NCBI RefSeq assembly: GCF_009914755.1
Contig: NC_060934.1
Origin: the human T2T-CHM13v2.0 reference genome, Homo sapiens
Reading direction: 5' to 3' (one strand)
Length of the DNA: 64,000 nt
Part shown: positions 1 to 64,000 of the stretch, in pieces
Position numbering within the stretch: the stretch's first letter is position 1
How the letters are laid out: the number at the start of each line of letters is the position of its first letter
The notes under the pieces: model-generated
Told to the model about the DNA's origin: nothing
The model's input: the letters and a program-made list of their open reading frames with translations, nothing else
Databases searched by the model: none
Program-made: the position numbers and the translations under genes

Positions 1-356
1 TGAAAACCTAGAACCATCAAGAATTTTATTTTATTTTATTTTATTTTTAGGTTTCTTTTTAGTCATTTTGCCAAACTCACGGCTCCAGGAGTCTTAGTCT
101 GATTGAGGATCTGGAAAACAGATTTTCGTTCGTTTTCTTTCCTAGCATCAAACTTCGTTTTTGTACTTTTTAAATTTCTTTTCAAGATATTTTAAAATGT
201 CATTATACAGATAACGTGATCTCTGTAGAAAAATTTTATACCTATTAACAAACAAAAATGAAATAAAATGAAAAGTATTAATTAACATGAACAACATCTG
301 AGGTTAATCATCATCTTTGTTGAACTTACTTCATTAGCTCAATGAAGAAGTAATCA

Positions 357-709
<353 letters not shown>

Positions 710-734
710 CTAGTAAAAGCTAATCCCAAGTAAG

Positions 735-935
735 ATCTTACTGTATGCCAAACAATGTTCCGATCACTGTATAAGTTTATTCCCAACAATCCCTAGTAGG
801 TTCTCTCATCCCTATTACAGAGGTAACAAATGTAAGGCACAGAGATGTTTAGTAACTCACCTAGGGTCTCACAGTAAGGGGTAGAGCCTGGATTCAAACC
901 CAGTAGTCCAACTCCAGAACCTATATTCTAAACCA
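735..935 (-). mobile_element. MIR SINE
   Basis: Reverse MIR core (aggcacagagatgtttagtaactcacctagggtctcacag...ggattcaaacccag). Confidence 0.75.
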
Positions 936-1323
936 GTAGTCAGCAAATTATAGCTTATATGCCAAATCAGGTCTTACCATTGATTTTTGCAAATAAAATT
1001 TTATTGAGAAACACACACATCAATTACAAACTTAAAACTCAGGGACAAACCTTGGTGATTATACATAGGTATATCCATGGTCTTCTAATTCTTTCTGATT
1101 TTTTTTAAGAAAGAAAAGAGAAGATAATATCTAAGAATAAAGCATTTGTTAAACTTCCTTAATATTCCAGACAACTACCACTCAAAGAATTTGTAAGAAA
1201 AATGTGTTGTATGTTACCTCAAGGAGAACAGAACGTGAGTTCATTAAACATTTTCCATCAACTAGGAAGGACTTAACCCTCAGACAGATTTTTATAACTC
1301 TGTCTTCGATTAGCACAGCTAGC

Positions 1324-1893
1324 TGTTGCAAAGGAGAAAAAGTAATATATTTTCCTCACCCATCACAAGGTTCATTGCTGACACCCTTATAACAAAAGGC
1401 AGATTAGTAAGAGAAAAGCATAACAAACTTATTTTTAAAAAGTTTTTTGTGGAGCTTGCAGTGAGCCGAGATGGTGCCACTGCACTCCAGCCTGGGCAAC
1501 ACTGCAAGACTCTGTCTCAAAAAAAAAAAAAAGTTTTTTGTGACACAGAAGCCTTTGGAAATAAGATCCCAAAATTGAGGGAAAATTGTATTTTTATAAT
1601 TAGGTTTGATGAAGAATGAACAGTCATAAAGTACAATTGGACAAAAAGGGGGTGCGACCTATTGATAACCAACTGGGAATATGTATCAAGGCCTGCTTAT
1701 TCAGATTCTTCTTGGCCTCTCTATGAAGTATTCCTTCTTTCTGGGCATAGGACACCTGCCACATGAGGGTCTTCAAAAAAGAGGAAGTAGGAGAAGGTCA
1801 GAGACTTTCTACAGTTTTCTCACTTTCCTTTAGCTTAAACTACTCAGTACACCAAGTACCATATTTTGGGGAAGCATTTCCTGCATCCCATTA
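1324..1893 (-). mobile_element. Solo LTR, ERV1 MER34/MER39-like, interrupted by a truncated Alu
   Basis: TGT start, aacaaaaggcagattagtaagagaaaagcataac motif, ccatattttgggg end typical of this LTR group. Subfamily from memory. Confidence 0.65.
1452..1527 (+). mobile_element. Heavily 5'-truncated Alu (3' end of right arm, AluY-like)
   Basis: gagcttgcagtgagccgagat...actctgtctc plus A-tail; 15-bp TSD aaaaagttttttgtg at 1437-1451 and 1528-1542. Confidence 0.92.
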
Positions 1894-2639
1894 CTGCATT
1901 ATTGATGTAGCTCAAGACTTAATTAAAACACTGACTTATGCCTTAATGCTAAGTGGAACTCTAGAAATGCTACTACTAAGTTTGAGATCCTGGTTTGGAA
2001 GTTAAAAACTGTGTGATGTAAACAAATTTTTGAAATCTTGGTACCAGTTATCCTTGAAAAACAAAAGCAAAACCCTAAAGGCCAGCAATTGATGAAGACA
2101 ACATCAACAGGTATACATTAAGGCCTTCTTTGAGTGCGACAAAACAGATGTTAGAAAGATAAAGTCTCTATTTTTGAAGAGTATAGAACATTTCCATAAT
2201 AAAGTTCATTTATTTTCTTCATGCACAGGGTTACTGGCCAGGATATATGCATTGTTTAAAGCACCCCCTTCCAAGTTACCCCATTCTCTGGTGGCTCTGA
2301 GTCTATTTTACAACTATGTTAATTATACATAACTGATAGCATAAGAACTGATAACAAAAGATATCTTGTCTATAGATATGTAAGTATTCTGTCCAGTAGA
2401 AGTGCAAAGATGCCCTTTCATTCTTCATCAAACCTAAACATAAGCAGCCACTTTTGTGTCAATTTGAAAATTCAATTTCTAATTTAGACCATGTCTTTTC
2501 TTTAGATTCTCTTTTGAACTGGTTGTAACATCTTACTGGTTCCCTCATTTATTTAAGGAGTTAAATCAGAACTCTGACGTGTTTATTTTATATTTATGTG
2601 TGAGCCATTATTTTACATTTTCAAAAAAATGATCCTTTA

Positions 2640-2830
2640 ACGTGAGCTTAGACTCTATAGTCAACCAGGCGTGGATCTCAGTCCTAATTTGGCTATGTAC
2701 CAGCTGTGTGACATTAAGCAAAATACTTAAATTCTCTATTAATAATACTCGCATCATTGGATTGCTGTGGGAATTATGTCACACTTTACTTTTATCCTGA
2801 AATACAGAAACACTCAATAAATATTAGGGT
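2640..2830 (+). mobile_element. MIR SINE (degenerate)
   Basis: cagctgtgtgacattaagcaaaatacttaa core and ctcaataaatattag tail. Confidence 0.6.
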
Positions 2831-2873
2831 GGTATTCTTTGTTTCTTTTTTTTTTTTAAGAAACATCAGAGTT

Positions 2874-3204
<331 letters not shown>

Positions 3205-4149
3205 TTAATGTGTCACAGCAATAAAGTGAACCCATTCAATCAACATCTCACAAATGAAATGTGACTTCTTTTTTTTAATACCTCTAAAGTTGTTGCCTTA
3301 AGACTTTAACTCAACTACCTAAATAGGTCAAAATGTTTCCCAAAGCCATATAAACGAAATAGGCTTATGACTTTCAAATTCTAGTTAGGCATATTTAATA
3401 TGCAAAAGTTAATCAATGAGTAATCTTTGCAATCATATGTATACAGGAAGACACCCATAATAGTCAATTTTATGCATTTCCTCTCGAATTAAGTTTTTGT
3501 GAAGTTCTTCCTCTAAAATGTGATTCTCATCTAGTGCATATTAACTATGTTTTTTTCTAGCAGATTAAGAACCCAGGCTGTCCCTCAAAGATTAGTAATT
3601 CTTAGCTTTAATTCCAGCTCGAATCATTAATATAATTAATTCCTCCTGCATTTATATTTTTCCTTTTATATTTAGAAATATTGAAATAAGCCCCCTTTTA
3701 TGGAAACTGGAATAAATCATTAAATACTTTTTTTAAGTGAAGAATAATCAGCTGACAAAACTGACCATATTTCTGTGTAGTATTACATGTTATTTATGTA
3801 AACAGCCACTCATTCCAATTTGAAGTCCCTTTCAAAATCCTTCAAAGATTAGGAAGCTCTGAATTTTAGGAGCTTTAATACTAATCTTCTTAACTTCTAG
3901 AACAAAATTATTACACTGGCCCCACTTCAAACATCCCACTCATCTAGTGCAATCTACATTTACATACAGGCAAGTAATATTTCTTAAAAGGGAAACTTGA
4001 GAGTCTCTATATGCCCTGTGTAAAAATAACTTCAGGATATGTATATAATATCCTTCTTGAGAATTAACAACATATTCTATTACTGATGATTCTGAGAAGA
4101 CTTATAATTTTTTTTTAAAAGCCTGTTTAACTTTATTTAATCCAGTGTA

Positions 4150-4505
4150 TACCAAATCCCAGGCCTCATTTCACACGGTGCTCCTCTTTGCCATCTTTAT
4201 CCAGCCACGTTTGCCTTCTTTTTCATTCCCTTGTATGTGCTACCACAGGGCTCACATAAATGCTGTTTTCCCACTTAGATTCAAAGCGGATCTTAGCTAT
4301 GCCGCACAATAGAATCCCATTCTATTGTGAATGGGATTCTGTTAAAGTGCCCCAGGTGACTCATGCTCAGCCATTGTTAAGAACATTGTCCTGGGCTCTA
4401 AGCTTGGTGAAGGCAGGGCTTGGTTTTGCTCACCACTACTATTCATATAGTAAGTACTCAATAAAAAACATTTGTCAAATAAAAGGAAGAGTGAATAAAT
4501 AAATA
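4150..4505 (+). mobile_element. L2 3' end with a nested, internally deleted MER5-like hAT relic (~4285-4390)
   Basis: L2 tail tagtaagtactcaataaa...tgaataaat; MER5 motifs gcacaatagaatc and ccccaggtgactcatgctcagcc. Confidence 0.55.
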
Positions 4506-4571
4506 TCAAACAGTATTCCTTGGGAAACACTGCTTTAGGGAAACATTTGCCAAGCAACCATATGGCTTGAG

Positions 4572-4679
4572 AGATATAGATAGATAGATAGATAATAGAT
4601 AGATGATAGATAGATAGATAGATGATAGATAGATGATAGATGATAGATAGATAGATAGATAGATAGATTAGATAGATAG
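4572..4679. repeat. Compound (GATA)n tetranucleotide microsatellite
   Basis: AGAT units with GAT/AAT interruptions over ~108 bp. Confidence 0.97.
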
Positions 4680-5087
4680 TAGGTGAAGACAGATGGTCCA
4701 AATTTAGCTTTTCATGAAGAGCTTAACCTTTTTTGGACTTCTTCCTGCTGCATTAGTTTTAGACTAAACTAATTAGATGTTAGCTCAGAGTCTGGGACAA
4801 AGGATGATCCTGGTGGTACTCTGGGGCCAAGGGCTCTTATCACAGCTGACCTTGAGTATTTTCTGGAGCCACAGTTGATCTAGTTGTTTCTTAAGGGCTT
4901 CTGAAGAACTGAGATACACGTGATGAACTCCCCAAGTTTGTCTTCTGTCTATATTCAAACTTCTTTTCAGGGCCAGCTGAAATCATACCACCACTGTAAA
5001 TGCTTTTCTTTGTTCATCACATCTCACAATACAGTACTCTGTAGCTCCTCTGAACAACCACTGCTCTTACATGCTCCTCAAAACAAA

Positions 5088-5350
5088 GCAGTGGTTCTGA
5101 ACACCCATGGTATAGACTCTACAGTGAGACTGTCTGGTTTTAAATCCTCCCTGTACCATTTCTAGCTGTCTAACCCTATGCAAGTAACTCAACATTTTCA
5201 CACTTTGGTTCCTTCATCTGCAAAATTAGGATAATATAAAATATTTCTTCCTTTTAGAATTGCAAGGCTTAAATAGAATAATGTATGTAAAGCATTTGGC
5301 ACCATGTGTGGTACACAGTAAACATCTAATTATTAGTAGCCATTATTATT
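5088..5350 (+). mobile_element. MIR SINE, near full length
   Basis: tctagctgtctaaccctatgcaagtaactcaac core, catctgcaaaattagg, atgtaaagcatttggcac tail. Confidence 0.8.
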
Positions 5351-5905
5351 TTTCTCTTTTGATACTTGTGATTTTTTATCCTGTTCGCTAGTTTTCATAG
5401 GTTCATATCTTAGTGTTTCTTCATGGATTATAAGCTAATTGAAAGCATAATCTTAATATTATATGTTGGCATAATTAGTTTTTGAAACATAACTTGGCTA
5501 TTAAAGATGACTCTTTGGCAGGGAACGTATTTGGATTGGACTTCTCTTCTAACTCTCACACCCCTAAATTGGTAGAACTTCTAGTATGTGAAAAAGAGTT
5601 ATTTTAGCTTTATAACTGTCATGAACTCAGGACAGAGGCTCATGCTGACCTCTAAATCCCTATACCAAGAGGACTATTGGCCCACTAAAGAATATTTCTA
5701 ACTAAGACTTCTGTTTCAGGTATACAAAATAGGTATCACCAAAGGTCTGCATTACCTGAGACATCCCAGTGCCGGGATGGGGTGTTAGGGAACTTTTAAG
5801 ATTTCCAAATAATTAGCACCTAAGAGAAGCCTATTCAACTTTCCCACCATGTTTATTTCTCTGCCCAGCTTTACAGAAGAACTTGTCTTAAAAGAGGGCA
5901 TGGGG

Positions 5906-6075
5906 CAGTGGTCTATTAGAATCACCCAAGGAACATTTTGGGCATACAAATAAATGCCCAGGTTTTATTCATGTTCCACTTAATTAGAATCTTGAGAGAT
6001 GAGGTTGGACATCAGTATCTTACAAAATAACCTCAGGTGAATGTAATGTGCAGTGAGGTTTGACAAACACCAACA
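5906..6075. mobile_element. MER5-like hAT DNA transposon relic
   Basis: cagtggt...attagaatcacc left end; caggtgaatgtaatgtgcag right end. Confidence 0.65.
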
Positions 6076-8927
6076 TAGAAGGAGATGTTCCACTGAACAA
6101 GAATCAACAGGCGGTGAACAAATACTCTGAGCATGACATTTAGCTAAGTACCATAGAGGATACAAAAACAACCACAACTTGTCTTTGTTCTTAAGGAATT
6201 TTCAACTTCGTATTGGAGAGACTTCCACCCAGAAAAATATAAATAGCCGAAAGTCTGTAAGGTGTGGGTACCTGAGTGAGTAAAACTAAAAGCTGCAGAA
6301 ATTTAAAGGGGGAGAAGTCAATGAAGGCTGGAATGCCCAAGGGTTCCATGGCAGAAGAGGGAGGTAACTGAAGATTTAGAAGGATCAGAAGTCAATAAAG
6401 GCTGCTTTTACTTTTTCACATCAACTTGGGGACATGTTTTCAGGAGTATAGAGGGCTGCTTTCAGGAGTATAGGAGACACTCATATGCTTGTGGCCTGAA
6501 TTTTCAAGACTCTACAAAAGCTTTCTGAATGCAATTTGTTGTTTACGTAAAGTTTCAATTCTCAGAACAGCTCTTACAGGTACTGCTATTATTTTCCATT
6601 TAAGAAACTGACACTTAGAAAGTTAAGTGATACCTTTAAACATGCTATGTCTGCAAGTGCACACTGGACTTGAGAAAACAAGCAGGCAACCTCTGAGGAA
6701 CAGACATTCAGGCCAGTTGTCAACATTTCTCAGAAAAGTCAGTGCTCCCTTTTGCCATTTTTTGTCTCTTCCTAGGTCAGTGAGAAAGGATGAACTTCTC
6801 CATAAGTATCTGGACAAAGTTCTAATAGCCTAATCCCCAGTCCAGCAGCCTACAACCTCCTTTGCACAAAACATTGAAATCAATTCTTGAATATTTATGT
6901 GTTCCTCTTGGTGAGATCCTGGAATCTCATTTCTGCCCATTTTGACACAGTTTCTTCCCTATTGGCCCTAAGAGATTTACACAAAAAAACAAAAAGGCAT
7001 TTGAATTAATGTGCATTTTGTCTCCTTTCAAGAGTATAATTTTTTTTTTTTTACCCAAGGAGTTTTAGGTATTTAGACTTTCACTTCTGAAAATCACATC
7101 TTTGCTACACTTGTCAAAAAAAACTCATTAACTTTCCCCAGTGGAAAAGTTAGAGGCATCACATGTTTATTTGAAGTCAAAGTTTTATTCTAACAGAGGA
7201 CACTGCATACCATATGCTGGTTGGCTTGAGATCCTTTTTTGAGGGATCTGACTGAACATTGACCCCAATTACTTGCATTTTTGTGCTTCAGTGCTGCTGT
7301 TTCAGAACAAAAAGCAATAACTAAACCCTACAGAGAAGGCTTTATAAACTTTCCCAGTGAGTCTACAACTCATTTCTCTTTTTCTCATGGTCACCGAATT
7401 GATTTTTCCTTGTTGCTTGTACATGTTGTTCAATTATAGTGAATTGACAAAATCAGATGACAATCAACTGTCAGATAACTCAATGGAACTTGAGGGGAAA
7501 ACACAAATTTTTAAGCCTTCTCCATTTTCACATCTCGGCCTTTGGCTTTCTTATTAGGAGAGCTCATCACCATTTTTAGGTTGTTCTATTAGGTTGTTTT
7601 GATTTTGCCATTTGTGAGAACATATCAGTTGCCACCATTAAGAGTAATATGTAAATTGGTTCAATATTCTATTTTAGGCTACCTCTAAACCATAAATGGA
7701 ATAATTGTTTTTTTCAGGGATCCTTTGGAATTGATCTTGAAATCAGGCCATTAAAAAAAGAAAAAACCATGGGTCCTAGATAGTGGATCAATGTGACTTT
7801 TAGGAATCCATTTAAAATTTAAAATAGGAGGCCTAAATTGACTCTAGGAGGAAAGTCTCAAGAAAAAAGAATGGAAATGAGAAATTATCTGACAGGTTAT
7901 ATTTGTGGACAATTCTATTGAAATGCTGGCAGCTATAGAATGTAGAAAGACGTAGGTGTAAATACAGAGAAAACCAGTTCTTTAAAAAGACGTAATAACT
8001 TTAGGAAAAACAAAAAAAAAAATACACATTCAAGAAAGAAAGTAAAATTATAGACCATGACTTAGCCCAGCGGTGAATCATATTGACATAGTTAAATAAC
8101 ATTAAATATAAAGTTATATAGAAACATGGAGATAGATACTAGAAGAAACAGATATTTGAAAGTAGTTGCTTGAAAGAGTAGATTTAATGTTGCTGGGGAT
8201 ATGGGGGCAACTGTTCTTTTTTAGTGTAAGCTACTTAGTACTTTTCAAATACCATACCTGTATGGTTTTGATAAAAATAAAAATTAGTCATTTAAAAATG
8301 TTTACATTTTTAGCCTTTTTAGTGTAAGTAAAAGCTTGGCATGCTTTCCCCAGTGTTTTGTGGAGCAGTGCTGAATGGGGGGATGGCTTTTTAGGCATAT
8401 ATGAATTAGAAAGGCTTTGATGTGTTTGGCAGGATGAAGGAAGAGCCTTTGGACAGGGTTCTGTCTGGACAGGCCCTGGTCAAATTTTGTTTACAACCCC
8501 TTTTAGCTTTCATCCCTTTCATCCTGCCCTGATAAATAAGGAAAGAGACTTTCATAAAACTCAGAGAGTTGAGTTCTGTGTGCTCATTTGGGATGCTGAG
8601 CTTCTCCTTACCATTGTTGGCTATTGGCCCAAACATATTTCTCATTTTGAAAAATGTTCCTCTGGGCTGCCGGGGTGTGCATTGGGCTTGTGTTTAAATC
8701 CTACATGTGTCAGAGCATCTCACTGGATCTAAAACCTTTGGATGAATAGTAAAACAAGAGGCTGAGAAATCAGAACATATATCCAAAAAATGAACTAGTA
8801 TTTACCCTGAACCCTTGTCTATGAGCAGAAATGCTCTGTGCTTTTTAATTTATTCTTATGGCAATTTTTCTCTCAGTTTGCACAACAGAACCCAAAGCAG
8901 CATGGTAAGTATGGGTTAGGAATTTCA

Positions 8928-8962
<35 letters not shown>

Positions 8963-8966
8963 GTGT
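8928..8966. repeat. (TG)n microsatellite, interrupted
   Basis: Direct reading. Confidence 0.95.
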
Positions 8967-9234
8967 TGCCTAAATATTCATTTGCTAGCTCTTACATCAT
9001 GGCTAATTATATCAGGCATCCATGTTCTGGTCATGCCTCAGTCATTCAAAAAGCAAAAATATTTCTGGGACTGGCAACTAACACAATTGGTCATTTGAGT
9101 TGAAGTATGTAACTTTTTACAATATTAAAGATGTGGAATTGTTTATACTCAGGTTAATAATTAAGGGAGAAACACATTCCAGCTCAGGGTCAGATTAAGA
9201 AGGAACATGATATACGTTTGGGAAAAGAAACTAA

Positions 9235-9400
9235 CATTACTTAAGTGCCTATTCTGTACCAGGCACTTTACATACATTATTCTATTAATTCCCACAAAAC
9301 CTTACATTATCTTTCTTATTTTAAAGATGAGATATAGAGAAGTCATTTGACTTTTCTAAGGACTCTTAGCTAGTAAGTAGTGAAATTTAAATTTTAGTGT
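9235..9400 (-). mobile_element. MIR SINE
   Basis: taagtgcctattctgtaccaggcactttacatacatt...agctagtaagtagtg. Confidence 0.7.
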
Positions 9401-11104
9401 TTTGCTGCGACAAAATTGGAGAGAATTTCAGCAATTTTTATTAACAAAAACCCACCTACAGCAAAATCATTTGTGAAACCCGTTAAAAAGTGGAAATTGT
9501 GGGGCTCCACCCAGATATACTAAATCAGAATTTCTGGAAGAAGTGCCAGGGAATATCCTGTGTATCTTATGTACCCCAAAATTTGAGAGCCATGACCACA
9601 GTATAATTGCAAATTATGCTCTAATTATTTTGCAGAATGCATTACATTATCCTGTGATTAAACCTTCTTGAAGCTCAGCCTTATTTTATAACCTATTACT
9701 TCTCAATCCCTAGGGATTTGGTCACAGTTTCTGAAAACTCTGTATAAAAGTTTCTGAAAAGTTTCGGTTTCTGAAAACTCTGTATAAAAAATATATCAGA
9801 TGATTAAATTTTATATTTAAGTTGGGCCACAAAAAAACTAGCATTTTTTCTTTAGACTAAGTTTATGGGGTCATGATACAAAACAGTGGCAGAGTAGGAA
9901 AAACAAGAGCTAAGAAATGTTCTATGTGTGTGCATTTATGGCAAAACCACAACTGTTCTGCATCTGTTTACTGTGGTTTCTTAATGGTTGATACTAGTTT
10001 AACTGAAACATGTAGATTTTTCCTCGCACTCATTCTGAGGGATTGATAGTTGTGTTCTAATCCTCCCAAAGCCTGCACCTTTCTTGGCAGCCCTTAGGCA
10101 TAGTTTATCCCTTGAACGGCTTTGAGAAAACTGAATTAATGTTCCCAGAATCCTGGGAAGGTTATTGCCAGAGATTTAATTAAAGATAAATAGAGATAAA
10201 CGAAAATCAAGTACAAAACTACATTAAGAAAACATGAGAAAGGGGAAGATATGAATGGAGAATTTGTAATGGCTCATTTTTTCCATAAACCCAAATAAAT
10301 GGGTCATGCCGTAATACAACAGAGCAGAAATGACAGGATAAAAGAGATGAGGTCAGTTTATGCTCTTCCTACAGTGTCCCTTACCAACAACAGAAACATG
10401 TTTATGTGGAGAGGTATGAGGTATGGATTTTTGCATCAGAGTTTGCTTTTTCTTTGATAATAACTCAGTGCATCCTAAAATAAGAGAGTCCACGGTTAGG
10501 AGTTCAATCTAGGATATTTATTCTGAGTTTAACAAATATTTATTGAATGGCCTCTATATTGAAGCCTTTTAATTTTGAAATACTGAACTCTCAGAGAAGT
10601 GAGAAGGCATGAGTTCTTGCTCCGTTTAGTTGTGTTACTTTAAGCTGGTCACTTATTTTTTCTGATGTTCAATCTCTTTGTGAAAGGAAGCATCAAGCCC
10701 GATATTTTTTTAAGTCCTTCCTTTCAAGCCCAGTGAGTCTGTGTCTGCATTTACAATCATGCCACAAGGAAGGTGAAATTTTTCATTGGTGGCTTAGGAG
10801 ATTTTGAGGGAGGTTGTCATAAGTTTGTCTAAATTACTGAAGGATCACAATTGCACAGATTCTTAAAGCCAACATTATAGTCATTATTTTTGGATAATAT
10901 TTTCAGTTAATATGAGTCCAATCAAGGTCCCTACTTGGCATCTGCCTATTTCTGAGACCAATTATTAAAGTTTGTTGTTTGGCTGATTAAAAAAAAAAAT
11001 GCTAATGCTGAAGGTGCAAAGTGGAGAGGAGAAAATGGTAAAATATTTGCATCCTGATCACGCTGAGGTGATATCTTCTATGCATACTATTGTATTCCAC
11101 TTAG

Positions 11105-14100
11105 TTTTTAAGCTTCATTGAGTTTTAATTGACATACAATAAACTATACATATTTAAAGTACACAACTTTATAAGCCTCGACATATGACGTATGTTCACA
11201 CATCCAATACGATCTATGAGTCCATCGCCACAATAAAGATATTAAACATATGCAGCACTCTAAAAAAATCTTTATGCCTTGTCCTTCCTTTTTGCTTCTC
11301 CTGCCCACAATACCCTTCTCACCTGCCCATCTGGCTGCTTCCAGGCAACCATTGATCTGCTTTCTGTCACTATACATTAGTTTGCATTTCTTAGAATTTT
11401 ATGTAAATAAAATTACACAGTATGTACTCTTGATTTTCTTCTTGGTTGTTTCAAACCACACAATTACTTTGAGACTGTCTATATTGTTTCATGCATTAAG
11501 AGTTAATTCCTTTCACTGCTAAATAATATTTCATTCCGTGAATGTAACATACTTTGTTTATTCATTTACCCATTGATGGACATTGGGGTTGATTTCATTT
11601 TGGGGCTACTACAAATACAGCTGTTATGAACCTTGGTACATAAGTCTTTGTATGGACATATGCTTGCATTTCTCTGGGATAGATAACAGGGAGTGGAATG
11701 GTTTGTTCATATGACAGATATATGTTTAATTTTATTAAGAACTTCCAAACTGTCTCCCAAAGAGGTTGTTCCATTTTATATTTTCACCAAAAATGTGTGG
11801 CCCTTTCATCATTATACAAAAAATTCTTTGTTGCTGATAATATCCTTTGCTCTGAAATCTACTTAGTCTGATATTAACATAGCTATTGCAGCTTTCTTTT
11901 GTTAGTGTTATCATGGAATATCTTTTTCCATACTATTAACTAATTTTTGTCTTTATATTTGAAGTGCGTCTTTCATAGGTGTCCAATACTTGGGTCTTAA
12001 TTTTTCATTCAAAATCTTTGGCTTTTAATTGGGGGTATTTAGACCATTTACACATTATGTGATTATTAATATGGCAAGCTGTAAATCAGCCTTCTGTTTT
12101 CTCATTGTTCTGTATGTTCTTTGTTCCCCCTTTCCTCTTTGTCTGCCTTCTTTTTGGATAAGCTGAGTATTTTTTATGATTCCATTTTATCTGATTTGTT
12201 AAGCTCATTATCTGAAACTCTGTTTTGTTTCCGTAGACAATACCTAAGGGTTTATAGTACATACCTTTAACTTATTACAATCTGCCTTCAAGTGCTATTA
12301 TACATTTCACATGTAGTATAAGGACCTTATGATAGTTTATTTCTATTTCTCCCCTCTTGGGCTTTGGGTTATTACTATCATACATTTACTTCCACATATC
12401 TCATAAACCTTACACTTTTATTATGTTTGTTTATGCAGCGAATTCTCTTTTAAAAATATTTGAATAATAACAATCTAATCATTTTAACTTTGTGTAGATC
12501 CAATTTTCAGATGGTATCATTTTCCTTTTGTGGGAAGGACTGCTGCAACATCTCTTGTAGTACAGAACTACTGGTGATAAATTCCTTCCATCTTTTTATG
12601 TTGGAAAAAGCTTTTATGTCACACTTTTTTGTAAGGTATTTTCACTGGGTATAAAATTCTAGAGTTTTTTCTTTCTTCTTCTTTCAGTACTTTAAAAATG
12701 TTGCTTTGCATTGTGTTTGACAAAAAAAGTCTGCTCTCATTTATCTTTGTTCCTCTGTATATTTTGCAATATTTTTCCCTGGTTGCTTATAAAATTTTCT
12801 CATTATAATTGGTTTGTGGCAATTTGATCATGATGTGCCTTGGTGTAGTATCCTTCACATTTCTCGTTCTTGGGGGGTTTTGAACTTCCTAAAGATTTAT
12901 AATTTTCCTAAATTTGAAATTTTTTGACCATCATTTCTTTAATTACCTTTTTTGAATTCCCACCTTCCCTTGGGAACATCAATTACACATACATAAAGCC
13001 ATTTGAAGTTGCCCCCTCAGTTTACTGATTCTCTGTTCTTTTTTGTTTTTGACTCATTTTCTCTTTGTGTTTCATTTTGGATAGTACCTATTACTATGCC
13101 TTCAAGTTCACTAAACTTCTGCAATGTTTAATCTGCCATTAATCCCATCAATTTTTTTAATCTAGGTTTTATCTCCAGGATTTATTTTCTGTTTTTTTTT
13201 GCCTCTACAAGTTGATAATGAGTCTTTTAAAAAATATATTTTTAATCTTTCTATTTAGCATGCTCAATATTTCCTCTAGCTTTTTGAACACATGAACTAA
13301 ACTTTTAACAATTTTCTAATGCCCTTGTCAGATAATTCTAACATCTCTTTCAGTTCAAGGTTAGTTTTGTTTGATTGACTTTTCTCTCCATTGTAGGTAG
13401 TATTTTTCTGCTTCTTTGCATGCCTGGTAATTTTTGATCGAGTACAAGATATTGTGTGTTTTACCTTTTGGGGTTTGGTATATTTTTGTATTCTAATAAT
13501 TATTCTTGAGTTTTGTTTTCAGATACAGTTAAATAATTTGAAAATAGTTTGATCCTTTCTGCCATAAGGTTTTTTAGGCAAGACCTGAGAGGTGTTTTTT
13601 CTAACTCTAATTATTCCCCACTACTAAGGCAAGCCTCTTCTGAGTGCTCTATCCAATGGCTCATGAATTATGAAGTTTTCCTCTCTGGTAAAGGATTGGG
13701 CACTATTCCTGACCCTGAGTTGGATCTGATTACTGTTGTGTCAAAGTCAAAATAAAAACTTAGAGACAAATCTCTAAATTTAATGTTTTATTTCTGAAGA
13801 AAGAATTGCAATTCAGAGCATACATGCAGACCGAGTGGTCTTCAATAGTCTGAAAAACAGGGAAGGTTGGGAGTTTTATAAACAAGAGGGATGTTACCTG
13901 TGGTCTTGAGAGAAAGTTCACTTATAGGAGTAAAAGCCTGGGAAGCTGGCAAGCTCCGATTGGTGGCCAATGGCTGTAGGCAAAATTAGTCCTAGAGTTG
14001 CAGCAAATTATCTCAGCATTAATAGGTAAAACTAGTTTCAGGTTACAGCAAGCAGTTTTAGTAGCCAGTCTCAGCAGATAATTTCATTCTTCGAGCTATG

Positions 14101-14650
14101 TTATGTTCCCTAAGTGCTCCTCCCCCTTGGCTTCTTGACTCTGTTTAGTTTGGTTTAACAAAAATGACCCAATTCCTGTCATCAGCTTTCACAGTTGCTT
14201 CTATACTTCTGAGGATTTCTTTCCCCAGCCTCAGATAGTTTCTGCACATGATTGTCCTGATCATTATTCAGCTTAATACTCAAGAAAGATCCTCTGCTGA
14301 TGTCCAGGATTTTGTTTCTTTGCAGCTCTCTCTTCTTCAGTACTCTGCTGTAAAATTTAAGTCTCTTGGTGGTCTCTCCATACTCTCAGTTTCATCTCAT
14401 CAGCTCAAGGGTTTCTCTGGTTCTACCTGTGTTTCCCCTTACTGCACCATGGCCTGGAAACTTGAGGCAATGAGTTTTGGCAATCACAGGGCTCCCCTCA
14501 TTTGTTTGCCATCTCTTAGTGATCACTGTTATTCATTACCTGATATGCAATATCTTGAAAATTATTTCTTCATTTACTTGTTCAATTTTTTAGTTGTTAC
14601 AGGTAAGAGGATAAACTCAATTCCTGTTACTACTTCTTAGAACCAGAAGT
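11105..14650 (-). mobile_element. Old L1 (L1M-type), internally deleted, with 3'UTR and 5' end both present; interrupted by a solo LTR
   Basis: Antisense L1 3' end (taattgacatacaataaactatacatatttaaagt), jump near 11800 to the endonuclease region, then ORF1/5'UTR ending cctgttactacttcttagaaccagaagtc. Confidence 0.8.
13739..14193 (-). mobile_element. Solo LTR, ERV1 MER4-group (MER65/MER67-like)
   Basis: TG...CA termini, 4-bp TSD gttg (13735-13738, 14194-14197), reverse AATAAA near 13788; L1 sequence resumes on both sides. Confidence 0.85.
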
Positions 14651-16509
14651 CTTTTCTACTTTTTTTTTTTTAAATAACAACACTAAGTAAAAGAGAGGGT
14701 GAGAGAATAGAAATCATCAGAAAAGAAAAACAACAAGGAAAACTTCTACAGCATTTTTGGAAAAGGAGTAACCGTAATGAGTCTGAATGAACAAATTTTT
14801 GAATGTATAAATGAAATAAGTTATTATAGGCTTTTAAAATCATTCTCACAGAAAGACTCAAGAGTAGCTTCAAGAAATGTATCACTTACAAGCATGCTTT
14901 GTAACTTTCTTCCCAGTATCATTACTTTTATATATTCTCAATGCAAAATATAAGAGTGAAAATATCCTTCTGGGCATAAAACTCTGTGTAGTTTTAGAAC
15001 ATGTAACTATTTCCTCTGCCCCAATTTGGCTGAGCTAATCCACTTACTATGCATTGGATTACTTGCATCAGGTTGCTTGCATCGAAGGGGACTGTTGATG
15101 GCAATGAGACTGAATGCCTTTCCGTAAGACCCAAGTCACATCTTTTGTGGATGATGCAAATGATCATTACTGTTGATGAATTTTAAATAGAACAATCATT
15201 TTGATTACTCTGCTGAGGTCTGACTCAGTAAGACAGCAAAAGCATTTTTCCCATCATGCAGAATTTTGAACAAATCTCAGGATTCTACCAGATATTTTCA
15301 TGAAAAATTTGAAAAATGTCCAATGTTTCACATAGTGTTACGAGGTCAATATGACCCCTCTTTTGTTTACCATGGTCTATGTGCATTAAATGGAAATGGA
15401 ATATTGAATAATAGAGAATATTAGAAAGATTAAAATAAAACTTTGAATTTCATAGTTGGTTTTTTTATTTTCTCTCTCCTAAATTTCAATATCTTTTAAA
15501 AATTATTTATAGTGCCTCAAATTCTTTTGCAAAAGAAGGAGCAATAATACATCCACTAAATGTAAATAACAATCCAGTCAGTTATAGCAGGTGGCTGACC
15601 TGCTTGGAGGGCAGACACTTCACATCTTCAACAAGCAGAGAAGCAATTATAGCCTGATATAATGCTACAGCTAGAAAGACCTTAGAAATTGCCTAGGTCA
15701 GGCATGGCACACATCTGGCATGTGGGTCCTCATTCCTCTGTCCTGTGCTTATGGCGAATTTATCAGAAAACACTTTCCTATTGCATTGAGATTCATCTCA
15801 GCTGTCTCCAGTCAGTACCCTAGGCAACCACTACTAATCACTAAAAGTAGGACTGCAAAATAAATCCTATTAGCCACTGAGAATCTAGTCTATTCTCTTA
15901 ATTTCATAAATATGAGAACTGAGGCTTTCAATCAGCTGCAGCACTGAAATTGGTACTAGGTTCCTAACTCTGATCACAGTAATTTCAGAATGTCGCCATA
16001 ATCCTAGAGGGGCAAACCACTTTTGTGTGACACAGGATGACAGAACTGGCATGGAAAGAAGATTAAGGGTCATTCATCCTGTTCTGCTTATTTCCAGACT
16101 GAGCCCAAGTATGAAATGGAAAATTTTACCAAAAAAAGAAAAAAGATTTTTAACTGATTTAGAAAACAAATCCTGTTGTTAAAGGATACTATGAAGATTT
16201 TTTTTTCATCATTTTTTGTTTGTTGGTTTTTTGCCATCCAACTTTACACAGAACCAGAGAGGAAAAGTATCCATAAAAAAGTATTACATTGAAAGTCTCT
16301 GATACTTCAAAACTCCCTTGTTCCAGTTCTTGATACCTGTAGTTTCTTTAGTAGATATACAGCTTATTAGTACGTACTGAATGGTAATTCTGAAAATTAA
16401 ATTCCAGTGGAGAGAAGGAACCCATTGAGTACAATGTCACAAGTCTCAAAAGATTATTTTCTAGGGCAGTTTTTGATAAATGGAACAAAAGAGAAGTACA
16501 TAGCAAGGG

Positions 16510-16985
16510 AGTGCAAATGAAGGTTGGGGCACCACAGGGTACTTTTTTTAAAAAGGAATATTGAAGATAAGTGAGGATTAAGTAAGTTGCCCAAGGTTTT
16601 TCAAGTGAAATTGAGTTTTGAACCCCAAATCCCTTGACCTGGTTCATGTTACATTCTACCACTTTACACCCAGCCCTGGCCACTCCTCAGAGATCCTCTC
16701 CATTACCAAAAATTACTGACTGAAGTTCAAAATAACAATCACTATTAAGTGAACGCTTTTACTGAGTGCTAGGATATATATGCTTACTGCTTTTCACATG
16801 CACTACCTCACTTAGTATGCATAGAAAACTTATAAACTTCATTCTTTTATTATAGCCACTTTATAGATAATAAAATGAATCTTAGAGAAGTAATTTGCCT
16901 AAGGACTCCTTGCTAGAAAGTGACAGAGCAGATTTGAATAATAATTCATCTAATTCCAAGACAAACTTTCAATCACTATAACAAT
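16510..16985 (-). mobile_element. Two adjacent MIR fragments
   Basis: gattaagtaagttgcccaaggt (~16580) and gaagtaatttgcctaaggac (~16890) cores. Confidence 0.65.
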
Positions 16986-17780
16986 GTTTTCAGAATCAAG
17001 TAAAAGAAACTTAGTCTTGTTTTGTATGTCCCTAAGTATTAATAATACAATTATGAAATAATGTAAGAATTATAAACAATTCATATTCTTTCTCTACTTT
17101 TGCTAAAAATCAATAAAAAAGTGAAAGGATATGTAAATGTAAGATTATGAGGAACAAGTAACTAAAAACCACCAAACCAAAGCCCAAATCATGACCTATG
17201 CTTAAAAAAAAACTCTGCTCAATGATATAGTTGGATATAAATTTTTTAAATTTTTTATGTTAAATATTATAATTTGTCACAAACCTCATTCTCATATTTA
17301 CACACAAGGACAATTCCAAAAATATATAATGATCACAGCCCAAATGGATCCCCACAGAATTGAATGTGAGCCTCTTTTTGGCTAGTTGAAGAGGCATAGT
17401 TAAGTCTGGGAACTTTTTAAAGGCTGAGGACAAAATGCATCTAAACATTTGTTTCATTGAAGGCTAAAGTCTATGGAGTAATGGTGGCAGTTTTTTCTGA
17501 AAGGAAGCTCTGAATAGATCAGTTGTTAGAAATCAGAGGAAGTGGGAGAAGTGAAGATGCAAAGAAGATCAGGGTGTGGAAAGAAAGAGCTTGAACCTAG
17601 GGAGCTACTGTTAGTAAAATTAGTATTTTTTAAATATGTGGCCTAACTGATGTTTTAAATAAATAAATATTTTAAATAAATAAATAAAAATTTTTTAAAT
17701 TTTCAGATAAAAATTTATGTATTTATTATATACAATATGTTGTTTTGACATATTTATACATTGTGGAATGGCTAAATTGA

Positions 17781-18087
<307 letters not shown>

Positions 18088-18787
18088 TGAGCTAATTAAT
18101 ATTTGCATTATCTTACATACTTTTTTGTGTGTGTGATGAGAACACTTAATATCTCTCTTAGCAATTTTCAAGAATGCATTGTTATTAAATATAGACATCA
18201 TGTTGTACAATAGATCTCTTGAACTTATTCCTCCTTACAGAGGAATAAGTTCCACCCCATCCAGCCACTGGTAGCAACCATTCTACTCTGCTTCCATGAG
18301 TTCAACTTTGTTAGATTCTACATGTAAGTGAAATCATGAAGAACTTGTTTTTCTGTACCTGGCTTATTTCACTTAACATAGTATCCACCATTTTCATCCA
18401 TGTTGTCAGAAAGGACAGAATTTCCTTCATTTTTAAGGCTGAATTGTATTCTATTGTGTATATACCATGTTTTTAAATCAATTCATTTGTGGATGGACAT
18501 TTAGGTTGATTCCAAATCTTGGCTATTGTGAATAATGCTGCAACAAACATAGGAGTGCAGATATCTCTTCAACATATCAATTTCATTTCTTTTGGCTATA
18601 TACCCCGTAGTGGGATTGCTGGATCATATGGGAGTTCTATTTTTAATTTTTGAGGAAGCTTCATACTGTATTACATAATGACGGTGCTAATTTACATTCC
18701 CACCAGTAGTGCACAAGGTTCCCTTTTCTCCACATCCTCTCCAACACCCCTTATCTTTGTCTAATTGATAGCAGCCATTTTAATTGA

Positions 18788-19189
18788 TGCTTGCTAGCTG
18801 TGCATACAACAGATCAGATTTTTGACAAAAGTGCCAAGAACACAATGGGGGAAATGATAGTCTCTTGAGTAGATGGTGTGTGGGCAATTAGATATCCACA
18901 TGCAGAAAAATGAAATTACACCTGTAATTGGAATAACATTCCAAAACATATATGCCATACTGTTTTGATTACATATCTGTAAAAAATCAACCTTGACTGT
19001 AAATTTCTGGGCTCTCTATTCTGTTCTAAAGAACTCTTCTAAAGTTGTTATGATTCTTTTTTGTAGTACATTTTGAAAGGCTGAATACAATTCAGCCTTA
19101 AAAATGAAGGAAATTCTGTCCTTTCTGATAACATGGATGAAAATGGAGGGCATTATGTTAAGTGAAATAAGCCAGGCACAGAAAAACAA
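18788..19189. other. Composite templated insertion built from local sequence
   Basis: Fragments match 20223-20253, rc19666-19775, 19832-19864, 19770-19811, 20710-20752 and rc18345-18451; the host L1 resumes colinearly on both sides. Confidence 0.9.
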
Positions 19190-20279
19190 TGAGTGATATC
19201 TCATTGTGGTTTTCGTTTAGATTTCACTGATGATTAGTGATTTTGATGATTTTTTGACCTACCTGTTAATCGTTTGTATATCTTTTAAAAAATATCTGTT
19301 CAAATTCTTTGTCCATTTATTAATTAGGTTATTTGTTTTCTTACTATTGTTTGTGTTCCTTATATATTTTGAATTTTAACCCCTTGTCAGCTGTATGGTT
19401 TACAAACATTTTCTCCCATTTCATAGATAATCTCTTTACTCTGTTGGTTGTTTTCTTGGCTGTGCAGAAGCTTTTTAATTTGATGTAATCCCATTTGCCT
19501 ATTTTTGCTTTTGTTGCCTATGCTTTTGGGTTCATATTCAAAGAATCATTGTCTAGACCAATGTCATGAAATGTTTCTCCTATGTTTTATTCTAGTAGTT
19601 TTACAGTTTCAGATTTTACATAAGTCTTTAATCCATTTTGAGTTAATTTTTTACATGGTGTAAGATACAGGTGTAATTTCATTTTTCTGCATGTGGATAT
19701 CTAATTGCCCACACACCATCTACTCCAGAGACTATCCTTTCCCCCATCGTGTTCTTGGGACCTTTGTCGAAAATCAATTGACTGTAAATTTCTGGGCTCT
19801 CTATTCTGTTCCATTGATCTACTTGTCTGTTTATATGCCATACTGTTTTGGTTACATATCTGTATAGTATATTTTGAAGTCAGGTAGTGTGATCCTTCCA
19901 GTTTTATTCTTTTTGCTCAAGAAGTATTATTTTCGTTTGTCTGAAGCAATGGCCAATTACTTACAAACTGAGAAAATATCGCTAAAGGATAGCTTTTAAT
20001 AAACGTGTGCAGGCCTCACCCAGAACATTCTGTTTTGGGAAAAAATTAAAAAACTGCTAAGATTAAAATTATCCTTAGTAAATTCACACTAGAGGATTCA
20101 TTTATCTTAGAGAACATGAGACCCAATGACATCCCTGCATATTATTGTAAAGTTTTAGCTACTTGTTTTAATTTCTTGCCAAAAGTCTAAATAAAAGCCA
20201 AAAAAAAAAAAAAAAAAGCTTTTGCTTGCTAGGTATGCATACAACAGATCAGACACTTGCCCTTAAAAGATGTAACATA

Positions 20280-20485
20280 GGCCGGGCGATGTGGCCCATG
20301 CCTGTAATCCCAGCACTTTGGGAGGCTGAGGTGGGTGGAGCACAAAGTTAGGAGTTCAAGACCAGCCTGGCCAACATGGTGCAATCCCGTCTTTACTAAA
20401 AATAGAAAAATTAGCTGGGCATGGTAGCAGGCACCTGTAATCCCAGCTACTCAGGAGGCTGAGGCAGGAGAATCGCTTGAACCCA
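20280..20485 (+). mobile_element. AluS lacking its 3' end and A-tail
   Basis: Left arm plus part of the right arm, stops at gcttgaaccca; no TSD. Confidence 0.93.
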
Positions 20486-22038
20486 TCACTTTTTAATTTG
20501 AAAATCTATATAATAAAATGTTTCAAACATGCAGAAAAGTTCACAGACTATCCACCATTAAAAATTATACCTACCACCTGGAATCAACTAATATTAACAT
20601 TTTGCCATATTTAGATTATTTTCACTTCAGGTGATTATCATAGGAAAAAAAATGGAACATATAGTTGAAGGCTTTTCCCATTTCATTTCTCCTCTCTCCT
20701 CAAAGACACAACTCTTCTAAGGTTGTTATGCTTCCTTTTTGTAGTACATTTTAAAATAATTATCACTCATATATTTTTCATCAATTGTGTACATTATTTT
20801 ATGAGTTTAACTTTTAAAAAGGTATCTTACTGTGTACAAATTTTTATTTCACATTATGTTTCAGATTTTTGTTGAAATATGTAAATGTGTTTAATTCACT
20901 TTGACTGCTGTATACTAGTCCATCATACATACATACATGTTTTTCCATCCCCCTGTTGATGGGCATGTAGGTTGTTTCCAAATATTTGCTATTACAAAGT
21001 GGCACTGATTATCCTTATGTATGTTACCATGTATACATTTTTATGTTTCTCAAGGGTACCTGTAAGGAATTAAATTTATAAGGCATTGCCAAATTCTTCT
21101 CCAAAGAGGTTGCTGTTTTGTCACATTTCCCCTACATGTGTTATACTCATACTTTTTAATTTTTGCTTTCCTCATGGATGAGAAATATTATCTTTTAAAT
21201 GTTTCGTTGGTAATTAATAGGTCTGACTGCTTTTTCTTAAGATTTTTGGCCAGCTTCCTCTGCAAATTTTCACTTCATGTCTTTTTCCAGCTTTCTATCT
21301 GTTGTTAGTTTTTCTCTTACTAATTGGTGGAAGTTCTTTATATATCCTGAATACTATTCCTCTCTTGGTTATATATCTCCAAGTTTGAGCCTTGTATGTT
21401 AACATACCCAAAAAATGTAATCAGATCTATCAATCTCTTCTCTATGGTTTCAACCTTTGCATTTTGTTTAAGAAAATTTTTCCTGCCTTATCACAAAAAC
21501 TATTCTATATTTTATTAGTAATTTTACCTTTTTGTTTTTTTACATTTAGGTATTTGTTCCTCATGGAAATTTTTTGGCAATAGACCTAACTCTTTTGCCA
21601 TATGAATAGAAATTTGTTCCAGTAACTGTTAACTAAAGAGTCCATTATTTTCCAACTTAATATTTTGTCACCTCTCACATACCACGTTTTGTTTCTGCAC
21701 TCTATTTTCTGTTTCATGTATCTATTCATTTATCCTGATATCAATATCACACTATTTTAAGTACTATAGCTGTGTAATAAGTCTTCAATCACAGGTTGGG
21801 TTCCAGGGGGAGGAAAATCCTGAGATAGAACTTAGCATGAAGGAGGTTTATTAGGGATTCTCCTTTGAATCAAAACCTGTGGGAGGGAAAGAAAACAAGA
21901 TGAACTGGGAAGACAGAGAAGTTGAGGTGTGATGCATTCCCAGCGAAGGCCTCAGCCAACCTCACAGGAAGCTCTGGAGCTGGGACAGCTTTTCAGGGTT
22001 GTCCCAAGCATGGATCAGGAAACTGCCCTGGACAGCCA

Positions 22039-22408
<370 letters not shown>

Positions 22409-23269
22409 TTGAAGGCAATATCTTAAGGCAGCTGACAACTAAGGAGTGTCTCTTGGCAGCACTATCAATATTTGGGGCAATAAGTTCAATATTGGGGGCA
22501 ATATTTGGGGCAATAACGTAAAAAGAGAACTGCATGACACATCACATCCACTTTTGTTTTTCTTATTTAAAATTACCTCAACGATTCTTGGCACTTTATT
22601 GTCCATATGAATTTTGTAATTATCTTATAAAATTCTACAAAACAAAACACCTGTTGGGATTATGATTGGAATTTACTCAAATGCATAAATTACTTGCAGA
22701 AAAATGACATGTAAGATAATGAGTTACTTATTTGCTGACCATGGTCTTTCTATTTATTTAATTCTTTTTTTATGGCCTGCAATAATATTTTATATTTTCC
22801 ATAATGTTCTAGCACATCATTTGTTAGATTTATTCCTGGGTGTATGACAGTTTATCTCATTGTTTCAATTGTGAAAGTTTTTACTATTATTAAATTTTCA
22901 AAATTGTTTCAAATTGTATATAGGAATTCACTGATTCTTCTCTCTTCATCTCATACATGGCAACTTTGATGAACTCTTATTATTTCAGTTTGTCTGTAAA
23001 TCCACTTGGAATTTTCATGTAGAGAAAAATATAGCCCATGCTATTTATTTCTTTTTCTTAGTGAGATAGGACACTAAAGTGCAACGTTGAATAGAAGCAG
23101 TAATAGTTGGTATTCTTATTCCGTTCCTGACTTTAAAGAGAATTCTAAATAACCTTAATCAGGTTAAGAAAGTTCCCTTCAAATTCTATTTTTTTCTAAA
23201 AGGATATTTTAAATCAATGTTCTAAACATTTTAGAGATACAATATTAATGAGTTATTATTGATGAAGTC

Positions 23270-23420
23270 AACACTTGTTGAGTGTAAGCACTATTATTAT
23301 CTACATTTTACAGATAAGAAAATTAAGGGAAGTAACTTATCTAAGAACACACAGCTAGTAAATTGTAGTTAGGATTTGGACATAGGTAGTGTCTTCAGAG
23401 CACATATCAACTGAGATACT
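23270..23420 (-). mobile_element. MIR SINE
   Basis: cattttacagataagaaaatt...gtaacttatctaagaacacacagctagtaa. Confidence 0.7.
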
Positions 23421-24801
23421 TTCTCTCAAGCTCTCCAGCAAGCGCATCCAACTTCCTCAACATTATTTACTAGTACTAGTACTTAATTTTTAACTTAGTT
23501 TAACTTTGTCCCCAAATTTCCTTTTTTACCCAGAGTCCCAGACTAATGATACCTTGCCAATTCCAGACCCAACTTTACAGAAGAGGCAATCGTTTTATCA
23601 TCCCAGCTTTGAGATCTGTGCAAAAATCTCAGTTCTATCTTTCAGCTTTTGGCAAAGGCCAAGCTATATTTCAGCCCCTTGCATGGGCACTAAAACCCAG
23701 CTTCCTGGACATTAGAGTTATGTTTGGAAAAAATACCTCCACTAGGCAGTCATTAGGACAATAGCTCACATGCTTACTATCCTGTTTTCATGTTTCTTCT
23801 TTGCTGTTTTATCATCTAACGTTTCTCTTCATTGCATTTCATCATAATTTTTTGCTATATTATTATTCAACATTTCTATGTGTTTGGAGCCATGGAGGTG
23901 GGAGGCAAGGGAGGGTTCCTCAGTGTCATTTCCATTCCAATATTGCTGGAACTTCTACCTCTAAGCTCTTCTTAGCATTTCCCTGGCTTCTGCCTCTAGT
24001 CATTCTGTTAAACTGGCTCAAACACTTCAAATTTTCTTAATAATGCACAGATTTGCAGCCATCTGTAATGCAGAAGAACAAGGTTCCCTCTGTGTGACAC
24101 TTAGGTACCAAAGGAAGGAAAAAGCCATGTTACCTGTGCCTAAAGATGGCATTTTCCATTGGAATAGATTTTCAGGCATTGCTCTGTACTCCAACCCACT
24201 GCCTCCCTCCTACTCTCAGGCCCTGTTGCTGAATCTACCCCTCATGGAACCAGATTTTATGTGTCTAATAACTCACTGGATATCAGTAGCCCTGCAATCT
24301 CTTTCCATTATCCGGCCTCTGCTGCCACCCATCCTTCCCTCTAGTGAGCCTCCCCACCTCCGCCACCCCCAGAAGACTCTGTAGATGCAAATTGATACTT
24401 GTTCAGGGATGGGGTGAGTGGAGAGGAATGTCACCTCCCTGTGCATTACAGACTTACCCAGTTTCAGCTCTGGCCCATCGAGACCCTTTTCTGTATACTG
24501 AAAGCAAAGCAAGTAAAATCTGTGAAGTGAACTTTTAAAAAATAAGAATAAATTAACACTTTTGTTTCAAATGGAGCTGTTTTCTCTGCAGTAAAGAGAT
24601 TTCCCATCAGTTCTCTGTTCATAAAAGATAAGTAAAATGACTACGTAAGACCTGAATCTGGGTCCTACCTTTCCAAGGCATTAAATCAGAATTTCAAGAC
24701 AGAAAGTTAAAGTCTAGATATAGTGTGACTATCCACAATTAAAAAGCTAATCTGAGTGAAGGCCACTTCTATTCACTTGGCAAAGACAAACTCCTTCAAC
24801 A

Positions 24802-24900
24802 AATATATATATACACACACACATATATTTATATATATATAGTATATATAATGTATATATGTATATATAATCTATATATATCATATAGAAATATATATTT
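24802..24900. repeat. (TA)n-rich low-complexity repeat
   Basis: Direct reading; lies at the tail end of the adjacent L1. Confidence 0.9.
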
Positions 24901-25709
24901 ATTATTTTCATCCATTAAAATTCACCTATTTTTGAGGAATATACAGCTCTATGAGTTTTAACACATGCATAGATTCATGTAACTAATATCACAGTCAGGA
25001 AAAAGACAGTTCCATAATGCCCAAAATTCCTTTGTGCTGCTTCTGGGAGTCATACCCTTCCCTCATCTGTAACTCACTACCCCCATCCACACAGCCACTG
25101 ATCTGTTTTCTGTCACTATAGTTTTTGCCTTTTCCAGAATGACATGTAAATCAATGATTTAGTATGTAATTTTTTAAAGACTGGCTTATTTCATTTACTA
25201 GACTGTATTTGGAATTAATCCATATTTTTACATGGATCAATAGTTTGTTTCTGTTTAATGCTGAATAATATTCTATTATTTGAGTTTGCTGTAATTTGTT
25301 TAGCCATTCACCTGTTGAAGAAACTTTCAGTTGTTTTCAGTTTGGGGCACTTGTGAATAAATGCTGCTTAAATGTTTTTGTACGGATCTTTATGTTAATG
25401 TAAGTGTTCATTTTTCTGGGTAAATAATTAGGAGTGGGATTTCTGGGTCATATAGTAAGTGTAGGTTTAATGTCATAAAAAACTGACAAACTATTTTCCA
25501 GAGTTTTGCCATTATACCTCCCCACAGCAATCTTTGAAAGCCCTCAGGGTTCCCCATCTTTGCCAGAACTTGGTAGTGCCAGTTTTGGATTCTTTGATTT
25601 TTTTTTTAACTTAGCATTCTGTAATGACTGTGTAGTGGTATGGCTGGCAAGTAAGCACACAAAAAGATGCTGAACATCATTAATCACTTGGAAAATGCAA
25701 ATCAACCAC
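24900..25709 (-). mobile_element. Old L1 3' end with short inverted 5' segment (~25648-25709, plus strand)
   Basis: Antisense L1 to gtgtagtggtat, then sense aaagatgctgaacatcattaatc...aaatgcaaatcaaccac. Confidence 0.78.
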
Positions 25710-28689
25710 TTAAAACTCTTAGAAAAAGGGTATTAGGTTTTATACTAAGGACATAAGAAATATTTTCTTCTGGGAGTGCAGTAATGTTGGAAGACTCTCA
25801 ACTAGATATTGCCTATGGATAGGAAAAAGCAGCTCCAACAAAGATTTTGGAAGAATGCCTGGTCTAAAAATAAGAAAACATACTCCACAGTGTTCTGAAA
25901 GTCACTTGCTGAGTATCTCTAATCTGTTGTTGGAAATCAGGTCTAGAATTGATTTTCTAATAATGGATTTTTGACAGCTGTTTAAAAAGTATTATTTTTG
26001 TAGTGAAAAGTGTTATTTTTCTGTGCTGTCTGAAAATTCAACAGTCCCTTCACTAAAGAAACATGTGTTACATACAGATAAATTAGGGGAAACTGAGTTA
26101 TGGGGCATCAGTCCCACCAAATGTTTCTATAAAGCTGAGACACTTCAGTGGTTTATGCAAGTGCCAGAAACTTGAGGTGAAATTATAGCCATAGACTTAA
26201 GACCCTACTGAAAGAAATTGTCCCCTACAAGTTATCCTCCCCCACGAGTTCCAAAAGCCTCTGTTCCTTTGGCCTTCTCTAGTTTCTCCTCAGCTCTTTG
26301 CAACTGTGAACCTTTCCCTCCCACTTACTTCTTAGTGAGCCTTGAAAGACTCCCAAGCACAGGCCTCCCAGTCCCTGGTCTCTCTTTGTGTCTCTTCCTC
26401 CCTCTGACTCTCCCCTAATCTCAACCTCAGGCTTCTAGCCAGGAGCACTTCCCCTTCGTTCAGCTAGACAGGCTTCTCAGGATTGAAGGGGCCATTTTTC
26501 TCTCTGTGGCCTCTGAAGGCTCCCAAAGAGGTTCTCTAATTATCCCTTCCTACTCTGAGAATTCTTTTCTCCATTTGTCAGCCTTGACAGCACGTTTCTT
26601 TACTTTGAGCTTTGGCAGCACTGTTAACTGAACTCCCCAGTTCACACTGACGTCTCGCTTGAGTTACCTTTCTTTTCCCCCAGATACCAGTGAGTTTTCA
26701 ATTTGTCTTGTTCTAACTAATTTCATACCATCTGTTTTCTTTGACCACCTCTGTCCCAATACGCACTGTAAATTATTTATTTAAAGCCATTTAAGTCCAA
26801 CTCTAAATTGATGGCCCCATTGATCAATGAATAATCACCACAATAAGAATACATTTTCCATTTGCTTCATTATAGGTCTGTTTCTGGGGATGTAGTATCA
26901 GAACAGCACTTTGGAATCAATTATTTTTATCTATTCTTTCTGGACATAAGAGATAATATTCTTCAAGAGGAAGGATGGCCTGAGAGAAGTTAAGATAAAA
27001 GCGTGGCACTTTGGTCACACACAGATTCTAGTCTTTATGCTGTTGTTGACTCATGATAGGACGTCAGAAAAGCCATTTAGAAGTGTGCTTGTCTGTCAGG
27101 TGAGGACAAACTGCCTCTCAGGTTTCAGATGTGGAAGAAGTTGCTAAATCAGTTACCTAACACATTGTGCTTTGTAGCTCATCCATTGTCAGGTACCTGA
27201 GCCAAGAAGTAGGAAAACAGCTCTCTGGATATTGTCACACATCCTTCGTAGGTGAGTCAATTCTTCTGTCCAAAAGAACTCATGCATGGAACTTAGATAA
27301 ATATCTTTAACTAACTCACAGATGAGTCTATTAGGGCAATGAACTTACACATGAAAACTTAAGGGAAAAAAGCTTTACCCCAGTTTAGTATTATTTTTGA
27401 ATAATTCTAGCCTTGAACCCACAGGGTCAAAAGAACTTATGGATATTTCTCATTTTACCACTAAGAGACACTGTAATTAATGAACCAATATTTTAATACC
27501 CATCAGTTGTTTATAGATTATAAGCTCCATCAGAGCAGAGATGGTACCCTGTGTTTAATATATACTTGTTTAATGAATAAATAAGCAAATAGATGACTTT
27601 TTGGTTAAACAGCCAAAATATAATTTAAATATGAAACCAATGTCAGGACTTTGTTGTGCCAGGTATTTTGAGATACTTAGGAATCAAACAATCAATTCCA
27701 CTTGTCATGTGTTGCTGGCACAGCTGAAAACTACCATTTGGTGTGTGCAGGCAGATAGAGATCTTTCAAGGGGTTCTTATTTTTAATAAATGGAAAGATC
27801 ATTTTTTTGGTTTTTTGCTTTGTTGTTTGAGTCTTCTAAGTAGAATTTATTTACTGGCCTACAAATGTTGGGCCTGAGGTATAAAAATGTAAAAGACTCT
27901 ATCTACATAGGCAAATTAAATTAGAAGTCTGAATTATGATAGGTCCACAGAATTTATTAATCAACAAAATAGACTCATTTCTACCAACTTAACCTCTATT
28001 AAATATTGGTCCTATAATCAGTCCTGTATATGGAAGTATCTATTTTTTCTAGAGTATGAAATAACAGTAGTCTCTGTCTACCTTCATAATTCTAATGTTT
28101 TGTGCCACTGGAACTGCCTGGGATTCCAACTATAGCTGTTGAGCTCCCTCTGGATGTAGCTGAAGTTCTGTTGGAGGTAGACCATTATACCAAGGATCAC
28201 AGTCAGGCTTATTTAAATGTAGTTGCTATAGTAGTCACTGACTTGGCAGCCCAGGGAGTAACCTCTTCCATGGTAATCCGTAATGACAATCCCTTATCAA
28301 AGCAGGATCCTCACTTTGTTGTGTACTCATCCCAAGGACTGTGCTTAAATGCCTTCAGCAAGTAGCTCAGTTTTCCCCTCTGCCAGCCATCATCCCTTTC
28401 ATCTTCATAATACGTTTCGATAACTCTTCCAACTCTGCAGCCTGAACCATCTATATTGTAACCCCCAATTTAGAGATTGAAACTACTCAAAATTGCATTG
28501 TATCCTGAATCTCAAGCTCTAATTCATGAGTAAATGTAATTCAGGTTGAGATGAAAATAATGAGTAAAATTAGAGAGGAGTAAAATTTAAAAAGGAAAAA
28601 TGATCCTTTTGAATATTAAGAGACATAAGCATGTCTTAACAAACAACAGCGAGTAAAAGAGAGTGCAAAAGCCATTCAACATGGCAAGG

Positions 28690-29335
28690 TAAAAGGTGAT
28701 AGAGTAGAATCAAGAGTTCAGAGTCAGGAGATAAGCAGTAGAGGGCATTAGGAGTTTCGGAAGTCACACTAAGAAGTTTGGACTTTATCTTAAAGCTATT
28801 GAAGGCCTTTCAGCAGGGTTGTAAGAAGATAAAATTTGTGATTTTTGGAAACATAATCTGGCTCTAGAATGGAGTAGGGATTTGAACAAGATAAGGCATG
28901 TGGCCAGGAGCCCTGTAGGAAGATGTTGCAAGAATCTGATGAAGACATATTGGTGACCTGAGCTTGAGTGTGGCAGTAAGAACGAGGAGAAATGGATGAA
29001 CTGGGGAGAATTTCAGGAAAGAGAATTGGTAAGCATTGGTGATAAATAGAATCAAAGGGTGAGGGAGAGGGACTTGCTAGAAATGATTCCCAGATAAGTG
29101 GTTTAGGCAACTGGATGATGGAAGACAGTGTTTAGTTCAATTTTAGAGAAGTTTGAGGCAGCTGTCAGAAATCCAAATAGAAATACACATAAGACATTTA
29201 AATAGTTGTATCTGGAACACAGAAGAAAGGTTTGAGTTAGAGATACAGATTGGGGAACACGTATGTACATAGATGGTAGTTGAAACAAAAGAATTAGATA
29301 AGATGGCTAAGGGAACAAACAAAATGAGAAAATAA
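28690..29335 (-). mobile_element. L2 LINE fragment
   Basis: aagaagtttggactttatct, aatgattcccag, gaagtttgagg motifs; purine-rich. Confidence 0.75.
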
Positions 29336-29339
29336 GAGT

Positions 29340-29980
29340 GTTTATGACTCAGACTTAGCTCTCTAGAAAGCAGACCCTTGGGTTGAAGCTGCTGTCCTAC
29401 AATTTTTTTTATTTTATTTTATTATTTTTTTTTTTTTTAGAGAGAGTGCAATCACATGGAAGCAGGGATGAAAAGGGGGAATTAGATAAGGAAGAAAAAT
29501 GAGCTAACAGAAGCTTGTTTTACCCAGTTGGATGCTGCTTAATATTAAGTGGGACCATTCTTCAAGAGACGTGAGCTCATAACTGGGTGGGGAAGGAGTC
29601 AGAAAGGAAGACTATATCACCCCCAAATCCTCCATTGGTCAAATACTTGCCCTAGTGTCATTAACTTTTTCACTTTTCCCACCCTTCAATACACACATCT
29701 CTGCTTTTGAGTTGCTCCTTGCATGGGTGACAAGTAGGATCTGTAGCATCTTATGAATCACTGGCCACAGGAAAGCCACAAGTTGGAAGGCAAGAGGCTT
29801 ACAGTGGGCATGATGGCGCTGCTGGTCAGACCCATGTGAATTTAGTCAGGCAGTCACTAGCAAAGCCCACCCAAAGCTGGTCACCATGGTAGTGGCAGGA
29901 GTGAAACAAAGGGGAAAGGACTTCAGAGATAGGTAAAGCCAAGAAGGCCCAAGTTGGTTGATAAAAAGTAAGTGCATTCT
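29340..29980 (-). mobile_element. Old ERVL-type LTR (LTR16/LTR33-like) nested in the L2
   Basis: ctctagaaagcagaccct start motif; L2-like sequence resumes near 30060. Confidence 0.45.
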
Positions 29981-31109
29981 CTAGATCAGATGTCTAATAC
30001 TAATATTATTAGTATTAGTAATAATATTAGTATTAGTACTGACAAACACTAATACTTATGGGATGGGCAGAGGAAGAGAAGTGGTAAAGGAGACTAAACA
30101 TGGGTAAGAAATAACTGCTAGAAAGATGGAGGCAAGGGAGTGACTGAAAATGAGGAGTGACTAGCAAGTGGAGAGATAGGTGTGCTACATTCCAGCAAGA
30201 TGAATGATTCCCCCAAATTTTCCACCTTTGTACCACTGTTAATTATGTTCTCTCTTCATTAAGTATCTTCTGCTCAATTCCATTCCTCCCAATCTGTCCT
30301 TATAATTTTACCCATTTAGCAAGTAATGAATCACCTCACTCAGCAAGTTTTTCATTTTCTTCTCCATTCAAACCAGAGGTCATTTCTCCTCATCAATCCT
30401 CTTATAGCACTTACAACACCTTTCCCTTCGGGGTGTTGTTACCCATGTATATGTTTTAAACTTTTGGTCATCTTTGTTTCTCCTTCAATGCTTTGACAGT
30501 CATAGGGGCCCTCAGGATATTTGTTGATTGTAAATGACATGAAGGATGAAATAATCATTGAAAAGCTATGCTCAGAGATTAATCAGCTAGCTAATATTTC
30601 ACAGGGCTAAGTTCCATAATGATTGTCACTTAAGTCCAGAGTTTAAGAAGGCGATGAGTTTTCAAGGCCAGAAAGTGAGAACGAGCTGGGGTTTTCTCTT
30701 TTTGTCTTCCTCTGCCTCAATTTTTGTCTGCGTCTTCTATTTTCTCTTATTTACCCTTTACTATTTACTGCTATCTCCTTTCTTCATTCTTCATGGCTAT
30801 CCCTCATTCTCTCCCCATTTCCTATTAAGCCCATCTGTCCTTTCTCCTTCCTCCTTTGCCTTCCAATTTTTAGAGTTTTTTTAAAGCACCTATTATGTAT
30901 AAGACATTTAAAGGGAAATTACTGACCTGAAGGAAAAGGAAATCTAGTTAAGCACAGACATCTTGATACAATTTTAATCAAGAGTCTTCTATCAATACCT
31001 TTTATTTCTGCTTTCTCTTCTCTTGCCTCTTGTCATCCTCATTCTTGTCTCCAATTCCTGACAAGTGCAGGTCATTTCGACCGATCAATCGAGTGCACTA
31101 TAGTTTTCG

Positions 31110-31340
31110 GTTTGCAAGCTTGAGCTTCAACCACAAGCACGCTTTTGTGCAAGGCCAATTCTACCACTTGCCAGCAGAGTAACCCAGGGCAATTTATTAA
31201 GCCTCAGTTTCCTTATAAGAAAAATGAGAATAATAATAATAATATTTACTTCATAGTACTCTTGTGAGATTTAGAGATAATGACATAACTGTCTGGTACA
31301 GAGGTATATATAGATCAATAAACAAAACTATGATAATGAT
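31110..31340 (+). mobile_element. MIR SINE
   Basis: ttctaccacttgccagc...gcctcagtttccttat...aaaatgagaataataa. Confidence 0.75.
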
Positions 31341-33009
31341 AATCACACCATAGTATATCATCATTATTAAGTCACAGTCTACATTTTACATTTGAAAACA
31401 AGATTTGAGATGATTATAGCTGCTAGAAATCATAGACAATGAAACAAAGCTGTTTATATATCATGTGGCTTTTAGTAGGGGTACGAATGGGTAGAGGAAT
31501 TATCTCACTCTATGGGAACCAATATGGGAGCATTTGACTGAATTTGAATGGGGGAGAGGCAATATTCCACTCTTCATCCTCCTAACGTTCCATCCTTCCC
31601 CTTACAATGACTAAGTAAAGTATGTCTCCTCAAATAAGAAGGGAGAGTGTTTTATGTTTAAATTTAGTCCCATGCTATAAATTTCTAACTCTACCCAGGG
31701 ACATGGGCTGTTTCTGTTAAGAAGATCCCACAAAAGGGTCAGGCTAATGTTTTTCCAGACTGTGTTTTTGGTATGCTATTGGCACCGACAGTCCCTATGG
31801 TTACACATTCTGTTAGCCAGAGCACTTCCTTCAAGCAAGCAGAGCTATAGGAAACAGAATGGAGGAGGCAGCAGAAAAATGGCCAGCAAGCAGTCTTGTC
31901 AGGAAAAGTAATGGGGTTCAGAATGATTTATGAAAGAATGACTTGTGAAACAGAGACTGGCAAAGGCAGGAGGAATAATAACATGTTGAAAAGACTCTGG
32001 AATAAAGGGAGAAAAGAAAGCATTTGCTAAAAAAAAAAAAAGAACATGGGGTAGAAAAAGTAACAAATTCAAAGATAGATTGCAGTGAATTTTGTTTTCA
32101 GTTCCTAAATTATTATGTGGAGAAGAAAGGACATTTAATTTGTAAACTTAAGACATTTGGGGCTATTTTAATGCTCAAAAATTTATTTTCTAAAATTTGG
32201 ATGTTAAACCTGTCTGATGATTTAGAGTCCCCATACCTCCAGCCCCAGAGAAATAGTTCTTCAGCTTTTTGGAACCATAAGACACTCTTAATAATCTAAT
32301 GAGGAGTTGTAAACCCTTCCCCCTAGAAAAAAATGCACTTATAAACAAAATATTACTTGGATAATTTTAGTGGTTTATGGACATGGACACACTAGTGTAT
32401 TCAAGGACTCCAATATTCTCTGTTAAAGAGACTGAAATAAAATCTTTTACTTTCATTTGACTGATAGCTTATCTGAAAGACATCACTATTTTCCGAAAAG
32501 AATAGTGATATCTTCAAATGGTAAGCCTTGGGAAGAACAGCAAATTTCTACTTAATCTCAAACTCTAAAAAAAATTAAAATCTTCACGTTGTTTATGTTA
32601 TACTACAAATTAAATATAACATTAGCAGGGCTGTCAGATCGACTTCACAACCTCTGCTTATGTGTTTTCTCTAAGGGCCCGAATTACATAAGAGAAAATA
32701 AAAATTGTGCATTTCAGCTGTTCTACTTTACGTAGATTGCTTGTCTAGTCAGAGGCAAGGTGTCTTCAGGGAGAACAGGGCACAGAGGGTAGAGGCTGGA
32801 GGAGGCAGGGCGGAGAGAAAAAGGGCCAGAGAGGGACTAGGAATTAGAGAGAAATTTAGAAACCTCCTGTACATGGTGAATAAATGGTGAACATAGGAAG
32901 TGCAGACAATTAAAATCAGGAAATAGCCAAAACACACAATCAATTTGATATAAGGACTCTGTACAGAGTAAATCTTAAGACCCAAAAACTAAATTTAAGG
33001 AATTACGAA

Positions 33010-33278
33010 TTGCTAAATGCAATGTAGGATCCTAGATTGAATCTTGGGATAGAAATGGTTCATCAGTGGAAACACTGGGGAAATCTGAATAAAGTTTATA
33101 ATTCAGTGAATAGTATTGTCCCAGTGTTAGTTTTTAATTTTTATAAATGTGTCATGATTATGTAAGATGCTGACATAGGAGAAGTTGGGTAAGGGTTTAC
33201 TGCAACTCTCTGTACTATCTTTGTAACATTTCTATACATTAAAATAATTTTAAAGCAAAAGGTTAACATTTTTAAAAA
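33010..33278 (+). mobile_element. L1MC/L1ME 3' end
   Basis: taaatgcaatgtaggatcctagattg...gaaatctgaataaagt...aactctctgtactatctttg. Confidence 0.8.
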
Positions 33279-33789
33279 TGAATCCTGAATAGAGAAATTA
33301 AAATAGATCTTGAATACATTATTAAATAATCAAATGTGGTTTCAGAAAACTAAGTGCTAATCCATCCCGCTTTGAAAGAAAGATTTCACCTGGTTCCTCA
33401 GCCTGCCCTGGCATTTTGTCTTCCTGTTGTCATAGTCCCACTTTGTATCTAATCTGGTCCCTTTTACCAGGCTTCATTTCATCCACAAGGAAAGAAAAAT
33501 GCCTGGGTGACCATGCCTTACTTAGCCTTTCATATTCTTGATTTAGCAATTCTATTTCCTGAAGCAAAAAGGTTCCTCTTTAACCTTTCCCATCAATGAA
33601 ATTAATCCAGCAATTAATCATTTCTGTTCTTTTCAAGCTTGCTTCAAAATTTCAGTTCCTCCTAAGATCCTATCCATGCACGTTCAGTTTAATTGGGTGG
33701 AAAAATATCTAATGTGGACTATTAAATGGATGTCTTGGTGTATATGAGCAGTAGGGGAAGAAAATACTGCTTTTCCAATGTTTAAGGAA

Positions 33790-34060
33790 TGATATTGGCT
33801 GGCTGAATAAAAACAGATTCATTGAACATTTTTACATACTCCAATACAACAAATATGTATTGAAAGCCTTTTACAAGCCACATGATGGAAAAACAAAGAT
33901 AAATGAAATCCCTAACTTCCAAGAGAGTCCATTCTATGGAAGACACAACACAGCCTAGCAGAGAGGCAATTTCAGTGTGTTAATTGCTATTAGAGAAGTA
34001 TAGTATAGGGTCTGATGGGATTGTATAAGAAAGGCATTGGGACTATGGCCAAATGCACAT
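33790..34060 (-). mobile_element. L2 3' end
   Basis: aacaaatatgtattgaaagcc...aacaaagataaatga. Confidence 0.5.
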
Positions 34061-35145
34061 TCAATCATTCTTTTACCAAGTTTTAAACACTTATGAAACA
34101 CACTGAAATAGTGCTTTCCCATGGCTTTTTTAACAGATGCTTTTTCCCTATACACAAAGGATCTTTAAATTGTTCTACTCTAGACACAAAGCATCTGTGA
34201 CATGCCATTTTCTGTGAAACACATTGTTGCATTTTTGTCTAACATGTTATTTTCCCAATGACTATTTATCAACTGCTCTATGTTTGTCTAATGAACAAAA
34301 AGTGCAAGGCAAGGAAATAAACCTCAGCAAAACAATGAAAAGGCAACCATGCATCATCGATTTAGCAGGGGAGGAAAGGAACAAATAAAAACAGCACAGA
34401 GACTCAGTTGATTCTGAATACCAGGAAACAGCATCTGTGTTTCTCAGCAAGTAAATAGCATGAACTCTGCCAACTAGTTGGAAGCACTGAGAAAAAATAA
34501 AAAGCCAGCCAAGTTTTAATTTAAAAAAAAAAAAAAACTATTCAGCTGTATTCAGGTGATCCAACAGGACACAGTCACAATCAAGAGGCTAGCAAAGAAG
34601 CAATAATAAGATTATACACACAGTACAAATTCCTGTCCATACACAGTAACTTGTTTTACCATTACCAGTAATTCAACCAAGGAAAATATTTTAATATCTA
34701 GAGCTACTCATGTATCAGTCAGCTTGGATTGTCATAACAAAATACCATTGACTTTAGAAGTTTTTATTTCCCACAGTTCTGATGCAAATAACGGGTAGAA
34801 AACAATATAAAACCACAGGTTAAAAAATAGCTTCTGGATACACATCTTCTAAAAGCAATCAACTAATTGCAGCATGTCTAGAGGTGTCAGTACCTTAGGC
34901 TTACCTTCCTGATTATTAAAACAAATAGAGTATCCTAGGGAACCAGCCTATCACACATGATAGGAAATAATGTAGTAGTAGGATTAGGACTAGGCAAAAG
35001 GCAGCAGACGCAAAGACGGTGCTAGTAGATGAATAGTATTTAAAAATATGAGAAATAGTAACTTTCTAAACTTACATTCAAATTAAAATAATGTACTGAT
35101 TTTCTGAAGGTAGCTTTGGAAGAATGTTTAAAGGCATATTATCAG

Positions 35146-35148
<3 letters not shown>

Positions 35149-35192
<44 letters not shown>
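35149..35192. repeat. (GT)22 microsatellite
   Basis: Perfect 44-bp GT run. Confidence 0.98.
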
Positions 35193-35194
<2 letters not shown>

Positions 35195-35284
35195 TTCCCC
35201 AGTTCTATCCTGAATGTCTGGAGTGCCTTAAGATGGCACATTTTAACCTCCCTAATCTAGGCATCCATATTTATTATGTAGAAT

Positions 35285-35769
35285 TGTAACTGCATCAAAC
35301 TAATCTGGTTCAACTTTTATGTAACAAAGTTGTGAGTTGTTTTTCAGTTTCCATGGACTCCAGGTTGAAGGTCAGGTAACCTGAGCATGTCCGGATGAAC
35401 CAAGTGTGCAAACCTGGGTGGAGCCTAAGTGCTCTGACCAGGAGTGAGGACTGAATTAAGAAGCAGACACCATATGGCAGGATCCAGGGGCCAATCAGAT
35501 ACAGTCGTGTCATCACCCCATGGCAGGATCCAATCAGATCATGCCTCTTGGCATCACTGCATTGAAAATTCAATCAGATCACATCTCATTACCCTATGCT
35601 TATACGACTTGACCCAGCCCCTGGTTCAGGGAGGCACTGGTTTAGGGACTATCCCAATGTTCTCCTTACTTGTTATAAGTAATAAAATCTCCCTGCTAAA
35701 TGCTCCTTGGTCAGTGTCATTAGGCTTATACTCACCAAGTGACCAAACCCCCCCATTGTGTGAGTAGCA
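35285..35769 (+). mobile_element. Solo LTR (LTR47-like)
   Basis: TG...CA termini, gaat TSD (35281-35284, 35770-35773), repeated ccaatcagat units, AATAAA at 35681-35686. Confidence 0.85.
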
Positions 35770-36147
35770 GAATGTATTGACAAATATTTTTCCATAACTT
35801 ATTAAAGTGAAATGAAGTAAAATATATAATACTTTAACAAAGAATGATTTTTTAATGTGATAAAAGGAACTCTAGCACAAACACAAATATAGCTCATAAA
35901 TTTGGACAATGTACTTAGCTTCACTAGTCATAAAATTCCTCAAACGTAAAATGAGGACATTAAAATCTGATATCTTAAGATTCCTTTGAATTTTGAGACT
36001 ACATGTCTTTTTTATATGACTGAACTTCTAAGTATAAAGACTGCAGAGACTCTTTGATTAGATAAAATGTTAAGCATTTTAAAAAACATTCTACCTTAAA
36101 AATACCATTTTACTTTTTGTACCATTTACATTTCATAATTTCTCCCA

Positions 36148-38356
36148 TTTTTGTGATTTTCACATTTAATATGTTGTATATAATGCTATAAAAATAGATT
36201 GAAGTTTTAAGGAAAGTTCATTATTATTAAAAGTTTAGTACTCTGAGTCTGGGCTTTCTGACAATAAAATACACCAGAGCAAAAGCCCAAGGAAGTACAA
36301 CAAAGAGGTATACTAATTGACAAAATAGCTGCTGCAACATGCCACAGGCACTTCAGGCCTAACATTTCTGAAAAAGCATGGAACATGTGGATTCCCGGGA
36401 AAAAACTGCCTCAGATCATTTGTAAGAGGAAGAAATAGTAAGTGACCTCTCTAACCAAAACTGGCTAGTAGATACTACATCTTTCCCGTGGCATTTTTGT
36501 TTGTTTGCGTGTTATTGAGAACAGGGCAAGGAAAGGCACTGTTTTCTCCAGGTAGTTGTTTTTGAACAAGTGAGGGCAAGCTATACCCCTGCATCAGTAC
36601 TTTGTGGCTGAAAACCCTCCCTCTGAAGGCTATCCATGTCAAAGCGGGTGGAGACCTCACAGTGCACTAATAATGTGTCATCCTTAATGAAAGTTCTTTG
36701 TCTTAGGGCTTCCAGATGCATAAAAGTTACATAGCCAAAACCTTTTGGGTTCCGTGGGATTGTGGGTCGCTGGAAAGCAAGCAGCTCTGGTTTGGCATCC
36801 ATTATCTCTTCGTGGTTTTTGCCTTACAGGTGCTTGAGACTGATCAAGAATTGTAAGGCATATTGTATCCTGGAAGGGCCAAGGGAGGTGGCTGTCATAC
36901 TCTCCTTGCATTGTGTGGACAAAAAGGGATATATAGTTTGCACAGCGCTGAGCAGTCGGTAACGGAAGGTGCAAGCGCATGCACAGTTTGTACCTGTGTT
37001 TACCCGTGTAGAATCCAGGGCTATGAATCACAACAGGTTTCTGCTCTTCTTAACATTTCAAATTCATTCCCAATCTTCCAAATGTAAATTCCATTGCACT
37101 GCTGTGCTTCAATTTCAGCAACTTTGTCCTCAAGGGTTCGAATGGTTCGTTTGAGCTCACTTACATACATACTCTGAGTTTCCATTTTATCAGTCAGCTC
37201 CCGGATTTGATGACATTGTCTTACAAGGCGACCCTCTAACTGGTGAATACTTTCCTGGAAATTCCGGACCTCTGAGATATACCCAGAGTCGGGTATAAGG
37301 CTCAAACTATGAACAGCCTGGGCCAACATTCTCATGTTTGATTGGGTGTTCTCTTGTAGGTGGCGTGCCAAGTGATTCCTCCGCATCTTTTCATGGCTAC
37401 GAAAAGTACGGAATGTGCATGGAATTGGGGCTGTAGGGCGGTCTAGGTCATAAAGTTAGGCATCTGTTCTCTGATGAGTATAGTATTGCAGTACTCACAG
37501 ATGACATTTGCCAAAGGGCAGTTCTGGTCATGGATCTTTTTATCTTCAAATGCCATTGATGCAGCACAGTTGTCACAAGATACCTGCCTCCTTGGACAAC
37601 CCTTCATAATGTAAATATTAATATGGAATTTTTGGAAGGGAGGCTGGCATTGGGGACAATCCATAAGAGCAAACTCACAATGTGTTTGATGATCCTCAAG
37701 ATGTCTCAGTTCCATCTTGTGCAAACAACCTTCATTTGGACACTTCACTATCAGAGAAATAATCTCACGTTTTGCAAAATTGTCTGGAAATAGTTAATTT
37801 TCCAGCAGTATTTCATTGTCAACTGGATATTTGTGACCTGCATCCCTTATTGATTTTATGATGCAGGCTTTGCAGAACCTATGGCTGCATGGCGTTTGCA
37901 CTGCTTCTCGTAATGCCATCAAGCAGATGGGGCATTCATACTTGCTTTCCAGGGGTGGGCCAAACTCTACATCATATCCCTGGATCTCCTCCATAAAGGA
38001 GCTGAAGAGGTTCCCCGTGCTGGCAGTTCTGCCCACACTATCATTTTTTGTTGCTGCGCTACAGGAGCTGGCCATGGCCACACAGTAGTCACTTTGAGAC
38101 TGGCTGGATCCACACCTGTTTTCACAGTTTAGCAGACTTATAGTAACTTGATTATCACTTGCTCGCTCAAGTGCACGGGGCGGGCGGCCGAACCAGGCGG
38201 GCAGGCGCACGACTCTGCTCAGCCAAGGCGCTGGTAGAGGACGGACACAGAGGCTGCTTGGACGTCAAACTCTGCAACCAAAGGGCGCCGTCGCCACCTC
38301 CGCGGGCCGCCCGCAGGCCAAGCCCCAGCTGCGGACACCACTGCTTCCGCCTTCTC
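36148..38356 (-). pseudogene. TRAF6P1: Processed pseudogene of TRAF6 (TNF receptor-associated factor 6): 5'UTR, full CDS, short 3'UTR
   Basis: Consecutive minus-strand ORF fragments reproduce TRAF6 without introns: SLLNCEN..., [22 protein letters not shown], zinc fingers, coiled coil, MATH domain, C-terminus STDAGV* (stop 36581-36583). Disablements versus the recalled TRAF6 sequence: ATG>ATA (38139-38141), Q116* TAA (37794-37796), RING C105Y, -1 frameshift near 37453, 8-bp deletion near 37068, +1 A near 36817. The net -8 matches the 1561-bp span versus a 1569-bp CDS. ATTAAA at 36165-36170 with a short A-tail remnant at 36148-36152. No clean TSD found. Confidence 0.97.
38160..38356. promoter_or_regulatory. 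CpG-rich patch (retrocopied TRAF6 5'UTR) with GC-box-like motif
   Basis: About 20 CpGs in ~196 bp within an otherwise CpG-depleted window; GGGGCGGGC near 38177. Activity is not demonstrated. Confidence 0.45.
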
Positions 38357-38359
38357 TAA

Positions 38360-38530
38360 AACATTTTTTCGCATTACACCCTGTGAGAAAGATTCCAGTC
38401 TCCACTCTGCAAATGAGAAAACTGAAGAAAAGACAGGTGAAGTGATTTAGTTGAGCTTGTACCACTAGCCAGTGGATAAGACTCTGATCGCCCTGTTTGA
38501 CTCTAAATCCAGTATTGTTTCTCTACCTGT
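38360..38530 (-). mobile_element. MIR fragment flanking the retrocopy
   Basis: accctgtgag...tgcaaatgagaaaactgaag...tgactctaaatccag. Confidence 0.6.
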
Positions 38531-41479
38531 CTGATAGTATATTCTACTCTTCAGTCCACACGAATACCATTTTTTAATGGGAAATGAAAAATTATTCTTC
38601 AGTCAATTATAGTATTACATAAGAATTTATTGAATATTTATACTCCTTCGCTGAGCTTTGGCATTATATTAATTAAATCAAAGTCCCTGCGGGATCCCTC
38701 TCTAGAAAGAAAATATGAATCTATAGACATGTTTGTAAAACTGAAGTTTCCAGCACTTTGTAGTATTTTCCATTTACCCACCTTACTCATTTCTACTCCT
38801 CTTTAATTTCTACACTTTTCATATACTATCAGACAGAAGATGCCTTCTTTGATATTACCTAGAGTTTACTTACAATTATGCACTGACTTGAAGTCATGGC
38901 AAGAGGTAAACCTGCAAGGGGAAGGTGTAGTATATGATATGATTACTTCTGTGTGTGGCTTCTTGGTCCAGATACATGAGAACTGGTTGCTTTGTGTTGC
39001 TAAGCTAATTATAGAATAATATGGTTGGCTGAAGAATAATTTTTTAATTTACATATAAAAGGATGGAACATAAAGTCTTGTTTGCATGAGCAGCTACTCA
39101 AATAAGTTCTAACGATAGTGGACATAATAGAAGTTCTGATGAAACATAACAATTGAACAAATAAGAATAATTCACTAAAGGAGATTTCATAACATTATAC
39201 TGTCTCCATGTGATAGAACGATCACCTCCTCTTTGCATGCTAGACCGCTGAGAGTTGACCATGCAGTGTACCAGTATAATTGCTACACAGTATTTCTGCT
39301 CTTTGAAACACTAGGAGATGAGAAAGATTTAGAAAAACACATCCTAAATAATATTTATCTTTATTATTGATAGACAATTGAAAATACTGGGAGTTTGAGG
39401 GAAGAGTATAGCTTGGTGGTTAAGAGCACTAACTGGGAAGATACATTATATTAAAAATAATGGGCTAAGAAGGGAGACGTATTTGGCAATGAAGGACTAA
39501 ATTCCAAACAAAATAAACAAGCTAAGGAAAAAGAATGTTCTCTAGGTCCTGGACTAGGCTGTGACTATAGGGTTAAGATAAAGGGATGGCCTGGACTTGA
39601 TATATGGGTCACCAATGAGGCTATATAACTGGGAACTCTCATTCCTCTTCTATTAATAATTTATTAAAATGTATGGAGAAGAACCACATTCTACTCGAAT
39701 ATCTCCATATCCATAAACAAAGCTTTCTAGCAGTTTTTATTGCCAAGCCCTTCAGGGAAGACAATTACCTTTCTACTTAGTTTAATTTGGCAACTGAAGT
39801 CAGAAGAGTAGCTCCTTCAGAGTCTTGGGGTCAGGGAATACTTCTAAAAATATAATTCATTTTTTGCCTACAGGACCATTTGTATTAAAACGAATTGCTC
39901 AGTTTCATTTGTAGGAAAAAAAACACATTTTACACTGCTGAAACACAGCTGAGAGGCATTTTTGTCAAATAATTCTTAGGCATAAGAGAAGATGTATGAA
40001 AGTGCTTTCATTAAAAGGTAAGGGATCCTTTATTAGTATTCACTCTTTGTGGTCACTGGTTTATGGAAAAATTAGAAGGGAAAAATGAAGCAAGGGAAAA
40101 GAAAATGCTAGTGGCTGTTATGTTTGTTTTGTGTTTTTACAACACTAGACAGATGCTACACATCCCTAACTGTGCTTACATAATATCGGGTTATATAAGA
40201 AACACCTTACATAATTATTAGTCAGATTATACGGTCTTATGTTTACCATGGAAATATCTATATTCTGCTCCTAAGGCTATGAAATGCTATTTTATGCCTT
40301 GAAGGAAGCAATTAATGGACAGGCTAGAAATAAATTTCAATTTCCTTGGAATTTGTTACTAATATTGATGATTTGTTGCATATCCTAAACTCCTTTGACA
40401 ACAGAAACAGTTTAAGGCAACTCTACCAACCAAAAAGACATATATTTACTCTCTATAACATCAATATTTAAATTTTATTCTAGTGTGTTTAACATAGATA
40501 TAAATGATTCTGTTTTAACTTCAGTATATCCATGTTTTAACTTATTGTTTTATTAATTGAGATCTCTCATTAGAACATTGAGATCTCTTTGAGCTTATTT
40601 GGCCTTATTTTACTGTTTGCACTTACATTTGAAAACATTACAGCAATATGTATTTTGATTTTGCCTTTTTATTATATGCATTTTGTTTTATAACATAAAT
40701 ATTGAACTATTACTTTAAAAACTAGATAAAATAACCAAGAGTGATATCAATATTTAAGTAAGCTATTTGTCTGGAAAGATCCTAAGATAAAGTTATCTAA
40801 GTAAATTTTGAAATAGCATTCTCTGGAGATAATCAACGAGACTAAATGCCATGATTCAAGGAATCTAGCCGTAGTTAATAATAATTCAACATTGTTAATG
40901 TGAGCTGTGACTGCAGCTTGGTCATATCCCATCTCTTCAAAAGGACGAATACACTTGAATTTTTATTTTGCAATCGTACAGAATATTTTATAGGCATGAA
41001 AAACACAAATCATGGGTGACAGGCCATGTGATTTTTTTTTTTTTAGTTCAACTAATGGAACTTGGGATTTTAAGTTTAAAAATGAAGAAGTCTCAGGCAA
41101 ACTAGGATGACTTGATCATCCTACTAATTTTCCTTGCCTATTCTGCCTACCTGGGAAGTGAATGTAATGCCCAAGAATATATGTTTCAACTTGAAACTAT
41201 AAAAATAAAAGGTTTATTCAAATAGCAGAGCAGATAGAAAAAAATACGTTCTTAATGACCTGTCTGAGCAGCTATATCAGTTTTGAATTGTCTACCCCTG
41301 AATTTTATATTAGGTGAGAAAAACAAACCCAGTTTTGCTCAAATCACTGTAGTAGTATTTTCTGTTAAATGCAACCAAATGCATTCCCAACACTTGGACA
41401 CATCTAGTTGAATCTAGAGACTCAGATTAATCAGCTGAGTCTTGATCGATGAGTGAGAATTAACGAGGTGAAGAAAGGC

Positions 41480-43000
41480 TTTTAGACTGAGGTTGAGCTA
41501 CAGTAGGCACTGCATGGAGCGACTAAAACTCCAATAGAAAACCCACAGTCTCTCTCACATGAAGAAACAGAGGTCAATGTATAGTACAACCACAGCCACT
41601 GAAATTTAAGTGTGTTTTTGAGAGAAAGGAGGGGGCATTATTTAACAAAAGAGAAATCCAGCAAACACTGAAGGCAGCCAGAGGAAAATGACCTATAAAC
41701 ACAAGGAAACAATAATTCAAATGACTGCTCGATTCTCTTCAGAAACAATGGAGGCCAGAAGACCGTGGAATAAAATCATTTAAGTGCTAAAGAAAAAATC
41801 CGTCAACCGAGAATTCTACATCAAGTAAAAATATCCTTCAAAAGTGAAGATAAAATAAAGACATTTTCAAATAAGTGACGAAAATTTACTATTAGCTGAC
41901 CTGCACTACAAGAAATGTTCAAGGAAGTTCTCAGGGTGATGAGAAATAGTATTAGCTGGAAGCTCAGAATTTGAGGAAGAAATAGAGAGAATATGAAGTG
42001 GCAAATATATTGGTAAATATAAAAGACATTATCTCCTCTTATTAAAATACATATAATTGTTTTTAAAATTATACCATCGTGTTGTGGGATTTAAGTATAT
42101 AGATGTAATTCATATGACAAAGGATGGAGAGTTGCAGTAAATGACCCTATACATATACAAAGTTTCTATAATTTATATTAAGTAATATTAACCCTCAGCA
42201 GACTGTAAAAAGTTTATTGTGTATGTTGACAGATATAGCTAAAAAGTCAATGGATATATCAAAATGGAATCCTAAAAAAATACAAATAATCCAAAAGAAG
42301 GAGGAACAAAGGTTAAAAGAATAGTACAAGCAAAAATCAAATAATAAAACATGATATCTAAATCTAATCATATCAATAATTGCAATAAATGTTAATGAGC
42401 TAAACACTCAAATTAAAAATTAGGATTTTGATGAAGGATTAACAAGAAAGGCTCATAGACAATGAGAATGCACTTTAAACATAAATACATTAAAAGTAAA
42501 GGGATGGGAAAGATATATTATGCAAACAATAAGCATAAGAAAGTGATGAGAAGGGACTCAATATCAGTATCAGATAAAATAAGACTTCAAGACAAAATAA
42601 AACCATATACAAAAAGGAACACTTTATAATGATAAAAGTTCCATCCATAGGAAAGACATAAAAATCATGAATACAGGTATACTTAATAATAGAGCATCAA
42701 AATGTATGAAGCAAAAAAGAACAGAATTAAAGGCAGCTATAGATTATTTCATTATTATAGAGATACCAACACTCTTCCCTCAGCATTTGATAGAAGAGCT
42801 AGGCAAAATTCAAAAAAGACATAAGTGATCTGAACAACACTATCAACCACCTGAACCAAAATAATACCCACAACTATAGAATACACATGATTTTCAAGTG
42901 TACATGCTATGTTCACCAAAAAAGGAAACAAACCATACAAAGTATGTTTTCTGACCACAATGGAATTAAGTAAGAAATCAGTAGCTATAAGATATCTAAT
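41480..43000 (+). mobile_element. Old L1 5' portion (5'UTR remnant, ORF1 end, ORF2 endonuclease start)
   Basis: gaaacaatggaggccagaag, aatatccttcaaaagtgaag, aaatgttaatgagctaaacac, ctgaccacaatggaattaag. Confidence 0.82.
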
Positions 43001-44059
43001 AATTTACTGGAGGCAAATTAGAGGGATATGAAAAGATAAACTTACTGTAAGGTGGACTGAAAGATAGTACTGTTGAAATTTAGTCCAGATATTATTACAT
43101 GGAAAATATTTATCAAAATAATATTTTAAAAAGCATTATTACAAAATATTCAAACTCCAAATTTTGGGTAATAATCAGAGCTTACAAAGTTTACCTTAGT
43201 GTGAAGATTCTTAAGTAAAATATGAAATGTGGAGGAAGAAACTACCAAATAGATTAACACTTTAGGTAATATCCACATTTCTAGGAAAGGTAAATACTGG
43301 TCATTTCATTCAAAAGTCCTTGTAGAGTGTCTATATTGAGAAAAAGGAGCCTCATGACTCCAGGTCTTATTAAATTTGGGGAACCCAGAATATAGCAGTT
43401 AAACTCCTTGTATTTTAGTGTCCTGTTTATTCTTATCAACCTTGGCCATGAGCTCTTAGAAGGATTAATGAACTAACTATTAGGGGTTATTTGAGAAGAT
43501 GGTGTTCACTTAGGTTTTAAGTCCTTAGAGTAAAAGTACTATTGGATGTTCAGTAGTTATATTGTGTGCTTTTCTTCTAGAGCAGAAGTTTATGAGTACA
43601 AATCTTGTCTGATCAGTCTCTTATATCTGGTGTTGCATAAAGCTAGCATTTACTCTGAGAGGTCTAAAAAAGGAAAACCCTAGGGACTAGAGGCATAGAC
43701 TTTAATCATCTGGCTGACAGGCTATGAGTGATACTTTCAAAGCTGGGGAAGTAAGTGGTAGTTAAAATATGTCTAGAATAGACCTTAAGTGACCTTGTTG
43801 GCCATTTCTTGACTAAAGACTACAAAGTATAGAATTTTGATCCAATAAATGGTCGCACTGTAAAGGCAGGGAGTTCTGTGTGTAAAAATAAAGTAAGGTT
43901 TTTATTTATACCTTGGGAAACTTATTTAATTTAAAAAACGCAAGAGTGGCTTGAAAATGTTTATTGATTCCTCAGTGTAGAATCACATTTCAGTGAAGCA
44001 TATTCATAAAACAGATTCAAGCAAGATAACTGTGCAATGTGTTTGTCAAAAAAGGATCT

Positions 44060-44290
44060 GACTATATCAAATCCTTTTATCCTATGTTTTCATAGTACCA
44101 TGTTCCTTAAATTGTTGCAATTTTACAGTTGTTTCTATAATTTTGAATACACTTTTCTCCTATACTAGACTGTAGGTTATAAGGGCAGACATCATGCTCA
44201 CTTTGCAAACATTTCTATTTCCAGCACTTAGCATACTGACTAGCAACAAAGTAGCCATTCAGTAAATATATTAAAAGGAAAAATAATGAT
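44060..44290 (+). mobile_element. L2 3' end
   Basis: actagactgtag...agggcagac...ccagcacttagcatactg...tcagtaaata. Confidence 0.6.
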
Positions 44291-45179
44291 CAACTTGTAT
44301 TCTTTCAGCCCTATTCATATTTCCTCATCCATAATGGATCCATAATGTTTTATTATTTGGATAATAAAACATCATTAACAACTTTCATAAAATTTAAATT
44401 AGATAACATACACTAAAGTTCTTTATAAACAACAAATTCCTTTGCAGATCATATGCTATCATATTATTTTTATAATCTCTAACCCCATTATGTATCTCAA
44501 TCTTTGCCAAGAGTTCTCATTTCATTCCTTTCCTCTCCTCTTTTTTTCCTTTGCTCTGTCCCTTTCTCTGTATCTTTATCTGCTACCTTTTTGTTCGTTA
44601 CCTCCCACTTGATCCTCCTTCCTGAAACAGTGATGACGATGATGATGAGATAACACCACCACAGCTGAGGATACAGAATTGCGTAGTATTTCATCAGGAT
44701 AATAAGGGTGTATGTACTGGAAATGAAAGTACACATAGTCATGGTTCCCAAAATCTGTAGAACTGCATTTTTTGTCAGTTTCTCCACATTCTATCATATT
44801 TAATACCTACATTTTTCTATCTTTGAAAAGAATAAAAGAAAAAAACACTGTTGTTCCACTATTTCTGCATGTCAGAAAAAGAAGTTATTTTATAATAATC
44901 TCTCTCTTCCTTTCAACTATGTACTATCGTGTAAGACTTGAGTTTCATCCAGTTAGGAATCATTTCACCATTGAAACCCAAACAGTAAGTCCTTGCATAA
45001 TGTCTTTGGGTTCAGCATTATAGCTCTTTCACATATCTGCAGCTAGTGAAGGGTGAAACAAACCATTTTTGGTCTAGCACATAAACTGTGTCCATTGTTT
45101 TCATCATCATTTTTGTGGTTTTTAAAAATTAAGTTTAAGTATAAAGACTTGTAAAGCCAAGACAATATCTGATTTTTTG

Positions 45180-45760
45180 TCCTGTGTTCACCATATTAAC
45201 AGTGCATAGTAAACTGTCTACAGGTTAGTGACTTAAAGCAACAACTATTTTATTTGCTCAGAAATTTGTACAAGATAGAGTTGAGTGGTTTTTCATCTCC
45301 ATGTGGCATCATGGAGTCATTCCTATGGTTGCATTTAGCTAATGGGTCTGCTGGATCCTGAGCTCAATTGTAGCACTGACAAAGCTGGGGCTTGAATGTT
45401 CAAGATGGCTTCACTGACATATAAGGTGGCTCAGCTGCATAACTAGAACAATTAGGAGCTGGATGGGCATCTCACTCTCTCTTGCATGGTTTCTCCAGTA
45501 AGGTGGCTGGATCTCTTTACATGATGGTTCAAGGCCTCTAAGAAGGAGGAAGCAGAAATTCTCTTAAAGCCTAGCATCAAGCCACACAGCCTCATTTTTC
45601 CCACATTCTGTTTGTCAAAGCCAGTCACAGAGACAACCCAGGTTCAAGCAGCAGAGAAAGATTTCACTTCTTGATGGGCAAATGTCAAGGTCTCCTTCCA
45701 AAAGAGCATGTGAAATGGAAGATACAGTTGTGCTAATCTTTAGAAACCAAATCTACCATA
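45180..45760 (-). mobile_element. MLT1-type MaLR LTR
   Basis: ttagtgacttaaagcaaca, tcaagatggcttcact, cacattctgtttgtcaaagccagtcac motifs. Confidence 0.78.
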
Positions 45761-45989
45761 CTTGGGTATATTTCCTATTGGGTAGTTTTCTTTGAGTGAA
45801 TTTGGAATCGTCTTCTTCAGGAAGCAGGAATCTTAGAATCTGCCTAGCTAACATCTCAACCAATCAATAATCTTATATGTAACATCCGTGGCATATAACT
45901 GCTCTATGTCCAAAAACTTACTGTGACGGGGAACATAGCACTTCAAGGAACAATTCATTTTTGGACCACTCTAATTTCTTGTGATTTTC

Positions 45990-47500
45990 TTAATTAAGAT
46001 CCAAGCAAGATCTACAAATTGCATTTGGTCAAAAAATGTCTCAGTTACCTTTTAATCAACAACAAAAAACCTTTTTTTGTTGTCGTTGTTTTTTGCCTCT
46101 CTCCATCACTTGCCATTTATTTGCTAAAGAAACTGGCTCATTTATCTCATAGAATTTTCCCCAGACTGGATTTGGCTTGTTGACTCCTGGAGATGTTGGT
46201 TAGCATATTCCTCTATCCTCTGTATTTCCTGTAGAATGATCATTGATGCCTGATTGAACGGAAATTCATTTTTCTTGGCATGAATACATCATAGGTGGTA
46301 CCCTATACTATTGATCACATTGTGACAAGAGGCACATAATGCATAGTTGTCTCTATTTTGGCGATTTAAAATGCATCAGTGGGTACAGATACTGTCAGCC
46401 TAATTTCCCAGTATAAAGTTTCCATGAATCTTTCTCTCAATTGTTTTAGCAGTCAAAATGCGTTATTTCATTAGGTGTTACAAGCTGAGTATTTCCTGAT
46501 TCTGTCCTTCTGCATTTATTAGCTAAAATTCTTCTAAAAACATTTTCTCAACTATTTGATTATATAGTTTATAGAGCAAGGGAAAAAGAAATACTTGATT
46601 TTTTCCTTTTATTTTCCAGTTTTCAGAATAATAATTTTGAAATTATTCAATCTTTAAAGATGACCAATAATTTTGTTTTGCTTTGAACTCATGAATTTTT
46701 CATGAGCTTCCTTCAACCCATTGAAGTCATTATTCTTTTGATGCACACATGCCCATCTTTGGCCATTAAGAGCCCTTTCAAAATTGTCTCCTGCATCATC
46801 TTGACACAACAACAGTAGTCTTTGATTACTCATTTGCTTTCCATCCAGATAAGACATTACAAGCTAATCTTGAATATTTCTTGCCAGGTTGTGGCATCAG
46901 CCATCTCTCCAAGAATCCTTGTTTCCTTTTAGTAAGAAAGGGGATTTAGAGAGCTTGGTCTGGGCTCAGTGATAATTGCTACTGTATGGATATTGCTTCC
47001 AGGAATTTTTCAGTGGATAGAGGTAGGACCCAAATATTTATTTTTTAAATAAAAAATACACCATTAATTTATACTGGTCTTAACAATTCAAAGTTAAGAG
47101 TAGAAGATTCTTCTTGAACTCGTTTGATATTAATATTTGTATTTCTTTTCACTTACTCTGAAATAAAAATCCCTAAAGATATTAACATAATTATTTATGG
47201 ATAAAGTAAATAAGTAATTAAGTGAATGAATGACATGAAAACCCAATACAGATATATATTAATTATAAAATGGCAGTGCCAATATGATTATTAAGTTTTC
47301 TTTACATTCTCACTTTTGCTTTTCTGCCTTAAAGATATATCTTCTGGGAATATACATTCAAATTACTGAGCTTTCAAGTTACTTGAAAAATTTATTCTCT
47401 GTGTGACTAAGTCACCAACTTGACATATAATTTCTTTTTTTTGCTTTTTTAATTTTAAAGGAATTTCTTTGTTTTATAGATTACTTTGACCTAAATTGAT
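45990..47500 (-). mobile_element. L1MC4/5-type 3' region
   Basis: attgcatttggt, catcagccatctctccaagaatccttgtttccttttagt motifs. Confidence 0.7.
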
Positions 47501-47524
47501 TATACATACCTTCTTTATATGATT

Positions 47525-48060
47525 GTCTTTTAAAAATAGACTTATTGAGATACAATTCACATAACATACATTTCATATATTTAAAGTGTAGAGTAAAATT
47601 ATTTTTAGTACTTTCACATGATTGTCCAATCATCACCACAATCTAAGCTTAGATGACTTTTTTCCTTCAAAAAGAAAGTCTGTACTCATTAGCAGTCCAC
47701 TCCTGTTCCCCATCACTACACTGCCCCCAAGCCCTAGTCAATCACCAATTTACTTTCCATCTTTCTAGGTTTGCCATTATGGACATTTCGTATAAAGAAA
47801 GTCATGCAATACGTAGCCATTCGTAACTAGCTTCTTTCACTTAGCATAATGTTTTCAACTTTTATCCATGTTGTAGTGTGTATCAGTACTTCATTCCTTT
47901 TTATTGATGAATACTATTTCATCGTATGGATATAGTGCATTTTATTTATTCATTTGTCAGTTGATGGACATTTTGGTTGTTTCAGTTTTTTGGCATACAG
48001 GTGTTTGTATCGACATATGTTTTCATTTCTCTTGTGTATGTGCCTAGGAGTGGAATATAT
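47525..48060 (-). mobile_element. L1MB-type 3' end
   Basis: tattgagatacaattcacataacata...ttctttcacttagcataatgttttcaa. Confidence 0.85.
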
Positions 48061-48439
48061 ATGTACACTTTTTTGAGGTACATTTCTTTCTTATTAATAA
48101 AAATAGTAGTGATCTTATTTTTTGCCATGACATAATACACCAGTCTAGTACTAATAACTTAATATATGTCATCTCATGAAAAAAAATCTTAGGGAAATTG
48201 TCCTCAATGTGCAAATGAAAGGAATTGCCCCAAAAAGGAACACAGTTCAGCCATATCATTAATGTCTCCTGTAGTTTCCTCCTGGTGTTTCACACCTGCC
48301 TCAACTCAGGTTGTGGACATGATTTTAGCTTTCTACCCACAGCTCAGAAATGCCTTTGATGGATATTTATTTGTATATTTCTTCCTGATTGACCCAAACT
48401 ATCAAAGGGCAGTAACTAAAATACAGGAAATGGAGAATA

Positions 48440-48680
48440 ATGTAATGGAAAAAGCATGTGGTTGAAAGACAGAGATCTGGGTTCAAATTATGATTCTGTG
48501 TCCCAGAACAAATTACTTATCTTCTCTGTGCCCAGGTTCCTTCTCTATAAAGTAAGTCAAATCGACAATACAGACCTCTTTGATCCTGTGAAGATTAAAT
48601 TTGAATGACATAAAGTATGTATAAGGATGCCTCACATGTTCTATGTACCTGACAAATGCTGGTCATCATTATTTTTTATT
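48440..48680 (+). mobile_element. MIR SINE
   Basis: agacagagatctgggttcaaat...caaattacttatcttctctgtgcc. Confidence 0.7.
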
Positions 48681-49529
48681 GCAAAATTTCAGTTGAAGAG
48701 TAAGTGATAGTAAGATTTACTGAAAAGAGTTTAGTAACTCCATTGGATTATCATTCTCCAGGCTACATAATTTATCATTGCCAACCCAACAGAGGTTGTT
48801 CAAGGGAACAGATAAGAAGGAAATGTCCTTAAAATTAGCCACAGATAAGATTCAGACAAATTGGCCCCTGCCCAGAGTTTCCTCATTAGTTAAATATAAA
48901 TACGCCCATTCAGCTTTCTCCACTGGGACTTTAACCTCTTCTTGTAATAAAGTAAAATAAATTTCTCTAGGTTGAGTTCCTAGTAATATCATAATAGGCC
49001 CCTGTGTTCAATCATTAAATCTAAGTCAGTTGGTCACGACCCAGCCCCATTTGTTTCAGATTATAATTATGTTTGCCAGGTTAAGTTTATTCATAAATCT
49101 TCCCAGGTGTCCAAAGGACTACATTATGCTCGTAAACTTGTTAAGAATTGGAATGCAAATTTAAGCTTAGCATCATTTTAGATTATATTTTCATTTATTC
49201 TATTTAACATTGTGCACTGCAGAGCTGGCAATAAGGCAAATCTATCTTTCATAATTCTAACTAAATCATTGTGTTTTACCAAATTGCTCTCTAGCTGACA
49301 TTTCTTTGTTCGCTAATGGGAGATAACATAAATTTTTCTGAAGTAAAAATTATTCTATGGCAATAAACTTTTCAGAGACATTGTTATCTCTATTTTTTCA
49401 AAATTATAAATGTAAACAAATCTGTAATGCTCTATAACTGGAGTCCATTGAACTATCTAACCAATGTTTATCACCTACAAATAAAATCTGTTGTAAAAAA
49501 TTTGTGACAAGACCAAAATGCACAAATTT

Positions 49530-50780
49530 TAACTTTTTTGAAGTATAATTGACATACAATAAATGCGCATACTTTAGGTATACAATTTGATGCACTTTGA
49601 CATATGTATATATATCCCATTAAACCATCAACACAATCAAAATGGTGAACATATCCATCAGTCACAGTAGTTTCCTCATTATCCTTTGTCATGCATCCCT
49701 CCTACTCTTCTCCTCACCTTCCCACTGCTATCTCATCCCCAGAGGACCACTTATTTGCTTTCTGTCACTATAAATGTGTAATTTGAATTATATAAACTAA
49801 ATCAGTAGGTACTCTTTTTGCCTGTTTTCTTTCACTCAGCATAATTATTTTGGGATTATGCTATACATGTTGTTATGTATAGCAATAGTTCATTGCTTGT
49901 ATTGTTGAGCCCATTTTACAGATACTTCACAGTTTATCCAGTCACCTGTTGATGAATATTTGGGTTGTTTTTAGTTTGGGCTATTAAAAAATGCTGTGAA
50001 CATTTGTTACAAGTCTTAATATGGTCATATGCTTTTTTTCCGCTTGTGTAAATAGGAGGAGTAGAGTGGCTGGATCATATGGTTCATGGGTGGTGAATTG
50101 TTCAAGAAAGTGCCCAACTCTTTCTCAAAGTGGTTGTACCATTTTACAATCTCATCAGCAGTGTATGAGAGTTACATTACATCCACATGCTTGTCAATAC
50201 TTGGTATAATCATTCTTTTTCAGTTTAATCATCCTAATAGAAGTGTAGTGGTAATTCATTGTGCTTTGAGTTGGTATTTTCCTAACAACAATGATGTTGA
50301 GCATCTTTTTAAGTGCACAGTTATTATCTGTATATCTTTACTGGGTTGTTTGCTTCCTATTACATTTTGAAAGTTACTTATATATTCTATATATATAAAT
50401 ACTTTATCAGATATATGCATTTTAAATATTTTACACCAGTCTGTGGCTTTCCTTTTCATTTGTCTAATAGTGCCTTTTGAAGAGCAAAAGTTTTTAATTT
50501 TGATGAAGTTCAGTTTTTATGAATTGTGCTTTTGGTGTTATCTTGAAGAAATATTTGCCTAACTTGGAATCACAACAGTTGTCTCCTATGTTTCCTTCAA
50601 GAAGGTTTATAGTTTTCAATTTTACATTTAAATTTATGATTCATTTTGACTTAATTTTGGTATATAATGTGATATGTGGATTCAAGTTCACCCTTTTTCT
50701 GCATATAAATTTTAAATTATTCCAGCTCCATTTGTTGAAGACTATTATTTCTCCATTGAAGTCTATGAATAATTGTCTAA
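49530..50780 (-). mobile_element. Old L1 (L1MB/L1MC-type) 3' portion
   Basis: gaagtataattgacatacaataaa 3' end followed by antisense ORF2 motifs. Confidence 0.85.
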
Positions 50781-51489
50781 ATCTTGGTTTTATACAGTTT
50801 TTCATGTTTTTGAACTTTGGTTACATCTAAAACCTCAAATCAAATTATTCTCACCCATAATTACTTCTGAATCACTAGATAATAGAGAAATGTTTTTAAA
50901 AATAGGGACGTCTCCATGGGGATTATATATATTTAATTCTGCAATAACTATTAAGTAAAGATTCAAAATTCTTTAATCATATTTCAGAACAATAGTACTA
51001 TACACTTTAGCACAAGTCAACTGTGCCCTTTTGATTTTGATCCCAAGTAGATCATCTGAAAGACTTCACCTACATATGGCCAAATGGCTACCTTCTCACA
51101 CAGGATGTCATTTAGTTAACTCTCAGTAATCCAAGTAGGTCACTGCACAATTGATTTGTATGCAGCACATTTAGATAGACTGAATCAATTTGCCAGTCCC
51201 ATTATGCTTGTCCATTTTCCAACTGCAATAGCTCATACAATGTGTACATAATTAAAAATTGAGGAATAGTAGTTTGGAACACTTTTTTCCAAAAGTTTAC
51301 ATTTTTCAATAGAATAAATACATGAGCTACTTTAGATATTCTCAGCTAAACAAAGTCTTGACTAAAAGTGTATAACAAATGACCAACCCGACTTTCTGTT
51401 TTGGGGGAGAAAACCCTATCTTTTGACATGTAGAGGGAGTAACAACAAATATACTGACCATATGCACAACTATATGCGATGGATCCAAT

Positions 51490-51640
51490 TATTATCCCCA
51501 TACTATAGAAGTGAAAACTAAGGCTCAGAGAGGTTAAGTAACTTGCTTGAAGTCACATAGCAGTAATTGGCAGAGCTGGAATTTGGATCCAGACAGTGAC
51601 TTCAGAGCCCATGCCCTTCTCACCCCCTAGGCTGTATTGC
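51490..51640 (-). mobile_element. MIR SINE
   Basis: aaactaaggctcagagaggttaagtaacttgc core. Confidence 0.85.
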
Positions 51641-52156
51641 CTCTTCTTACTTTTGCCTCCTGCTTGTACTCTTCCTCTTGCTAAATTCAAGCATCACTCT
51701 GGTTTCCAAAGAGCCTTTTAACCACTGCTATCCCTTTCTTAAAGTGGCCTTTTGCACACAGGATGGAGTGAGGATGGACCAGAAAATATTTGAGTTGAGA
51801 AGAAATGAGCTCAGTGATCAAAGATGATTTTTATAAATTAAAAAGCTAATAAAAAGAGAGATTTCAAAGAGTTGAAATGGTGAAAGTGTAGGGAAGTCAA
51901 AAATAGAAGTTTGATTATTAGTTTCTCCAAAGGGAAAACACTAGCTCTTTGGATTTGAAAGAAAATAAAATGGACAATTTAGTCATCTATTTGAGATCAC
52001 TGAGATGGCCCAGTAAGCAATATGAATTTCTAATTATACCAAGTACTGATAAATAATGCTTTAAATATATTTCTGAAATTCTACAAATGGCAGTTTAAAT
52101 GATAGTGCCAGGATAGAGGATTTTCAGTGGGGTACAACTACAGTCTATCAGCTTTG

Positions 52157-52583
52157 CAGTGGTGTGCTGATAAAGATTTAACAACTGGCCAGGGTTTGGG
52201 AGATCCCTAATTTTAGCATTAGCTAACCAATTTCTGTGGAATAAATACTCCCACTATGGCCAGTTTCAAGCTACCAACTTGATGTTGCTGAACACAGAGT
52301 TTGGAAGAGATGTGTAACAGCACACAAAATACGGTATTTTCTCCATACAGATAAGATTAATATGAATAACCTTAAAAGCACAGATAATAATAAAATATAG
52401 TAAAAATAATTAGAAAATAATGCGTTTTGAGTATTTATAGCCTTTGTTTATATAGTATTTATCTCTGTGTTTATATAGTTTAATTTTTAATAATGGCTAT
52501 GTTTAGTAACCAGCTTGCAAAATTACTGAAAATTTAACAATTGGGTCTTGCAAACTGAAATGAGCAAACCTGAACATTCCACT
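52157..52583. mobile_element. MER63-like hAT DNA transposon relic
   Basis: cagtggtgtgctg terminus; aaatactcccactatggccagtttcaagctacc. Confidence 0.7.
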
Positions 52584-52924
52584 TCTACCCAAAAATGTTT
52601 AAATGAATTTGCAGACATAATGTCAAAAAAATTAAAGTCCACAAAATTTCTCAGACCTGACATTAAGTAGCTAATTACTGTGGAGGTAGGACACATCTCC
52701 CAGTTGTCTTACCCTGAATCCCAAAAGTAAATTCCATATTCTAATAAATCACTAAGAACATAGAAGAGGCTGTTTGGTAGAAAACTATTTTCCAGACTTG
52801 CCTGTATTGAAATAACTCAGCATTAAGAAATTCTACGGCCACTAAAGAAAGAACTAAAGATTCATTATCACAGACTAAATATCTAGCTGATAACACACCA
52901 TTGATTCTAAAAGAGAAGAAATGT

Positions 52925-53172
52925 AGCACAGTATTGGAAACTATCAACATTAGATTTAAACAACATGGTTTTGAATACTGGCTCTTGCACTTATCATCTG
53001 TGTGGACTTGAGCAAGTAAGAGCTTTATGCCTTTTTTTCTCATTGGTAAAATGGGAATCAAAATAGTATCTACTTAAAGGATTATTGTCAGGATGAAATA
53101 AGGTAATACATATAGGTGCTGAGAATAGTTCCTTCACATAGTAAGTGCTCATTAAGTAATTGCCTACTGTTA
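52925..53172 (+). mobile_element. MIR SINE
   Basis: ttgagcaagt...ctcattggtaaaatgggaat...atagtaagtgctca. Confidence 0.8.
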
Positions 53173-53269
53173 AGAATAGAAAATATATTCTTTTAGTATT
53201 TTTTTCTACTTCTTTTTTTTTTTACTAGTAGTCTAGTCCCACACCTTTCTCTATTGTCTTACAGCAGTA

Positions 53270-53540
53270 ACAACAGTGGCCATTTATTGAGCACCTGTTT
53301 GCTAAGCATTTGTGTGTGTGTGTGTTTGTGTGTGTGTGAGAGAGAGAGAGTGTGGCTGCTCTTAATTACAACCAAACTTTAAAAAGACACATATTGCCCC
53401 TTCTTTACAGGTGAGAAAAATAAGGTTTAGTGAGGTAACATGAATTTCATAGCTGACACAGCTAGTTAGTACAGATAACATTTAAACCCAATTCTCTCTG
53501 CCTCCAAAGCTTAAATGTACCTTTTTAATATTTAACACTG
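53270..53540 (-). mobile_element. MIR with embedded (TG)n(AG)n microsatellite (53311-53352)
   Basis: catttattgagcacc...tttacaggtgagaaaaataagg. Confidence 0.7.
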
Positions 53541-53689
53541 CTTCTCCATGATTGTCCATCATTTGATGATCTTCATCACAATCTATTTATTGAAACATTC
53601 TTTTTACAGTTTCTGTGACACTTAATTTCTTCTGATTTATTCCTCCACTATCAACCCTATCTCATTGAGTCCTAGCCGCACATTATAAA

Positions 53690-53917
53690 CCATATTCTTT
53701 GGGCATTCTCTCTGTGTGGGTGTCTGTATCTGTGTCCAAATTTTCCCTTTTTATAAAGATACCGATCATACTGGACTAGGGCCCATTCTAATGACCTCAT
53801 CTTAACTTGACTATATCTGCAAAGACCTTATTGCCAAATGAGGCCATCCTTTTAAGATACCTGGGGTTATTACTTCATGTGAATTTGTAGGAGACACAAT
53901 TCACCTCTTAACTCCTA
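53690..53917 (-). mobile_element. MLT1 MaLR LTR fragment
   Basis: ctaatgacctcatcttaacttga...tctgcaaagacc. Confidence 0.75.
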
Positions 53918-54957
53918 CACTTACTTTCTCACAATGAGAAATTTCTGTTTTGTTTTTTGTGTTCTACCTAGTAGATTTATTTCTCAATCTACTTGAAGAA
54001 TGAACAGTTTCTGAGTCATATTATCTTTCCTCCAACCAGTATTTTTTTTTCTGGGCTTTCATGGTAAAAATCCATAGATTTTCCAAAAAGTAAAACTTCC
54101 AATTATTATTTACATTCTAATTCTTCCAAAGGGAATTTGCAGTTATTTACAAAATATGCAGCACAAAAGACAAACAAGATATATAAAATAATAAATGTGA
54201 TGATAAAATAAGTATATAAATATAAATCTAGAAACTTCTGTTTATTATACATGCCAAGTATACTGCATAGTAACTACATGTGAGTTGCAAATATGGGTTA
54301 AAATAATTTAATAGTTTTAAGAACTTTCATGATTATAAAAGTGACATATGTTTATTGCAAAAATTTGAAAAATACAAAGAAGGCATTAATAGTATGGCAT
54401 GTATCATCTATGTTATAACTGTATCAATCGGCTGTGTTATATCAATAGATAAACTGATTTTTTTAAATTTGGAAGTTAATATTACATACAATTTTGTAGG
54501 CTGCCTTTTTCATTTGTTATATTGTGAACATTATCCCATCATTCCATAGTTTATAAATATCATAATTTATTTAACTCATGTGATTTAAATTTTATTACAA
54601 ATGAGTAGTTAAGGGCATTGTGATCTTTTTTAGGTTTGACTAAAAGACTATAAAATCAGGAACTAGATGTTAAAACTCACTTTTACCCAAACAGAATAGG
54701 CAAAGTTGGTTATAATTTAGCAAGACTGCACTGAAAAATATAAATCACCAAAGACAGAGTTTCAATAGAATCTCATACAGCAAAAGGGCACCAATAAAAT
54801 TTGAAAGACTCTCACTCTATTTAATTTGACAATAGCTTTCAGGACTATGTTGACCATAGTTACTCAGGTATTATGTTCAATAATTCCTTTTTCACTTTAA
54901 TTATTCCATTTTACTATTAGAACTGTTTCTTATGAACAAGGTATTGCCTACTATTAT

Positions 54958-55752
<795 letters not shown>

Positions 55753-57429
55753 ATTTCCATTTTTCAGTCAAAAGCTCAGCTCTCCAAATCTTGGTATTTA
55801 TAAGACTGTTTTTTCCTTCTTTGGTTTAATATTTTGTTTAGTTTTTTATAGGCTTTTTAAAAGAGCAGTATTTTAAAGGTTCTCTTTACCCCTGTGTGTA
55901 CATTTATCCAGTCTACACTTACCGAGTACCTATTATGTGAGACAACATGTTACATGCTAACCTAGCTTTGGTTTTGATTTTCATCTCTCCTATTTTCTCT
56001 CAAGAATTACTAGAGATGCAATATGATAGTTTTTCCTTGATATCTTCTAAAGTGTCTGAGTTTGTAGTTTTTTCTTCATTCATTTCGTCCGTAAATTTGA
56101 TCTAATTAAATTAGATCTTTTTAAAAAATGCATATTCTTCTTGGTCTTTCATTGCTTACTATTTCATGCTTTACCAAGAATCAATCATGCTAGCATAATA
56201 AACCACCATGAAGAAATAAACACCTGTTTTCTAATACTATCTGCGTAGGCAGTTTTCACTTTTGTATCCTGTTTTTGTGCCAAAGTCACAACCTTCAAGT
56301 TGAAATCTAAATCCATCTGTGTTCCCCCTTAGTCTTCCAGTTTCTCTCCCAAAACTCCGAGTCATTAAAACTATGTTTGAGGTCTCTTCTGGCTCTCTCA
56401 TTCCTCCTATGTAAATCTGTCTCCATGGAGGAGTTGGTACTTTTAATGTACCTGGGCAACCTTGCTGATGTATCTTAGGTGCTCACTCCAGGAAGGAAGC
56501 ACACATTCCAAATGGCAATTCGATTTCAGGCTATACGTGTCTAAGACCACACTCCACTTCTCATTAAGGAGCCACATAGTACCCTATTTTTCTCTTCCTA
56601 CATAAAGTGGTAACTTCATGGCAAACACCAAGGATACCATCGTCTCCTTGTCTTAGTCTCTGAAGAAATATTGAGTCATCTTCAGAATGGACAGATTCAC
56701 AATTTAATATAGAATTTTTCCTCCTCTTTCTACTCTAGGACAGGTCCTACTTCATGTTAACCTCTTAGTGCTGGTTTTGATTGCCTTTTATCTCCTTTTT
56801 TCTGACTTGTGTCTGATTTTGGGGGTATTATCCAAGAAGCCTTTATCCTGACACATTAACCAGAGTGTTGACAGACATTTCTCAATTCCTTCAGTTTATC
56901 CCCTAGCAATAAAGCTAGCTGGCATAAATATTTTGAATAGGAAAGCAAAAACGTAATATCCCTGCTAACAATTAAAACAGATTCCTCAAATTTATACCTA
57001 TGAGTTTCAAGCTGAAATTCAGGTTCTTCCTGGAAGTTATTAGAGGAATGATTTGATGGGCTTGTTTTCTGGAGGTTAAAGATACTCCTTACAAAACATA
57101 GCCTTAACATTGTCTGGTCACTCTGCTTCGCTCCCAAAGAATCTGTTAGCATTAAAAAATAATTAAGTGGTTTAGCTAATTTTACCAGAATATCAAGTTC
57201 ATTTTTTTCTAAGTAAAGAAATAGCTATATCACATGATACTTACTATTTAATGAATACTTACTGTGTGCCAGCAGCTTTAATTTATTTATCAAATTCTAG
57301 TATAGGTAGCTCTTAAATATATGCTATAAGTAGAAAATATACAATTCTAAGTTCTTTGAAATATTAAAATGGTATAGCTGGGAATCAACCCCAAGCAGTC
57401 TGATTCCAGATCTGTGTTCTTAATCTGAT

Positions 57430-57465
<36 letters not shown>

Positions 57466-57625
57466 CAGAGAGAGAGTGTGTATATATACATATAATCTGA
57501 TTATATATAAATATATATTAAATATATACACACATTATATATATACATAATAATTTGTATATATTGTAGAAATTATGTATATACCCATACATACCAATTT
57601 GTATATATTTATTTTATATACATAC
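57430..57625. repeat. (TA)n(GA)n compound microsatellite and TA-rich tract between MIR fragments
   Basis: Direct reading; taatctgattatatata is duplicated at 57421 and 57493. Confidence 0.9.
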
Positions 57626-57859
57626 ATACTTAATTTGTATAATAACTCTGCAAGTGAGTTATCTACAATTTAAAAATTACAAAAGTTAGGAAGAGAGAAG
57701 TTAAATAAATTTCTCAAGGTCATCACCCATAAGTGGTAGATCTTGTGTTCAAACCCAGGCTTGACTGACTCTAAAGTTTCTTAACTTTTCACAAACCTCA
57801 TTGCCTATTGTATAAATTCTCTTCACCCTAATTAAATTTTCCCAAATAATACCATCATT

Positions 57860-58380
57860 GTATCAGTTATCTATTGACAAAATAATCTTACATAACAAAC
57901 AACCACAAAACTTCAATGAATATAATTTTAAAAATGCATTTACCTCACATGTGTAGCACACTCTATATAGGCTGGGCTTGGATGACTTTACCTGGGCTTG
58001 GTCATGCATCTGCACTCAGCAGTAGGTCAGATAGATAGAACTACTGATCCTGACTGTGCTCACTCACGTGTCTTAGAATTTGTTTGCTGTCAACTGATTT
58101 AAGCTGGTATTAGTTGCAACGATAGGGGCAACTTGGCTCTGCTTGCCCAGGTGTGTTTTCATAGTAACGGCAAAAGTCAAAAGAAAGAGTAAAAATATGG
58201 AAGGTCTCTTTCAACCTTCCACTTGTGTTATGTCTGCTAACATCCCACTGGTCAAAGCAAATCACTTAGCCGGGTCCAGGAAATCAGTGGGAGTATACTA
58301 CAAACTTAAATGCCACAGAATGTGGATATATGAGGTGTAAAGAATTGGTGTCACTAATGCAATCAATGTATTGCATCCAT
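57860..58380 (-). mobile_element. MLT1-type MaLR LTR
   Basis: tgtatcagttatctattg start; tgctaacatcccactggtcaaagcaaatcac. Confidence 0.72.
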
Positions 58381-58419
58381 CATCATTGGGACAAAGTAAC
58401 AAAGTCACAGAATTATAAA

Positions 58420-58590
58420 TTCAGCAGTATATCAGAACTGGTTACTAAATTCTCAGAGATTTTTTTGAGCCAGTCGTTAAACCATTGGTAGCTTAAAATC
58501 AGCTCATCGTGGGAATATTTAAACAATAAAAACTGGCAAACACTACAAATCAGGGGTTTTTTAGAGTCAATTTACTGGTACAACACCATA
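58420..58590. mobile_element. MER63-like hAT relic, opposite orientation to the 52157 copy
   Basis: ttggtagcttaaaatcagc...gtgggaatatttaaac. Confidence 0.6.
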
Positions 58591-59519
58591 TGCATTTCAA
58601 AACTTTCAGTCTAATGCTTCTCCTATGTATAGAAAATTCCAAGTGACTGTGTGATCAAATTACATTTCCACTTTTCATCAAAGAAAATAATATAGGCATA
58701 ATGATCAGGTTGCTGTTTTGCTTTCTTTTCCTTAGTTACCTTCTATATATTCAAATAGACCAAAATTAATTGTTCTAAACATAGATCATTTCATGAGCAG
58801 GTTCAGTAAGAACAGTAACTGAGTAAACATCATCAAGGAAATTACTTATGAGTCTAAAGATTCCAGTTTGCTATTTTTAAGGGTGTTTTAATTCTCATTC
58901 ATTCCGTGTTTTCAGTAAATCTGCTGTAGATAATCCCAAGGGCAACAGTAGGGTACAGTGTACTTGAATTTTTTTCAGTAGACAGTTGAAGCTGTTAAGT
59001 TAGACTGACCTATAATAATAGCTCATATGGGGAGTTCCTTCTATCACTCAAAAGATTTGAGCATAAGTGTATCTTTGCTTTGTGAAAAAGAAGATATAAA
59101 TTTATTATATTTCAAATCGAAGTAAATGTATTTCACATAACCCGGAGTCTGATGAAGCTGGAGATGCAAAATATGTGACTCTTTATAACCTTTCAGCCAA
59201 TTCCCCAAGTCTCTAGTCTCACATCACTGTCACCATAAAACAAAATTACCAATAGGTCATGATTCTAGAAACTATGTAGCACTGGAAAGAGTTGAAAATG
59301 ACTATGTACTGGTGTTTATCTTTCCTCAGTGGGTAAGGAAAGTATAAAGTGATTCTTTTTTGTGAAAATTTTAACTATAGTAGTAAGCTGTGAAATTATA
59401 TTTCTTTCTTATTAAATGAAGACACTGAATTTGAATATATACATACACATTCTTTCTCCTTCGCATATGTAGAAATTATTTCGGTTATTTTGTAAAATGT
59501 AAAGGGAAAGACTATCCCC

Positions 59520-59715
59520 AAAGCCACACTGTTTCCATTCAAATCCAAGCTCTGTCACTTTGAGCAAGTATTGAAACTCTGTATGCTCATTTTCCTCATC
59601 TGTAAAATGTGGATTAAAATAGCGTCTACTTCATAGGATTGTTAAGAGAGTTAACACATGTAAAGTATCTAGAACAAATGCCTGTTCATTCTCAATAAAT
59701 GTTGCCTGTCATTTC
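59520..59715 (+). mobile_element. MIR SINE
   Basis: tttcctcatctgtaaaatg...ctcaataaatgttg. Confidence 0.85.
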
Positions 59716-60459
59716 ATGATACCCAAGCCATTTCCATTCAAGTCAGTTTTAAAAAATTAATCAGTTTATTCAGAAAGTTTAATCATAGTAATTGTCATTT
59801 TTTTAAGATACTACTTTCTCAACAATTTGTGTGTCTTATTGGTACAGTTAAGGAGTGTGTAGACAAAGTCTGAGGAGGGTCTGGACCAGTTTTATAGATT
59901 CTGTCTGACACTGACGTAACACATGATTTTCCAAACAGATTTGCAAGTAGCATCATTAGTCCATACCTATTTTGGTCTACCTCCAAGCACTGTCCAGGCT
60001 CAAGGTTAAAAAAAAGTCATTTCATTCAATTTTGAAAGCCATGTATTTTAATCTATACAGAATCATAGGTTAAAAGGATCTAAGGAAAATACATATTTGT
60101 GTCACCTACATCTGTCATAACATGTATGTTATGATTAAAATATATATGTTGTGATTATAATACATATTATGTTATAATCAGCATATGATAGAATAGACCT
60201 AAGTGTACTTAATAATTACCTTTGTTCAGGTATTTTTTAACTAGAAAAAGTCATTAATGTGTTAGAAGTGTTAGAAATATTTATTTGTATTTTTATCTTT
60301 TAATAATTATAACTTCACACTAAAATCAAAGAAAAAGTATGAATTATGTCTCAATGTTATATATCTAGCAAAAGTCCAGAAGTCATAATGGAAAAAGAGA
60401 AGAGTGAATGGTTCTGATGATAATATATTAATTACTATAAAAGATGATTTTACAATTTT

Positions 60460-60637
60460 AGCTGGGTATAGTAGAGCACACCTGTAGTCCCAGCTACTCA
60501 GGAGGCTAAGGCAGAAGGATCACTTGAGCCCAGGAGTTCAAGGTTGTAGTGCATTATGATCATGCCTGCAAACTGCACTCCAGCTTGCACAATATAGCGA
60601 GAACTCATTTCTAAAAAAAAAAAAAAAAAAAAAAAAA
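60460..60637 (+). mobile_element. Free Alu monomer (FAM/FRAM-like)
   Basis: Single monomer with ggatcacttgagcccaggagtt and tatgatcatgcctg; A25 tail; TSD aagatgattttacaatttt / aagaggactttacaatttt. Confidence 0.85.
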
Positions 60638-62492
60638 TGGAAGAGGACTTTACAATTTTATAATGTACCAAGATACAAAGATTGTTTTATATTTTGTACA
60701 CATGGAGCTTAATTATACTGAACAATTGGAAATTTAAGCTGCACATACAAATACATGCATAGCTCAATAATGAAAACCCACTAAGGTAAAAACTGGCAAT
60801 TGAAAAGTTATATAAAGTCATTTCGTTATACAGTGCTTGTATGCAGAGCAAAATAGGTATGGAGTAATGATGCTACTTGCAAATCTGTTTGGGACCTGTG
60901 TTGTGTCAATGTTGGGCAGCTTCTGTAAAACAGGTCCAGTTTGTTTCTCCAGGCTTTATTTGAAGACATGGGCAGAGAAGACAATTATTGAGGTTATACC
61001 ATGAACATTGCTTGGTTTTAATTATTAAAAATATAATTATTGTAATTATAGGAAACTAAGTCTCATACACTTTTGATATGATAGTCACAGAATATACTGT
61101 AAGGAAGTTTTATTAAATAACTAATTTTAATTAGTTAAAAATTGAAATTGGTGGTATGATAGATAACCATTCAAAATCAAAAGAGCTGAATCAACATCCA
61201 GAAGCCTAGATTTTCAAACAATACTGCTAGACCAACCTGAATGATTCTTATATTTACATAAAATAAGAAAGACTCTGAATTTCAGTCTTTAAAATACTAT
61301 GGAGGTATTTATAGTACACATATGTACTTTCATTAAATTAAATGAAATTAAAGTTATCTGGTATCATATTCATTATTGCTAAATGGCCATTGCATATAGA
61401 ATACTCATTCTCCTTGCCCACTGAAAAAACCCAATCTTTGTCTGATATATCTACATAAAAAGGAAAAAAAAGTATTTTTAGGGGTAAGATGAATGCTGTT
61501 GAGGATCCATCTACAGATTAAAATGGTTTACTCAGCAGCACGTTCAGTACAATGTAGAGCCTAGAAAGGTAACCTGATGGCACTTTAGTTTATTAGACTT
61601 GCAGCGCTCAGAACAAGTGTTTTATTCACATACATTTCCTTTAGCTGAAATTAATCTCGCCTTTCTTAGTGCTTGCACAGCACATGGCTTTCTTCCTCTC
61701 CTACAGCATTTGTTACATTTTCCTTATTCTAAGCTTTTTGTGCAAAAAAGGTGAAGCATCAATATTTACGAATATCTTGATAAAAATGCTTATGTTTTTC
61801 TATTTATTTCCCCCCCCTTCCCATTTACTCTTCTCCTCTAAATCAATACTGTAAAGCACATGTTTACTACATAGAATGCCAAGTTTAGCTCAATTGGTAC
61901 CATTAAAAAACAAACAAACAATATGGAAAATAGAAGAGTGACGTAGAATAAAGGAAGAATGTCATATTATATATATATTTTGTCTAGATACTAGTAGGCA
62001 AGAAAACTGTCAACGTCTTTCTTTCTGACCAAAAAAGGTTTGGAGTGTGTACCATATCATAAAAAGCAGAGGCTAATAGCCCCTCAATGGCAGTAGACTG
62101 TTATCCTTCCATGGGTAAATTCATTCTCAGAAGAAAGTCTTATATTTTTTCTGTGCCCTAGTACTTAATGCCTTACACGTAAAAAGCATTAATCTTTGTT
62201 AGAGTGCATTAATCAAACCAATAGAGTTTAAATTTGTTAATTCTAGTCTTTAAGTCAATAATGCTGCATAGCAAACTGCAGACTATCTGTGGGCCACAAC
62301 TATCCAAGTAAAGAAAAATTTTTCAGTTGATTTAGCTTTAGCTGTCTTCTTTGTAGCCTGTGGAGTACAAGGAGGGCAGATATATTTTGTCAAGGGGCCT
62401 AGGGTGAAACTGAAAACTCTAAATTACCTTATAATTCAGACATAAAAACAATTCCACAAGTTTACCCTTTCAAATCATTTGGGAGCCATTAT

Positions 62493-63784
62493 CTTTTAAA
62501 ATTTATTTTAGATTTGGAGGTACATGAGCTTGTTTGTTACGTGGGTATTACATGTATAACAGTGGGGGTTGGGCTTCCAGTGCACCCATCACCCAAATAT
62601 TGGACATTGTACCCAGTAGGTAATTTTTCAACCCTCATTCCACCCCCTTTGGAGTCCCCAGAGTCTGTTTTCTCCATCTTTTTGTCCATTGTTTAGCTCC
62701 CACTTATAAGTGAGACCATGTGATATTTTATTTTTTGCCTCTGTGTTAGTTCATTTAGGATAATGGCCTCCGGCTCCATCCATGTTGCTGCAGAGGACAT
62801 TATTTCATTCTTTTTTATGACTATTTAGTATTCTATGGTGTGTATATACCACATTTTCTTTATCCAAACAACTATTGGTTAACCTTTAAGTTGGCTCCAT
62901 GACTTTGCTAATGTAAATAGTGCTGCAATGAATATGTGAGTGCAGGTATACTTTTTACATGATTTCTTTTCCTTTGCATGGTTATCTAGTAGTGGGATTG
63001 CTGGGTTGATTGGTGGTTCTCTTTGTAGTTCTTTGAGATATCTCCATACTGTTTCTCATAGAGATTGAGCTAATTTAAATTCCCACAAACAATACATGAG
63101 CATTCTCTTTATCCATGTCAACATCTGTTGTTGTTGTCTTTTTTTTTTACTTTTTAATAAATACCATTTTGACTAATTTGAGATGATAGTTCAGTGTGGT
63201 TTTAATTTGCATTTTTCTGATAATTAGTGATGTTGAGCATTTTTTCATGTGTTGGCTGCTTGTATTTCTTCTTTTGAGAAATGTCTGTTCATGTACTTGG
63301 CCTAGTTTTCAATGGAGTTATTTTTTTCTTGTTGAGTTGTTTGAATTCCTTGTAGATTTTGGATATTAATATTTTGTTGGGGGCATAATTTGTAAACATT
63401 TTCTCCCATCCTGTAGGTTGTCTGTTTATTCCGTTGTTTCCTTTACTGTGGAGAAACTTTTTAGTTCAATTAAGTCCTATTTGTCTGTTTTTAATTTTTC
63501 TGCATTTGTTTTTGGGGTCTTTGTCATAAATACTTTTCCTAGGCTGATGTCCAAAAGAGTTTTCCCAAGTTTTCTTCTGGCATTTTTATAGTTCCAGGTC
63601 TTACACTTAGGTCTTTAATCCATGTTGAGTTAATTTTTGTATATGGTGAAAGATAGGGGTTCAGTTTCATTTTTCTGCCTATGGCTAGCCAGTTTTCCCA
63701 GTACCATTTATGGAATACGATGTCTTTTCTCCATTGTTTACTTTCGTCAGTTTTATTGAAGATCAGTTTGCTGTAGGTATGTGG
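62493..63784 (-). mobile_element. L1PB-type LINE, 5'-truncated (~1.3 kb)
   Basis: L1PB 3'UTR plus ORF2 end; perfect 13-bp TSD tgggagccattat (62480-62492, 63785-63797). Confidence 0.92.
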
Positions 63785-64000
63785 TGGGAGCCATTATTTT
63801 GACAAAGGCACTGAGGCTTTAGCAGTAAGAAAGAAAAGAGCCTTGAAATAGAAACATATAAATCTATCTAAGAGGTGGCAGCAAAAACAATCAATGATAG
63901 ATTTTGGCTTATATGGATTTTGCTGCTCATCTATAAGAAGGTAAGATCAGTGTCAGTTATACTATCTACTATGGTAGATTCACAGCCTCTTATGATGACA

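What the first reader, a model, noticed from the sequence alone, without database searches (positions are those of the whole stretch)
18788..19189. 400-bp patchwork insertion stitched from at least six local fragments of both strands: a fossil multi-template-switch repair event
Seen: the host L1 reads ...gccattttaattga | tgagtgatatctcattgtgg... across the insert. In order the insert comprises: 18788-18818 = 20223-20253 (direct, 29/31); 18817-18926 = reverse complement of 19666-19775 (104/110); a ttggaat-aac-attccaa hairpin (18928-18944); 18949-18981 = 19832-19864 (32/33); 18983-19026 = 19770-19811 (direct, +2 bp); 19032-19074 = 20710-20752 (40/43); a snap-back aaggctgaat (19077-19086); and 19083-19189 = reverse complement of 18345-18451 (101/107). 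Donors lie on both sides within ~2 kb, and two are outside the host L1, so L1 twin priming cannot explain it. Junctions show short overlaps or hairpins. Known: FoSTeS/MMBIR and polymerase-theta end joining make such chains of templated inserts, mainly described in cancer and de novo disease alleles. Inference: one germline repair event. The similar ~5% divergence of the fragments suggests it is old and fixed in primates. A repeat annotator would split it into unrelated L1 pieces. The two ~110-bp inverted copies could also form dsRNA if transcribed.
Basis: partly seen in the sequence, partly recalled or inferred. Interest (0 to 1): 0.85.

Follow-up and report, generated by a model that had tools for sequence, protein, structure and literature searches.

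The report
Fossil multi-template patchwork insertion in L1
A 400-base block inside an old L1 repeat was stitched together from at least six short copies of nearby DNA on both strands, which is the scar of one error-prone, template-switching DNA repair event, a kind already catalogued in human germlines.

Summary
Six segments of 31-110 nt in window 18788-19189, plus a 10-nt fold-back piece, match donors lying 336-442 nt upstream and 476-1566 nt downstream. Four are direct and two inverted, and 351 of 370 aligned bases are identical. They cover 374 of 402 nt. They are the only local pairs of at least 28 nt and at least 90% identity in the 64-kb window.

Genome-wide, the local donors are always the best hits. 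B matches its donor at 95% against 85% for the next hit, and F at 94% against 90%. E has only its local donor. C and D have one other hit, at 85%. The A donor is unique.

The host L1 is at most 81% identical to other scored copies. Fragments and donors share 32 copy-specific substitutions and differ at 13 polarisable sites. The block therefore post-dates the L1. The L1 reads straight through the site with no loss. Junctions carry 0-4 nt of microhomology.

The best reading is one old germline break or stalled fork repaired by serial template switching (MMBIR/FoSTeS or polymerase-theta class). It is a known kind: multi-template germline insertions are already catalogued. Age, fixation and dsRNA or editing are untested. 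Interest is modest.

The parts
18237..18789 (-). Host L1, left part, up to the break. The last two bases, TG, are shared with the A donor.
   Evidence: 70-78% identical to other L1 copies. Other L1s read straight across the site.
18788..18818 (+). Segment A: direct copy of 20223-20253, 29/31.
   Evidence: The donor stretch is unique in the genome.
18817..18926 (+). Segment B: inverted copy of 19666-19775, 104/110. It overlaps A by GA.
   Evidence: Local donor 95% against 85% for the next-best hit genome-wide. 17 shared copy-specific sites.
18927..18948 (+). 22 nt with no donor. Contains the hairpin ttggaat-aac-attccaa (18928-18944).
   Evidence: No other genome match at up to 1 mismatch. The local exact matches of 8-9 nt are scattered, and none was shown to be a donor.
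18949..18981 (+). Segment C: direct copy of 19832-19864, 32/33.
   Evidence: 6 shared copy-specific sites.
18983..19026 (+). Segment D: direct copy of 19770-19811, with no mismatch and a 2-nt insertion.
19032..19078 (+). Segment E: direct copy of 20710-20756, 43/47. It may extend to 19028 if a 4-nt gap is allowed.
   Evidence: The local donor is the only other genome hit.
19077..19086 (+). Fold-back piece S: direct copy of 18435-18444. With the start of F it forms a 10-bp stem with a 3-nt loop.
   Evidence: The direct-repeat family D8 covers it.
19083..19189 (+). Segment F: inverted copy of 18345-18451, 101/107.
   Evidence: Local donor 94% against 90% for the next best. 9 shared copy-specific sites.
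19190..19922 (-). Host L1, right part. It contains the B, C and D donors and ends at about 19922.
18345..18451 (+). Donor of F and S. It contains the quasi-palindrome gaat-tgt-attc (18441-18451) at the fold-back point.
19666..19864 (+). Donor cluster used three times: B inverted, D and C direct. B and D both start at the 8-nt palindrome tcaattga (19772-19779).
20223..20253 (+). Donor of A, just after an A-run (20200-20220) and outside the host L1.
20710..20756 (+). Donor of E, outside the host L1.

Best explanation
One DNA lesion inside an old L1, either a double-strand break or a collapsed fork, was repaired in the germline by serial, microhomology-primed template switching. This probably happened tens of millions of years ago.

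A free 3' end copied 31-110 nt from one nearby template, fell off and re-annealed at another. The templates lay on either strand, from 442 nt upstream to 1566 nt downstream. This happened at least seven times, and the end folded back on itself at least once, before the chain was joined to the other end.

The donors stayed in place, so this was copying and not cut-and-paste. No host base was lost.

Shown: the anatomy, the local origin of the segments, a date after the L1 insertion, and a clean insertion site.
Inferred: a single event, a germline origin, and the class of mechanism (MMBIR/FoSTeS or polymerase-theta-initiated synthesis).
Not resolved: which polymerase acted and in which direction synthesis ran.
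For: - Six segments plus a 10-nt fold-back cover 374 of 402 nt.
- They are the only such local pairs in the 64-kb window.
- The local donors are the best genome-wide hits. B is 95% against 85%. F is 94% against 90%. E has only its local donor. C and D have one other hit, at 85%. The A donor is unique.
- The host L1 is at most 81% identical to any scored copy.
- With 16-22 usable copies per segment, taken from 29 independently chosen L1 loci, fragment and donor share 32 copy-specific states. There are 9 donor-private and 4 fragment-private states.
- Other L1s are contiguous across the site.
- Microhomology at the seven resolvable junctions is 2, 2, 0, 0, 2, 4 and 0 nt.
- Switch points sit at a palindrome (tcaattga) and at a quasi-palindrome (gaat-tgt-attc).
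- Divergence is 19/370 = 5.1% and is homogeneous across segments (p = 0.61).
- There is no poly-A tail and no target-site duplication beyond TG.
- Published analogues exist. Germline multi-template insertions are described in PMC8421209 (section 10 read). Fold-back and inter-strand switching, with return to the same template, in Pol theta/Pol delta MM-BIR is described in PMC13065848 (passages read).
Against: - A single event is not proven. The heterogeneity test has little power with 0-6 mismatches per segment, and no outgroup species could be examined.
- Microhomologies are short. Three of the seven resolvable junctions have none. This is barely above chance, and 5% later divergence may have blurred them.
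- 28 nt have no template.
- Segments of 107-110 nt and donors up to 1.6 kb away are longer and further than the polymerase-theta inserts I recall as typical. This point rests on recall and was not read here.
- Both orientations were copied from the same side of the break. Simple annealing to resected ends does not explain that, so duplex invasion or a sister template is needed.
Confidence: 0.8

Rival explanations
1. Several independent small insertions or duplications accumulated at the same spot over time.
For: Single origin is inferred and not shown. Per-segment divergence ranges from 0/42 to 4/47.
Against: That range is not heterogeneous (p = 0.61). Six or more separate events would have to fall within 400 nt, while no other such local pair exists in the 64 kb. 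The segments abut with overlaps of 0-4 nt, and none interrupts another.
Confidence: 0.1
2. A patchwork cDNA was made by reverse-transcriptase template jumping on local sense and antisense transcripts, and was then captured at a break.
For: Reverse transcriptases jump between templates, and templated insertions derived from RNA are described. This rests on recall. No paper on it was read here.
Against: There is no poly-A tail and no target-site duplication. The model needs transcripts of both strands in a stretch with no annotated gene (hub table). The fold-back at a DNA quasi-palindrome and the donor cluster used three times fit DNA synthesis.
Confidence: 0.05
3. The pattern comes from L1 biology (twin priming or internal rearrangement at integration) or from chance similarity to other L1 copies.
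For: Four of the six segments are L1 sequence. F reaches 90% identity to an unrelated L1 copy.
Against: The donors of A and E lie outside the host L1. Fragments and donors share 32 copy-specific states. Their 5% divergence is far below the 19-30% seen between this L1 and other copies.
Confidence: 0.01
4. The block is an assembly artefact.
For: None was found.
Against: An artefactual join of reads would give identical copies. Here the copies differ at 19 of 370 positions and carry indels.
Confidence: 0.01

Closest known systems
Complex (multi-template) germline MMB-TI events, i.e. MMBIR-like templated insertions (Osia et al. 2021, PMC8421209)
   Same: The insertion is copied from several nearby templates in forward and reverse orientation. 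The junctions carry short microhomology. It is a germline insertion with no larger rearrangement (section 10 and the discussion passage read).
   Different: This one uses seven or more templates, against the 'up to five' reported there. It is about 400 nt long. It is old, with copies 5% diverged, and is not a polymorphism detected from reads. Their supplementary event lists were not opened, so larger cases may exist there.
FoSTeS/MMBIR and mitotic MM-BIR chromoanasynthesis (PMC13065848)
   Same: Both show serial template switching with fold-back and inter-strand switches at inverted repeats, and repeated return to one donor cluster (passages read).
   Different: Those events were induced in cultured cells at telomeric or TALEN breaks. 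They involve many loci and chromosomes and reach kilobases. This one is purely local, small and inherited.
Polymerase-theta-mediated end joining with templated insertions, and snap-back synthesis (SD-MMEJ)
   Same: Both show microhomology-primed copying of flanking DNA in direct and inverted orientation, fold-back hairpins, and iterative rounds. I saw only search listings for PMC5728401, PMC4912351 and PMC5068794. The details rest on recall.
   Different: The segments here are 31-110 nt and the donors lie up to 1.6 kb away. No deletion accompanies the insertion. As I recall, typical TMEJ inserts are shorter, copied from closer by, and come with deletions.
Short-range template switches in great apes (Walker et al. 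2021, PMC7954356)
   Same: Both are evolutionary, fixed template-switch mutations that create inverted repeats and hairpin potential (abstract and passages read).
   Different: Those are single short excursions with one return. This is a chain of many templates.

Membership tests
Multi-template templated insertion (MMBIR/FoSTeS-type, 'complex MMB-TI') | The inserted sequence matches nearby genomic templates, and those templates remain in place. | tested here: met
   Six donors lie within -442 to +1566 nt and all are still present. They are the best genome-wide hits.
Multi-template templated insertion (MMBIR/FoSTeS-type, 'complex MMB-TI') | Two or more templates are used, in direct and/or inverted orientation. 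| tested here: met
   Four direct and two inverted segments, plus a 10-nt fold-back.
Multi-template templated insertion (MMBIR/FoSTeS-type, 'complex MMB-TI') | There is microhomology at the switch junctions. | tested here: inconclusive
   The seven resolvable junctions carry 2, 2, 0, 0, 2, 4 and 0 nt. This is short, and 5% later divergence may hide or mimic it.
Multi-template templated insertion (MMBIR/FoSTeS-type, 'complex MMB-TI') | The insertion was formed in one event. | tested here: inconclusive
   Divergence is homogeneous (p = 0.61) and the cluster is unique in the window. No outgroup species was available.
Polymerase-theta end joining (TMEJ) templated insertion | It depends on polymerase theta. 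By my recall, inserts are usually short, copied from close to the break, and accompanied by a deletion. | not testable with these tools
   The enzyme cannot be read from the sequence. Segment length (up to 110 nt), donor distance (up to 1.6 kb) and zero deletion are atypical by my recall.
L1 twin priming or L1 integration rearrangement | All pieces derive from the inserting L1 RNA, and an inverted 5' part abuts a direct 3' part. | tested here: not met
   The A and E donors are non-L1 flank. The event is younger than the L1.
Retrotransposed insertion | There is a poly-A tail and a target-site duplication. | tested here: not met
   The insert ends ...gaaaaacaa. Only TG is shared at the two ends.

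The most novel reading that the evidence does not exclude
The block is a single, naturally fixed germline 'mini-chromoanasynthesis'. It would comprise nine or ten consecutive template switches that never left a 2-kb neighbourhood and returned to the break without losing a base. The trigger would be fork stalling in the spacer between the inverted Alu pair that brackets the site (17883-18019 and 20347-20483). If orthologous loci confirmed a single origin, it would be one of the longest local switch chains recorded in an inherited primate allele. It would also give a dated natural example with which to calibrate how processive and how local such synthesis is in the germline.
Probability: 0.3. 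Interest if true: 0.5.

Novelty: new member of a known kind. Interest (0 to 1): 0.35.

Why it matters
This is a clean, almost fully decodable example of serial template switching that entered the inherited genome. 93% of the insert is traceable to named donors. The switch points sit at palindromes, and no host base was lost.

Scars like this show that error-prone repair adds new sequence and new inverted repeats to germline DNA. They also mislead repeat annotation and alignment-based mutation counts.

The event does not reveal a new mechanism, and no function is indicated. The region has no annotated gene.

Tried and rejected
- Origin of the 22-nt gap (18927-18948). No other genome match exists at up to 1 mismatch. 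The local exact matches of 8-9 nt are scattered, and none was shown to be a donor. The count of 20 local 8-mer hits against a shuffle mean of 8.7 includes the gap's match to itself.
- A second fold-back. I considered 18941-18948 as the reverse complement of 19844-19851, a site within the C donor. The match needs the donor's G, which polarises as a later donor-private change, so I dropped it.
- Extending E leftwards to 19028 needs a 4-nt gap. I kept this as only possible.
- The first polarisation used L1 copies that had been chosen for similarity to the fragments. It gave 10 donor-private against 1 fragment-private sites, which reflects that bias. I repeated it with 29 L1 loci chosen using a different stretch of the host L1. 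The result was 9 against 4, not different from 1:1 (p = 0.27).
- The segment 19923-20200, which ends in an A-run, has no other genome match. Its nature is unknown.
- RNA fold of 18320-19800. The B pair forms a duplex of about 110 bp. The F pair crosses it and does not form in the same structure. This says nothing about whether the region is transcribed.
- No primate genomes, population data, reads or editing data are reachable with these tools.

Full report
**Observation**

I read 17600-21200 and searched it for repeats. I also ran BLAST of 18788-19189 against the whole window.
- A: 18788-18818 = 20223-20253, direct, 29/31.
- B: 18817-18926 = reverse complement of 19666-19775, 104/110.
- C: 18949-18981 = 19832-19864, 32/33.
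- D: 18983-19026 = 19770-19811, 44 columns with one 2-nt gap and no mismatch.
- E: 19032-19078 = 20710-20756, 43/47.
- F: 19083-19189 = reverse complement of 18345-18451, 101/107.

Window-level E-values run from 9e-47 to 5e-8. The 10-nt aaggctgaat (19077-19086) is a direct copy of 18435-18444. It overlaps F by GAAT and gives a 10-bp stem with a 3-nt loop.

Together these pieces cover 374 of 402 nt. The stretches 18927-18948 (22 nt, holding the ttggaat-aac-attccaa hairpin), 18982 and 19027-19031 have no donor. In a self-BLAST of all 64 kb, these six are the only pairs no more than 3 kb apart with at least 28 nt and at least 90% identity. The cluster is not background.

**Are the local donors the true sources?**

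The window's genome can be searched. The whole block is unique in it.
- For B, the local donor scores 95% and the next best of 40 scored L1 hits scores 85%.
- For C and D, only the local donors appear, plus one 85% hit on another chromosome.
- For E, only the local donor appears.
- The 60 nt that hold the A donor have no other match.
- For F, the local donor scores 94% and the next best 90%.

A 461-nt stretch of the host L1 that was not involved in the event is at most 81% identical to any of the other 39 scored copies. From that search I took 29 L1 loci, chosen independently of the fragments. Of these, 16-22 per segment aligned well enough to serve as an outgroup. With them, fragment and donor share 32 states that differ from the L1 majority. 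Nine states are private to the donor and four to the fragment. A further 232 columns are unchanged and 15 are ambiguous. The pieces were therefore copied from this particular, already diverged L1 copy, well after it had inserted.

An earlier polarisation used L1 copies picked for similarity to the fragments. It gave a skewed 10:1 split, and I set it aside as biased. The 9:4 split does not differ from 1:1 (p = 0.27).

**The insertion site**

The host L1 lies antisense on the + strand. The orientation rests on my recall of the L1 sequence. Its homology to other copies runs from about 18237 to about 19922, so the donors of A and E lie outside it.

Other L1 copies align up to 18783 and resume at 19190, with 6 nt in between. 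In the five copies among the 29 outgroup loci that matched my pattern, these bases end in GTG and are followed by TGAG. The host has ttga plus the first two bases, TG, of the 'insert'. The simplest reading is that no host base was lost or duplicated and that TG is a 2-nt microhomology with the A donor. The true insert is then about 400 nt. There is no poly-A tail and no target-site duplication.

**Junctions**

| Junction | Microhomology |
|---|---|
| host/A | TG (2 nt) |
| A/B | GA (2 nt) |
| C/D | none, with one extra a |
| D/E | none, with 5 unassigned nt (or 1, if E is extended with a 4-nt gap) |
| E/S | AA (2 nt), within an imperfect shared CATTTT |
| S/F | GAAT (4 nt) |
| F/host | none |

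The two junctions that flank the 22-nt gap cannot be resolved.

Two switch points sit on structure-prone sequence. B (inverted) and D (direct) both start at the 8-nt palindrome tcaattga (19772-19779). The S/F fold-back sits at the donor's quasi-palindrome gaat-tgt-attc (18441-18451). The stretch 19666-19864 was used three times, as the donor of B, D and C.

**Age and single origin**

Fragments and donors differ at 19 of 370 aligned positions. That is 5.1%, with an exact 95% interval of 3.1-7.9%. A Monte-Carlo test finds no heterogeneity among segments (p = 0.61), though its power is low. With recalled primate neutral rates of 1.0-1.2e-9 per site per year, this gives roughly 13-42 million years. 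Later gene conversion would make that an underestimate. The divergence also argues against an assembly artefact, which would give identical copies.

**Mechanism**

The order of donors along the insert is 20223, 19775 running down, 19832, 19770, 20710, 18435, then 18451 running down. This order is not collinear in either orientation, so a single duplication followed by deletions cannot produce it.

The pattern shows retained donors, both strands, short overlaps, fold-backs at palindromes, re-use of one donor cluster and a clean return to the break. It matches serial template switching during repair or restart.

The S/F fold-back is most simply made if F was synthesised first and the nascent strand then snapped back. 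That would mean the bottom strand was extended from the right-hand end. A switch between the two strands of the donor duplex gives the same product, so the direction is not settled.

Both orientations were copied from the same side of the break. Simple annealing to resected ends is therefore not enough, and duplex invasion or a sister template is implied. This favours an MMBIR-like process, possibly started by polymerase theta. The enzyme cannot be read from the sequence.

**What is known**

Osia et al. 2021 (PMC8421209; section 10 and a discussion passage read) report 103 and 99 germline templated insertions of at least 25 bp in two people. Of these, 33 and 26 are 'complex' multi-template events, and events copy from up to five templates. 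The authors suggest that some accumulated during human evolution.

A 2026 paper (PMC13065848; passages read) shows experimentally that Pol theta and Pol delta drive MM-BIR with inter-strand and fold-back switching and frequent return to the same template.

Hinch et al. 2023 (PMC7615360; passages read) mention template switching and TMEJ signatures in complex structural variants at meiotic hotspots.

Walker et al. 2021 (PMC7954356; abstract and passages read) catalogue single short template switches fixed in great apes.

The present case is therefore a member of a known kind. It is unusual mainly for the number of templates (seven or more) and for how completely it can be decoded. I did not open the supplements of these papers, so larger examples may be listed there. 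I did not search for this locus in print.

An RNA fold of 18320-19800 gives a duplex of about 110 bp for the B pair. The F pair crosses it and does not form in the same structure. There is no annotated gene here (hub table), and I have no transcription or editing data. The dsRNA idea remains a possibility and nothing more.

**Verdict**

Age, fixation and function are untested. It is a new member of a known kind, and I score interest at 0.35.

Noticed in passing
window 17883-18019 and 20347-20483: An inverted pair of Alu elements (137-nt arms, 89% complementary, 2327 nt apart) brackets the insertion site and five of the six donors. Inverted Alus are known by recall to stall forks, so the pair could have been the trigger.
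   Followed up: no
window 20279-20487: The right-hand Alu appears to break off at ...gaatcgcttgaaccc without its 3' end or A-tail. This reading rests on my recall of the Alu sequence. It suggests a second old rearrangement or deletion nearby.
   Followed up: no
window 19923-20220: A 278-nt stretch directly after the 5'-truncated end of the L1 ends in aataaa plus a 21-nt A-run, like a retrocopy. It has no other match in the genome. The A donor starts 3 nt after the A-run.
   Followed up: partly
window 17776-17788 and 18088-18100: The left-hand Alu (17790-18088, T-run at its left end) is flanked by a duplicated gagctaatta. This is an ordinary target-site duplication inside the 3' end of the L1.
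   Followed up: no
window 20880-21200: The sequence downstream of the E donor resembles, by recall, another much older L1 fragment on the + strand (motif ...gttgatgggcatgtaggttgtttccaaat...). The E donor may therefore lie in or next to a second, unrelated L1 relic. It is still outside the host L1.
   Followed up: no
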